Part shown: positions 1 through 64,000 of the stretch, piece by piece
Numbering within the stretch: the first letter of the stretch is position 1
Layout: the number at the start of each line of letters is the position of its first letter
DNA from: Histomonas meleagridis 2922-C6/04-290x
Lineage: Eukaryota; Protista; Parabasalia
Length of the DNA: 64,000 bases
Reading direction: 5' to 3'
Assembly (NCBI GenBank): GCA_020184695.1
Contig: JAANOX010000149.1
Location: 62,001 to 126,000, forward strand
Notes under the pieces: generated by a model
The model's database searches: none
What the model saw: the letters and a program-made list of their open reading frames with translations, nothing else
What the model was told of the DNA's origin: nothing
Position numbers and translations under genes: made by a program

Positions 1-413
1 TAACAATCTTCAAAATATTTATGTATCAATTGAAAATGAATTTTATTCCAATTATAATAAAGATGGAATTCTTTATAACAAAAATTTAACGACAATTAAT
101 ATTTATCCAATTGGAAAAAACATTGAAACATTTAGAATTCCAACAACAATTGAAACAATATGTGAAAGAGCATTCTATGGTGTACTCATTTAGTAACAGT
201 TTTCATTATGAAAATGTCAACAAAATCGAAAGCTATGCATTTGGAGATCGTGCAAATTTGAAATGTATTTATTATTATGGTGATATGGAACCAGAAACAG
301 AATCCAATTCATTTTCAGGAGTTGGGATTTTTTTCTTATCACTAAATTTATTGATTGATCTTAGATATCTGAGCGAAGAGATCTACTCAAAAAAGATTAC
401 ATACAAAATATAA
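1..413 (+). pseudogene. BspA-like leucine-rich-repeat surface protein relic
   Basis: Broken frames give BspA-type LRR snippets (DGILYNKNLTT, TICERAFYG, KIESYAFGDRANLKCIYYYG, NSFSGV) separated by frameshifts and stops. Confidence 0.5.
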
Positions 414-1722
414 GTGATGCTTTATATTTTATTGCACTCTCTTAAAACCAACAAATAAAATGCTTTTTAATTCTGAAATTTATTTGAATTAAAACAAGAT
501 ACATCATAATGTAAATCTTTTTGAATTTACGATCAAGTAATTATTATGATAATTTCATTCATAATTATAATGAAAACATAATAAAAAGTAAAATACAATT
601 TATTAAAACAAAAAACACACATACTTAAAGAGTTGTGGAATAATATGTGCCACTTCTGCTTTGTATATCATTTTCATTATCATTGAGTATATTTATGAGC
701 ATTTTGCTGTCTTCTTCCAAAATCTTTACTAAATTTGTAATTTCTTTTTGCACATTATTTGATAATATTTTCATTGCATAAGAAAAAATTATTTAATTCC
801 ATATTTTCTATTTGCATATATTATATCGCTGAAATTATATCTCCGAATGATTTTATATTTAAAACATTCGAAATTTTTTTTATATATGTTTTCATATTTA
901 TGTAATAAATTTCTTTGATTCGATATTTTTTCGAAAAAACAAAATTTGTTCAAAAATGATTTATTGTTTATAAACATTTTCGTTATGAACTTTTTTGCTT
1001 AATAAATTCATATGCTTTAGTTTCAATTTAACACAACATTTTTGTCGCGCTCATTATAAATGCTTTCAGTTTTTGTTCTTTATTAAATATTTCGTTTTGT
1101 AGTTCATTGATTAAACTTGTTCTTTAAATCATTGTTTTCTTCTTTAATAAAATCTTTTTGCTTGTTTTCATATGTTATTTTAGTTTGAATATCTGTTAAT
1201 TGTTTCTTCAAAATATCAGTATCATTTAGTAAATTTTCTTTTTCTTTAGCTAGAAAGAAAGAAATCAGCTAAATCAGCGAGCTTTATTTTTAATCTCTGA
1301 TTCTTTTTATTTAATTTTTCTTCTTCATTATATTTAACATAATTTTGTTTTTGAATTTCTTCCTAATGTTCAGTTCAATGAACATTGTTCATATCTTTCT
1401 TTTGTTCAAAACACAGAGAATGTCATGAAATATTCCCCAGTATACTGGCTGAGCACGATTTCAAAGCCAATTTCATTGAATTGACCATCGATGTAAAAAC
1501 CGAATTTTCACCAAAAAAATTGAATGAAAAGTTTAATAATTATTGAATACATGTATTGTATATGTGTGTCATAAATAAACAACAGATCAAAGAGCTTGAA
1601 TTTAACCGTTAGTAATAGAAATTGGTATCAAAAAGCTGGTACGATACAAGTGGTTCTTTGTTTGGTCGGACCACCCCGAGCTTGGCGTACGTTATGCCCT
1701 TGTTGAGTTGACTTCACATTTA

Positions 1723-2370
1723 ATGTTATCCATTGCATCACGTTGCTCTGGAGGACTTTTTAGAGGATTTGCAATGACTCCAAATGCAAGCCAGTTAAAA
1801 ACAGAGAAAGAAAAGATGCTTGCTGGTGAAATGTATAATCCATCTGATCCAGAACTCTTATTCCTCAGGAAACAATGTCGCCAAAACATTGAAGAATTCA
1901 ATAAGTCAAGTGTTAATGATATGGGTGGAAGAAAGAAAGCAATGGCAAAATTATTTGGAAAAGACTATCCAGATTTATATATTGAACCACCATTTTATTG
2001 TGACTATGGTATAAATATCAAGCCCAAAGGTAATGTTTACTTTAATTACAACTGTATCCTTCTTGATGTATGTCCAATTACAATTGGTAATAATACAATG
2101 TTTGCACCCAATGTTGGAGTTTACACTGCAACTCACCCAACTGATGCCAAAACAAGAAATTCCGGGAGAGAATATGCTAAGCCTATCACAATCGGTGAGA
2201 ATTGTTGGATTGGAGGAAGTGCTACAATATGTCCTGGAGTAACAATTGGTGATAACAGCGTCGTTGCGGCTGGAGCTGTTGTTGTTAAAGATGTTCCGCC
2301 AAACTGCATAGTAGCTGGAGTTCCTGCTAAAATCATAAAAAGATTACCGCCTCCAGAGGCAGACAAATAA
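1723..2370 (+). CDS. maa: Maltose/galactoside O-acetyltransferase (hexapeptide LbH fold) with short N-terminal extension
   Basis: TEKEKMLAGEMY, IEPPFYCDYGINI, hexapeptide repeats (ITIGNNTMFAPNV, ITIGENCWIGGSATICPGVTIGDNSVVAAGAVV), GVPAKIIK. ATG at 1723 follows an Inr-like TCACA at 1714-1718; the ORF-track start at 1708 is TTG. Confidence 0.85.
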   Translation: MLSIASRCSGGLFRGFAMTPNASQLKTEKEKMLAGEMYNPSDPELLFLRKQCRQNIEEFNKSSVNDMGGRKKAMAKLFGKDYPDLYIEPPFYCDYGINIKPKGNVYFNYNCILLDVCPITIGNNTMFAPNVGVYTATHPTDAKTRNSGREYAKPITIGENCWIGGSATICPGVTIGDNSVVAAGAVVVKDVPPNCIVAGVPAKIIKRLPPPEADK

Positions 2371-2833
2371 AAATAAAATATTAAAATTAAAATGGCGTGT
2401 TGTAAAATTTTGATATCTATGTATAAATCATATATTTCATATATTCTCAAATCTTCTTTAATAAACATATTATTTCCTTCAGTGAAATATATTGGCTAAA
2501 AATCATATTTTTTATAAAATGAAATATATTAATTCATCAAAATGATTCAAATTAATTTACTTTATTTTGTTAAAATCTTCTTATACATATATTTGTTCAA
2601 ATTGACTTATTGGTTAAATAAGTTTTTTGTTCTTTTTTTCGATTCAATTAAATTATTTCATTTCTCAAAAAAGATAATTTCTTGTACAAAATTACTATAA
2701 TGCAATAAGATCCCTTCTTTAATAGCTGATAATAATTGTTTTTATTTTGAATTTCGATAGTATCTGAATCATTAACATTCTTAAACACGAAATTCATAAG
2801 TTACAAAAATATTTTTAAAATTCTTTGGAAAGT

Positions 2834-3694
2834 TTACTTATCATTAGTTCCTATTGCAGCGCGTGCAATTTGGATATTTTCTAGTATCTGTTTGTGGATT
2901 GCAGGCGTTGCACAAACAAGTGAAAGAATTGGCTGCTGCAATGACTCGCGCGTGAATCCTTTTCCATCATAGTGGGTGACGAGGCATCCGGCCTCCGTTG
3001 CAACAAGCCATCCGGCTGCAACATCCCATATGTGAGGTCCGAGTTCCCAATATCCATCTAATCGGGCAGCGGCAACGTAGCAGAAATCAAGACAGGCACT
3101 GCCAAGACGCCTTAAGCATCTGATTTTAGGAAGAATCTGAGCGATTTCTTTGAGGTTGTTATCTGATGAATGAACATGACCTGGATTGAAACCTGTGACA
3201 AGAAGACATTTGATAAGCTCAGTGTTACACCTGGCATGGAGTTGCTTTTTACCTTTTGGAGATTCAAGGAAAGAGCCTTTGCCTTTGATGGCAGAAAACA
3301 TTTCATCACGATTTGGATCATAGACAACTCCTACAAGAGGTTGGAAGTTACAATCAAGGGCTGCAATACTAACTGAGAAGATTGGTAAGTTACAAGAGAA
3401 GTTTGTGGTTCCATCTAATGGATCAGCACATAACCAAATTTCATCAGGACCAGGATGAGCTGGTTGAACAGAACTACCTTCTTCTGTAATGACACCAAAA
3501 GTTGGGAAATTTTTGGCAAATTGTTCACGAATGAACTTATCGCTTTCGAGATCTGCATCTGTAACAATATCTGCAGATGTGGCTTTTGTATTTTCGTGGA
3601 GTTGGTCAGATTCAAAATACTTCATAAGGATTTGACCTGAACCACGAGCAATTTCTTTGAGTTTATTGCATATTTGTTCAAAGTCAACGCTCAT
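2834..3694 (-). CDS. Inositol monophosphatase family protein
   Basis: Motifs VTDADLESD, EE..., ADPLDGTTNF, RRLGSACLD and WDVAAG are diagnostic of the IMPase/SuhB family. Confidence 0.9.
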   Translation of the reverse strand: MSVDFEQICNKLKEIARGSGQILMKYFESDQLHENTKATSADIVTDADLESDKFIREQFAKNFPTFGVITEEGSSVQPAHPGPDEIWLCADPLDGTTNFSCNLPIFSVSIAALDCNFQPLVGVVYDPNRDEMFSAIKGKGSFLESPKGKKQLHARCNTELIKCLLVTGFNPGHVHSSDNNLKEIAQILPKIRCLRRLGSACLDFCYVAAARLDGYWELGPHIWDVAAGWLVATEAGCLVTHYDGKGFTRESLQQPILSLVCATPAIHKQILENIQIARAAIGTNDK

Positions 3695-3890
3695 TTAAAT
3701 AGACACTTTTTGCAGTGAAAAATAAACGGTCGAATATACTTTATCTTTTACTTTGTGGAAAATTTTGAAACAGACTTGCTCTATTTATAGATATAATTAT
3801 GATTTTGATCCAAATTTGGATTGAAAAATATTTCATAAAAAATATTTTAAGATCATTGTTTTAATTAATAACAAACAAAATTTAGAAAGA

Positions 3891-4652
3891 TCACAAAGGT
3901 TCTATTGGATGCACTGTTTGCATTTGAAGTGATTTTGGCATGTTACGTTCAGGTTTAAACTTATGCGTGATCCCAACAACATGAGAAGCATTAGTAGAAT
4001 TGAATGAAATAAAAGCTTCTTCTTCAGATATTCTTCTTTTAATATCTACCTCATTTAACTCAGAGTTCATTCTTTGTAACAGTTCATCAATCTCAGCTTG
4101 GTGGCGTGAAATCATATTTTTCATTCTGTTTTCATAGTAATTGTCAGATTTGATTTTAAGGGTATTACTAAATTCACTTTGCTCTTGCATTGCTTTGTCA
4201 CGAATGGTAATTGCTTTACGGTATTTTCCTTGGGATGCAACAATTTGAGCTGTTCTCATTACATTATCAAAACTATTCTGTGTTTCTGTAATAATAGAGG
4301 AATGAGCATCTTGCCATTGCTTAGCCAAGTTTTCTATTTCTATTTCTTGCCTTTTTTTTAATTTGTTGAATATTTTTTGATATCTTTGCCTGATGAAATT
4401 TAATGTTTTCTCATTTTTATTTTGCTTACTTTGGACACGACTATTATATCTATTGGCTAGGTTTTGATTACCATTTAAATAATCATCTACAATATGACCA
4501 AGATTGATTTCTTCTTCATAATTCTTAAAATCCTGTATTAATTTGTTGTACTTCTCAGCGGCTGCGAAATCCCCTTCTTTCATTGCTTGAGCATGCAATT
4601 CTTCAGCTTCTTTTAGTGATTTAGGTCTAGTTTTTTTGTTTGTCTTGCTCAT
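3891..4652 (-). CDS. Hypothetical coiled-coil protein
   Basis: Long open frame, heptad-rich (E/K/Q); first ATG (MSKTNKK) at 4652. Confidence 0.6.
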   Translation of the reverse strand: MSKTNKKTRPKSLKEAEELHAQAMKEGDFAAAEKYNKLIQDFKNYEEEINLGHIVDDYLNGNQNLANRYNSRVQSKQNKNEKTLNFIRQRYQKIFNKLKKRQEIEIENLAKQWQDAHSSIITETQNSFDNVMRTAQIVASQGKYRKAITIRDKAMQEQSEFSNTLKIKSDNYYENRMKNMISRHQAEIDELLQRMNSELNEVDIKRRISEEEAFISFNSTNASHVVGITHKFKPERNMPKSLQMQTVHPIEPL

Positions 4653-4680
4653 GAGTAACTGAATTAACGTACACATTACA

Positions 4681-4719
4681 AAACCGTTTATTTCAATGTG
4701 TTGTTTCTTTTAACGGTTT
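4681..4719. promoter_or_regulatory. Bidirectional core promoter with two opposed AACGGTTT (M3/Myb-like) motifs
   Basis: AAACCGTT at 4681-4688 and AACGGTTT at 4712-4719 each point toward one of the divergent ATGs (4652, 4755). Both fit the T. vaginalis M3-type consensus HRCSGTTD. Confidence 0.5.
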
Positions 4720-4754
4720 CAATACAATATTGTATTTTTTGCCACTTTTGCGGA

Positions 4755-6404
4755 ATGGATCAAATTGCAGAATTAAAAGAAATATGTGACAAAATTCAGA
4801 GTCAAGACCTTTCAAATGATTTAATGGAGGAGCTAATCAAAACAATTGATGCCATTCCAAGCGTTTTAGCCAGTTCTTCCGATTCTTTTCTAAACAAATT
4901 AAAAATGTTATTTGATTCTAATTTATTTAAAGCAATCGAATCTATTTCCAAAAAGTCAATTGATGGCAAATATCAACTTAAAATTTTGCATTTTTGGGAC
5001 TTCTTAAACCAAACAAGCAATTCAAAAGAAGAATTTTCCATTTTATTTTTAGATGATTTTACAAATCAGTTGATTTCTAATAGCACCAATGCATTTGACT
5101 TAAATTCCACCGAAGTGCGTCAAGCTCTTTCTACAGTTTTTAAAGGAATTTCAATGAAGATGAATCTTGTTGATCCAAAACTTCTTTTTGACAAAGATGG
5201 GGAATGCCCTTTATTTTCTCATTCGCTACAGTTTTTAAGTGATGAGAATTCTGTTTCCGTTTCTGCAGCACGTTATATTTTATTAAATTTTTGTTTATTT
5301 AAGAATCCATCTACTCAAGCTCTACTAACAGAAAACAAATCGTTTGTTTTCATTGGCAAATTATTCGAAAACATGAACGATGATACTCTTGACTTCATTA
5401 ATGACCTTTTAGATGTTGCACCCGAAGAATTGGGGCAGTTCATTCTGTGTAAAATAAAGAAAAAGTTGCAAATAGCCGAATTAACGGTCTTCGCTCGAGC
5501 TGTTTCTTTTTTGGCTAATGGCAAAGCAAGATCCATTGTAATCAAAGCTGTTTCCAAACGAATCCATTCTTTCCCAATTACTCAACCACTAACACTTGCG
5601 TTACTTTTATATAGCTTGCAAAACCATTTAATTTTGTATGATCTTGCAATTAAACTCGGTTTAATTAGCTCAGATGGTGAAATAATAAAGTTCTCTAACA
5701 AATCAGCACCTGTGCCACCAGCTAGCTTCTTCGAAGAGATTGTAATTGTTTTAAATCAAAAAATATCTTCAATTGAATCCATTTCACTCTCACTTCAAAT
5801 CATATCTTTACTTCAGCCTCAGATAAACCCAACTGTTTTTGTCATCAACGACGAGTTAATTCAATCAATTCGTGAAATGCCAACAGAATCAGTCATCCAA
5901 TCTCTTTTGCAACCACTTCAACGACAGCGCCATGATCTAAAATATCATTTAGAACGAGCCTCTAACAACGACAAGGTCACTTCAGTTACAAAAGAATATC
6001 AAGCGATACAACAATTATATGAAATTCAAATCTATTTATGTAACAAAATGAAGAAATCATTTCCAAAGTTTTGTTTAAATGATCTTCAAGGGGCCGAAAG
6101 AGAAGAATATGAAACTTCTTCAGAAGGTAAAAAAGTTACATTAACACCAGCATCAATAACTTATGGCGAAAACCAATTCAATCTCTCGAGTATCTATGTT
6201 TCATATAAGAACAATAAGCCAAACAAAAGGGTTCGAGTTTTCATTGTTAGAAAAAATGGAAAATTAAAGACGAAAACGGAGGAAATAATAATTGAGTTCC
6301 TGAATTCGTCAGTTTCAAACGCTTTCATGAAAAATGTTAACAGATTTCATAAGGGAATGATTGACATTTTCTTGGATTCGCTTGTGAAAAGAGACACGAA
6401 ATAG
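4755..6404 (+). CDS. FPL-domain (CLEC16A/TT9-like) protein
   Basis: FDLNSTEV..LSTVFKGISMKMN...ECPLFSHSLQFLSDENSVSVSAARYILLNF resembles the FPL domain (FPLY..A..F..H.ESMVRIAVRTITLN). First ATG at 4755. Confidence 0.6.
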   Translation: MDQIAELKEICDKIQSQDLSNDLMEELIKTIDAIPSVLASSSDSFLNKLKMLFDSNLFKAIESISKKSIDGKYQLKILHFWDFLNQTSNSKEEFSILFLDDFTNQLISNSTNAFDLNSTEVRQALSTVFKGISMKMNLVDPKLLFDKDGECPLFSHSLQFLSDENSVSVSAARYILLNFCLFKNPSTQALLTENKSFVFIGKLFENMNDDTLDFINDLLDVAPEELGQFILCKIKKKLQIAELTVFARAVSFLANGKARSIVIKAVSKRIHSFPITQPLTLALLLYSLQNHLILYDLAIKLGLISSDGEIIKFSNKSAPVPPASFFEEIVIVLNQKISSIESISLSLQIISLLQPQINPTVFVINDELIQSIREMPTESVIQSLLQPLQRQRHDLKYHLERASNNDKVTSVTKEYQAIQQLYEIQIYLCNKMKKSFPKFCLNDLQGAEREEYETSSEGKKVTLTPASITYGENQFNLSSIYVSYKNNKPNKRVRVFIVRKNGKLKTKTEEIIIEFLNSSVSNAFMKNVNRFHKGMIDIFLDSLVKRDTK

Positions 6405-6561
6405 AACAAACAACAATCATAATGTTATTAAATCGCACTTTTTCAATTATATTGTAAACTCCTTATCGCCTTATTCAAAAATTCACAACTTTATTGTTTT
6501 CATCTAACTTAGTTTCGAAGAAAATAAATTTTAATGAACAAAATATTTAATCAGAAGTGTC

Positions 6562-7293
6562 ATGACAATCGATTCATATAGCGGCCAAACATTGTGCGGT
6601 ATAAATGCAAGTAAAGGAACAGTCATTGATGAATGTCTCCCACCAACGCAATCGTTCACACAATCGAACACATACTCAAACACATTTACCAAGTCTAATA
6701 CATTAACTAAGTCAAATGCATATACTAAATCTAATCCACTAACGAAGTCATGTGAAATTTCATTTGTTGTTTCGAATTCATTTACTTTTTCATATTCGAA
6801 TAGTATAACATTAACGAATACAATCACATTAACACAATCATTATCTATTACGCAAACAATAAGTATTTATAATTCGACGTATTCGAATTCATTTTCTGTT
6901 TCTATTTTTAATTCTGTATTAACATATGTTTTGAGTGAATTTATTTATTACAAATATACTGTTATTGTATATTCGACTTATTACATATATTATAGTAATT
7001 TCTTTACAATTATATATCAAAATGAAAATATTAAAGATGATAATAAAAATACAATAATAATTATAAGTGTTTGTGTTGTATTTGTCGTAATTGTAATAAT
7101 TGCAATACTTATCATAGTTTTGGTGCGAATTCACAATAAAAAGCAAATAAGTAATGAACAAGAAGCAAAAAGTTTCGAAGAAAATCAAAATGAAAAAGAA
7201 AATACATTTGCATTGGGAACATCAATGAATAATATTGATGAAGACCCATATGCTGATGATTTTAAAGAAGAAAAATTCATTAATCATATTTAA
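6562..7293 (+). pseudogene. 5'-truncated BspA-like/surface protein C-terminus (S/T-rich stalk, transmembrane helix, acidic tail)
   Basis: SVMTIDSYSGQTLCG..C.PPTQSFTQSN stalk, hydrophobic IIIISVCVVFVVIVIIAILIIVLV, and tail DPYADDFKEEKF. No signal peptide and stops just upstream. Confidence 0.55.
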
Positions 7294-7659
7294 ACATTTG
7301 CTTAATTGAGTAAAAAAAATCGGTAAAACTTAAATTTACTCGTCGAATAAGATTTTTCTCATGAGATAAGTTGTTTTTTTTATTTAACTGCATAATATCA
7401 CTGCTAACCTGTTAGATATGGACATTAATATATCAGAATCAGAACTTCAGCAAAATTTAAATTTTCAAGGAATTTTTTATGTAATTGCATAATATCACCC
7501 CCCAGCCACTCATAAGCCTTAAGTCCAAAGTGTCAGATTTAATACTAATTTCATAAGTTAACGGTGACATTTCTGTCATATCGTATATCTATCGTCAAAA
7601 GTGAATGTTTATGTAAAATATATGAATACTTTACATATATGTAAATGGTCACAAAATTT

Positions 7660-7709
7660 AATTCTCAGAAAACTTTTTAATAATAATTTTGTGTAACAAC
7701 TTTTTCAAT
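7660..7709. repeat. 50-bp inverted repeat, left copy (partner 10117-10166), flanking the tyrosine recombinase gene
   Basis: AATTCTCAGAAAACTTTTTAATAATAATTTTGTGTAACAACTTTTTCAAT is the reverse complement of 10117-10166 with 1 mismatch. Confidence 0.9.
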
Positions 7710-7752
7710 CTCATATAAAAAATTATATGGACAAATTTAAATTGAGTTTTAA

Positions 7753-8664
7753 TTAAATTTTTACTGTAATTGCATCTCCAGCCTCAACCATTTGGATAGA
7801 AGTATAACGCTGATAGCATGAAGAAATCCATCTTCCTTGGGCTTTAATTTTGCAATCAGCAATTCCAGCCAATGATGCTTCATGAGCGGCCCCTTTACGA
7901 AAAGAATGTGTTGAATAACTCTCTGGATTCACTCCAATTTTTTTAAGTTGCAATTTAAACTTTCTCCTAACTGTTCTATCACATAATGTAAAGACATTCG
8001 ATTCTTCATTTATATAACTTAATTCTTTCCATTTTGGTAACCATAGAAAAGGGGAATATATTGTGTTTGAACGCCAAATGTACACATTTACTCTCCTCCC
8101 TGTTTGATCTGTTCTAGAATAAGGAATGAGTAATACCAAACGTCCGTCCTGATCATATGTTATTTCTTTCCACATTAATCTGCACGCCTCAGAAATTCGT
8201 AAAAAACCATAAATGCACAAATCTTCTATTGTCATAAGTTCTATTTCATTTTTTACATTTTGATTAGTACTTTTTGCAAGTCTTATCATAAGTTGTATTG
8301 TGACATACTTTTTCGCATTTGGAGATGTATCCCCCTTTATTATTCTTTTCAAGCCAAGCATGTACGACATAAAATTATATGTTTTCGTAAAATCATCTAA
8401 GTTATTTTATCTTAAATAAGATACAACAGCTGAGACGAATGATTTAAGGTAGGAATAGGTTGTTTGAGGGTGTTGACTTCTATAGAATTCCAAAAAAGCA
8501 CGTAATTTATTCTCAGTAATGGGATATGATTCGGGTGCATTAGGAATTTGATTCATTGTATTTTCATATGAACGCAACAAAGAATTATATGTTCTTTGTG
8601 TGTTTTCAGCAATCCTTTGTTGTTCAACAGATACATTAGCTTGAACTAAACTATTAAGATCCAT
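7753..8664 (-). pseudogene. Tyrosine recombinase (DIRS/Crypton-like, N-terminal SAM-like + catalytic domain) with one in-frame TAA
   Basis: ORFs 8407-8664 (MDLNSLVQ...ENTQRTYNSLLRSY) and 7753-8370 are in one frame, separated by a single TAA at 8407-8409. Catalytic motifs YGFLRISEA, HSFRKG and GRW.S..YQRY are present. Confidence 0.85.
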
Positions 8665-8798
8665 GTGGTAGCTCATGGACCACTGTGTGGTAAGAGAAAA
8701 TCCGTACGACTTCACCTTTCCCCACTTTTTGATAGACCACATAGAAATGTTATATGAGTTCATACAAAAAGCTGTATTGAATGGTTTATAATAAAACA

Positions 8799-8840
8799 CC
8801 GATACAACTTTTTGAGAGTACTATCAAAAAGTTGTATCGG
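8799..8840. repeat. 42-bp near-perfect palindrome inside the transposon
   Basis: CCGATACAACTTTTTGA-GAGTACTA-TCAAAAAGTTGTATCGG. Confidence 0.9.
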
Positions 8841-9005
8841 TCCGTCGTCTATATGCAAGAGAATATTATTACATATAGATGCACATTGGAATTCAAATTT
8901 GACCAGCCTATCGGGAACCTGGAAATTAAGCAATTCCAAGTCATATCAGTACCAGGCCAAAATAAACGTTCTCATTAAAAATAGGGTGGATTGAGATGCG
9001 ATTTA

Positions 9006-9914
9006 TTAAACCGACTCAATTATGGCATCATCTTGACCTGTGTACTTCACCATGGTGTTCCATGCTTCAAGGGGAGTCATGTTTTGACCAGTTAGCTTCT
9101 TCAGGCTTCGATGATTCCAATAGGTATTGTACTCATTGATCGTTTCTTGGATCTTCTCGAGACTCCACTTAAATAATGGACCTCTAGCTCTCTCGATCGT
9201 AGACCAAAATCTTTCTATCTTCCCATTCTGCTGGGGGAGTATAAGGGTGAGTACGGAATTCTTCTATCCCATTTGCACTTAGAACAATTTGGAAAGGATT
9301 TCCAACAAACTCTCCACCATTGTCAATGGCGAGCATCTTTGGTCGAAACTGCACCTTGTTCAAAGCTCTCTCGAGTGCCTCGCTACAGAGTTTCGAATCC
9401 TTGCTTGCGAGAACTTCATAGTGCAGTAGAAAGCGTGTACGATCATCGATGAAGCCAAGGAGATAGAATTGATTATCATCAATTCTAACATAGTGGATAT
9501 CAGCATGCCATAGTTGCCCAGCATAACGAACAACAAAGAGGCTATTGTGCTCATTAGGTTTCTTCGGTGGCTTGTGGTAGTTAAATAGGTTCTGCTCTCC
9601 GAAAAAAACTTTCGAACATTCCATTCAGTGGCTGAAAATCCCTTCCGTTTGGCAACTCCAGCAACTCGCTGATATCCGGCACCATGGTAGTCGCTCTTGT
9701 ATCCTTGGATGTAGCTGATCGTTTCTTGACTTGCATTGTTCGCAGGTCTTCCTCTTCCTGGAATTGGGATATTGGCTTGTTGGCATATGGCTCTGAGTCT
9801 CTCTCTCCCAACAAAGAATATCTTCATGGTTGCCTCAACTCCATTCTCTTCAATTGACCTGCGGAATGCATCTAAATCAATTCCATCGCATGGATCAATA
9901 AGTTTCCTGAACAT
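9006..9914 (-). pseudogene. IS481/rve-family DDE transposase with two homopolymer frameshifts
   Basis: Joined frames give WHADIHY (D), IDNGGEF (D) and HPYTPQQNGKIERFW (E). Shifts fall in an A-run near 9605 and a G-run near 9235. Confidence 0.85.
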
Positions 9915-10116
9915 TAAATAAATATCTTATGAAAAAGTGATATTGATAAATCTCATATAATATATTAATTGTGATTATGAAAAAGCGGGAATTATAAACC
10001 ATTCAATACAGCTTTTTGTATGAACTCATATAACATTTCTATGTGGTCTATCAAAAAGTGGGGAAAGGTGAAGTCGTACGGATTTTCTCTTGCAACAGCT
10101 CATGGACCACTGGTCT

Positions 10117-10166
10117 ATTGAAAAAGTTGTTACACAAAATTATTATCAAAAAGTTTTCTGAGAATT
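10117..10166. repeat. 50-bp inverted repeat, right copy (partner 7660-7709)
   Basis: ATTGAAAAAGTTGTTACACAAAATTATTATCAAAAAGTTTTCTGAGAATT. Confidence 0.9.
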
Positions 10167-10167
10167 C

Positions 10168-10216
10168 AATTATACCTACACTTTTTGAGCTTCGCTCAAA
10201 AAGTGTCCGTATAATT
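10168..10216. repeat. Hairpin / candidate recombinase core site
   Basis: AATTATAC-CT-ACACTTTTTGA-GCTTCGC-TCAAAAAGTGT-CC-GTATAATT: 11-bp arms around a 7-bp centre, plus outer 8-bp arms. Confidence 0.8.
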
Positions 10217-10350
10217 TTAAATTATAAATTTTTGATATTGTTTCGAGCGATCATTTTTACCATAAAATGTCTATCGTCCGCTATCGTAAATAACGTATTT
10301 TTACCGGGGCGTAGTTCATTTTATGAATTTGTGACCCCTTTTCACAAAAA

Positions 10351-10438
10351 AATTTGGAATATGTTTTAATAATTTTGGATATGTTTTAATAATTTGAAAT
10401 ATGTTTGAATAATTTGGAATATGTTTTAATAATTTGAA
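10351..10438 (+). repeat. Tandem 20-mer (AATTTGGAATATGTTTTAAT, ~4.4 copies) derived from the ankyrin spacer 3' motif
   Basis: Units at 10351, 10371, 10391 and 10411, plus a partial unit ending at the ACA-GCA of an ankyrin cassette; about two more copies near 10538-10580. Confidence 0.8.
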
Positions 10439-10700
10439 ACAGCATCTTATATAGCAGTTAAAAATAATAATATAGAAATAGTAAAATTACTTTTAGACAA
10501 AGGAATTGATGTTAATACAATATATATTCACATGAATAATTTGGAATATGTTTTAATAATTTGAAATATGTTTTAATATTATGATACAGCAATTCAAATC
10601 GCACAACAAAAAGGTTATAACATAATATAAAATTTACTTCGTGAAAAAGGTGCAAAAGAAAATTCTAATTCAGAATCTTGCTACTTGGCTTTCGATAAGT
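10439..10700 (+). pseudogene. Two orphan ankyrin-repeat cassettes separated by a stop-containing spacer
   Basis: TASYIAVKNNNIEIVKLLLDKGIDVNT (10439) and TAIQIAQQKGYNII*NLLREKGAK (10586). Confidence 0.7.
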
Positions 10701-11581
10701 AATGAAATGTGTTTTACAGATGAACAAAACCAACCCGAATTACAAGTGTATAAAGAAGACAATAAAAAGGAAAATATCATAACATCAGCACACAAACTTA
10801 TGAAAATCATCAAATTCACAAAATACATTGTAATATTTTACTTTTAAAGAAACATACGTCATAAAGCGAAAGGGGTTTATTCTAATGCTGTTTTGCTACG
10901 AGGATGGGACTCAAAGATTTTTTAAAAATATATTTTCCATTTTGGAATTAAGGGCGACCGTTAACACATGAAATTTGGGATGATAATCTGACACATTGCG
11001 TACACTCACGACAACTAACTTAGTAAATTAAAATGACTTTTCACAGTTAGAACCGATCACTTCAAAGCTAACGCAAAATTGCGTTATGTTATTCATAAAA
11101 TTATCATATAATTTTGAAAGTTTCTTTTATTCATTTATTTATTAATCGCATAAGATTAGAAAACATTTCCGAAATTCTTCTGTTTGTAGATATATCAATA
11201 GAGATCATATCTTTTAATGATGAGTGAATAATTCCAGAAAATGTCAAAACCCCGCCATAATAACCGTAAAAGTGATGTTATATGGGGTGCCCCTATAACG
11301 TTTATTTTTTTGGTGGGGCTAAGGGAAAGATACATATAAATTTATACTATATGAGCATAAAGGAACACTTTGCATAACGATTTTCTCAATATGTGCGTTT
11401 AATAGTAAATTATTTTTTTTCTACATTTGTGTAAGCAGGTAAAAGTTTCTTATGATGTTTTACATCGCCCTGAAAAAATCAATCAAAAACAGGTAAGCTT
11501 TTTTTCAGAAGATAACTTTTGATAGCTTTATACCGCCACTTTGAATACATATTTTTCAAAGTTTTACTCTCACATCATACG

Positions 11582-12577
11582 ATGATTGCACCACAAAACG
11601 AGACATTTGAAACAATAAGCGATGCAATCATTTACGTATTCCGACACGAGCAAACCTCCCTCCTCAGTTTGGACAGAATTTGCGAAGTTTTAAATAATTC
11701 AAACTTATTCATTATTCTCAAAAAGCAACTTGTCCCTTGTTCCTCAATTGCTCGCCGTCGTGTTTCCAGTACACTCTCATCTTCAGATTTGTTTGTTAGA
11801 GCAGGTGCTCCACGTGCATGTTTATGGGCAATTCGGCCAAATAATCCATTATTTGTCAGTAATAATTCAATATCATCATCACTGGAGCAGATGCTAACAA
11901 CAAATGGGCCCATGACTCTTGCTCAATTTGTGGAAACGACTGAGCTTTCAGGGGCAAACTTACAATTATTCGAGAGATTTTTGACAGAACATACAGCAGA
12001 TTACACATGTGCTGAGGATGGGACTTATTGGTTTACAGGGCAGCCACGCCCGCCACGTAAGAATTTCGACAGCATTAGCCTTGCTCTTGTATTTGCATTT
12101 GAATCTTTTCCAAATGGTGCCTCAGTTGAAGAACTTCACTGGTATTTATGCTTATCCACAGTCTGCGAGACGAAGCGGATTACTCGCCGCTGCGTTTCTC
12201 GTGAGCTTTCACGTCGACAAGATTTATTTTCACATCTTTCACGAGCTCGCTATATACTTATTGCAAATGCAAACAGACAGCAACAAAACCCACAGCCTTT
12301 CGTACCAAGCAGTGTTAATGCTGTCCAAAACCCACAGATAGAGAAAGACAATTTCACATTTCTCATACAACTCCCACAACAAAACTCCCCTCAAAGCGCG
12401 CCGAACGAGTATTCGATCGATACGCTACAGTCAGACACAGATTTCACATCACTCCATCTTCAAAGCGGATTTCATGATTTTGATGATCATCAACTTAGAT
12501 TAGAACCCGCTTATGAGAACGATATTTTTGACCCAGTGAGCTTCTTTAGTAATGATTTCCATTTTTCCTTCGAGTGA
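11582..12577 (+). CDS. Hypothetical protein with two similar winged-helix-like modules and a low-complexity Q/P/S tail
   Basis: Open frame with an internal repeat (ETISDAIIYVF...RRRVSSTLS..DLFVR vs DSISLALVFAF...RRCVSRELS..DLFSH). First ATG at 11582. Confidence 0.6.
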   Translation: MIAPQNETFETISDAIIYVFRHEQTSLLSLDRICEVLNNSNLFIILKKQLVPCSSIARRRVSSTLSSSDLFVRAGAPRACLWAIRPNNPLFVSNNSISSSLEQMLTTNGPMTLAQFVETTELSGANLQLFERFLTEHTADYTCAEDGTYWFTGQPRPPRKNFDSISLALVFAFESFPNGASVEELHWYLCLSTVCETKRITRRCVSRELSRRQDLFSHLSRARYILIANANRQQQNPQPFVPSSVNAVQNPQIEKDNFTFLIQLPQQNSPQSAPNEYSIDTLQSDTDFTSLHLQSGFHDFDDHQLRLEPAYENDIFDPVSFFSNDFHFSFE

Positions 12578-12769
12578 TCGGATAAAAATAAACCTCTATT
12601 TCTAGATTTTGTCTGTGAAAATTTTCAATGAGTCAAAATTGTTTACGCAATTCAATATTCAGAAGCCCGAAAAATAACCCATTCAAAAAGCTGAAAATTC
12701 GAATCGTTTTACTCACAAAAAGTTTCTTCGTTTGGCAAAACGTTCCTATGAAAGCAACCGATAGAACTA

Positions 12770-14531
12770 CAGTTAGGGATTTAAACGTGTCCCAGGAATC
12801 AAAGTGGTCCCATACGTTAAAATACGTTTATAAATAATTATTAATAAAACCTCATTTTTCTCAATGTCAACATTAGCACCAGCAATGCCACTAGATTAAA
12901 TTAAACAAAAATTAGATAGTATTGGTATAACTCAAAGATTTACTCGATCATTATTTAGGAATTAAGACTTTATGAACTTAGAATATTAAAATCATCAGCT
13001 TTGTTTTCTTTACAAATATGCATCTGAATTAGATGATGTTACTTTCACTTTTAATCAACTAGCATTCGTCTATAATATGTGCCGTAAAACTGTATCTAGA
13101 AGTATCTCAAACGGCCCACAAGATTCAAAACCTTTAGGTCGACATAGAGCATTAGATGAAGATAAAGAAGAAATAATTGTTCAAGCAATTATTGATTCAT
13201 CATCTAATGAAGGTCATGCAATGACCCAAAGGCAGTTATTATCTTTTATCAATGAAAAATTTGATTTATCTTTAACAAAAGGATGGATAAATCAATTTTA
13301 TCTTAGAAATATAGATAAAATTAAAAAATGTAGATCACTTCCTCAAGAAGACACATAAATGACAGTTCCTAGAGGACATTTAAGAGATTACTTCCAAAAC
13401 ATGCATAAACATGTGAATGGAAGGTTAACAGAATTAGTTTTTAATTCAGATGAAGTAGGAACTTCATCTTGGGAAGATCGAAAACCGAAGAAAGTTTTTG
13501 TTGATGCTAAAATTAACTCAAACAATGTTCATCATTCTTCAACAAGAAAAGTAACGCATATGACACTCCTTACATGTGTTTAAGCAGCAGGTGATGCTCT
13601 TACTCTAATGTTAATAACCAAACACTTATATAGTGATTATTTATGAAAAAACTATTTACGACAAGATGAATATGTAATGATTCGTATTCGAAATCCACCT
13701 TACGTTAATTCTGTGTTATTTAATAAATATATTAATGATGTATTGATTCCATATGTCAAAAGTGTAAGAGAAATATATGAAGTTGAGAAGTATAAAGCAA
13801 TTTTATTATATGGATTCATTTGGTGCGCATTGTAACGTTGACATTCTAGAAGTTTTGAGAGAAAATAAATTAATTGTTTTATGTTTTACTTCCCATACCA
13901 CAAACATTTTCCAAGCCCTTGATTTGTCTTTATTTGGCGTTTTTAAAAAAATCAAAAATACTGTTGAAGATGGAGAAAGCCAAAAAATGGTAGAAAATGC
14001 AATTATTGTCATATTAAAGGCATACGAGCAGACCACAACATCATTTAACATTCGTGGGGCTTTCAGAAGGACAGAAATAAGTACTAAAACTGTTGCTGGT
14101 AAGAGAGTTGTCGAATTTGTTGCCAAAGAGCTGGTTTCAAATCCGGGATTTAATGAACTTTGGAATTTTAATATAAAAATCGATGAAGTCAAAAAGAAAA
14201 AACAACAAAAATTCGGCATCGTGAATTCTGAATACCTTCCACCTGGTTGTACTTTAATTAGCAACGAAACTCCAAAATATGAAGATGAAGATGAAATAAA
14301 TCAACTTTTGCAATAAAAATTAAATTGCACTTTTTTACTTTTCTATATGAGATATCATAGTTCAAATGAATATTTATACTTCAAAGAATAATTTAAATTA
14401 TTTTTATAAATATAAATAATTAAAACCAATAAATAAATGAGATATTTATCTTTGTTTCTAAAATTTCTGACATCTAAGTGTAAACGTATGGGACAACTTT
14501 AATTCATGGGACACGTTTAAATCCCTAACTG
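12770..14531 (+). mobile_element. Decayed pogo/Tc1-mariner-superfamily DNA transposon (49-bp TIRs, TA target duplication)
   Basis: TA|CAGTTAGGGATTTAAACGTGTCCC... at 12770-12818; inverted copy at 14483-14531|TA with 3 mismatches. Broken CENP-B-HTH + DDE_1 transposase at 13077-14316 (FNSDEVG, MDSFGAH, FQALDLSLF). Confidence 0.85.
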
Positions 14532-15204
14532 TACATGTTGAATATTCAAAAATTGACGTGAATTTATTGTCTATCCAAAATATATAATGGTTTTAACATG
14601 GAATCAAAAACTTCATGAAGAAGTGTATAATACAATGATTTCCATAAATAAAATTCATTCTAATTAAATTTAAAGATCAATTTCAATTTCATTATTATTC
14701 ATCAACATCATTATTTTGCATATATTCTAACTAGTTATTCGATTCGAAAATAAATACTATAAAAAAATTCATTTTTTATTCAAATTGATCAAGATATTAT
14801 GATTTTTATTATGAATTAAAAAAGGTAAATCAAAGATCAAAGTCTTCAAGCCTCTAAATATCTTCCTAAAGCTTTCAAAATTTTTGCATGTTTTAAGCTT
14901 GAATTAAACGATATTTCATCTAGGAATGAAAAAAAAATCAATATTGAGATGTTGCATTTAAATACCTAATTACACATTTCGGTAGTCATAAGTATCATTC
15001 ATATGATTATCAGGAACAAAATGAATTTATTTGTTATCTAATTTCACTATTTTCAAAGTTTAAGTTTTACTTACTTTATTACAGCGCATTTAAGATAAAA
15101 AAGCAAAAAAAAACAAATTCTTTTTTATTGGAACATGTCCACAAAAATAGTACACAAAAAAAACAATAATAAATTTCAATTGCAAACGAAACATCCTTTG
15201 CCTC

Positions 15205-15774
15205 CTAAGTGGTGTGCAACTTTGTTTTCGATATAGTTTTCGTTGCCCACTTTGAGTCAAAGAAATTCTTTTCGATTTCAAGAAGAACTTTGGTGAAATT
15301 CTCAATTGTTTGTGGATCTGTTTCGCAAAGTGGGATGATGTCGATCGGAAATGACATGTAACTCTTAAATTCTTCAATCTGTTCAATTTTTGTGTATAGA
15401 ACAACTATCTGAAATTTGGACTTGCGAGCTGCATTCCTTAAAAACCAATAAAGGGTCTTCACAGTAAGCAAAAGAGTACTGTGACTTCTTGCATCGGCTA
15501 GATAAATAAATGTGGCAGTATCTTTTTTGCTTGTGATTTCTTTAGTCCAATAGCGACGAGAGCTTCGTTGATTCGCAGCATCAACAAAGCGTACGTTGAT
15601 TGCTCCTTCATCTGTTTCTTCATCTTTTGGATTTAATTCATTTGCAATGCAACGAATCATGGCTTCTTTGACGGAACCTGGTAAATAGAATAGCAATATG
15701 GGTGCCTTAGGTTTAATTGTACGATGGGGCTTTGCGGCTTGTACCGGTGTTTCTTGTGAGTGTGCACAGCCCAT
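15205..15774 (-). CDS. Predicted N-myristoylated, degenerate Arf/G-alpha-like GTPase-fold protein
   Basis: MGCAHS start. ILLFYLPGSVKEAM sits where a P-loop would be, RFVDAANQRSSRRYW resembles WDVGGQRS.R..W, and TFIYLAD follows. Confidence 0.5.
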   Translation of the reverse strand: MGCAHSQETPVQAAKPHRTIKPKAPILLFYLPGSVKEAMIRCIANELNPKDEETDEGAINVRFVDAANQRSSRRYWTKEITSKKDTATFIYLADARSHSTLLLTVKTLYWFLRNAARKSKFQIVVLYTKIEQIEEFKSYMSFPIDIIPLCETDPQTIENFTKVLLEIEKNFFDSKWATKTISKTKLHTT

Positions 15775-17451
15775 ATTGGCGTATAAACGTTATTTGTGGA
15801 AGGTTTTTATTGAAAAAATTGAGTCGATTTTATATTTGTTTTTCTATACTTTATTACAATTGAATGGGTTTAAATGCTTGCAATGAAAAAAAATATTGCA
15901 ATGATTTTGAACTATTCAAGATATTTAACAAAATATTTTTATTAATACAATAGCATACTATATTAAAGTCAAATGTTTTATATATTATTTCTCCAAATAG
16001 AAATGATCAATATAAAAAGAGTATTTCTAATGTCTCAGTGTGGGGTAATTGTATTCAAACTTTGCGAATATTAAAGAAATGTCTCTATCTTCATACTCTA
16101 ATATACATCATGGGGTTCTGAAAAAATAGTAGTAAAAGTATCTTTCAATCTTATAAATTGCATTGCATATTATGTAGCTGCTTTCTTCCTGTGTTTGATA
16201 ATATTTGTTATATTCGAAAAATTTGGATCTGTTTTAATATATTTCCATTTTGTAACTTCGCAATGGCAAAATTCGTTCACATATTATGCAACGTTCTCAC
16301 AGTCGTTATACACCAGAAAGTTGAATATGGAAAAAAAAATTTTAAATAGTTTATTTGAAGTTTGAATAGCTTTAAATCGGTTTATTTGACTTTCTTTCTT
16401 CTTTCATGGTAATCACTAAGTAAAGGATTTTTTGTAAGATACTGCATGACAAGATTTATCTTTTTACTCAATGGATGTAATGAATATTTGGTAGTTAATT
16501 GGACGAAACCATCAAGATTTTAAAACATTTTTTAATATCAACTCTAAATTCCTCAATAGCTTTTCATTGAAAATCAAAACGTATGGGCAACTTTGGGTGT
16601 TGAGTTTAATTATAAATTTTTAGGCAATTTCGACTACTGAATTTTGAGATCTCGATCAATTTTTCTCTTTTTTCTAAAATTTTCGAAAATCCTTTCGAAC
16701 AATAAAACCCTTCAAGGTCTCCAATGTAAATATCAAAAATTTTTTCTTGGTTTTTATTCAATATTTGGAGAAAAAGTGAAAATATGTGAAAAAATCAAAC
16801 ATTTCAATGTTAATTCAAACGAATCTTTATATATCGAATGGCGATGTGATTTTATTTTTTATATATTAATATAAGTGATATTTTTTTCATAAATACATAT
16901 GTTTTAGCATAATTTAAATTGTTAAGAATGAGAAATTTTTGTTTCAAAATAAGGTGAAGTGACAAATTAAGGTGTGATTTTTTCTAATTTTTTGATTTTT
17001 TTTATGCAATGTAAAAATTATTATGAATTGCGTTGCATGATTTTAATCTATCTTGCTATTACTTTAAAATGCCTAGTTATTTTTGTTAAACTCTTTATCG
17101 ATTTTTCATTATTTCATAAATTCTTCGATAAATACTTTTTAAATCTATTTACATTAATATATGCAAGTATTTCATTTTAAATTTTATGTATTATTAAAAT
17201 ATATTGGCATAATCCAAAGATATTATCATTTTTAATTTTGTTATATTGCCCACCCCCTGCTTCTTATTATTCGCAGCGATTCCAAATAAGAAATTTTAAG
17301 AATGATCATATCTAAAAATATACGTTGTTTTTTCATGAATTTTTGCAGTGAATTTTTTTTTTCATTCTTTGTGCATTTATTGGAAACTTTTTAACCGCAT
17401 TATTACTCACAAAACTTTGTCTACGACCGTTTATTTAAGAATTGACGTCCG

Positions 17452-19284
17452 ATGTCAGCTCCAACTCACACAACTTCAAACTCTCTTGATACAACAACAC
17501 TACAATCAAAATCCTTAACACCCCATGCCAAAGCCTTTTTGGATACTCAAGAAAAGCCAACTCAACCACAAATCCAACGTCCATGTCTTCCTATTTCCCC
17601 TGAGTATGACATGGTTCGCGAAAATTATTTCAGCAAAGTTGACGTTGATCGCTCTCAATGGATGGCACAACTTCTCCAATTAAATCCAGAAATCAAACAA
17701 TTTAGAGAAAGAGTTTTACCGTTAGAACGTGCCGTTGAATTCGGACGTCTGTATCTTCCAGATGATCGTCTTGTTAATCATAATGTTGTTCTTTCGTTAA
17801 TATCTCAACATTTACGTACACTCGGACTTGTTGAATCACAATCCTCTCTTCATTCAGAATGGGATTGTCCTTTAAATATACCCACATCTCTTGATCACTC
17901 TCAAATTGTCCTTCTTATACAACGTGGAATACAACATGCAGAACGATTCTGGGAATTAACAATGGACGGAACAGCTCCAAATGATCCTGATCGTAAGCAG
18001 CTTCTTGAAGAGATTTCTCGTGTTATTGGTGGTGCGCCAGTAATTCAAGATAACGGAAAGGATTTGAAATCAGAAACACCAAACGACCCACAGTTCATTA
18101 CTGTTGTTGATGGAGTTCTAAAGTCGGCAACTCTCAATCAATTAATTTGGATATGTACAACAAACAGTCAATACAAAACGCCAGACCTTATTTCAGCAGT
18201 ATGTCTCACATATTCATCATTCACCAAAGCAGGAATTCTCTTTTCTAAGCTTTGTGAAAGATTCAAAATCGCATTTGCAGAACCAAATTGGGATGATCAA
18301 AGACGTTCAGTCGAACTTACGTTTGATTTCTTACATCGTTGGTTACGCGAAAGTGGTCGTGAAATGGAAGATTCCGTATTATCAGCAATTCGCACATTTG
18401 TTGACAAAGAAATTCGACCACGGTTCCCCAACCTATGCGAACGATTACGCGACTTAGATCAACCTCGAAGCCCAGATGATTATATTGATGAATCACGTGC
18501 TCCGAAAGTTGAACTTGGAGTTCGTCACACCCTTTGGACTGAAGAATTCACGCTCACATCATTACCACCCGTCGAACTTGCTCGGCAGCTCACAATGTGG
18601 ACGTCGCGCCCATTCTACAGCATCAAAAGGAGTGAGTTCCTCGACGGTTCTTGGGATGACCCACGCCGACAGCACCGATCACCCAATATTGTGAAGATTA
18701 CCAAAAAGTACGATGTAGCGGTTAGTTGGTTTACCATCAACGTCTTGAAACCTCCACAAGGTTTTGATCGAGTTGGAATTATATCATACTTTATTAAGGT
18801 AGCTAAGAAGCTTTATAAGATGCATAACTATCTTTGTTGTATGTGGGTTCTTTCAGCATTTAACAATCCGCCATTATTCCGTCTGAAGAAAACAATGGCG
18901 GTTGTTGACAAGAAGAAAGTTCAATGGCTCAATGATGCTGTTAAAAAGTTGTTGAACTTTAGTGATAACTTTAAGGTACCTATCGATATATCGAACAATG
19001 CACTCGCAAAGAATCCAAAATCGCCTGTTTTGCCTGCACTAACATGTATCTTGTCACAACTTGCGACATATACAGCAGGTGTTTCGGCGATGTCAAATAA
19101 TCAGCAGATTAATGTTCGAAGAGCACTTGAAATTTTCACCTACATCCAGAGTATTGAGAAGTTCCAGAAGGAGAGATACTGCTTCTTGCCAATAGATCAG
19201 GCTCAGGACTTGATTGAAGGACTTGTCAAAATTGATAGCGATGAGCTGGATGCATTATCAAGAGAAGTTGAGCCGCCAAATTAA
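17452..19284 (+). CDS. RasGEF domain protein (LisH-like + REM + CDC25 domains)
   Basis: LKSATLNQLI..., LTYSSFTK, PVELARQLTMW, IISYFIKVAKKLYKMHNY, PLFRLKKT, PVLPAL. Confidence 0.85.
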   Translation: MSAPTHTTSNSLDTTTLQSKSLTPHAKAFLDTQEKPTQPQIQRPCLPISPEYDMVRENYFSKVDVDRSQWMAQLLQLNPEIKQFRERVLPLERAVEFGRLYLPDDRLVNHNVVLSLISQHLRTLGLVESQSSLHSEWDCPLNIPTSLDHSQIVLLIQRGIQHAERFWELTMDGTAPNDPDRKQLLEEISRVIGGAPVIQDNGKDLKSETPNDPQFITVVDGVLKSATLNQLIWICTTNSQYKTPDLISAVCLTYSSFTKAGILFSKLCERFKIAFAEPNWDDQRRSVELTFDFLHRWLRESGREMEDSVLSAIRTFVDKEIRPRFPNLCERLRDLDQPRSPDDYIDESRAPKVELGVRHTLWTEEFTLTSLPPVELARQLTMWTSRPFYSIKRSEFLDGSWDDPRRQHRSPNIVKITKKYDVAVSWFTINVLKPPQGFDRVGIISYFIKVAKKLYKMHNYLCCMWVLSAFNNPPLFRLKKTMAVVDKKKVQWLNDAVKKLLNFSDNFKVPIDISNNALAKNPKSPVLPALTCILSQLATYTAGVSAMSNNQQINVRRALEIFTYIQSIEKFQKERYCFLPIDQAQDLIEGLVKIDSDELDALSREVEPPN

Positions 19285-20072
19285 GGATTAATATGCGGTC
19301 GGTGTAGTTTTGGTAAATTTGGATATTTTAAATTATATTTTTTTTCATATTTATTGTGAAAAGATGTAAAAATTCATCAAAATGAATAAACGCTCGAGGA
19401 GCTTAATGAGTTTAAATGAAGTTACGTTGAGCATTGTTTTATTTTGTGTTTGTTTGGTCTTGTCTTCTTCCGGAAATATTTGCCGAAGGTCAAAATTAGA
19501 TGGCATTTATTTCCTGACGGCCACTCTCTGGCAGAAGATTCTTCTAGAAAATAATAAAAAAAAGAAAATATTTCTTAAAGATGGATTCAAATCAAAAAAT
19601 TTATTTGACAAATGTGTTCATTTTCAATGATGTTGTTAAAAATTAGTTCAGAAAAAATGAATATTACAACACTTGCTATTGAGAAAATTTAAACTTCATG
19701 AAGTTATGAGTGAAAAAACACAAACAATTCTAAAAACAAAAAATTAGTAATTGAACAAAAATCAGATAATGTGAAAAAAATATCAGTTACATCATCAAAT
19801 ACATATGATGAATGTACATGCACAAATTGATTAAAATGGAAAAACTCATTTATATTGAAAATTATTGCCAATTCTATCATTGTTAATTCACGTATGGTAC
19901 CTTTGTTTAGTATAGCTCAAAAAATATGAAAATCATGGTAATTTAAGCATTAATTGCACAAATTTGTATCGAGAGTCTTCTCCACTATTGCGCCCAATCA
20001 ACTTTAATTAATTTATAAAAAACTTATTTTATCATTATAATATCATAGGAAAATTTATTCATTTTGCTATTT

Positions 20073-22736
20073 AAAATCATTACTTAAAACATATTTTCTT
20101 TATTTATTAACACCGACAAGTGAGTTTTCTTTATCTTCTTCAAAGATTTCAAGTGCTTTTTCAATCGTATTGATAACGTCATTCATCGCCATATGTTCAT
20201 AATCCATTTCGATAACTTTCGTAAGGAATTTCACATAAGGTTCATTTTGATCAATAACAATTTTCGTTGGGACTTCTCCTGTTTCATTATCTGCGATTTC
20301 TAATTCAATCGCTTTTTTTTTTTCGCTCGTTTGATAACTGAAGCTGGAAATCCTGCATGTTCTGCTGCTTCGATACCAAATGACTTAGAGAATGGGCCTG
20401 GGCGTAATTGGTATAACATTACAATACCATTGTTATTAGTCGCATCCATATGACAATTAAATACATTCGGAAGTTCATTCGATAAATTACATAATTCATG
20501 AAAATGTGTCGCAAATAATGTAAATGATCCGATGTCTCGCGCTATTCGTTTAGAAATAGACCACGCAAGGCCAAAACCATCGCTGCTGCTCGTGCTACGC
20601 CCAAGTTCATCAACAAGAATTAATGACGTAGGCTTAGCATTCTGTAAAATAGATGACATTTCTGTCATCTCAACTGCAAATGTAGACATATGAACCGAAT
20701 CCCATGCTCCAACACGCGCATGAATAGATGTAATAATAGGGATGATGGCTTTGTGACATGGAACAAATGATCCAATATGTGATAAAAAAATATACAAATT
20801 CCAACTGTTTTCATTAACGTAGATTTCCCTGCTGAGTTTGGTCCACTAATAATTAAAAATGATGAATTTCCTCGTTCCATTCGAATAGTATTAGGAATAA
20901 AGATTAAAACAATGTTTCTCAATAAGAGGATGACGCGCTTCTTCTAATGAAATAAGATTAGACGTTTTATCAAATTCAGGACAAACATAATTATTAGAAA
21001 TAGATACTTTCGATAATGATATAAAAACATCAATCGTCGAAAAGATATCATTTAATATTTGAAATATCGGGGAAAATTCTTTTTAATGTGCAAATTAATT
21101 CTTCAATAATTTCTTTTTGTTTGTTATCATATTCATTCTCATATTCAAAATATTCTTCAATAATTCGCTTAAGTTGATATGACGTAAAACGAACACCATC
21201 TTTCCGCGTTTCTAAAATCTCAAAATCTTCATGATTACGAATGTTTCGTTCTAAATTACGTGAAATTCGAAAATAAAATGTTTTCATATTATTACTTCGT
21301 TCAAGTTTAACTTTATCTTCTTCAATATTAATTTCATCGGATACATTTCGTCGAAGTTCTTCCATTTCATTTTGTTTATCTTCCATTAATTGTGACGTGT
21401 TACCTAACGTTTCATCAAAATTAGGTTTAATCCGATAAATATGTTGTGGAATCTTATCAAAATCAATCGTTTCTTCAATAAGTCGTTGAACTTTATTAAG
21501 TTCTTCTTCAATATTTTTATATATTCATTAACAAAATTTTCAATCATTTCATTATCATTCGTTGTTTCTTCAAATATTTTCAAATCTTTAGATACAAGAA
21601 CAATATCATATAAACGAACACAATCTTGTAATGTACTTTTGTTCTTTACAAATTTACGAATTAATCGTGAAATATCTGGAAGTTGTTTCATATGATTACT
21701 AATTTTAAGACTAACTTCTTGATGATTATTAAAATATTCGATAATTCGTTGTCGTTTCTCAATTTCTGTGATGTTTAATAATGGCTGTTGTAAATATTGA
21801 TGAAGTAAACGCGAACCCATCGGCGTAACACACTCATTAAGTAATTGGTAAAGTGACGTAGGCAAACTATTCTTTTTATATGAATTATTCTCTGGAAAAA
21901 TATTTAACGCATTAGTTGACGAATAATCTAATGTTAAAAATTCATCTAATGAAAACGTTTGATGAACAAATTCATTTAAATTAATATGTAAATTATTAAC
22001 TAACGCTTTCATACTTTTACTATTCGGAAATTTATCAATTTCAACATTTTTAACACTTGAAACTTCTTTATATGGAATTTCAAACTTTTTCACTAATAAC
22101 TTTCATATTAATTAATATTTCAGGTGGAATAGAATAAAATAAAATTTCACTCGGCATCGTTTGTGTAATTAAACTTTCAAAATGGTTTAAACTTGAATTA
22201 TCATAAAATTCAGTGGTTGAAATTGTAAATAATGTAGGATCACAACATGATGCATCAAATAAATATTCTTCATTCCCGGAAAAATTACGAGAATTGATAA
22301 CAAAAGTGAAGTGGTGGAAAGATCTAAATCACTATTCATCAAATCAATAACTTGCGAAATATCACCTGGTGACGCTTCAACGACTTTATTCCATTCATTA
22401 CTTTCAAACTCGTACAACTCAACTGACGTTCGGTTGTAAAGTAAAAGATCTCGTAATAATGAAACATATAACGTTTCTGAAATACTAATATAATGTCCTG
22501 TTTTATTTTGTGTTTCTTTAAGTGAACCAATCGACCTTAAATACTTTTGTGCGATAACTTCTGCGTCTTCTTCAATCGCGTAATAACTACCTCCTTTCTT
22601 ATAAAAACGAATAGTTCGAGGTTGTTCCTTTGGAAGTTTTTTTAATTCTTGAATATCAATCATTTTTTATATATAAAAGTTTTCTTTATTAAGAAGGGAA
22701 TTAACGTCGCGGGCTTATATTATAAACGTACACCAA
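20073..22736. repeat. ~2.66-kb near-identical inverted repeat, left arm (partner 26897-29554)
   Basis: The reverse complement matches 26897-29554 almost base for base, apart from small indels. Confidence 0.95.
20100..22663 (-). pseudogene. MSH2: MSH2 mismatch-repair ATPase, copy A (several homopolymer-type frameshifts; probably consensus errors)
   Basis: TIRFYKKGGSYY, CVTPMGSRLL, ISGPNSAGKST, DELGRSTS, FATHFHEL and SFGIEAAEHAGFP are spread over several frames. Confidence 0.85.
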
Positions 22737-22910
22737 AAGTGCATTTATAAACGCGCATTTTAACCGGGACACTAAATTTTGCCATTTCGGTTTTATTCTG
22801 ACGTCCATCATCGTTTCTGATTCCAAACAACATGAGCTCAAACCAAACCGTAACTTTTTCAAAAAAGATTTTTCCGATCCGGAATTAGCATTCCTTCATA
22901 CATTTACTTG

Positions 22911-24470
22911 TTAAATAGCAATGCTAATAAATTTTGCCTCCTGTGCATCGTTTTCATCTGTTTTTTCAGGCACCACAATCATGTTTAATTTATTTTCTTG
23001 ACTATTAAAATTCATTTCGATTGCATAACAATTATCATCAATTTGTATCTCGTTAATTTTCTTCGAGTCATCCCATATCCGTACTTTCCCGTCGTTGCAC
23101 CCGACAAATAACAAGCGACGATAATCGTTCGTCTGTAAGATCGATGTTATGCAATTTCCTGTTTCGAGGAGCTTCTTCACCTCGAAGTCTTTTCCAGGCT
23201 CATGCACACGTTCCCACATTCGAACTTTCCCGTCCTCCGAACCAGAGAAGAAGAAGTTGTCCAAGAACGGGAATATGTTACTAATACGTTCTGTGTGTCC
23301 ATAAACTTTTGAAGTACATTTTCCATTTAAGTTATATACATTAATTTCTCCTTGATTTGTGCCAACAATTAATCGATCATTAACAACATCCATACATGAA
23401 ATCTCTTCTTGAAGAACAATTCGCCTCTTTGCTGGTCTTCCTTTAGTAAAATCGATTTGCTCTTTATCAAGTGTCATTATATAATTTATATAATTTTTAT
23501 CTTTTAATATTCCTTTATCGACTGAATCAATGAAATTTTTCTCGAACAGAAACACATTCGATGATATTGAAACGATAATAAATTTGTCATTAAAGCATAA
23601 AAAAGATTCTTCCACCACAAGTGGAGATATAAAACATGTATCAACACACTCAAGTTGTCCCATTCCAACACATGCGAACGCACGAATTCGGACATCGCCT
23701 TGTAAATATATTCGTTTTGCTAAGCTGTCATATTTGATCGATGTGACTTTGTTGAAGAAACCTGTGGGATATTCTTTATATTTATACGATATAACATATC
23801 GTGAATCAGAAAGATTTAAATAACTACATATTAGTGAACCATCAGGATCAAATGTGCCAACTTCGAAATTATCGTAAATTGGAATTTCGTTAACTTGAGG
23901 GTTCCGCTTTTTAATTGGTAGGTTTCTAAGTGGAACAGACATAGGTTGATATTGATGTTGTGGTGGAGGTGGAGGTGGTGATGATGAACGTTGATAATTT
24001 ACTTGAGGTAATGGAATGGGACTTTCACGATTATTGATACCCTCAATCATTTGTTGAGGAAAAATTTTGTGATATAGAATGCCAGGCATAACTGGATAAC
24101 CTTGATGTGAATTATTTTTATATGTCAATGTTTGTAGCAAGTTGTTAGATTTGCCGATTGTGACCATTGGTAAGTTGCTTGCAACAAATCCGGGTTGAAA
24201 ACTATTACTGAACTTAAGAATATTACTTAATTTTGCTATTTTTCTGTTTTTATCTTTGTCTTTGTGGGTTTCATTATTAAACCGACCTTGGACACGCTTT
24301 TTTGTCCAATATTCACTGTCAATTTTTTGAAGCTCTTCAAGACATTGATCAACAATACACATTCTTCCGCTTGAATAGCTTGGGTTTGCATGATAAAGTG
24401 GGTAATATTTGCTAATAATTTCGTTTTCCTCTGTTGTTGGCTGATGTCGATTGTTTTGAAGCTGAATCAT
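22911..24470 (-). CDS. WD40-repeat protein with N-terminal homeodomain-like helix, paralogue A
   Basis: YWTKKRVQGRFNN near the N-terminus, a Pro-rich linker, then GHTERISNIF..FFFSGSEDGKVRMW and LLFVGCNDGKVRIWD. Confidence 0.75.
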   Translation of the reverse strand: MIQLQNNRHQPTTEENEIISKYYPLYHANPSYSSGRMCIVDQCLEELQKIDSEYWTKKRVQGRFNNETHKDKDKNRKIAKLSNILKFSNSFQPGFVASNLPMVTIGKSNNLLQTLTYKNNSHQGYPVMPGILYHKIFPQQMIEGINNRESPIPLPQVNYQRSSSPPPPPPQHQYQPMSVPLRNLPIKKRNPQVNEIPIYDNFEVGTFDPDGSLICSYLNLSDSRYVISYKYKEYPTGFFNKVTSIKYDSLAKRIYLQGDVRIRAFACVGMGQLECVDTCFISPLVVEESFLCFNDKFIIVSISSNVFLFEKNFIDSVDKGILKDKNYINYIMTLDKEQIDFTKGRPAKRRIVLQEEISCMDVVNDRLIVGTNQGEINVYNLNGKCTSKVYGHTERISNIFPFLDNFFFSGSEDGKVRMWERVHEPGKDFEVKKLLETGNCITSILQTNDYRRLLFVGCNDGKVRIWDDSKKINEIQIDDNCYAIEMNFNSQENKLNMIVVPEKTDENDAQEAKFISIAI

Positions 24471-24570
24471 CCTAAAGGTGATTTTGTCAAATTTCTGATA
24501 GGTTTCTAAGAAACATTGGATTTATTAAAATTTTTACTGAATTTTTGTCAGGATAAAATTTTAAAATTAA

Positions 24571-26160
24571 ATGGCAAAAATGTCAAAATATCTTCGAAGG
24601 GGATCCCCGATGACACAGGCCAAGAACAGACATAACGATTCCCAAGCGGAAAAAGATATAATACAGGAGTTTTATGCTCAATATGATGAACATGACAACT
24701 ACTCAAGTAGCCGTGATAGTATTGTTGATAACTGTTTAACCAAACTAAAACAAATAGACGATAATTATTGGACAAAAAAGCATGTTCAAGAACGTTTCAA
24801 TAGTATAACATATAAAAGGAGAACTGTGAAGGTTGCTAAAATGGGAGATAGTTTTTTGACAAATTTTCAACACGGCTTTGTTATACGTCCACCACCGATT
24901 GGGATCGATATTAATGCATTGGGGAACAGTCGTTTTCCAAGTCTAGGCATAACTCATAATCAAGGGTATCGTCTTATCCATATGAACACAGTTCGTCCTG
25001 TGGGTGGCCTAGAAAACGGTGTTTGTTCATCGTCAAGTAGTGATATTTCGGGTATCTCTAGGGCTTCTCCAAAGTCTAGTAGTATTCTATCCAACTTAAA
25101 TTCTCCTGAAATTCCATTACCATCACCTCCACCACCGCCATCTCCTCCTGTTGTCCAATCCCGCGCCATGCCTATCCAACGTATAAATTCCCAAGTTAGT
25201 GAAATTCCAATCGAAGGAGATTTCGAAACGGGGACATTTGATTCTGACGGGTCGCTTATATACAGTTATTGTAATCTCAGTGATGCACGGTATGTTATTT
25301 CATATCGCTGCAGGGAATATCCCACAGGATTCTTCAACAAAGTCACGTCGATCAAATATGACAACTTAGCGCGACGAATATATTTACAAGGCGATGTTCG
25401 AATTCGATGCTTCACCATTGAGAATGAAGCCCTTCGTTGTGTTGACACATGTTTTATCTCACCCACAGTCATTGAAGAATCGTTTTTATGTTTTAACGAC
25501 AAGTTTATCATCGTATTAATCTCATCCACCATCTTTTTATTTGATAAATTCCCCGAATACATACAAAACGAAAGAGTATTATTAGACGAAAATACTTATT
25601 CGAACTTTATCATGACATTAGAAAAGAAAGAAATCGATTTCACGAAAGGACGACCCGCCAAGAAGCGAATTGTCCTACAAGAAGACATCTCGTGTATGAA
25701 CGTTGTGAACGATCGAATAATCATTGGCACGAAGCAAGGCGAAATTAACATATACAACGTAAGTAATGGAAAATGCACATCGAAACTTATCGGACACACA
25801 GAACGTATTAGTAACATATTCCCGTTCTTGGACAACTTCTTCTTCTCTGGTTCGGAGGACGGGAAAGTTCGAATGTGGGAACGTGTGCATGAGCCTGGAA
25901 AAGACTTCGAGGTGAAGAAGCTCCTCGAAACAGGAAATTGCATAACATCGATCTTACAGACGAACGATTATCGTCGCTTGTTATTTGTCGGGTGCAACGA
26001 CGGGAAAGTACGGATATGGGATGACTCGAAGAAAATTAACGAGATACAAATTGATGATAATTGTTATGCAATCGAAATGAATTTTAATAGTCAGGAAAAT
26101 AAATTAAACATTATCGCTACTGACGAAACAGAGGTAAAACACTTTTGTATTTCATGCTGA
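24571..26160 (+). CDS. WD40-repeat protein with N-terminal homeodomain-like helix, paralogue B
   Basis: Same architecture as 22911-24470, arranged head-to-head 100 bp away; YWTKKHVQERFNS. Confidence 0.75.
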   Translation: MAKMSKYLRRGSPMTQAKNRHNDSQAEKDIIQEFYAQYDEHDNYSSSRDSIVDNCLTKLKQIDDNYWTKKHVQERFNSITYKRRTVKVAKMGDSFLTNFQHGFVIRPPPIGIDINALGNSRFPSLGITHNQGYRLIHMNTVRPVGGLENGVCSSSSSDISGISRASPKSSSILSNLNSPEIPLPSPPPPPSPPVVQSRAMPIQRINSQVSEIPIEGDFETGTFDSDGSLIYSYCNLSDARYVISYRCREYPTGFFNKVTSIKYDNLARRIYLQGDVRIRCFTIENEALRCVDTCFISPTVIEESFLCFNDKFIIVLISSTIFLFDKFPEYIQNERVLLDENTYSNFIMTLEKKEIDFTKGRPAKKRIVLQEDISCMNVVNDRIIIGTKQGEINIYNVSNGKCTSKLIGHTERISNIFPFLDNFFFSGSEDGKVRMWERVHEPGKDFEVKKLLETGNCITSILQTNDYRRLLFVGCNDGKVRIWDDSKKINEIQIDDNCYAIEMNFNSQENKLNIIATDETEVKHFCISC

Positions 26161-26350
26161 ATTATTAATAAAGTTAATCAGAATTTCTATTTGATGTGAA
26201 ATGACGTTAACATGTAAAAATATTTAAAGTTTTTGTGTTTATTTCGGTTTATGAGAACGATGTCTATGAATTGTTTTGGATTTCAATGGAATTTATGTGA
26301 CAGAATATGCTTTGATAGAAACCGTAAATATGAAACCGCCCGGTTAAAAT

Positions 26351-26587
26351 GTGGTAAAGGATTTTATTGATGATCTTTATCTGATTTGTGATAATGCAGT
26401 ATTATTCAATAACAAAGATTCTTTAATCGGTTATATTGCACTGGACTTAAGGAATTGGGTTGACAAACAGTACAAAGAAAAATCCTCTTCTCTTGAAGAA
26501 GAATGGGAGAAACGACTCAAAAGTATTGTTTCTCGTCTCCAAAAGCACATTGACAAATCACCAATCCATGTTTCAACAGAAGTATAG
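26351..26587 (+). pseudogene. C-terminal half of a bromodomain (5'-truncated)
   Basis: VKDFIDDLYLICDNAVLFNNKDSLIGYIALDL matches bromodomain helices B-C with the conserved Asn. The N-terminal half is missing. Confidence 0.7.
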
Positions 26588-26970
26588 ATAAACTTTTATT
26601 GTTTTATTAGTCAATAAATTCAACTTGAATACATTGTCCTTTACTATCACACACGTTTTGTTTGATTATGTTACTTTATAAGCTGCAACCTTTATTTATG
26701 ATCTTAATTATAGATGTTTGTATTTTCCTCGAAATTATTTTGATTTTTGTTGATACGACAATTTTTCTTCTTTTCCGTTGTATTAAAAGAACTTGGGGAA
26801 ATGGATTTATTACACTTCCTCATAACGTTTGAAACATGGGAGAGTTATATAATTCCCATTTGTATTCTTTGTGTGATGTGGCGCGATATGGCGGCATTTG
26901 GTGCACGTTTATAATATAAGCCCGCGACGTTAATTCCCTTCTTAATAAAGAAAACTTTTATATATAAAAA

Positions 26971-29527
26971 ATGATTGATATTCAAGAATTAAAAAAACTT
27001 CCAAAGGAACAACCTCGAACTATTCGTTTTTATAAGAAAGGAGGTAGTTATTGCGGGATTGAAGAAGACGCAGAAGTTATCGCACAAAAGTATTTAAGGT
27101 CGATTGGTTCACTTAAAGAAACACAAAATAAAAACAGGACATTATATTAGTATTTCAGAAACGTTATATGTTTCATTATTACGAGATCTTTTTACTTTAC
27201 AACCGAACGTCAGTTGAGTTGTACGAGTTTGAAAGTAATGAATGGAATAAAGTCGTTGAAGCGTCACCAGGTGATATTTCGCAAGTTATTGATTTGATGA
27301 ATAGTGATTTAGATCTTTCCACCACTTCACTTTTGTTATCAATTTCTTGTAATTTTCGGAATGAAGAATATTTATTTGATGCATCATGTTGTGATCCTAC
27401 ATTATTTACAATTTCAACCACTGAATTTTATGATAATTCAAGTTTAAACCATTTTGAAAGTTTAATTACACAAACGATGCCGAGTGAAATTTTATTTTAT
27501 TCTATTCCACCTGAAATATTAATTAATATGAAAGTTATTAGTGAAAAGTTTGAAATTCCATATAAAGAAGTTTCAAGTGTTAAAAATGTTGAAATTGATA
27601 AATTTCCGAATAGTAAAAGTATGAAAGCGTTAGTTAATAATTTACATATTAATTTAAATGAATTTGTTCATCAAACGTTTTCATTAGATGAATTTTTAAC
27701 ATTAGATTATTCGTCAACTAATGCGTTAAATATTTTTCCAGAGAATAATTCATATAAAAAGAATAGTTTGCCTACGTCACTTTACCAATTACTTAATGAG
27801 TGTGTTACGCCGATGGGTTCGCGTTTACTTCATCAATATTTACAACAGCCATTATTAAACATCACAGAAATTGAGAAACGACAACGAATTATCGAATATT
27901 TTTAATAATCATCAAGAAGTTAGTCTTAAAATTAGTAATCATATGAAACAACTTCCAGATATTTCACGATTAATTCGTAAATTTGTAAAGAACAAAAGTA
28001 CATTACAAGATTGTGTTCGTTTATATGATATTGTTCTTGTATCTAAAGATTTGAAAATATTTGAAGAAACAACGAATGATAATGAAATGATTGAAAATTT
28101 TGTTAATGAATATAAAAATATTGAAGAAGAACTTAATAAAGTTCAACGACTTATTGAAGAAACGATTGATTTTGATAAGATTCCACAACATATTTATCGG
28201 ATTAAACCTAATTTTGATGAAACGTTAGGTAACACGTCACAATTAATGGAAGATAAACAAAATGAAATGGAAGAACTTCGACGAAATGTATCCGATGAAA
28301 TTAATATTGAAGAAGATAAAGTTAAACTTGAACGAAGTAATAATATGAAAACATTTTTATTTTCGAATTTCACGTAATTTAGAACGAAACATTCGTAATC
28401 ATGAAGATTTTGAGATTTTAGAAACGCGGAAAGATGGTGTTCGTTTTACGTCATATCAACTTAAGCGAATTATTGAAGAATATTTTGAATATGAGAATGA
28501 ATATGATAACAAACAAAAAGAAATTATTGAAGAATTAATTTGCACATTAAAAGAATTTTCCCCGATATTTCAAATATTAAATGATATCTTTTCGACGATT
28601 GATGTTTTTATATCATTATCGAAAGTATCTATTTCTAATAATTATGTTTGTCCTGAATTTGATAAAACGTCTAATCTTATTTCATTAGAAGAAGCGCGTC
28701 ATCCTCTTATTGAGAAACATTGTTTTAATTTTATTCCTAATACTATTCGAATGGAACGAGGAAATTCATCATTTTTAATTATTAGTGGACCAAACTCAGC
28801 AGGGAAATCTACGTTAATGAAAACAGTTGGAATTTGTATATTTTTATCACATATTGGATCATTTGTTCCATGTCACAAAGCCATCATCCCTATTATTACA
28901 TCTATTCATGCGCGTGTTGGAGCATGGGATTCGGTTCATATGTCTACATTTGCAGTTGAGATGACAGAAATGTCATCTATTTTACAGAATGCTAAGCCTA
29001 CGTCATTAATTCTTGTTGATGAACTTGGGCGTAGCACGAGCAGCAGCGATGGTTTTGGCCTTGCGTGGTCTATTTCTAAACGAATAGCGCGAGACATCGG
29101 ATCATTTACATTATTTGCGACACATTTTCATGAATTATGTAATTTATCGAATGAACTTCCGAATGTATTTAATTGTCATATGGATGCGACTAATAACAAT
29201 GGTATTGTAATGTTATACCAATTACGCCCAGGCCCATTCTCTAAGTCATTTGGTATCGAAGCAGCAGAACATGCAGGATTTCCAGCTTCAGTTATCAAAC
29301 GAGCGAAAGAAAAAGCGATTGAATTAGAAATCGCAGATAATGAAACAGGAGAAGTCCCAACGAAAATTGTTATTGATCAAAATGAACCTTATGTGAAATT
29401 CCTTACGAAAGTTATCGAAATGGATTATGAACATATGGCGATGAATGACGTTATCAATACGATTGAAAAAGCACTTGAAATCTTTGAAGAAGATAAAGAA
29501 AACTCACTTGTCGGTGTTAATAAATAA
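26971..29527 (+). pseudogene. MSH2: MSH2, copy B (frameshifts at different sites from copy A)
   Basis: Same motifs as copy A. Shifts near 27130, 27190, 27900 and 28350 lie in A/T runs. Confidence 0.85.
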
Positions 29528-30442
29528 AGAAAATATGTTTTAAGTAATGATTTTTTGACCACAATACTAAGTATCACCAAATGGTTGTATATATCAAATG
29601 AATTAAGAAATAATTTGGTACAAAAAGAAAAAATAATTTTTCAAAAAACATATTTGCCAATAAAACGCATGTTGTAATTTTTATTTTTTCAGAGAACTAA
29701 TTTTTGAAAGAAGAATTTGTCAAGCAAATTGATAAAATTAATAAAATATTTTTTTTTGTTTGATTTATTCAAGATAATTTTTTATTAAAAAATCTTTTGA
29801 CAGAATATGGTTTAGAAGAAATAAATGCCATTTAATTTTGACCATATGCTATTCTTTATGGAAATTGTTTAAGCAAACACTCAAAAATATTTGAATAGAT
29901 GTGATATAAAATAATTTTAATTTGATAACATCAATATTAACAACACGCCGGGAAAAAATTAAATATAAGTTCTGTGGATTCTTCCTATTATAGCTTGAGC
30001 CAATTCTATTTTGTTTTGTGAGATACATTCACGTGCAATGTCATTGACATTGTTCAGCTGCCAAATAGAGGACATATGCTATTAATGATATCATTAGGTG
30101 TAACTGCTGCTTAACTACTGTACTTGACGAATTAATAACGGAACTGAATGTGACTTAACTTCAATTTGAACATTTCATTTTCATTCATCTCAAATCATTC
30201 GATAAAATTTCAATGATTTTCAAATATTTTTTATCATCACAGTATTCAGCATATTAAAGAAATCAAATAAATGAAAGTTATTACTTTAAATTTTCATTTT
30301 ATTTTATTAAGCACCTTCCGATTGATGGAAGGTGAAGTCATTTAGAAAATGACAGAATAAACCAAGCACAGTAAGTGAAAATTGACTCTGACCAAAATGC
30401 AGAGGCAATTCAGTAGTTTATCACCGTTATAAAGGCCATTAA

Positions 30443-33350
30443 ATGGGAAGAAATAATAATGCATTAAACAGAACATTTCTCACAAAATTACAATCACTCA
30501 ATCAAATTATTCGTAACTTAAATGAAAAAAATATTCCTGAGTCTGTACAATCAATAATTGGTTTATTCAATCGGTGTTCATATTCCCTTAGTTTTGTTAT
30601 TAGTCAACTAATTTATATGTCTTTTCTATCCCAAAAGAAGAATTTTGATATTTATTTATGCTTTCTTAAAGAAATACAATCCAATGAGCAAGAAAATCAA
30701 AGAAAAATAATTTATACTTTTGCAAAGTTTCTTAATAATCTTAAAACATTTGAATCAAATTATCTTCTTTTTGAAATGATTGAACAAAAAATAATTGAAT
30801 CTAAAATTATTTCAAATAAAAAATCTCTATATTTTGTAAATTATAATACAGAAGAAACAAAAAATATGGAATATGATATGGATGATTTTGATGACAAATA
30901 TATAAAAATATTTTGGGAATATTTTAATAGTAATTTAGAAATATTAAAAAAGAATGATTGGGAAGTTCATAAAAAATTAATTAAAGAAGGACATAATCCA
31001 AATGAAATTGCTCAAATAATTCGAAATGATGAAATCGAAAAACTTCAAGAAATATCATCACAGACAAATTTTGATTTTAATCAAACAATTGAACCATCGC
31101 TTTATGAAAGATGTTCATTTATTAATAAAGAAAATGTTACATTAATTGATTATGCAGCATTTTTTTCATCAGTTAAATGTTTTAAATATTTACTTATGAA
31201 TGGTGCTAATATAGAAAATGCAGGTAAATACGCTGTTGCAGGTGGAAATGAAGAAATCACTCATTTGTGTGAACAAAATCATTCATCATTTGAAGGTTCA
31301 TATGAAGCTGCAATTGAATATCATCGAAATAATCTTTTCCATTATCTTTATGAAAATGAAATTATTGAAATCAATAGTTTAGATGAATTAGGAAAAGTAT
31401 GTGTTTCATATCATAACTATGAAATTTTATCATTTTTATTAGAAAATGGAATGGAAATAAATGATGCAATTATATACGAATCTGCAAAAATTGGAAATAT
31501 ATTTCTACTAAAATATTTACTTATAGGAAAAAACCCTCCAAAATTTTTATTACATTATGCAATTGAATCTGGAAACTCTGATCTTGTTAATTTCGTTTAT
31601 TTAAAAACTAATATAAATGGGAAAGGTGTTAATTTATTTTGTATCCTGTTTATTTTTATGTATTAATATTTTAAAATCATGTTTTCAGTTTATATAAATA
31701 ATATAGTATGCCTCTTATATATGCAATTGAAAAAGGTGATATTGAAATTGTTAAAATACTTCTTAAACATAAGAATATAAATATTAATTGTGAAGATATT
31801 TTTTTATAATTTTCGATATTTATTTAAGTTATTTTGGATTAAAATATAATATTTGGTGAGTATTTATATTTCTTTTTACACCACTCATTAGTGCAATTAA
31901 AAAGGAAAATGTAGAAATTGTTAAATTGATTCTTGAACGAAAAGGTATAGATGTTAATTTTAAAAATAAAAATTATATAAATTATTTAAAATTCTAAAAT
32001 ATTATTTGGAAATTCTTCATTATATATGATTCAGCACTTTTGATTGCATCTGAAATAGGTAATAAAGAAATAGTAAAATTACTTCTCGAAAAAAAGGAAC
32101 TCGATATAAATATAAGAAATTATATTTATTTCTTGAATAATTAATTTCAAAATAATATTTGGAAATTATTTAAATTATTTGATACAGCACTTATGAAAGC
32201 ATCTTATGAAGGTCATGCAGAAATAGTTAAAATACTTCTTGAACAAGAAGGAATTGATATTTTTGCTCGAAGCATTTAATTTACGTATTTAATGTTTGTT
32301 TTTGATATTATCGGTTTCATAATAATATTTGGAAATTGTTTATATTGTTTAGTACAGCGCTTATATTTTCCGCTCATAATGGTAATATTGAAACAGTTAA
32401 AATACTTCTAGCACAAAAAGGAGCTGATATAAATGATAAAGATATTTATTCATTAAATAATATGTTTATTTTAAAAATTTGGTATTTATCAATAAAAAAT
32501 GGAGTTTGTTTAAATGATTTTGGTCAGTATTTTTTAGTGCGGTTTTCAATGGAGATGTAGAAATCATCAAATTTCTTCTTGGATATAAAGAAATTGATAT
32601 TAATTCTCCTGATATTTATTAATTTTATTTGAATTTGAATTTTGTGATTTTATATTTCAAAATAATATTTGAAAATAATTTAAATTATTTAAAACACCAC
32701 TTATGGTTGCAACTGAAAATGGTCGAACAAAAGTAGTAAAATTACTTCTTGAACAAGAAGGAATTGATGTAAATGCTGGTGTATTTTAACAATATTTGAT
32801 ATTTATTTGATTAATTTAATGTTTCAAATTTGTACAAAATAATTATTTGAATTATTTTGGACAGCACTTATGTGCGCATCTTCAAATGGATATGCAAAAA
32901 TCGTTAAATATCTTCTTGAATTTAAAGGAATTAATATAAATGCTAAATCTATTTATATATTTTTTATGAAGTTTGTTTTAGTGATTTAATGTTTCAAAAT
33001 AATTATTGGGAATTATTCATGTTATTTTATACAGCTTTTATGTTTGCTGCTTATTATGGGAAAACAGAAGTTGTTAAAGTTTTTCTTGAACACAAAGGAT
33101 TTGATATTAATGAGAGAGGAATTTGTTAGTTTTATTTAAAATTAATTTTATTGATTCGATATTTCATAATTAAATTTGGATTTTATTTGAATAAAATAAA
33201 ACAGCACTTATATTAGCAGCTGAAAATGGAAATAAAGAAATTATTTATTTACTTCTAGGACAAGAAGGAATTGATACGAATATGGATATTCCTGAAACAT
33301 TTCAAGAAGACAATGAAAAAGAAGAAGATAATGAATATTATTATTATTAA
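30443..33350 (+). CDS. DUF3447/ankyrin protein: continuous N-terminal ORF (to 31666) followed by 10 single-ankyrin cassettes split by non-GT-AG spacers
   Basis: DUF3447-type core (PSLYER..TLIDYAAFFSSVKCFKYLL..YAVAGGN..AAIEYHRN). Cassettes start at 31708, 31878, 32031, 32184, 32354, 32524, 32694, 32861, 33031 and 33201; the last runs into a unique acidic tail ending TAA 33350. Expression of the full span is inferred. Confidence 0.7.
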
Positions 33351-34797
33351 TAAATGAAATTAAAAAGAATTGAATTTAACCATATGGAAAATTGAGTTTA
33401 TTATTATTTTTTTTTTAATACTGATAATTATAATAAAGATTGCACACAATGATATCAATATTTTTTGATATTTCATTATTTTGTTTAAAAACAGTGACCC
33501 GCTATAAGTTATATGAGTAACATTGTTTACACAAATATCAGATTAGATTTCGTGGGAGTCACTCTCTATGGTTATTCCAAAAGGTGTGTTGGATACAATT
33601 TTTTGTAAAACATTTTGAAGACCAGAAAAGTTTGTATACAAAGGCTTGACGGTTTTTAGCTCATGTTTTGTGCCAAAAAGATGTGATACTCTGTTTATAA
33701 CTATTATTCATTATCAGATGTATGAAAATAGTGATTACTCATGGGCACATATAATTTATATTGATACATAACACATGCATTATTGGGAAAATGCACTTAA
33801 AATACCTTCCTATAGGACGTGCTCGGATAAATAAACGGTCAAAAACTGCACGTTAAAATAATGAAAATTCATTTTTTTCCATGCCTTTTCAAGAATTGAA
33901 ATAAAATGATACATTACATAAATCTATATTTTAAGTGTGTTTGTTTAAGGTAAGTTTTAGATGGTAATATTCAATGTTGAAAATCCGAGTCTACTTTCTC
34001 TGAATTTTTTTTTTTAAATTGATTAATCTTATCTAAATTTTATGCAAATATCTCAATACCTATGAACTGAACTCAAAATAGACATTGCAACTTATATACC
34101 AAAATAAAATCAAAATCATAATAAGCTGAAGAATGCTTATAATTTCCTGAACTGAACATTGAATTAACCAATAACCGTCACAAATCAGACAACCTAGTGG
34201 ACCGTTAAAAATATAATTGTAGTGTTTTTATTTCAATACTTTATGTGGATACGATTAAAATATACTGATTTTTTCTAAAATAAAACAGAAATACCTATAT
34301 CGAAAATTAATTTATAAACTAATATATGCTATTAAAGAATATAACTATTTATGTATATTATAATTTACTAAAATAATTAGAAATTATAAGAAAAATCGAT
34401 CCGAGCATGTCCTTTCCGATAATTTGCAAATTGTTCATACCTTTCAATTTTAAAAAGTGCCATACGTTCACAATTGTTTCAGTTTACTTATCTTTTTGTT
34501 TCTTTATTTTGCTTTAAATCAAAAGAACTATTACAATAATTTTTCAATGCGTTCACATCCGAAAAATGTTTACATAAAATTTTATATAATATTCTGTTGG
34601 AAAATGCTGTAAACTCGTTGCCACCAGCATATGGTCGTAAACCAACACAAAAATTTACGACACCATAAAAAATTGAACCATTGTATGGTCGTAAAACAAC
34701 TTTTTGAATACATGTGAACTGGCCAGTTCCTTTTTACATCCCAATTGAAATTTCAGAGGGTAAACAAATTGTTAATTCAAAAACTGAGCTTGGTTGT

Positions 34798-35784
34798 ATG
34801 CCAGCGGTTAGATCGTTTTTAGTTAACGCTGGTCAAAATCCTAAAAAAATGAGCGTCGAACAAAGAAACCTCCCATCCTTCAGTCAAGGTAAAAAGGTTT
34901 CACACTTCACAATCCAAGGTCTTGTTGGTGCAGGTGGTTATGGCGCTATTTATTCTGTAATTGATAATAATAATAATGAAAAATATGCATTGAAAGTCGA
35001 GTCGTTAAATGCAGAGAAGGAAGGACTTGTTAATGAAATCAGAACAATGTACGCCCTTAAAGGCAATCCATACTTCCCTCAATTAATTGACGATGGAATT
35101 TTCGAAGATTACAGATTTTTAACTATGTCTATATACGGCCCATCCGTTTGCGATTTACGACATCAAATGCCAGAGCATAAATTTTCATTGAAAACAGGCA
35201 TTATTTTAGCAATTGAAATGCTCAAACCAATTCAAGAGCTACATAAAGCTGGTTATATTCATTGCGACATCAAGCCATCAAACTTTCTCATCAATCCAAA
35301 CGCCCAACCTTTTGTTGTTCTTATTGATTTTGGATTATCACAAGAATACATTAACAGACATAATGGCAAAATCAGAGAACCCAGAAAAGGTGTTGGATTT
35401 GTTGGTACAGATCGTTATGCATCTATCAATGCACACTCATCAAAACGGTTATCTCCACGAGATGACTTAATGTCTTGGTTCTACTCTCTCATTGAGATGC
35501 TTAAAGGACGTCTCCCATGGACGGGCGCAGGTAACCACGAATTAGTTGGGAAGATGAAGAAAAAGATTTCTCGATGGACATTATGCAAAAATCTTCCATT
35601 TGAACTCCAAAGGGTTTACTCACACATTAAATCCCTTGGGTATGCGGACACTCCCAACTTTGACCATTTGACAAAATTATTACAAAAGTCGATCAAAAAG
35701 ATTGACAACGGAAATGTAAAGTTAGACTGGGAAACAATGGGAAATGAAAATTGGAATCAACCAGAAGTTGTTCCAATAGAATGA
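34798..35784 (+). CDS. Casein kinase 1 family Ser/Thr kinase
   Basis: GAGGYG, ALKVE, IHCDIKPSNF, LIDFGLS, GFVGTDRYASINAH, RDDLMSWFY. First ATG at 34798 (the track start is GTG). Confidence 0.9.
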   Translation: MPAVRSFLVNAGQNPKKMSVEQRNLPSFSQGKKVSHFTIQGLVGAGGYGAIYSVIDNNNNEKYALKVESLNAEKEGLVNEIRTMYALKGNPYFPQLIDDGIFEDYRFLTMSIYGPSVCDLRHQMPEHKFSLKTGIILAIEMLKPIQELHKAGYIHCDIKPSNFLINPNAQPFVVLIDFGLSQEYINRHNGKIREPRKGVGFVGTDRYASINAHSSKRLSPRDDLMSWFYSLIEMLKGRLPWTGAGNHELVGKMKKKISRWTLCKNLPFELQRVYSHIKSLGYADTPNFDHLTKLLQKSIKKIDNGNVKLDWETMGNENWNQPEVVPIE

Positions 35785-36154
35785 GTATTGATATCAATTT
35801 TTTCTATTTCTCGGTTAACCGCGGAATACTATTATTTATATTATTTAGAATAAAGCTAAAGATAAAGGCATGACTTTTTAATCGTTTTGTAAATCAATTA
35901 AATTGACTTCAAAAATTGATAATTAATTTTTTTTAAATTTATTTTCATGTGTTCTATTATATGATTTAATTTCTTTATTCTTTATTTTGCTTTTAAGCTT
36001 CAAAATGAAGTTCATAAAAGTAAATTTTAACGATGATTTCCAAAATCATTAAATCATGTGATGAATATTGAACAACATTCAATAACTACAGAATCTTAAG
36101 TAATGTATCACAGTGCAATACAGACGAATAAATAAGATATTCAAAAAAATTTAT

Positions 36155-37380
36155 TTATTTTTTGCTCCTTTTGTTCCTTGGCAAACTTTTTCTGTTTTCA
36201 TCTGCGGTTTTCATCGGCTTTCCCACAATGTTATCGCCTTCGATTGAATACTCCATCGGCTGATGCTTAACGATTTTTGGGGGGAACCAGAAACTTTTCC
36301 AGTTGCCAATAAATCCTTTGGAATAAAAGTTTCGTACTGGCTCCTTGTTTCCTATTTTAGCTCTGTATTCTTTCACAGCTTCATACTTATCAATTTCGAT
36401 TTGTGTAACATTGATAGATATAAAATAGCATACTTGACCGACAAAGAAAGTAAGAACCACAACGATAACGCTTAAAATGACAAAGTTAGCAGCAGTGAAG
36501 AGATCTGTTCGCATAATAACTGCAACGCAGATGAAGAAATTTCGCATTTTTAAATCTGGATCCCAACGAATGCGTGGACTAAGCTTATCTATGCGCCAAG
36601 CCATCTGTTTGTATGAGTGAAATGCAAGATAACTTGCTGCTATTATATCAAAGATTAAAAATAGTAAGAAAAATCGATGTGTACGTTCACCAATTGTAGC
36701 AAGAACCCATGGACAATAATGGTCATACTTCCTGTGTGTTAGTGTTTTAAAAAAATGTGAAAATAATTATCATGAGATAATTAATTTCCATATAAAACAT
36801 ACGCAATACGTTTGTTAGTATATTGGCAATAACGGGAACGAGGAACAACTGGGATTTTGAGTGTTCTGCAGAGTGATGGTTTGTATATAACATTATCATA
36901 AGGATATACTTGAAGATATGACTGAACATTCTCGTTGGTGATTTCTCCTGGATCAAGAAATTGAAGAGCTACAAAAATTACCCATGGCCATGGTAAAACA
37001 AAAAATGAGAAAAATTCTCTTATTTTGTAGGAATTAGGATAAACATATTTTAAGTTAGGAAATGTTTGGGAGAAGTAAGTTATTGAAAAAATCATGTAAA
37101 TAGTGTAAAAAAATATTGCGACAAAATATCTACATTTACCATGTGGGCCCATGCAACTATTATCTATATCTTCATCTTCATTTCTTTTTGCAAGTTTTGG
37201 ACAAATTTTTAACGTCAAACTCCTAAAATAAAAAGGGACTTTGATTGATATAAATCTATAAATCGAACCAATAATTCCATTTCGATGGAACTTGTTATTA
37301 CCGCATATCATAACATAAACAAAAAACATCATTACAGCGAGATAAATCCCACAAATGAATATCAATGTTTCCACATCCAT
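36155..37380 (-). CDS. DHHC-family palmitoyl acyltransferase (DHYC variant), two exons
   Basis: Splicing 36732-36802 joins CRTLKIPVVPRSRYCQYTNKRIA to KYDHYCPWVLATIGERTHRFF. ATG 37380 follows an Inr-like TCACA. Confidence 0.9.
36732..36802 (-). other. Canonical parabasalid spliceosomal intron, 71 nt
   Basis: GTATGT 5' end and ACTAACACACAG 3' end; removal restores the DHHC domain. Confidence 0.95.
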
Positions 37381-38253
37381 TTTGTGAGTTTGGAGGAGCG
37401 GTCCGACCAAATATGCTATGAAATATGATATCAAAAAATGGACAAAAAACAAAAAAATTTCGATAAATACTAAGTATCTTAAAGAAAAGCATATATAAAA
37501 AGTATTACCCAATTACATATATCACATGCTCAAATCAATATTTCTTGTAATATTGCCTATTATGCAAAAACAAAAATTTGGTAATATTTCAAAAAATTAC
37601 CAATTACTTGGTAATGATATTTTATATTTTCAATATATCAACAATTTAACATATAGTCCATTTGGAAAATTATAACATTCAAAACAAGTTTTTTAGAAAT
37701 TCATATTTTTTTAATACGCTTAATTTTTGAGTGCTTTATTTCATTCAAAAAATTAACGTATTCACTTATTTTTAGGTCAAAACCTTTTAATGATTATTTT
37801 AATATAAACCAATGCATCTGGATGTATGCAATTTCTGATATATAAATTTTTAGTTGAAAATTTTTTTTGTTTAAGATAAATTGCACTAGTCCTGGAAAAA
37901 CCCTGTCATTTCTTTAAAAAAAGTCTTTTTTTCCGGTGAAAAATAATTGTGTTGAAACATATAACCGGCTGATTATGCGCACAAAAAATGAATTTCACTT
38001 TTATTATTTTTCGGGAATTACAATTCCAAAAGTAATGTATATCTTTATCACAGCTTCTCGGAACATTTTTGATCTGTTTTATGAAAAATAAAATGTCGAA
38101 TATTTTCATTCAATATTTTATGCCACAGAAACGTCACATCGTTTGTTTTGATGCACAAATAGCATTGCAAAAATAAATTTCTTTTATTTTACTCAATCTT
38201 TTCTAAAAAAATAATCAATTTTGAATAAATCCGCATAATTACAACAGTTCAAA

Positions 38254-40401
38254 TTATTCAATTTCAGCTAAGATTTGTGGCAACGTTTTCTTCTTTGTTT
38301 GCTTGTTCAATATGCTCGACAGCCCTTGTAATGGCGCATTCCAATTAGTAGCGTAAAGCATCGACATTTGACTCATAATTTTCGGATAAACATTTAAATT
38401 ACCATAAAACAAAATGCATTCGATGACTTTCGGAACACCAGATAACACTATAACTTTCATTGAACAATAAACAAACTTATTAATATCATTTTCTCCGAAG
38501 TAATATTTAATAGTATTTAATACATCGCATAATATTTCGTTCATTTTGAAGAAACAATTTCCTAACATTTTACCTTTTAACGTTGCGAATCGTTTTTTGG
38601 ATCTTTTAATGATTAAGTCTAATAATTGAGAATCATATTCATTAATGTACATAACATTCGATGGTATTATAGTTGAAACAAAATTTTCGATTTCTTCATT
38701 TCGAATATACAAATGATTCATAACAAATATCAAATACAAAAATGATAAATATGATTCTTTTTGGAATATTTGGCATGGGTTCTTAAATATGGACTTTACA
38801 ACTGTTAATACTTTTCCATCATTTGGTTCATTAAAATGATAATCAAAAATATTCGAAATGAATTCAATCGATGGAGACATCAATTTCTTCGGTAAAGTAA
38901 TTGTTTCTTCCATGAACGATGTTTTTCGTGCACTATAAACAAATTTGTTGATTACATATTCTTGCATATATATACTTGAACCGATAATAAAATCATGTTG
39001 TATTAAAGCTAACTCATTAAAAACCCATTTAGCTTTAAGGAAATCTTCGAAATTTTGCTCTATTTTTTGCTTTTTGTGATGAGTTTTCACAAGCGCAAAA
39101 TCAATGAAATTCTCCGTTTTGGCAATGTCAGAGTTATCGATGATTCGCTTCGTGTAGATATCTTTTGGCGTGAGGAGCAATTCAGCAACTCCTTGGCCAA
39201 CATCTATCGAAAGCTTTTCGATTTGGACCCATACGCGATTGTTAACTTCATCCTTTTCATAATTTTTAGCTTCACATTTTCGATAGATTAAATTCTCAAA
39301 TGTTTCATAAGGCCCTTTAAAGAATTTATGATGAGAATATTGGATATATCCAGGTTCAAGAGATGTAACAACATCTTCTTTTAAGACCATTGACGGTAAT
39401 GTTTTTTGCATCTTAATTATACCACATGTCTTATATAAATCAAATAACATTTGGATTTCTACTCCAGAAAATATAGAATAAATAACAGGGAGTTTGATAT
39501 CTGAATAATAACTTAAGTTGACAATCAGAAAAGTGTCGGATTCGAAAATAACGTTCTTTATCGTCTGGGTGTGAATCGAACCGCCATTTCGCGCACAAAA
39601 GTCGAAAAGTGACAGCAGCTCCGAAAATTTCGGATTTTTGTTGTCGTATGAATAATGACATTTAGTTCGAAGTGGGAAATAGATTTCAAAAAGAAATCTT
39701 CGGAAAAGAGGTTCGGAGGTGTCATGTAAGTGTATCAGAATATCACGATGATTTTTGGTAAGAAGGCAAAAAGCTGATTTTAACGCTAAAATAAAAGAAT
39801 TATAAAATGGTTTGTTTTCAACATCTATGTTACTCTCAAATGAGTCCCAAAATTTGCTAATAAAACGTGGAAAGTTATCAAAATAGGATTCAATAAGGGA
39901 TAAAATAAAATCCGAAAAGTTTGGATTTTGTTCAACTTTGGTCCTTTCTATTGCGTGGTAAAGGAAATTATAGCCAAAGGTATTGAATTCGGATGTTTGA
40001 AAGAAGAAGAATATTGATGGAAATGTTAACATTGAAAAAATGGTGGCATTGCAAGATTTATCTTTAAAATACTCCCAAAATTTATCGATTATAAGGTCGC
40101 CATTGAGAAAAAAGTTAAATAACGAATTTGTAATAACTTGGATTAATGTACTTGGCACATGTTGAAAGAGAGGAGGGCACTCCCCCTTTGGATCACATTC
40201 TTCGATAGATTTCACTTGTTTGTCAGTTAATTCACGATTTGGAGAAATTGCTAAATGGAAAAATGCAGAATAACGAGAAGTATAAATTAATTGTATCACT
40301 TGTTGAGTAAGAACCTTATCAAAATTTTGGAAAGCAGGGCCGTATGCCCATTTTATTGTTGAATCTTCTATGTTTCTGAGTTCTTCAAGCTTTTTTTCCA
40401 T
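38254..40401 (-). CDS. Hypothetical protein (715 aa)
   Basis: Long uninterrupted ORF; no family recognised. Confidence 0.7.
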   Translation of the reverse strand: MEKKLEELRNIEDSTIKWAYGPAFQNFDKVLTQQVIQLIYTSRYSAFFHLAISPNRELTDKQVKSIEECDPKGECPPLFQHVPSTLIQVITNSLFNFFLNGDLIIDKFWEYFKDKSCNATIFSMLTFPSIFFFFQTSEFNTFGYNFLYHAIERTKVEQNPNFSDFILSLIESYFDNFPRFISKFWDSFESNIDVENKPFYNSFILALKSAFCLLTKNHRDILIHLHDTSEPLFRRFLFEIYFPLRTKCHYSYDNKNPKFSELLSLFDFCARNGGSIHTQTIKNVIFESDTFLIVNLSYYSDIKLPVIYSIFSGVEIQMLFDLYKTCGIIKMQKTLPSMVLKEDVVTSLEPGYIQYSHHKFFKGPYETFENLIYRKCEAKNYEKDEVNNRVWVQIEKLSIDVGQGVAELLLTPKDIYTKRIIDNSDIAKTENFIDFALVKTHHKKQKIEQNFEDFLKAKWVFNELALIQHDFIIGSSIYMQEYVINKFVYSARKTSFMEETITLPKKLMSPSIEFISNIFDYHFNEPNDGKVLTVVKSIFKNPCQIFQKESYLSFLYLIFVMNHLYIRNEEIENFVSTIIPSNVMYINEYDSQLLDLIIKRSKKRFATLKGKMLGNCFFKMNEILCDVLNTIKYYFGENDINKFVYCSMKVIVLSGVPKVIECILFYGNLNVYPKIMSQMSMLYATNWNAPLQGLSSILNKQTKKKTLPQILAEIE

Positions 40402-41645
40402 TTTGGTAATTCAGTCCTATTGACGGTTTATAATTTTTTTGAGGAAAACACACAACTCACTTTTAGTTTACAAAAAGTGGATGAATTCATTGTTTTATAA
40501 CATGTTCAGATAACGATATGTAAATTCAATTGAGTTAGCTATTGTGAGTGTTTTTGTTTCTGTTTTAAATTCTTGCATTATATTAACAAAAAAATAAAAC
40601 AATTGGAATTACATTGATATCAATTTATTATTTTTATTCTTAAACCAGCTTTTAGATAAAAAAGTAAAAGCAAGAAACCTAACCACAAACAAAACTAAAT
40701 TTCTCCATATTGTATTGAACATAAATTTAAACATTTTTAATAAATTCACTGAATGTTATTTTGTTGATGAATAACAATGAAAACTTATTTTGGAATGATC
40801 GATGAGATTGTGGAAATGAGGTATCGAAATCATTTGATAAAAAAGAGAAGGAGAAAAGTCATTTTTGATGAACTAGTCTGTTTACAACTTGTTTGAGGGT
40901 AATTAACTTTTAAAGTATACTGTAACAAATGAACTATAATGTTCACAGTTTGTTTTTCTGAAAACAATAAAAAATATTTTTAGACATTTTGTGATTTATT
41001 GGATTACTTAACAAATAGAGTGCATGTTCGAGCTTGGTGCATGTGTGCTCTTATTTTTATTTCTAATCAGGATGTGTGGCCAAATATTAAAAGAGGAATT
41101 CAAATACTGATATGAATGAATATCATCAATAGTTGCAAATGGACAGTGACTTCAGGTGAATGATAATATAAATCTTGGATTTGGCTATCATAAAAAACCT
41201 TCAAAATTTTACAATGTTTCCGTGTTCACTTGTTAAAAACTTATCTAATAATTATTTAAAATTTATAAAGTTTTGACTTTTTAATTTCTTTTCCAGTTTC
41301 TTCTAGCTTAAATATGATTATGTGATTATGTTAAAAACGACAAACCTAAATGGAAATCAATGTGAATAAGATGCATCTTATTTTATTAGATCATATTCTC
41401 ATACCAAAAAATGTCAATCATTTGTAAATCACAGATCTTGCTTTTTTAATGAGGATACCATTTTGTTAATTTTTGCTAATACTGTTTCTTGGAAGATATT
41501 TGTTAGCGATAACAACCGTTATTTATTGAATTATGTTTTTCAAATGCTTTACATCGATTTCAAAAGTGCGCCCTTTGTAATTTTTGTTTATTATTACAGC
41601 GACAATTCAAAACGACGATACAACTTTTTCAAAGTGGTGGAAAGA

Positions 41646-44600
41646 ATGAACGAATATGGAGATGATTCTTTTTTCAACCCAATTTTCACCAAAATAATAG
41701 AGGAAAACAAAATTCCATCTCTCGATAACTCAACATTGTTTCAATTTATTCAGATATTTGCAAAAAAAATTGAAGATGATCCAAATAATCAAGATTATAA
41801 AACTGCAAGTTGGGCTTTAAGCGAAACTCTGTTTGAACAATACGAACATTACTTGGGTGATCTTCTTCTACTAAAAGAGATTTATTATTCATTAAAAATA
41901 TTTTCATCTTTGCATGAATGTTTACCTATTACCCCAAGTTTTTATAAGTTTTTCAAGTCCCTTTTATCTAATACGCTCAACTCAGATCTAAAGCCCAAAG
42001 CAGATGAACTTTTTTCCCAATTAATCAATTTACCAAAATTCTTAATCAATTTTGTACTTGGAGATGGCATCTTTGATTTCATCACAACGGTGTTTACAGA
42101 CACTAAGTTTCAAGAATATATTACCATGTTTAATAATTCATTTGATACACTTCAATTCAAAAATGAAAAGGATGTCCAAAATGCCTCCAACATTGTTACT
42201 CAGCTTCACGATTTTATCAAACAAAATCAATTATCTAAGCAATCCATATTTAATGTTCTAAATTTCCTCACCATTTATATCCAAAAATTTTCATTTTATT
42301 ATCCAATCCTAAGCGATCTAGTTAAGATCAATGGCATTTTTACCATATTTCAATCGATTTTTACTGATACATCTGATTTCCAAATAATCTTTCATAGACT
42401 TATGAAAAGTCATGATTATAAGGATCCATGTATTCCCAATCAGCCTGTGTCACAATTTTTATCATTACAACTTAATAATTCATATTCTCCAAAATCAGTA
42501 TATAATTATATATTTGATATTATTATCAATTTAATTAACGACGACATGATAAACATCAAAAAGATGAATCGGTATTTTCGATTTTCTGAGTTAATTTCTT
42601 TCCCACATATTCAAACCGAAGATTTTAAGCAAAAGTTCATCAAATTATTTGAAGGCTTAGTTAATTGTAACTTCGAATCTTCGACTTCTATCTTTATCAA
42701 GCTCATTAATTATTTGAAGCTTGATTTAGGGTCTATTAATCCTATATTACAAAAGATGTTATCAGATAACATTTTATCAACAGATGAAGACTCATTAAAT
42801 ACATTAATTAATTATTATTTAGTTGATAATACTTCTGAAGAACTTGGAACAATATTAACCAATTTTAATTCATTTAGAGATTTATTAGTATTATTATATG
42901 ATAAAACGCCATATCATAAATCGATTTTAATATCGAAGATAATGTCATCATCGAATTATATATTACCGATAAATTTATTTGTTGAATTACTTATTAAAAT
43001 GTTAAGTATTAATCCCGAAGAAGCACAATTCATTATGTTCTTTAAGAAATTACCTGAATCTTATTCAAGCGAATTATTTGCATCTTTTTTATCATTAGTT
43101 TTAGAAGAACAGAATTTAATTACATTAATTATTAATATCGACGGATTATTTCTTATCGAAAAACTCTTTGAAAATCCGAAATTTACTGATCAAGACTTAA
43201 TTAACTTTATTAATGTATTAGCTTCTAATGGATTTAATAAGAAATTAAATGAAATGTTATTAAAGTTGGATATTAATCATCGTTTATTTCATTTGGATCA
43301 ACAATATTATTTACAAATATTTAATGATAAAGAGAAAAAAGAGCCTTATGGCTTACCAGTGTTAATACCTTTTTTAAATCTCGAAATTAATACTCGTTCA
43401 CAATTCGATTTCTTAAATATTGGTAAATATGCGATACCTTTATATCAGAAATTAAACAAAACGCCTTTAGATTTAACTAAAATTGCGAATCGTTATTTGT
43501 CATTAGAATCTGCTTTAACAATGGTAAAGAATCCTTTATATGTATCGAAATACATTGATATAAATTCCGATTATTTTCCTGTTTTCGAGTTTTTCCCTAA
43601 TAAAACAAGTTCTTTCATAGAAATTAATTTGAGTTATCATGCGATTTATTTTTGGTTTAAATGTTCATCGAATTTCGAAAATGTTTTACATATATTTCAA
43701 GCAGGAAAAATTACAATTGATTTAGAAAATAATAATTTATTAATAAAATGGAAAAAACATCAAAAAACTTTAAATAATTTTAATGTCGAAAAATGGCATT
43801 TAATATTTATCTCAATGAATATAATAAATTATAAAGGAGAACAATTTAATATATTAATTGATGATCAAAAATTGTTGTTTACAAATGAAAACAAAATTAC
43901 AAAAACAACAATTTTCGGTAATAAAACAGAACATATTAATTCGCCATGGTTTTTATCATTAAATATACAATACTTTCCAAATCAAATCAAATCATTAAAT
44001 AAAATCATTAATATAATAAATAAAAATGGACCTGGCGATATAAATAAAAATAAAAATTCGATTTTGTTGGGTCCACATCTTAAAGAATTTGTCCTTGGAA
44101 GAAATGTTACATTAGTGCCTTATCAAGGATTTTTATATTATTTAGGAATTCCTTCTTTTTTATCGAAATTTTTTAAGTTGTTTTTAAAGACAAATGATTC
44201 AGAGATTTTAACAAATTTAATAACAATTTCTTTACATTATTTAGAAATTAAAAAGTTTAAAGTACAAAATTTTTGGAATTATTTCGTTTACGTTATAAAA
44301 TATCAATGTTCTAAATTAAATCCACAACATTTCAAAATAATTTTTACTTTTATTCTTCAAAAATTGCCGAAAAAAGAAATAATAAATAAAATGTTTTTGT
44401 TTGTACATGATATCGAATTTTGGATAAAACTTTTACCTGAATGTGTTCGAATGATATTAGATTTAATATCAAAGAATATCACAACGATTGATTTAGCTAA
44501 TAAGTTCTTTATAAGGAAAACTTGTATCTTTTTAATTGTATTAATATCAACTGTTTATCCAAAAAGTTATCCGACTGAGAAATTCTTTGATTTTATTGTT

Positions 44601-47600
44601 GGGTTATTATTAAGGTTTGAAATGACCAAAAAAATTAATTTCATTTTAATGTTTATATTTTCGATTCGAAATCAAAGTGATCATACGAATCCAATACATT
44701 ATTTTACATCTGCACAAAAGACTTCTTTATTAAAATCATTTGAAAAACATAATGAATTACTTAAACCGGAATATTTTAGTCAAGAAGTAATTAATAATAT
44801 ATTTACTTTTGGTACTTCAGCTGAGATTTGTATATTATTAAAGATTTTGTTTAACTTAAAATTAAATTGTCCGACATTTGAATATGAAATTCCATTACAA
44901 ATTGATCAAGTTATTAATGAAACTTCAATTTGGATTGGAATATTTTCATTATTAACAATGTCCGATAATTTTGATTCGAATGATACATTATTAAATTTAT
45001 TTCTAAACTCAATAATATCATATGAAAATGCTATAGTTCCTGCATTATCATTAGTATTATGTGGTGCTATAACAATTTCTTATTCTTATTCTACGAATCA
45101 ACAAAATAAAATTTTATCATTTTTAGAATCATTTGTTTTAGATGGATTTTGTATTTTTTCGGAACTATTTAAAGTAAGTTCGTTTTTAACTATTTCTCCA
45201 ATTAATGCTATAAATGCATCGATCATTTATTGTCCATTAATATTAGCGTTAAATGAAATTGATTTTTCTAATGAAAACGATATAATTAATTATCAAGAAA
45301 AAGAAAAAATTTATAGTTATAATCGTTTATGTAAATTATTTTGTAAAGATTTAAACATAAATTATAAGTTATATATGAAATCGACAAAGAATAATGAAAA
45401 CATTGAAGTTAAACCACTGAATGAAATTAAGAAACAAATACAATGTTGTTTCTTAAAATGTAATTTACAATTAAATCAAAGTTTTACTAATGTAAATGTT
45501 GAAGATAAAATCAATTTATTATTTAAATTAAATTATCATCAATTTGTTTTATCATTTATAATGAATAATATTAATCAATCACCAAATGTATTATATAATA
45601 TGATAAATTCATTAATATTTTTTTATCCATTTTCTAATGAAGAAATTATCTTCCAATTAAACATTCGAATTTTACCCGATTTATTAGAATCTTTAATTAT
45701 TAACTTAAAGAATATTAAACCCGATTCCATAATATGTATAATCGGTTCAATGATTACAATCTTAAAAATATCGAAAATACCAAAAACTTTAATTGTTCCA
45801 TTATTTAATTTCTCGGAACAAGTTTTAGCGCAATATAATATGAAATCAATTTCACGTTCAATTCGAGTATTATTTGGAAATTTATTACAAAGTATTGATA
45901 TTAATTCATTATCAATTTTAGGTCGTTCTATACATATATTAAGTGACATTAAATTAAATAAGAAAAAAGGTTTTACTTTATATTTGTTTATATTATTATA
46001 TCCACATTTAATATCATTATCACCAAACGCTTCTTATTTGTTTGGGATATTATATAATAATTATATCTCACAAAAATCATTTGTTAATTTCGCTATAAAA
46101 GAAATTAAAGATGAAAAAGCACAAGAAATTTTCGATTTAATTTCACAATATATGAAAAATGGACAAGAACAATTTTATTTAAGTACAATGGAAATTGATG
46201 ATGATTTTGTTAATACATTAAATACATTAATAATTCCATTATATAATAATTTCTCTATAAAATTACCGAATTATTTCACATTTAATCCAATGAATATTAA
46301 TGACTTTAATAGTTATATCCAAACATCAATTTCACATATTAAGAATACAATATTTAAAAAAATATATTATTATGAAAATGAACAAGATATTAACCAATTA
46401 TTATGTTTCTTTATCGATTTCATTATCACTGAATCGATTCGTAAATGTGAAAAACTTTCATCGAATATATTTTCGAATGAATTATCAAACATTTTATCGA
46501 ATTATAAAAAATATTCATCAAATCAAGAAATATCTTTAAGTCCAATAACATTTCCTTTAATACCACCGCGAATTTTAGCCCCGAATATTATAAGTAATAT
46601 TAAACTTAATGATGATATCACTAAATTTATAAGTTTATTACCTTATAAAAAGATAAAAATAAAAAATAATATTTCTTTACCAAATGTTAAATATGTTAAT
46701 CCTTCGTTTTATAACTCTATCATTTCTAATTCAGGAATGATAATGTTATTTTCATTTTTAAAGTTATATCAAAAGCAAAAAGTATTAAAGAAAATTATAA
46801 ACATAAAATTTTCACGTTATTCACAAGAATTTGATTCTGTTTTATTCATATTTAATAGTAAAATTTATATATTAATATTAGCCATGATTGAAGAGAATAA
46901 TGAACAATTAATATTAAATGATATAACTAAAGATAATAAAAATGAATTTAATAATTTCCTTAAGTCATTATATTTAAAAGAATATGGAAAATATTCATTT
47001 TTTTGTGGACATCCATTACTGAAATATAAAATACAAAATATAATATACTCAACAACACATAATAATATATTTCATATAATACCGAAATATTCTGCTGAGT
47101 TTTCTTTATTAAACATAACAAATAATATATCGATTTATTTTAAAAACAAAAAACCTGTTTTCTATTCACCGAAAACTTCGTTTTTATTTGACGATTTAAA
47201 CTTACAAAATGTTTTACAAGAATGGTTAAATGGTAATATATCATCGTATACATTTTTATTAAAGATCAATTTCTTGGATGGAAGATATTCATCTAATTTA
47301 ATTAATGATGAACAAGGTATAATATTTCCGACATTATACACAGAAACAATGTTAAACTTTAAACCAATTTATCCATTTAATATATGTAATGAAGAATTCT
47401 TATTATCGTTCACTTTCGCTCATTTCTCTATACCTGAAGTGTTTAAAGGTATCGAATCTCATCAAGCGATTGTCGAAAATCGTGATGAAATCGAACGAAT
47501 TAACAATAATTTAAATCGTTGGATTTCAACATCTTTTAAGAACTTATTTTTAGGTAAGAAAATCCCTTTAAATCAAAACTACAAAAAAGAAAAATCGAAA

Positions 47601-48230
47601 ATTTATAAGAAAAACAAAAAGTTAATCACATTCATATGTCAATTTAAATCGGAAATTTTAACTAATTCAACTGTGTTAAGGATTCATTCAGGTGGGAAAC
47701 CAATCATAAATGAAAATTATTCATTTCTATTCGCACATTCATTAAATTCATCATTAAATGGTAATTATATTGTTATCGATTATGATTTCGGTGTTTCTTC
47801 TGTGTATCGAGTGTTATATAGGAAAAAGAAACCTTTCGATATAACATTCATTAATTGTTTCATCACAAACTTACAGCCAATAAGTGCTATAAATGAAATC
47901 GATTATTTATGTGCAACGTCAATAAATAAAAAAGTTGTGGTTTGGGATTTCGTAAGAAATATGACAATTAATGTGATGGAGTTCAACGAAATAATTAATG
48001 GTTGCGAATTCGATGAAGAAAATGGGTACTTATGGTGTTGGAATGAATGCAATTTGTACTTGTGCTCGGTAAATGGTACCGTTTTCATGATGAAGACATC
48101 GCCAATAGAAATAGAAATGGCTTACGGTGCAAGAGATAAGGAAATTTGCATAGTAGGAAAGGACCAGAAAGAATTCGTGGCGTTTTATGGCCAGTCTTCG
48201 AATACTTTAGTGTTCAAGCAAAGTAATTAA
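41646..48230 (+). CDS. Very large divergent BEACH-family-like protein (ARM-like, ConA-like, PH-BEACH-like and WD40-like regions)
   Basis: EWLNGNISSYTFLLKINFLDGR..N.I..IFP resembles the BEACH start (W..G.ISNFEYL..LN..AGR); IYFWFK and KWHLIFIS are ConA-like; C-terminal VVVWDF. First plausible ATG at 41646. Confidence 0.55.
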   Translation: MNEYGDDSFFNPIFTKIIEENKIPSLDNSTLFQFIQIFAKKIEDDPNNQDYKTASWALSETLFEQYEHYLGDLLLLKEIYYSLKIFSSLHECLPITPSFYKFFKSLLSNTLNSDLKPKADELFSQLINLPKFLINFVLGDGIFDFITTVFTDTKFQEYITMFNNSFDTLQFKNEKDVQNASNIVTQLHDFIKQNQLSKQSIFNVLNFLTIYIQKFSFYYPILSDLVKINGIFTIFQSIFTDTSDFQIIFHRLMKSHDYKDPCIPNQPVSQFLSLQLNNSYSPKSVYNYIFDIIINLINDDMINIKKMNRYFRFSELISFPHIQTEDFKQKFIKLFEGLVNCNFESSTSIFIKLINYLKLDLGSINPILQKMLSDNILSTDEDSLNTLINYYLVDNTSEELGTILTNFNSFRDLLVLLYDKTPYHKSILISKIMSSSNYILPINLFVELLIKMLSINPEEAQFIMFFKKLPESYSSELFASFLSLVLEEQNLITLIINIDGLFLIEKLFENPKFTDQDLINFINVLASNGFNKKLNEMLLKLDINHRLFHLDQQYYLQIFNDKEKKEPYGLPVLIPFLNLEINTRSQFDFLNIGKYAIPLYQKLNKTPLDLTKIANRYLSLESALTMVKNPLYVSKYIDINSDYFPVFEFFPNKTSSFIEINLSYHAIYFWFKCSSNFENVLHIFQAGKITIDLENNNLLIKWKKHQKTLNNFNVEKWHLIFISMNIINYKGEQFNILIDDQKLLFTNENKITKTTIFGNKTEHINSPWFLSLNIQYFPNQIKSLNKIINIINKNGPGDINKNKNSILLGPHLKEFVLGRNVTLVPYQGFLYYLGIPSFLSKFFKLFLKTNDSEILTNLITISLHYLEIKKFKVQNFWNYFVYVIKYQCSKLNPQHFKIIFTFILQKLPKKEIINKMFLFVHDIEFWIKLLPECVRMILDLISKNITTIDLANKFFIRKTCIFLIVLISTVYPKSYPTEKFFDFIVGLLLRFEMTKKINFILMFIFSIRNQSDHTNPIHYFTSAQKTSLLKSFEKHNELLKPEYFSQEVINNIFTFGTSAEICILLKILFNLKLNCPTFEYEIPLQIDQVINETSIWIGIFSLLTMSDNFDSNDTLLNLFLNSIISYENAIVPALSLVLCGAITISYSYSTNQQNKILSFLESFVLDGFCIFSELFKVSSFLTISPINAINASIIYCPLILALNEIDFSNENDIINYQEKEKIYSYNRLCKLFCKDLNINYKLYMKSTKNNENIEVKPLNEIKKQIQCCFLKCNLQLNQSFTNVNVEDKINLLFKLNYHQFVLSFIMNNINQSPNVLYNMINSLIFFYPFSNEEIIFQLNIRILPDLLESLIINLKNIKPDSIICIIGSMITILKISKIPKTLIVPLFNFSEQVLAQYNMKSISRSIRVLFGNLLQSIDINSLSILGRSIHILSDIKLNKKKGFTLYLFILLYPHLISLSPNASYLFGILYNNYISQKSFVNFAIKEIKDEKAQEIFDLISQYMKNGQEQFYLSTMEIDDDFVNTLNTLIIPLYNNFSIKLPNYFTFNPMNINDFNSYIQTSISHIKNTIFKKIYYYENEQDINQLLCFFIDFIITESIRKCEKLSSNIFSNELSNILSNYKKYSSNQEISLSPITFPLIPPRILAPNIISNIKLNDDITKFISLLPYKKIKIKNNISLPNVKYVNPSFYNSIISNSGMIMLFSFLKLYQKQKVLKKIINIKFSRYSQEFDSVLFIFNSKIYILILAMIEENNEQLILNDITKDNKNEFNNFLKSLYLKEYGKYSFFCGHPLLKYKIQNIIYSTTHNNIFHIIPKYSAEFSLLNITNNISIYFKNKKPVFYSPKTSFLFDDLNLQNVLQEWLNGNISSYTFLLKINFLDGRYSSNLINDEQGIIFPTLYTETMLNFKPIYPFNICNEEFLLSFTFAHFSIPEVFKGIESHQAIVENRDEIERINNNLNRWISTSFKNLFLGKKIPLNQNYKKEKSKIYKKNKKLITFICQFKSEILTNSTVLRIHSGGKPIINENYSFLFAHSLNSSLNGNYIVIDYDFGVSSVYRVLYRKKKPFDITFINCFITNLQPISAINEIDYLCATSINKKVVVWDFVRNMTINVMEFNEIINGCEFDEENGYLWCWNECNLYLCSVNGTVFMMKTSPIEIEMAYGARDKEICIVGKDQKEFVAFYGQSSNTLVFKQSN

Positions 48231-48594
48231 GTTTTATATAATAAATGAAATATATTTCGTGTTATTATATTATCATAAGCAAAAATTTATTGAAGTTAAT
48301 TTTTTATATATTTTCAAATATTATTATGAAGCACTAAATCATTTGCAAATTATCATTTGGGAAAAAATCATTTAAAAGAAACATAAAAATATCAAAAATG
48401 TTTATATTATTTTTGTTGAAATGTTTTTCTTTTAAATTGAAGATTATGTCTTCAAGTGTTATTTCTGTCTTTTAAATTTCTCTTTTGTGAACTTGCACCC
48501 AGTGATGTAAATAAGGGTGCCCTAAAAATCCAAACCGCTGCCCTCAAAAAGCGGTTTTGTAAATTGATCAATCGGTTAACCGAAATTTATTCAG

Positions 48595-49299
48595 ATGATA
48601 TTTGTTGCTTTTGTTAGCATTATAAAAGCATTTAGCCATCCTTATTCAGTTGAAATCAATAAAGAAAATGTATTTGATATAATTGGAAAAGAGAAACATG
48701 TTTTTGTCCATTTTTTCTCTGAAGGATGTAAATTTTGTTTGAAGGCTCAACCAGAATGGAACGAACTTGTTAGAATATATTATCCAATCAAAGATATTGT
48801 TTTTGCTACAATAAATTGTGATCGCTGGAGAAGTCTTTGTTCAGCATTTGATGGAACATCAACTCCAAATTTTCAATATTTCGCTCCTCATCAAAGATCA
48901 GGGTCTGCTTTTGGTGGCGAAGCCGAAGTTGTTTCATTTGCTCGTTGGGTTAAACAAATGACATCAATTTTACCTTATACCAAGCCACATACACTTATGT
49001 TTACAAACCCGAAGGAAATAAATGATCTCAAAGAAGAAGGATACGTGTTTACAGTTCTAGACGATCCAAAAACACAATTTTATAATCATAGCGTGTTTAG
49101 AAAAGTTGAAAATCAATTTGATATTCCATTTAGATCTCTCAGCCCAAAGGAATATCCTGAAGAATCTAAAGCTTTTTGTGATTCTCCTCATTGTGTTGTT
49201 CTTCTCTACAAAAATGAGAAATACACATATAATGGAGAAATTGAAATCCAAAATGTTATGGACTTTATTGACTCCCATATCCCAGAGGATTCTCTTTGA
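48595..49299 (+). CDS. Secreted thioredoxin/PDI-like protein
   Basis: Hydrophobic N-terminus; FVHFFSEGCKFC (CxxC), FATINCD, TPNFQYF. Confidence 0.8.
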   Translation: MIFVAFVSIIKAFSHPYSVEINKENVFDIIGKEKHVFVHFFSEGCKFCLKAQPEWNELVRIYYPIKDIVFATINCDRWRSLCSAFDGTSTPNFQYFAPHQRSGSAFGGEAEVVSFARWVKQMTSILPYTKPHTLMFTNPKEINDLKEEGYVFTVLDDPKTQFYNHSVFRKVENQFDIPFRSLSPKEYPEESKAFCDSPHCVVLLYKNEKYTYNGEIEIQNVMDFIDSHIPEDSL

Positions 49300-49528
49300 G
49301 TGTATAAAAATTTTTTTCTCATGAATTCATGATTAAATCATTTTCTTTTTATTTAAATTAGAATACGAAAAATCATTTTTTCGTTTCGTTGATTATCTTA
49401 TTTTGACCAAAATGCTTGTGTGATTTAAGTTGTTGCAAAAAGAAATTGTTTTCTTGCAACAGTTTGGTTCAACCGTTAAGCCCTCTTTCAAAAAGTCATT
49501 GAATAGAAACAAGACAAAAATTGTCAAT

Positions 49529-51034
49529 ATGAACAGAATAATCAACAACTCACTCACAGAAAGTAAAAACACTATTGATTCACTCCCAATTATCATCAAT
49601 TCATTATCTCCAAGTTCTCCATTAAAGAAAATAAGACATGCATTAAAAAATCTATGTTATTATCCAATTTCTTCTCAAGCTATTGGACCATTAGTTGAAT
49701 TATTCCGTCGCGAGCTTAAGGATCACACAAAAATATTTAATCTTTTGTGTTTCCATCTCATTAATCATGCTTCAATAGGTTCTCCTGCTATTGCAAATCT
49801 TGTTGCTTTACTACCCAAGGAGTTTGAGCAACAAAAGAAGCCATCCAAACACATACCAGAACTATATCGTGTCTTCTTTTATTTATGTTTTTATTCACCA
49901 CAATGCCATCAACTTCTCATTGAAACCGTATCCAAAATTCTTTCCATGGCCAACACAGTTTATTCCTCCATCCAAAAGAAAGGCAAAAAGAGCAAAAAGT
50001 CGTCACCTTATATTCCCTTATTCCATCAAGTAATTAACACTCTTCTTGATCTTCCATCGTTTGAAACCACCTCTGTTAAGTTATTTTCTTGTGAAGAAGT
50101 CTTAACAGGTTTTGTCAGCATTTATCGTAATTCAACAATAACCGACCAAATTGCATGTCTTAATTTTCTAAGTCATATTCCGACCCTTCCTACAACTCTC
50201 TTAGACTTATTTAATGACAACGAGCAATCCTTCAAGAGTTCTTTTATGGTTGATTTCGCGGTCAACAACAAGGAACACTTTGAGTCAGTCATTGACGAAA
50301 TCCTTAAGACAGAACCATCGAATCAGCTCCGTCTTCTTCAGCTGCGTCTGTCTAAACAAGGCTGCACGTCATTACATTTGCAGGAATCATTACTCCGAAC
50401 ATTCCAGCCAACAGCTTCATATCTTTTACCGTTATTATCATTTTTAGAGAACTCGAACTCGCGAATTGAACCTACGAAAGATTTTTTGGAGTCGTTATAC
50501 ATAGTTTGTGGATTACCTAATGAACAAATCTCGCTTTTAGGCTTCATGTGCATTTGTTTCTTCTCCGAAGAACTCGATTGGATTGAGCAAACATTTGTCG
50601 AGATCATTAACAGGCAAATCTTGCCGCAGAAGATTTCGATGATTTCGTTTTGTATTAAGAGTTGGACAAACTCATTAAGTTATTACGAACAAAACCTTCC
50701 GTTCATCAAAAGATTGTTTTCGATTGTGATGGAAAAATTCGGCGAATGTATTAGTCGAAAAGTGTTTACGGAATTCGTCAACAAATTCGTCGAAATTAAT
50801 AAAGCCGACGAACTATTGAAGATATTCCATAACACGTTGCTCAAGTTGAACGACTCGGAAACAGTGATTTATACATTTTACGGTGCGTCGCTCATTTGGA
50901 ACTTCTGCGAAAACATAAAATTTGAGGAATTTTTGAAGGACGCAAATGGTTACATAGAAAACGCTGACCAGGCTATAAAACTGGTGTTCGATATAACACT
51001 CAAAAATACTCAAATGATGCTGCCGATTAATTGA
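49529..51034 (+). CDS. Hypothetical helical-repeat protein
   Basis: Long ORF, Leu-rich and helical; first ATG at 49529. Confidence 0.65.
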   Translation: MNRIINNSLTESKNTIDSLPIIINSLSPSSPLKKIRHALKNLCYYPISSQAIGPLVELFRRELKDHTKIFNLLCFHLINHASIGSPAIANLVALLPKEFEQQKKPSKHIPELYRVFFYLCFYSPQCHQLLIETVSKILSMANTVYSSIQKKGKKSKKSSPYIPLFHQVINTLLDLPSFETTSVKLFSCEEVLTGFVSIYRNSTITDQIACLNFLSHIPTLPTTLLDLFNDNEQSFKSSFMVDFAVNNKEHFESVIDEILKTEPSNQLRLLQLRLSKQGCTSLHLQESLLRTFQPTASYLLPLLSFLENSNSRIEPTKDFLESLYIVCGLPNEQISLLGFMCICFFSEELDWIEQTFVEIINRQILPQKISMISFCIKSWTNSLSYYEQNLPFIKRLFSIVMEKFGECISRKVFTEFVNKFVEINKADELLKIFHNTLLKLNDSETVIYTFYGASLIWNFCENIKFEEFLKDANGYIENADQAIKLVFDITLKNTQMMLPIN

Positions 51035-51534
51035 TGTGTTATGACAATTTTCGCAATGTTTAAGCAAATGATGAAATGAATAAATAAATAAAAAAAAATA
51101 CTTTTTAAAGAAATTGAATTTCAGAACGTTATTCGCCTTTCTTTAGTTAAATATGGATCATAATGACAGAATGATTTTGGATTATGTCCTTCTGTAATTG
51201 ATTCCGTGTGAAGTTCCGAATCATTCTTTCATACTCCTCGATAATTTCGAAAAAAAGTATTCCATAAATAGATCTTTGTTGTCTTTTTTATAATGCATAA
51301 AATAAGTTATTTGATTTGAATAATTTTCGTTCTACGCGCTCTGCAACATACTGAAATAGCCTTGAAACTATGAAGAAAAGTACATGGAAAAAACGCATTA
51401 TTCTCAGTTAGAAAAATATTTTATCAAAATATCAAAATTTTTTTGCAATTGCACGCCTCCAAAAAATGAAGTTTATCTTAAATTCTTGTTAGAACACACG
51501 CTTCAGAGAATTAGACAATTAATTCAACGTTGAA

Positions 51535-51619
51535 TTAGAACAATGTCTACAGAAAATGAAGAAATTTCATCAACTAACAAACAATAAAGTTTTGCCTCAT
51601 CAATTCCATTATCTGATTT
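51535..51619 (+). pseudogene. Internally deleted fragment of the start of the 58365 gene
   Basis: 41 bp identical to 58357-58397, then CAATTCCATTATCTGATTT identical to 58597-58615, fused to the end of an ankyrin cassette array. Confidence 0.85.
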
Positions 51620-53040
51620 ATAATAGCAAACATAAGTGCTGTTTTAAATATTTTTAATAATTTCCAAACTTTATTTTGATATTTCAAAAAATTAAAATAA
51701 GTTTTAAAACAAATAAATAAATATTTTTTGCATTAATATCAATTCCTTTTTGTTCAAGAAGTAATTTAACTGTTTCTATGTGACCTCTTTCAGATTCCCG
51801 CATAAGTACTGTATATAATATATTGAATAGTTTCCAAATATTATTTTAAAATATCAAATTATTAAAACAAAAATTAAATAAAACATATAACTATCTTTGA
51901 TATTAATATTAATTTCTTTTTGCATAAAAAGTATTTTAACTATTTCTGTATGACCATTTTGAGATGCATACATAAGTGCTGTATAAAATAATTTTCATAA
52001 TTTTCGAATATTATTTTATAATATTAAAATATTAAAATAAATATTATATAAAACAAATAAATATCTTTAGCATTAATATCAATTCCTTTTTGTTCGAGAA
52101 GTAATTTAACGATTTCTGCATGGCCATTTTCAGACGCATACGTAAGTGCTGTCTTAAAATATTTAAATAATTTCCAAATATTATTTTGAAATAGAAAATT
52201 ATTAAAAAAATTTTTAAATAAAACAAATAAATATTTTTAGCATTAATATAAAATGCACCTGTTTTAAATAATTTAAATAACTTCCGAATATTAGATTAAA
52301 GTATTAAATTATTATAATAAAACCGATATAAAACAAATAAATACCTTTGATATTAACATCAATTCCTATTTGCTTCAGGAGTAATTCAGCAATTTCTGTT
52401 TTACCAAATTCAGACGTATTTATAAGTGCTGTTTCAAATAATTTAAAAAATTTCCAAATATTATATTAAAATCCTGAATTATTAAATCAAATATTGTGCA
52501 AAACAAATAAATACTTTTAGTATTTATATCAATTCCTTCTTGTTCAAGCAATAATTGAACTATTTTTATATTCCTAGCATCAACTGCCCTTAGAAGTGCT
52601 GTAGTGAATATTTTAAATAATTTCCAAATATTATTTAGAATCATAAAATTACTTATATGAACCTTAATTAACATAATTAAATGAATTTTTCATTAATATT
52701 AATTACTTCTTTTTCAAGTCGCATTTTAACTATCTCTGTATTACCTTTTAATGATGTATACATAAGCGCTGTATTAAATATTTCAAATTATCTCCAAATG
52801 ATATTTTAAAATATGATATTATATAAATAAATATTATTCATAATAAATGAATATCTTTAATTTTAATAAGTAATTTAAAGATTTCTGTATAGCCTTTTTC
52901 AGATTCATAAATAAGCGCAAATATAAAACACATAATTATTTAAGTATAACTTTCAATTCCTTCTTGTTTAATAAGTAATTGAACAATATTACTTTGTTCG
53001 TTTTGAAATGCACAAGCATAAGAGCGATATAATTCAATAA
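51620..53040 (-). repeat. Orphan array of ~10 ankyrin cassettes with 170-bp period
   Basis: Thr codons at 52772, 52602, 52432, 52262, 52152, 51982, 51812 and 51642; all 8 preceding spacers are 83 nt. Two degenerate cassettes at 52860-53030. Confidence 0.9.
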
Positions 53041-53064
53041 AAACATATTTAAAATGTTATTTTT

Positions 53065-54558
53065 TTAATCAATATTTTGACTCTTCATATAATTCACAAT
53101 TTCTTCATGATGAAATTGTTCTGCCAATTGAAACGGAGTTTGATTATTATTATTTTTTACATTTTTATCCACGTTTGCTTTTTCGATCAAATATTTCACA
53201 ATTTCGAAATTTCCTTTTTTACAAGCCCAATGCAAAGGCGTAAAACCATTTTTATCTTTTACATTTTTCTCAACGTTTTCTTTTTCGATCAAATAAATTA
53301 CAATTTCGAGATGATTTTTTTTAGCTGCCAAATGCAACGAAGTTTCATTTTTCCAATTTTTTGTTTCTTTATTTACATTTTCTTTTTCGATTAAATACTT
53401 CACTAAAGAAAGATAACCAAAATCGGAAGCCCAAGGTAACAAATCTCTTTTATATTCTTTCATTGTATTATGTTCTTCAATTAAGTATTTAATGATTTCG
53501 ATATTATCATTATAACATGCAAAATCAATTGGAGGAAGTCCCATTTTATCTCTTGGCTCTAAAAAGACATTTCTTTCTTCAAGAAGATATTTAACTATAT
53601 CAAGACGGCCAATGTGACAAGCAGAATGTAAAGGCGTAATTTCTTCTTCTTCTTGGTCGAGAAAAGCGCCATTAATTAAATAAAAGAGAAAGGACTCAAA
53701 ATGGAAATATTTAAGACATTGCGCAATTGGAACTGGTTCACAGTGATATTTCCGAATTAACAAATCACTAATGGAATATCGATGATATTGAATACTAGTT
53801 TCAAGACAATCTTCAAAGTTATGCCCTTCTTGAAGAAGAATTTCAAGAATTTCTTGGCTTCCTCCAGCAATTGCATAATGGCATGTTTGAGAAGTTGGTT
53901 TACATCCTTTTTTGAGTAAATATTGAAAACATTGAGAGGAACCAAAGAAACAACAAATGTCAAGTGGGAAAATAAAGCGCTTATGAAATAGCTCCCATGA
54001 TGCAGATGCTTTTGTGAGTGGTTGAATAGGTTTCTGAATATCAAATGTTGGGGTGACGGCGAGATACTGAATAAATCCTTCAACATCATCGTCTTTGAGG
54101 AGCGAAAATAATGTCCCTGTTGGATATAGTGTAACTGATTGAATTCCTTTGGGGGTTGGTTGAGGATCGAATTTAATAATTGATTCTGGAAATGTGGAGA
54201 GAACAATGTTGTAAAGAGTTCCTTTGAAAATTCGTTTCGTATGATAATAGATTTCTTGGACACGTTCTGGATTCGTTGAAAGAATACAAGAAAATAATTT
54301 TGGAACAATATCAAGACGTTTTGGTCGAATGCTGACAAAATAACCAAGCAAGTTGATAGAATAACGCATATAAAAAGGTGAAGACTTATGTTGTTCTAAT
54401 TGTGAAATAAATTTTTCTTCAATCTCTTTAAAAGAATATTTGTCAATTGGACCAAATAATGCTTTTAAAAGATCAATGTCTTTTTCTAATGTTTTGTAGA
54501 GTTTGCAATCACTGCATTTATTAACTTCTGAGAAAAAATGAAGTTTTTGATTTTCCAT
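53065..54558 (-). CDS. DUF3447/ankyrin protein with ~6 uninterrupted ankyrin repeats
   Basis: CCFFGSSQCFQYLL, YAIAGGS, SIQYHR core, then TPLHSAC..., TSLHLAAKKNHLEIV and TPLHWACKKGNFEIV with normal DKNG.T loops. Confidence 0.9.
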   Translation of the reverse strand: MENQKLHFFSEVNKCSDCKLYKTLEKDIDLLKALFGPIDKYSFKEIEEKFISQLEQHKSSPFYMRYSINLLGYFVSIRPKRLDIVPKLFSCILSTNPERVQEIYYHTKRIFKGTLYNIVLSTFPESIIKFDPQPTPKGIQSVTLYPTGTLFSLLKDDDVEGFIQYLAVTPTFDIQKPIQPLTKASASWELFHKRFIFPLDICCFFGSSQCFQYLLKKGCKPTSQTCHYAIAGGSQEILEILLQEGHNFEDCLETSIQYHRYSISDLLIRKYHCEPVPIAQCLKYFHFESFLFYLINGAFLDQEEEEITPLHSACHIGRLDIVKYLLEERNVFLEPRDKMGLPPIDFACYNDNIEIIKYLIEEHNTMKEYKRDLLPWASDFGYLSLVKYLIEKENVNKETKNWKNETSLHLAAKKNHLEIVIYLIEKENVEKNVKDKNGFTPLHWACKKGNFEIVKYLIEKANVDKNVKNNNNQTPFQLAEQFHHEEIVNYMKSQNID

Positions 54559-55222
54559 TAAATACGTTTATTTTTCATATGTTAAATACCTTCAGACAGA
54601 TCTCGTGAAAAAAATGACAAGTCATGTTCCGATTTTATCATCACAGGAGTAGACGCCTTCCATGTTTGAAGATCTTCCTTTACACGCACTTTTTGATAAT
54701 CAGGAGGAAGATAAAATTTGGAATGTTGAATGAACAGAATTATCAAGGTTTTTTGATGTTTCTTATTCTTGTTTTAAATCTTTTTTTTTAATTCATATAG
54801 AAGAAAAAATGTTTAATTTTTTTTCACTTTGTTTAAATTACGGTATTGTTGTTTTAGCTTTTTAATTCTCTTTTGAGAATTTTTATTTTGCTGTTCATTA
54901 TTGTTTAAATCTCTTTTATTCTGCATGGACCAGATTTTGGGGTTTCCCATTAAAATACTAGTATTCTCTAGGGTACCTTCAAAATGTCACTTTTCTTTTA
55001 GAGCAGAAGTTTTCTTGTGGGTTCAAGGACAAGCTATAAAAGAAATTGAATTTATGAAAAAAATTTTTCATACATAACGCTATATGAAAATTTCATTTTT
55101 TATCATTCATCAAATTTGTGACTTGTTGAAATCATATATCACTATTAACTATGATAAACTTTATTACCAAAATTGCAATCAATATAATGCAATATAAATA
55201 AGCACAGGAACAAATATTATTT

Positions 55223-57738
55223 TTATTCAATATAACACTGTCCTTCTGCTGATTTGAAGGATTGAAGTAACTGAAGTATTTCAGTATGGCCTTTTTTAGA
55301 AGCTTTCATAAGTGCTGTTTCAAATAATTTAAATAATTTCCATATATTATTTTAAAGTATTAAAATATTAAAATAAAAATTAAACAAAACAAATAAATAT
55401 CTTTGGTATTAATATTAATTTTTTCTTGTACAAGAAGCCATTTAACTATTTTTGTATAACCTTTTTCAGCTGTAAACATAAGCGCTGTTTTAAATATTGT
55501 TAATATTTACCAAATGTCATTTTGAAATATCAAATTATTAAAATAAAAACTAAATAAAACAAATAAATATCTTTAGCATTGATATCAATTCCTTTTTGTT
55601 CAAGAAGTAATTTAACTGTTTCTGTATTACCATATTGAGATACAGTAATAAATGCAGTTCTAAATAATTTGAATAATCTCCAATTATTATTTTGAAATAG
55701 CAAATTATTAAAACAAAAACTATCTTTAGCATTAATATCAATATCCTTTTTCTGCAAAAGTAATTTAACTATTTCTCTATCACATTTTCCAGTTGCCATC
55801 ATGAGTGCTGTATCAAATAATTTAAATGATTTCCAAGTGTTATTTTGAAATCCAATATTATAAAAACAAAATCTAAATAAAATAAATTAATATCTTTGGC
55901 ATTGATATCAATTCTTTTTTGTTCTAGAAGTAATTTAACGATTTCTATATAACCTTTTTCAAATGCAAGCATAAGCGCTGTTTTAAATATTTTAAATAAA
56001 TTCCAAATATTATTTTGAATTAGCAAATTATTTAAATAAATTTTCAATAAAGCAAATAAATATTTTTTTCATTAACATCAATTCCTTCATGTTCAAGAAG
56101 TAATTTTACTATTTCTGTTTCACCAAATTCAGATGCATTGATAAGTGCTGTTATAAATAATTTAAATAATTTCCATATATTTTGTTGAAATAAAAAATTA
56201 CCAACACAAATCACAAATAAAATAAAGAAATATTAAATAACACTAATAAATATCTTTAATATTAATATCAATTCCTTTTTGTTTAAGAAGTATTTGAACA
56301 ATTTTTATATTTTTAAATTGAACTGCCCATAGAAGTGCTGTATCAATTAAATCGAATAAATTCCATATATTATTTTGAAATAAAAAATTAATAAAATAAA
56401 TTTTAAATTCAATAAATAAATATCTTTAGCATTAATATCAATCCCTTTCTGTTCAAGTAGTAAGTTAACTTACAAGTTTTATATTATTTCCTGTAGATAC
56501 TTTTATAAGTGCTGTATCAATTAATTCGAATAAATTCCAAATATTCTTTTAAAGTTTTAAAATCTAAAAATAAATTTCAAATAAAATAAATAAATATCTT
56601 TAGCATTAACATCAATTCTTTCTTGTTTAATAAGTAATTTAACTATTTCTTTATTTCCATTCGTTATAAAATTTGGTAAAAAATAATTTGGAATTTGATG
56701 AGTTTCTTCGAAGATTTTCAGAATAAACGCATTTCCTTTTTGTATAGACATTTCTACCAAATGCTCATCAATTTCCAGCCCTTTTTCTTCTAAAAATGAA
56801 AATACTATATAATTATCATATTTGATACACATCATTCCTAATTTTACTAAATCCTTTATACCATAATTTTTATTATAAAGATAACGAAAAACATGATTTT
56901 GATGATATTCGATTGCTGCTTCATATGCATCTTTAAATGATGAATGATTTTGCTCACATAAATGAATAATTTCTTCATTTCCTCCTGCAACTGCATATTT
57001 ACCTGTGTTTTCTACTTTTGCTCCATTCATAAGTAAATATTTAAAACATTTAATAGAAGAAAAAAATGCTGCATAATCAATTAATGTAACATCGTTTTGA
57101 TTAATAAATGAATATCTCTCATAAAGTGATGGTGCGATTGTTTGATTATAATTAAAATTTGTTTGTGATGATATTTCTTGAAGTTTTTCTATTTCATCAT
57201 TTCGAATGATTTTCGATATTTCATTTGGATTAACTCCTTCTTTAATTAATTTCTTGTGAAGTTTCCAATCATTCTTTTTGAGTTCTTCATAATTTTGAGA
57301 AAAAGTATTCCAAAATCGATCATTGTATAAATATTTATTGTCTTTTTGGTAATGTGCAAAATAATTCGTTTTAATATATATTACAGTATTTGATTTGACT
57401 AAATTTCGTTCAACCATTTTTTCAAGAATAAAATGCGATTCTTCTGAATTTAATTCAGAGTTGTTATCAATAAATAGATCAAGTATTGATGGTGTTATTT
57501 TGTTTTTCCCATCAACTTGTAGTAAATAATCGATCATTAAAGTAACTTCTAAATGTCGTGATAAAAAAGCTGAATATAAATATCTTGCAATCATAAAATG
57601 AATTGATTTAGGGAAACAGGTAGAAGATAAAATTTGGAATGTTGATTGAACAGAATTTTCAAGGTTTTCTTGATCAATACTAAATATAATTCTTTCAATA
57701 TCTAAAAGAGCTTGGTATTTTATTTCAGCAGGTTCCAT
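55223..57738 (-). CDS. DUF3447/ankyrin protein: continuous ORF (57738-56557) followed by 8 single-ankyrin cassettes split by non-GT-AG spacers
   Basis: Cassette Thr codons at 56515, 56341, 56151, 55981, 55811, 55658, 55488 and 55318; the last forms a C-cap ending TAA 55223. Cassette 1 carries a 4-nt frameshift. Expression of the full span is inferred. Confidence 0.65.
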
Positions 57739-58364
57739 AAAAACTGATGGAGGTTTTTCTCTTTTTGAAGGAGTTTAACCATTTATTTTGAGTGTATTTG
57801 AATACTCCTCACACAAATTAATTCAATTTTCTCCATTTTTTTAAAGAACGAAGCGTTAATTCGTAGTGGAAAAAATCTTGGGGTTTTTCTATGTCAGACA
57901 GACCTAGTGAAAAAAATCATGTGGGGTGCAAATTCTTCTCCGATTTTATCTACGCAGGAGGAGCCGCCTTCCATGTGCGAAAAAAATATGTTGGTTCTGC
58001 AGAAAGGACTTTAGTCTTTTTGCAGAACCAACTAAATTGCACCTAAGGTACTCACAATCATCGGATTTTGCACCGCCCCAAAACGCTAAAGACATTGTTC
58101 GTTTGTAAAGATTACACAGAAGATCTTCTGAGAAACCAAAAATAAACAGTAGCAACGATTAGAATATATGTCTTATGTCATTTAAACTAAAAAAAATAAT
58201 AAGAAAGAGAAAACAATCATTCTGACGCAAAGATCCTCATTTGTAAATTTTTTGAGAGTGAAAAAGTGACAGTTCTTGTTTATTGAAGCTTTCAAAATGA
58301 ACCGACACACAAACCGAGGTGCCCTGAAATACCAAACAAAGCTTGTCAAATTTACATTAGAACA

Positions 58365-58694
58365 ATGTCTACAGAAAATGAAGAAATTTCATCAACTTCA
58401 TCATCGTCATCTTCTTCTAACATAGACCCTAGATTGCTTATGCTCGGAGAGTATTGTCCATTTATTGCTGATGTTCCAATCTTATCATATGCAGAACCTT
58501 TTCCAATTGACGAACCAGACCCACGATCTGAGGAGGAAATTGAAAGCCTAAGAAAGAAGCTACGAAAGCAAATAAACAACAAAAGTTTTGACCCACCAAT
58601 TCCATTATCTGATTTTTGTTTAATTGCAAAAGAACGATGGGAACAAAATGAATTAGATGCTGAAGCATCTCTTGGTTTGTGCGTTTTACTCTAG
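58365..58694 (+). CDS. Short ORF, probably the 5' exon of the downstream large gene
   Basis: ATG with upstream AAAGTGAC and GGTGCCC motifs; the downstream 946-codon frame has no ATG of its own near its start. Confidence 0.5.
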   Translation: MSTENEEISSTSSSSSSSNIDPRLLMLGEYCPFIADVPILSYAEPFPIDEPDPRSEEEIESLRKKLRKQINNKSFDPPIPLSDFCLIAKERWEQNELDAEASLGLCVLL

Positions 58695-58819
58695 TTTTAT
58701 TGCATTTGTAAAAAATTGCAATATTAATAATTTTAAAAATATATCTAGCAATAAAAGTGAGGGTCTAAAAAAACTAATTCTGATTAAGTGTTAAATCATG
58801 CGTTTTTATTTTATTTAGG

Positions 58820-61660
58820 TTGTATTTTATCTTCTTCCATTTTAGGGCACCTCAAAATCAAATACGTTTTTTTGAAGGAATGAGCCGCATCTCGATCAAC
58901 ATATTATTTGGATCAGATGCCGCAATCAAACAATTTATCACGCAATCTAAAAACTATTTACCACAAAATCATATGATATGTAATATCAAAAATGCAATTG
59001 ATTTAGCATTTAAAACCAAAATTTTCCAAATAAAATCAGTGCCCTCAGATCCAGCAACTTTTCCAGCAGATTTAATTTCCACAATTTTAAGTAATTGGAT
59101 TAATCATCAACTTCGGAAACCAACCAAAATTTCTTCAACAAAGAAACTTACATCAAAACGAGCATCTAAAGCATCACCTGTTGAATTATCCACATCACAA
59201 ATTGACATAGATAGCAATTTCCCAATATTTGTTTACATTTATGATTATCCACGTACCACATCGCAATTTAAATTACTATGTGATTCAGCTACTCCAGCAA
59301 TATGTTGTATCCAGATTGATATTTCAAACACGGACACTGAAAAACGATTGGCAACAACATCTCCTGAATGGGTTTCTTCAATTTCTAAATATATTCCATC
59401 ACTTAAATTCGCACAAATTAACGAAGAAACATATTCAACTCTTATTTCATCAGTTTCGTCAATTTATAATTCATATATTTCATATCAACATTTTTTTGCT
59501 GATTATCGTTTTATCCAAATACCGCAATATCCGATTCCATCAGTACCAATTCCACAATTAATCAGTGACAAGCCATCAGCAAAAATTAATCCGTTGTTTT
59601 CATCTACCACTGATTTATTAAGTAAAAACAATTCATTAAAATCTGCGTTTCAATCGATTTTATTAAGAGATTTTTCAAATTTTTTAAAAAATTCATTACA
59701 ATCACCAAATGTTAATTTCCAACATCATTTAGAATTATATAAATTTTATCCACTTCCATCAATTTTAGCGCAAATTATTTCATTTGTTCCTAATTTTAAA
59801 GATCCGATTTTATTTACAATTAGAGACGTTTCATATCGAACACAAATTCCTTTCCAAATGATTTTAGACACATTAATACTAAAAAATTTTAATGATTTAA
59901 TTGGTTATAATATTAATGAAAGAAGACATAAAGAATTTATCCCTTTTAATCTTGTTTCTAACTTAATGACTCCTTTAATTTATTCTTATGATCATTTCAA
60001 ATGGAAAGAATTTGCCGGAAAAATTTTAATTGCGTTTTATAATGATATTCCTGAAAATTTACCAATTTCGAATAAAATAGAAAAATTTAAACTTCCGATA
60101 TTCGAAAGTTTTGGGAAATGGTTAACAAAACAAAAAAATGATTTTCCTTTAATAAAAGAAAACAATAATAAACAAACTCAAACTGGAAAAATTAATTTAT
60201 ATAAAGAAATTGAAGATGAATTTTCATCTAATTCAATCACGAGATATTATTGTGAATGTGGTCTTAGAGTTGATACTTATCCAATTCAAATTCAAGATGG
60301 AATTATTTCTTCTCTTTCATTTGATGTTTCATTTTCTTCATTTTTGCGTTTTTCATATCACATTTCACAGTCAATTTATTTGACTAAAGAAAATGAGGAA
60401 AATATTGAAACAAAGCTTCAAGTTCGTGGTGTATTAGGAAGAGACCTTGATTTCTTTTATAACCATTCACTTGATCATGATAAATTTGTTTTATCAACAA
60501 GTAAATCACAAGTTGAATTTGATGTGAATAATAATCGAATAATAATAAATGGTGTTAAAAATGAGATAAAACGTATAATTCTTAATGATGGGACATTAAT
60601 AAAATATTGTCCTAATCCTATAATATATTCACCGAATGGTACAATTCAACAATATGTTAATAATGAATGGAATTTAATTGATCGAAATGGAAATATGTTT
60701 AATAAAAAAGAAGACAAATGGATAATAAATAAAGAAAACAAATTAAATATCGAAACATATAAAACATATTTTACATCGAGAAAAGTAATTAAACGATCCG
60801 ATGGATTCACAATAATTAAAGATAATGATGAAACAATAATTCTATTTCCTGATGGAACTAAATATAATCAAAGCACTAAAACATATTCATATGATGATAT
60901 TCCTGATGTACAAATATGTGATGATAAAATGATAATAAAAACATTCGATATAAATGTAACTATTAATAATAATCATAATTGTAAATTCGAATTAAAAAAT
61001 AATTGTGTAATTGAATTCATTGAAGAAATTGGAAATTTATTAATAACTTTCGATCAATTAAAAAGCGCATTCACAATGATCGATGTGTTGTCTGGCGATA
61101 TAGCTATTGTCGATTCGAGAAAATATGTGTATTATTTAAACGAGGATTTAAATTGGTCACTTGGAAAACATCTTTGTTCCAAAAAAGAAATTATTCAACA
61201 CTTTAAAGATGGAGATTTCGTAGAGCGTTTAGAACTAATTACAAATGTTGATAAAGAAGAACTTGAAACAATTATAAACAATGGCCACGAGCCAAGGATG
61301 TTTGTAATAGATAAAGAAAACGAATCGAATTCAATTTATGAGTTAATGTCGAATTTATCATTTAATAAAGTTATCGAAAATGCATCTGAACAAATTCCAT
61401 CGAAAGATGACTTTGATATCGTACTTTGGTTCGATACTGAGCCAAAAACTTTTAGAGAAATGCGTATAACTACAAAAATTACAAATGAACAAAAAGATAA
61501 AATTTTTGCGGAATTAGAAAACCAAAAACAAATCGAAAAAAATAGAGAGGAAACTATGAAAAGTTTAAATGATACTAAATGGAAAACAATTTTGGAACAA
61601 CAAGAACATGAAGAACATCAAATTCTTCAAATGTTATCTGAAAACGGAATTAAAATATAA
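58820..61660 (+). CDS. Large hypothetical protein; C-terminal beta-rich part weakly reminiscent of SPAG17/PF6 axonemal proteins
   Basis: 946-codon open frame starting at TTG, with repeated xDGT-type hairpins (LNDGTLIKY, YSPNGTIQQ, IKRSDGFTII, LFPDGTKY). The family call is tentative. Confidence 0.45.
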   Translation: MYFIFFHFRAPQNQIRFFEGMSRISINILFGSDAAIKQFITQSKNYLPQNHMICNIKNAIDLAFKTKIFQIKSVPSDPATFPADLISTILSNWINHQLRKPTKISSTKKLTSKRASKASPVELSTSQIDIDSNFPIFVYIYDYPRTTSQFKLLCDSATPAICCIQIDISNTDTEKRLATTSPEWVSSISKYIPSLKFAQINEETYSTLISSVSSIYNSYISYQHFFADYRFIQIPQYPIPSVPIPQLISDKPSAKINPLFSSTTDLLSKNNSLKSAFQSILLRDFSNFLKNSLQSPNVNFQHHLELYKFYPLPSILAQIISFVPNFKDPILFTIRDVSYRTQIPFQMILDTLILKNFNDLIGYNINERRHKEFIPFNLVSNLMTPLIYSYDHFKWKEFAGKILIAFYNDIPENLPISNKIEKFKLPIFESFGKWLTKQKNDFPLIKENNNKQTQTGKINLYKEIEDEFSSNSITRYYCECGLRVDTYPIQIQDGIISSLSFDVSFSSFLRFSYHISQSIYLTKENEENIETKLQVRGVLGRDLDFFYNHSLDHDKFVLSTSKSQVEFDVNNNRIIINGVKNEIKRIILNDGTLIKYCPNPIIYSPNGTIQQYVNNEWNLIDRNGNMFNKKEDKWIINKENKLNIETYKTYFTSRKVIKRSDGFTIIKDNDETIILFPDGTKYNQSTKTYSYDDIPDVQICDDKMIIKTFDINVTINNNHNCKFELKNNCVIEFIEEIGNLLITFDQLKSAFTMIDVLSGDIAIVDSRKYVYYLNEDLNWSLGKHLCSKKEIIQHFKDGDFVERLELITNVDKEELETIINNGHEPRMFVIDKENESNSIYELMSNLSFNKVIENASEQIPSKDDFDIVLWFDTEPKTFREMRITTKITNEQKDKIFAELENQKQIEKNREETMKSLNDTKWKTILEQQEHEEHQILQMLSENGIKI

Positions 61661-62143
61661 TTCAATAGTTTACTGATATAAACCACTGAAATCAATATAA
61701 ATGCATATGAACACTTTGGAGACTCACTTAAAGTAATTCCATATAACTTATGGAAGAGGACATGAAAAGAAATTAAGCTCAGAATCATTAGAAAATAATT
61801 TATTTAATTGAAGAAGTTATACCAAAGCAATTTGATGTCATTATTTTCTAATTATGAAATACATATTTATTTTTATCACAACTGTTAATAAAAAGAATGT
61901 TTTGCTAAAGCCATTTTTTGGCTTTAGTTAATTCTTTGCTATATAAATATTTTTTTTGCTTGTTCTAAAACATTAAATTTTTCTTCAAAAAATTGTGTGC
62001 GATATAATCGTTTTCATTCATTTCACTTTTTTGCCAATGAAAATGATACAAATTTTCCGGGTGCCCCTGAATCCCATCGAATAATTCAATCCGAAATTCG
62101 GTTTTAAGTTATAAATAGCCGGCCACTTAATTTATTTTCAATA

Positions 62144-63799
62144 ATGTCTGCAGTAGATGAATTGAAAGCGCAAGGAAATGCAGCATTCCAAAAGAAGGAA
62201 TACACAAAAGCGATTTCCCTGTACACTGATGCCATTGATATGGACACAGATAATTATACTCTTTATTCAAACAGAAGTGGCGCTTACTGCGCTGCCAAAA
62301 AGTATCAACAAGCAGCCGCTGATGCACGAAAAGTTATCTCTCTTAAGCCAGATTGGGTTCGTGGATATACACGTTTAGGCGCAGCTCTTCAAGGTCTTGA
62401 AGATTGGGACGGAGCTATTGAAGCGTATCAAAAGGCGTCTGAATTAGACCCCGCAAGCCAAGCAATTAAGGAAGACCTTGCATATGTCCAACAGCAAAAG
62501 AATCAAGAAAGCCAAGGCCCACAAGGCGGCTTTGGAATGGACCAACTCTTCTCCCCGCAAATGCTTGAGATGCTTCGAATGAATCCAAAGATCGCCCCAA
62601 TGTTTAATGATCCCTCATTCGTCCAAATGATCAACGACCTCAAAGCAAACCCACAGAATGCCTCAAAGTACCAAAACGACCCACGCCTCATGCAGGTCCT
62701 CCAGGCGCTCCTCGAGCCGTTCATGAAGAGCCAGCAAGCTGCGCACGATTCAGAGGAACCGCCAGAACCTCCTAAGCCTGCAGAAAAGCCAAAAGTTTAC
62801 GAGGAGCCGCCAAAGCCAACAAAAGAGCCTAAGCAAGAAGCAGAGGAAGAGAAGAACCTCGGAAACGCCGAGTTCAAGAAGGGCAATTATGAAGAGGCAT
62901 TAGCCCATTATGATGCAGCTATTAAGATTGACCCAACGAATGTCCTATATTACACGAACAAGGCTTCCGTCCTTTCCCGCCAAAAGAAATACCAAGAAGC
63001 TATTGACCTTTGTAATGAGGCTATTAAGATCGGCCGTGAAAATACAGCTCCTTACGAACACATTGCTCGTGCGTACCAAAAGATTTCAACTAACTACGTC
63101 GCTCTTGGTAATCTTGAACAAGGTATCGAGGCATTGAACTCATCATTATTAGAAAAACAAGATCCACAAGTTCGTCGTGAAAAGAAGCGTCTTGAAGATT
63201 TGTTGGCTAAGCGTAAGGCAGCCGAGTATGAAAACCCAGAACTCGCAGAAAAGGCTAAGAATGAAGGTAATGATTTCTTCCGCAAAGGCCAATTCCCAGA
63301 AGCAATTGAACGCTACAGCGAAGCTATTAAGCGCGCGCCACGTAATCCAGCATTATACTCCAACCGTGCTGCGGCATATTCCAAACTTGGTGAAATGCCA
63401 ATGGCAATTAAAGATTGTGAACGCGCCATTGAAATTGATCCAAAGTTTGCAAAGGCATACACACGTAAGGCTTATTGCCATTACGTCATGAAAGATTATA
63501 ACAAAGCACGTGATGCATATAACGAGGCACTTAAGGTTGATCCAAATAACGCAGAAGCTATCGATGGATTACAAAGTATTAACATACAAATCGCTAAGAA
63601 TAGATATACTGCACCAGATGAGGAACAAATTAGAAGATCTATGGCCGATCCAGAAATACAGAAAATATTACAGGATCCTGGCATGCAACAAATTTTGCAG
63701 GAAATACAAAGTAACCCGATGGCTGCCCAGAAGTATATGCAAGATCCTAAGGTAAGAGAAGCTTTCATGAAGTTGCAAACAGCTGGAATTCTTAGATAA
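62144..63799 (+). CDS. STI1: Hsp70/Hsp90 organising protein STI1/HOP
   Basis: TPR1-DP1-TPR2A-TPR2B-DP2 layout (ELKAQGNAAF, LYSNRSGAY, DPRLMQVL, KNEGNDFFRKG, MADPEIQKILQDP). Confidence 0.95.
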   Translation: MSAVDELKAQGNAAFQKKEYTKAISLYTDAIDMDTDNYTLYSNRSGAYCAAKKYQQAAADARKVISLKPDWVRGYTRLGAALQGLEDWDGAIEAYQKASELDPASQAIKEDLAYVQQQKNQESQGPQGGFGMDQLFSPQMLEMLRMNPKIAPMFNDPSFVQMINDLKANPQNASKYQNDPRLMQVLQALLEPFMKSQQAAHDSEEPPEPPKPAEKPKVYEEPPKPTKEPKQEAEEEKNLGNAEFKKGNYEEALAHYDAAIKIDPTNVLYYTNKASVLSRQKKYQEAIDLCNEAIKIGRENTAPYEHIARAYQKISTNYVALGNLEQGIEALNSSLLEKQDPQVRREKKRLEDLLAKRKAAEYENPELAEKAKNEGNDFFRKGQFPEAIERYSEAIKRAPRNPALYSNRAAAYSKLGEMPMAIKDCERAIEIDPKFAKAYTRKAYCHYVMKDYNKARDAYNEALKVDPNNAEAIDGLQSINIQIAKNRYTAPDEEQIRRSMADPEIQKILQDPGMQQILQEIQSNPMAAQKYMQDPKVREAFMKLQTAGILR

Positions 63800-64000
63800 A
63801 GAATTCAGTAAAGTATCGAAAAAGTACTTTTGTATTTAAAATAATCGTATTCTTTCGATTTGATGTGAGAGAACGTTTAAGTATTATAGTCTGTTTGTTG
63901 TTGTGTCTTTGAAGTTTTGATTTGATTTGTTAAAACACGTCATATGAATGCAATTACTGATTTTGTTATTTGATTCACTTTGAAATGAATCTGCCCAAAC

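Follow-up and report, generated by a model that had tools for sequence, protein, structure and literature searches.

The ankyrin gene and its cassettes

The window (the whole stretch of Histomonas meleagridis DNA that was analysed, 64 kb) carries on its forward strand a gene, hereafter gene A, whose head is an open reading frame at 30443..31666 (+) that starts with the ATG at 30443 and contains DUF3447 and ANK domains. Its matches to Pfam PF11929 and to the ANK models place it in the family in which DUF3447 is followed by ankyrin repeats; 2982 representative relatives were found, and proteins of H. meleagridis are among the homologues. As the sequence-only reading of this DNA had noticed, the stop at 31666 is followed by ten ankyrin cassettes free of stop codons, and reading ends at the stop at 33351-33353. 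We also reproduced all the distances that it had given, namely 87 nt from the Thr to the Asp position in the 93-nt cassettes, and 83, 83, 66, 66, 83, 83, 83, 80, 83 and 83 nt from Asp to the next Thr, 83 being 3+77+3 and 66 being 6+57+3. The single distance of 80 nt arises because the cassette at 32691-32780 lacks one codon; the spacer behind it has the normal 77 nt.

What had been missed is the inner structure of the spacers. Each is made of k pieces of exactly 17 nt and k-1 in-frame codons, giving a length of 20k-3 (57, 77 or 97 nt), and the 57- and 97-nt spacers equal the 77-nt form minus or plus exactly one 20-nt module. In gene A, eight spacers are 77 nt long (four 17-nt pieces and three single codons) and two are 57 nt long (three pieces and two codons), and they contain stops in all frames. 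Taking out the 38 pieces leaves a single open frame of 753 aa with regular 34-residue ankyrin repeats, and the stop at 31664-31666 then lies inside a mini-intron of the first spacer, J1. The earlier expectation that 68 or 71 nt would be skipped per spacer was right about the amount, 68 nt in total for the 83 class, and wrong about the unit, which is not one block but four or three 17-nt pieces. Two coarser parses were indeed rejected: a single 68- or 71-nt intron per spacer, as the RNA keeps 7-11 letters that are contiguous with neither flank, and one micro-exon between two larger introns, once the 17/3 parse fitted every junction.

The 407-aa product of the simple gene A frame was absent from the protein collection searched, and a search of public data for a full-length spliced protein found none. 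P0148, a candidate for such a protein, was rejected as an ENA ORF call reading through an in-frame 57-nt spacer, and the paralogue P0014 is followed by no array. Rfam and tRNA scans of the window gave no matches.

RNA contigs join the cassettes without the 17-nt pieces

The RNA evidence consists of assembled Logan contigs from four runs, whose type was guessed ('RNA?') and in whose contigs rare unspliced forms are invisible. These contigs span only 30442..33485, with zero depth upstream of 30442; the transcript continues to about 33485, and depth is close to zero after 33592. They join the cassettes with no mismatches, in genomic order and contiguously with the head. Eight of the ten junctions fit the 17/3 model by kept letters or by letter counts (2, 11, 4, 8 and 8), and no RNA piece was listed across J4 or J7.

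All features of gene A lie on the plus strand. Exon 1, the head (30443..31627; DUF3447 and the first ankyrin repeats in 395 codons; supported by the ORF, Pfam and the RNA contigs), is followed by J1 (31628..31704, 77 nt, 17/CCT/17/AAT/17/TCA/17), parsed from an RNA contig and the 17/3 rule. This contig, with two mismatches and two extra letters, equals the CCT AAT TCA prediction and fixes the junction after 31627. Cassette exon 2 (31705..31797, 93 nt) corresponds to an RNA piece at 31705-31797 with no mismatches in four runs. Across J2 (31798..31874, 77 nt, 17/GAT/17/TGG/17/GGT/17) the pieces are separated by 11 RNA letters, nine kept and two from the exon, and exon 3 (31875..31970, 96 nt) corresponds to RNA piece 31877-31972. 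Four RNA letters, six kept minus two that also fit the flank, mark J3 (31971..32027, 57 nt, 17/AAA/17/GGA/17), and exon 4 (32028..32123, 96 nt) is RNA piece 32028-32123. J4 (32124..32180, 57 nt, 17/TTA/17/GGA/17) is given by the model only. Exon 5 (32181..32273, 93 nt) follows from the parse and from the joint 32274>32351, present in four runs. This RNA joint skips 76 nt in four of four runs at J5 (32274..32350, 77 nt, 17/AAT/17/TCG/17/GGA/17), where we infer eight letters between the RNA pieces, since in run X2 the exon at 32351 is preceded by 50 letters (contig record 7) and the shorter side of the joint is 42.

Exon 6 (32351..32443, 93 nt) is RNA piece 32351-32443, and the joint 32443>32521, again in four of four runs, skips the 77 nt of J6 (32444..32520, 17/TAT/17/GGT/17/GGA/17). 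The RNA contigs and the parse define exon 7 (32521..32613, 93 nt); J7 (32614..32690, 77 nt, 17/GAA/17/TAT/17/GAA/17) is drawn only from the model and exon 8 (32691..32780, 90 nt, the short cassette) from the parse. At J8 (32781..32857, 77 nt, 17/GAT/17/AAT/17/AAT/17) the RNA has ATAATAA between 32781 and 32857, which is the kept codons minus two letters shared with the flanks. Exon 9 (32858..32950, 93 nt) matches RNA piece 32857-32950 without mismatches, and at J9 (32951..33027, 77 nt, 17/GAA/17/AAT/17/GGG/17) the RNA letters GAAAATGGG between 32950 and 33028 are the three kept codons GAA AAT GGG. Exon 10 (33028..33120, 93 nt) corresponds to RNA piece 33028-33121; J10 (33121..33197, 77 nt, 17/AAA/17/GAT/17/GGA/17) shows eight RNA letters, nine kept minus one shared; and the last exon (33198..33353), with an ankyrin cap, an acidic tail and the stop, lies in RNA piece 33198-33485.

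The DNA runs hold 0.91 of the 31-mers of the array and the RNA runs 0.36-0.39, complete removal of the pieces predicting 0.372. All 38 pieces of gene A are 17 nt long and absent from the RNA contigs, as in the ultra-short introns of a narrow length class (15-17 nt). The proposal that the cassettes belong to one expressed gene whose spacers are skipped is borne out, as RNA contigs join the cassettes and DNA runs keep the spacers. Among the four routes that had been proposed, non-canonical splicing is the one that fits spacer sequence present in DNA runs and missing from RNA contigs. Bypassing by ribosomes is excluded, the RNA having already lost the pieces. The DNA runs contain 0.91 of the array words, which disfavours excision at the DNA level, and transcription of the cassettes in place, in order and contiguously with the head leaves donor cassettes of the VLR kind unsupported. 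Separately, there are high-depth RNA joints of 467-774 nt, many with short sides (20-30 nt) and foreign letters, which are probably of paralogue origin.

Related arrays in the window and in other parabasalids

Two further arrays on the minus strand were recognised from their sequence. Gene B (55223..57771, -) has a paralogous head and nine cassettes, with spacers of 77, 77, 97, 77, 77, 57, 77 and 77 nt in the same 17+3 layout; its frame is broken because the second cassette exon (56518..56422, -) measures 97 nt. Array C (51577..52940, -) is headless, with about nine cassettes, one of them cut to 33 nt, eight 77-nt spacers of the 17+3 layout and a degenerate tail, and is probably a relic. With gene B frame-broken and array C a probable relic, part of the ankyrin family seems to be decaying. 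These two arrays have 16 spacers, 14 of them of 77 nt; together with the ten of gene A they make 26, and the count of 21 in 26 spacers reported earlier for the opposite strand is matched if all three arrays are pooled. No lone 17-nt breaks were found in other large ORFs of the window. The frame breaks of a MutS-like gene, considered as mini-introns, were rejected as 1-nt shifts in T runs.

The layout of four 17-nt pieces and three codons is kept in the ENA metagenome contigs L002 and L003, where the 17-mers have diverged and mostly have GT..TT ends. A distant metagenomic parabasalid has 102 distinct repeats with a period of 116, that is 99+17. Here stop codons in two frames require, independently of any RNA data, that an insert cover the same 17 positions, and the insert is exactly 17 nt, not 20 or 23, because the intron-less repeats have a 99-nt period. 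Its consensus is GTTGAGTTTTTATATTT, and adjacent repeats in one array differ only by the presence or absence of the insert. Outside ankyrin loops, about 450 kb of this metagenomic parabasalid gave no excess of 17-mers over a reversed-matrix decoy, and in the roughly 0.5 Mb examined the 17-mers are confined to ankyrin repeat loops. A search for Trichomonas and Tritrichomonas homologues with the head from the metagenomic parabasalid returned only itself and paralogues.

Sequence, coding content and folding of the pieces

The pieces are always 17 nt, lie in phase 0 (between codons) and consist of 57% T and 35% A on the sense strand, a strand bias which points to a signal at the RNA level. Their consensus is RTTT...ATTT (in RNA, R-U-U-U-(A)...A-U-U-U), flanked by purine-rich codons. 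Position 1 is a purine in 92% of pieces and so is the first exon base after the piece in 81%; both cuts thus fall before a purine, usually after U. Among the 95 parsed pieces the commonest ends are AT..TT (32), AA..TT (15) and GT..TT (8); an AG end occurs in none of the 95, and the GT...AG ends of canonical parabasalid introns are not found in this set. The spacers do not represent tandem copies of one another: pairwise identity is only 62%, where 45% would arise by chance at this composition, yet their exact lengths are kept.

Both the codons kept between the pieces and the exact lengths bear marks of selection. Stop codons are absent from the 70 micro-exon codons but make up 7.4% of the 3-mers within the 17-mers. 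In 20 of 24 spacers the last micro-exon reads GGN, for which the background is 0.07%, and G accounts for 33% of the letters in micro-exons and for 4.7% in 17-mers. The kept codons encode the ankyrin loop (D-x-x-G-x-T), including its Gly.

No conserved fold was detected. RNAalifold on 20 spacers gave no pairs, consensus structure or covariation, and only one of the 95 17-mers taken alone has a negative MFE. No pairing at or between splice sites was found of the bulge-helix-bulge, IRE1 or euglenid nonconventional type. A 'double palindrome' around TGG/GGA was rejected, as it has no covariation and pairing at the GGA palindrome amounts to 75%, against 76% in shuffles; mutual information between 17-mer positions was likewise rejected as a sign of pairing, since it reflects descent classes. 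The sole candidates for a branch A are the conserved adenines at positions 9, 11 and 14 of the 17-mer, 3-8 nt at most from the 3' end. Neither direct repeats nor TA were found at the piece boundaries ('both' = 0).

How the pieces may leave the RNA

We consider it highly probable that gene A is one expressed gene whose pieces are removed from the RNA as 17-nt mini-introns to yield a 753-aa DUF3447/ankyrin protein. Such a gene would have as its exons the head, ten cassettes and 28 micro-exons of one codon each (total given as 49), interrupted by 38 mini-introns. The inter-repeat loop would be encoded codon by codon, with 17-nt mini-introns between, and all 38 would leave the RNA; since 17 cannot be divided by 3, a single retained piece would destroy the frame. 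We infer that removal is post-transcriptional. Recognition would rely on exact length and on short U-rich end motifs, and dispense with GU-AG, with the extended parabasalid motifs and with RNA structure.

As to the machinery, we slightly favour a derived, length-measuring form of spliceosomal splicing over a non-spliceosomal route. This spliceosome variant would act at the lower intron size limit, one mini-intron at a time, and the 5' end, GT in relatives, would have been relaxed to AT or AA in the H. meleagridis genome. The AU..UU ends, the 3-nt exon between introns and the short branch-A distance are hard to fit to known spliceosomal geometry.

A tentative alternative, which we take seriously without expecting it to be correct, is cutting and ligation of the RNA without a spliceosome, modelled on tRNA or HAC1/XBP1 splicing: an endonuclease would cut 5' of purines beside U runs, an RtcB- or Trl1-type ligase would reseal the RNA, and a ruler would measure 17 nt. 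The cuts before purines and usually after U agree with this, and 3-nt exons would be awkward for two spliceosomes. The 17-mers also lack GT-AG and extended motifs, although a perfect parabasalid intron stands in the same window. Indeed, a textbook intron, GTATGT...ACTAACACACAG, is found at 36802..36732 in a DHHC gene 3.4 kb from gene A, and ACTAACACACAG has its only exact match in the window at 36732-36743, with none within the arrays. However, the enzymes known to work in this way depend on structure (bulge-helix-bulge, paired stem-loops), whereas the pieces do not fold and neither a consensus structure nor covariation was found in the spacers. The GT starts in the relatives look like those of decayed spliceosomal 5' sites, and a fixed length near 15-17 nt is the known floor of spliceosomal introns (PMC10245619). 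It is conceivable, though doubtful, that parabasalids possess a second, spliceosome-free splicing system that measures 17 nt and handles neighbours only 3 nt apart. If so, it would be old, common to Histomonas-like and distant parabasalid lineages, and would have been hidden because aligners and intron pipelines drop gaps under about 21 nt that lack GT-AG.

It is very unlikely that the RNA was copied from piece-less DNA, either from intron-less twin genes or after IES-like excision in some cells. The DNA runs do hold 0.91 and not 1.00 of the words, but these include the spacers, the interrupted copies keep selected micro-exon codons (no stops, GGN) and exact lengths, gene A exons match the RNA without mismatches, and the boundaries lack the TA or other repeats of ciliate IESs; moreover, parabasalids are not known to have a germline-soma split. 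Scarcely credible is a message without the cassettes, in which the protein would end at 31666 and the cassettes would be pseudo-exons or VLR-like donors, or ribosomes would bypass the spacers. The headless array C, the broken frame of gene B and the spacer stops in all frames could be read in this way, yet the RNA contigs run from the head into the cassettes in order with the 17-mers already gone, so that there is nothing to bypass and no copying elsewhere, and the share of words in RNA equals the intron-free fraction. Equally implausible is an artefact of template switching by reverse transcriptase or of de Bruijn assembly jumps in AT-rich repeats, for although the ankyrin family is repetitive and the 467-774-nt joints look like paralogue cross-talk, the same joints recur in four runs with exact sides of 93-94 nt, the 38 deletions, each of exactly 17 nt, bring back a single frame and leave sensible loop codons, the boundaries carry no direct repeats, and stop codons pin the insert independently in another species.

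Implications of the proposed splicing of 17-nt introns

If the pieces are indeed mini-introns, a splicing machine would cope with introns that lack GT-AG and always measure 17 nt, as well as with successive single-codon exons each flanked by introns, which challenges current views of what such a machine can do. A culturable organism would then allow tests of what sets the minimum size of introns and exons, and of nuclear mRNA splicing in the absence of canonical signals. For Histomonas and other parabasalids, gene calling based on ORFs would truncate or overlook members of a large ankyrin family. Standard RNA-seq settings hide 17-nt introns; the default minimum intron of STAR is 21 nt. The Trichomonas intron search used a motif filter (PMC12316389). 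Our literature searches on Histomonas, Dientamoeba, Trichomonas and parabasalids in general yielded no account of introns that are 17 nt long, tiny or non-canonical, and no paper describing this layout, in which three to four separate 17-base U-rich pieces keep single codons between them.

Comparison with known systems

The nearest introns by phylum are those of Trichomonas, type A of 56-196 nt and type B of 23-28 nt; known parabasalid introns carry GTWYWD on the 5' side, and their branch site is fused with the 3' end (RCTAACACAYAG or TCTAAC..AACAG) (PMC12316389). Type B is likewise short and U-rich in the middle, and the DHHC intron of the window resembles type A. However, these introns have GT-AG ends, number at most one to two per gene and are at least 23 nt long, whereas gene A has 38 pieces of 17 nt, and neither GTWYWD nor the fused-branch motifs were found in the 17-mers.

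In size the pieces resemble ultra-short introns with GT-AG ends, those of mikrocytids and Stentor, which also lie at the intron floor within a very narrow range, are gone from RNA and are conserved in sequence within a genome, as is GTTGAGTTTTTATATTT in the metagenomic parabasalid. PMC10245619 gives 16-17 nt for mikrocytids and 15-16 nt for heterotrich ciliates such as Stentor, and describes these introns as ordinary spliceosomal ones; they occur in many gene classes. The 17-mers differ in having no GT-AG, in forming strings of 3-5 with 3 nt between neighbours and in being restricted to ankyrin loops in the roughly 0.5 Mb examined.

The nonconventional introns of euglenids and those of Fritillaria and Oikopleura are likewise removed precisely from nuclear pre-mRNA without GT-AG borders. 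The euglenid introns are of variable length with pairing of the intron ends, whereas the 17-mers have a fixed length and no conserved pairing, and the Fritillaria and Oikopleura introns are, unlike the 17-mers, of ordinary size. Finally, animal and plant micro-exons (3-30 nt) show that exons down to one codon can be joined correctly; they lie between long introns and depend on enhancers, whereas here up to four consecutive 3-nt exons are separated by 17-nt introns.

Results

The window is AT-rich DNA of eukaryotic origin. Gene A opens with a DUF3447/ankyrin head ORF (30443..31666, plus strand; ORF and domain matches), whose nearest named relatives are from Histomonas meleagridis; ten stop-free ankyrin cassettes follow 3′ of its apparent stop, and the true stop of the gene is at 33351-33353. 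The sequence-only reading had put the Thr-to-Asp position distance at 87 nt and the Asp-to-next-Thr distances at 83 or 66 nt, and remeasurement returned the same values; the lone 80-nt distance, also reproduced, reflects a normal spacer preceded by a cassette one codon short. Numbered J1 to J10 from 5′ to 3′, the spacers comprise eight of 77 nt (four 17-nt pieces and three codons) and two of 57 nt (three pieces and two codons). Taking out the 38 pieces leaves one 753-aa frame, whose predicted product has regular 34-residue ankyrin repeats, loops of the usual D-x-x-G-x-T type and an acidic tail.

Our RNA evidence consists of assembled contigs, not raw reads, from four same-organism runs whose kind (RNA) is our guess, aligned to 30200-33700. 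These runs contain about half of the gene A 31-mers. Contig depth is zero outside 30442..33485, so the signal comes from a transcript and not from DNA carry-over. Cassette stretches of 93-96 nt match the contigs with 0 mismatches, and the spacers, which had been proposed to be skipped, are indeed all skipped in the contigs. Between cassettes the RNA carries letters matching neither flank, GAAAATGGG at 32950>33028 and ATAATAA at 32781>32857; four further junctions have 2, 11, 4 and 8 such extra letters. When the spacer 32951-33027 is parsed as 17-GAA-17-AAT-17-GGG-17, the kept codons are exactly the nine letters of the RNA. The remaining RNA-supported junctions fit this parse equally well once flank-shared letters are counted, and at J1 a contig has two mismatches and two loose letters, as predicted from CCT AAT TCA. 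In total, RNA supports the parse at 8 of 10 junctions, J4 and J7 coming from the model alone.

The k-mer balance agrees. Within 31640-33200, 37.2% of genomic 31-mers avoid all 17-mers; the share of sampled array 31-mers present is 0.36-0.39 in the RNA runs versus 0.91 in same-organism DNA runs, and the pieces are therefore in the DNA and essentially absent from the RNA. Large joints among the RNA contigs are probably cross-talk between paralogues. Contig depth reaches 10^5-10^6 at 31019-31252, 32189-32305 and 32657-32773, against tens elsewhere in gene A, peaks that probably reflect k-mers common to highly expressed paralogues rather than gene A's own expression; the first contains an A>T difference at 31168.

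About 100 pieces occur in the window, minus-strand arrays included, and all 95 that were parsed are 17 nt long and positioned between codons. A purine (A or G) occupies position 1 in 92% of these and A occupies position 14 in 81%, with TTT at positions 2-4 and 15-17; the ends are AT..TT, AA..TT or GT..TT, and ..AG in none. On the sense strand the pieces are 57% T and 35% A. The kept codons are rich in purines (33% G, versus 4.7% in pieces) and include no stop (0/70, versus 7.4% of 3-mers within pieces), the last being GGN, the loop glycine, in 20 of 24 spacers. Gene A spacers are 62% identical, versus 45% by chance, yet no base has been gained or lost in any piece. Spacers of 57 and 97 nt equal 77 nt minus or plus one 20-nt module, and the repeat period differs by 17 nt exactly (153 versus 170) because the adjoining cassette exon absorbs a codon.

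On the minus strand, gene B (55223..57771) has a frame-breaking second cassette exon of 97 nt instead of 93 (56422-56518); elsewhere in the gene the 17+3 layout is intact, and one spacer there has five pieces and a length of 97 nt. The headless cassette array C (51577..52940, in the stretch 51577-53064) follows directly on the stop codon that closes an intron-less ankyrin gene (~54555..53065, minus strand) and has one cassette shortened to 33 nt (52233-52265) and a degenerate tail, with eight exact 77-nt spacers kept. Elsewhere, a MutS-like gene (MutS_V domain; 27168-29527, plus strand) lies in three reading frames. Its breaks near 27900 and 28350 lie within T runs and call for 1-nt shifts rather than 17-nt pieces; they may reflect a misassembled homopolymer, a pseudogene or frameshifting. 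Pairs of long ORFs whose frames differ by 1 mod 3 also abut at 1980, 9613 and 22118 (minus strand).

In ENA metagenome contigs with heads ~50% identical to that of gene A, the four-piece layout is kept and the pieces have diverged; on one metagenome contig (L003) most have a GT start and a TT end. The ORF call of an ENA metagenome protein (P0148) runs through an in-frame 57-nt spacer (..INAKN KIYFNDFIFQNNIWGFLKLF KTALMF..), exemplifying how mini-intron ankyrin genes are mis-called. JGI metagenome contigs have heads 22-41% identical to gene A's and represent a distinct parabasalid, since the pyruvate phosphate dikinase they encode shares 65-66% identity with the Tritrichomonas foetus and Trichomonas vaginalis enzymes. 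Their ankyrin repeat periods are 99 nt or 116 (99 + 17) nt. Stops in the upstream and downstream frames pin the insert to the same 17 positions in 102 distinct 116-nt units (consensus GTTGAGTTTTTATATTT), between loop codons 3 and 4, and its length is exactly 17, not 20 or 23, because the intron-less repeats have a 99-nt period. In one array, adjoining similar repeats differ solely by the presence or absence of the 17 nt. This putative mini-intron sits where the Histomonas spacers have their piece 'c'. No convincing 17-nt breaks were found outside ankyrin loops in ~450 kb of this parabasalid or in the rest of the window. Some repeats have a period of 118 and a 19-nt insert with an extra TA inside (L033:502-740, L034:502-620, L035:1063-1181); its removal would not restore the frame, and these may be dead copies.

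Discussion

The data show that the pieces occur in the DNA and not in the RNA, that the intervening codons stay in the transcript, and that the pieces have an exact length and a strand-specific signal. Removal would occur by post-transcriptional splicing, with the intron presumably defined by its length and short U-rich ends. We favour a derived spliceosomal mode, because the size lies at the spliceosomal floor, the length class is narrow and relatives have a GT start. An endonuclease-ligase route is a serious rival, as the pieces lack AG, any candidate branch A lies very near the 3′ end and the exons between introns are of 3 nt, all of which count against a spliceosomal mode. However, the piece size matches the spliceosomal intron floor (PMC10245619), lengths vary as little as in mikrocytids and Stentor, and GT is retained in relatives' pieces, so that we regard this route as the less likely of the two. 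Recognition of the bulge-helix-bulge, IRE1 or euglenid type is disfavoured because the structure tests were negative: RNAalifold found 0 conserved pairs in the spacers, the palindrome around GGA paired no better than shuffles, and only 1 of 95 pieces folds. DNA-level excision or intron-less twin genes, ribosomal bypassing of the spacers, cassettes serving as donors and artefactual gaps are all unlikely.

Full-text literature searches returned no published description of such 17-nt introns; Trichomonas intron pipelines explicitly discard junctions without canonical motifs (PMC12316389). The present analysis contributes the confirmation of mini-introns at the gene A locus, the comparison of k-mer content between RNA and DNA runs, the structure tests with their negative outcome, the canonical intron nearby and, from a distant parabasalid, a 17-nt form that occurs once per repeat.

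According to the H. meleagridis genome paper, no gene has more than one intron (PMC8529796). A classical 71-nt parabasalid intron (36802..36732, minus strand; GTATGT...ACTAACACACAG), in a DHHC-type gene (..YDHYCPWV..), matches the Trichomonas consensus (PMC12316389) and is a useful internal control that demonstrates canonical splice signals in use elsewhere in this organism. The 17-mers, in contrast, have nothing in common with this textbook intron. The known floor of spliceosomal introns is set by mikrocytids (16-17 nt) and Stentor (15-16 nt; PMC10245619), and the pieces form an equally narrow length class.
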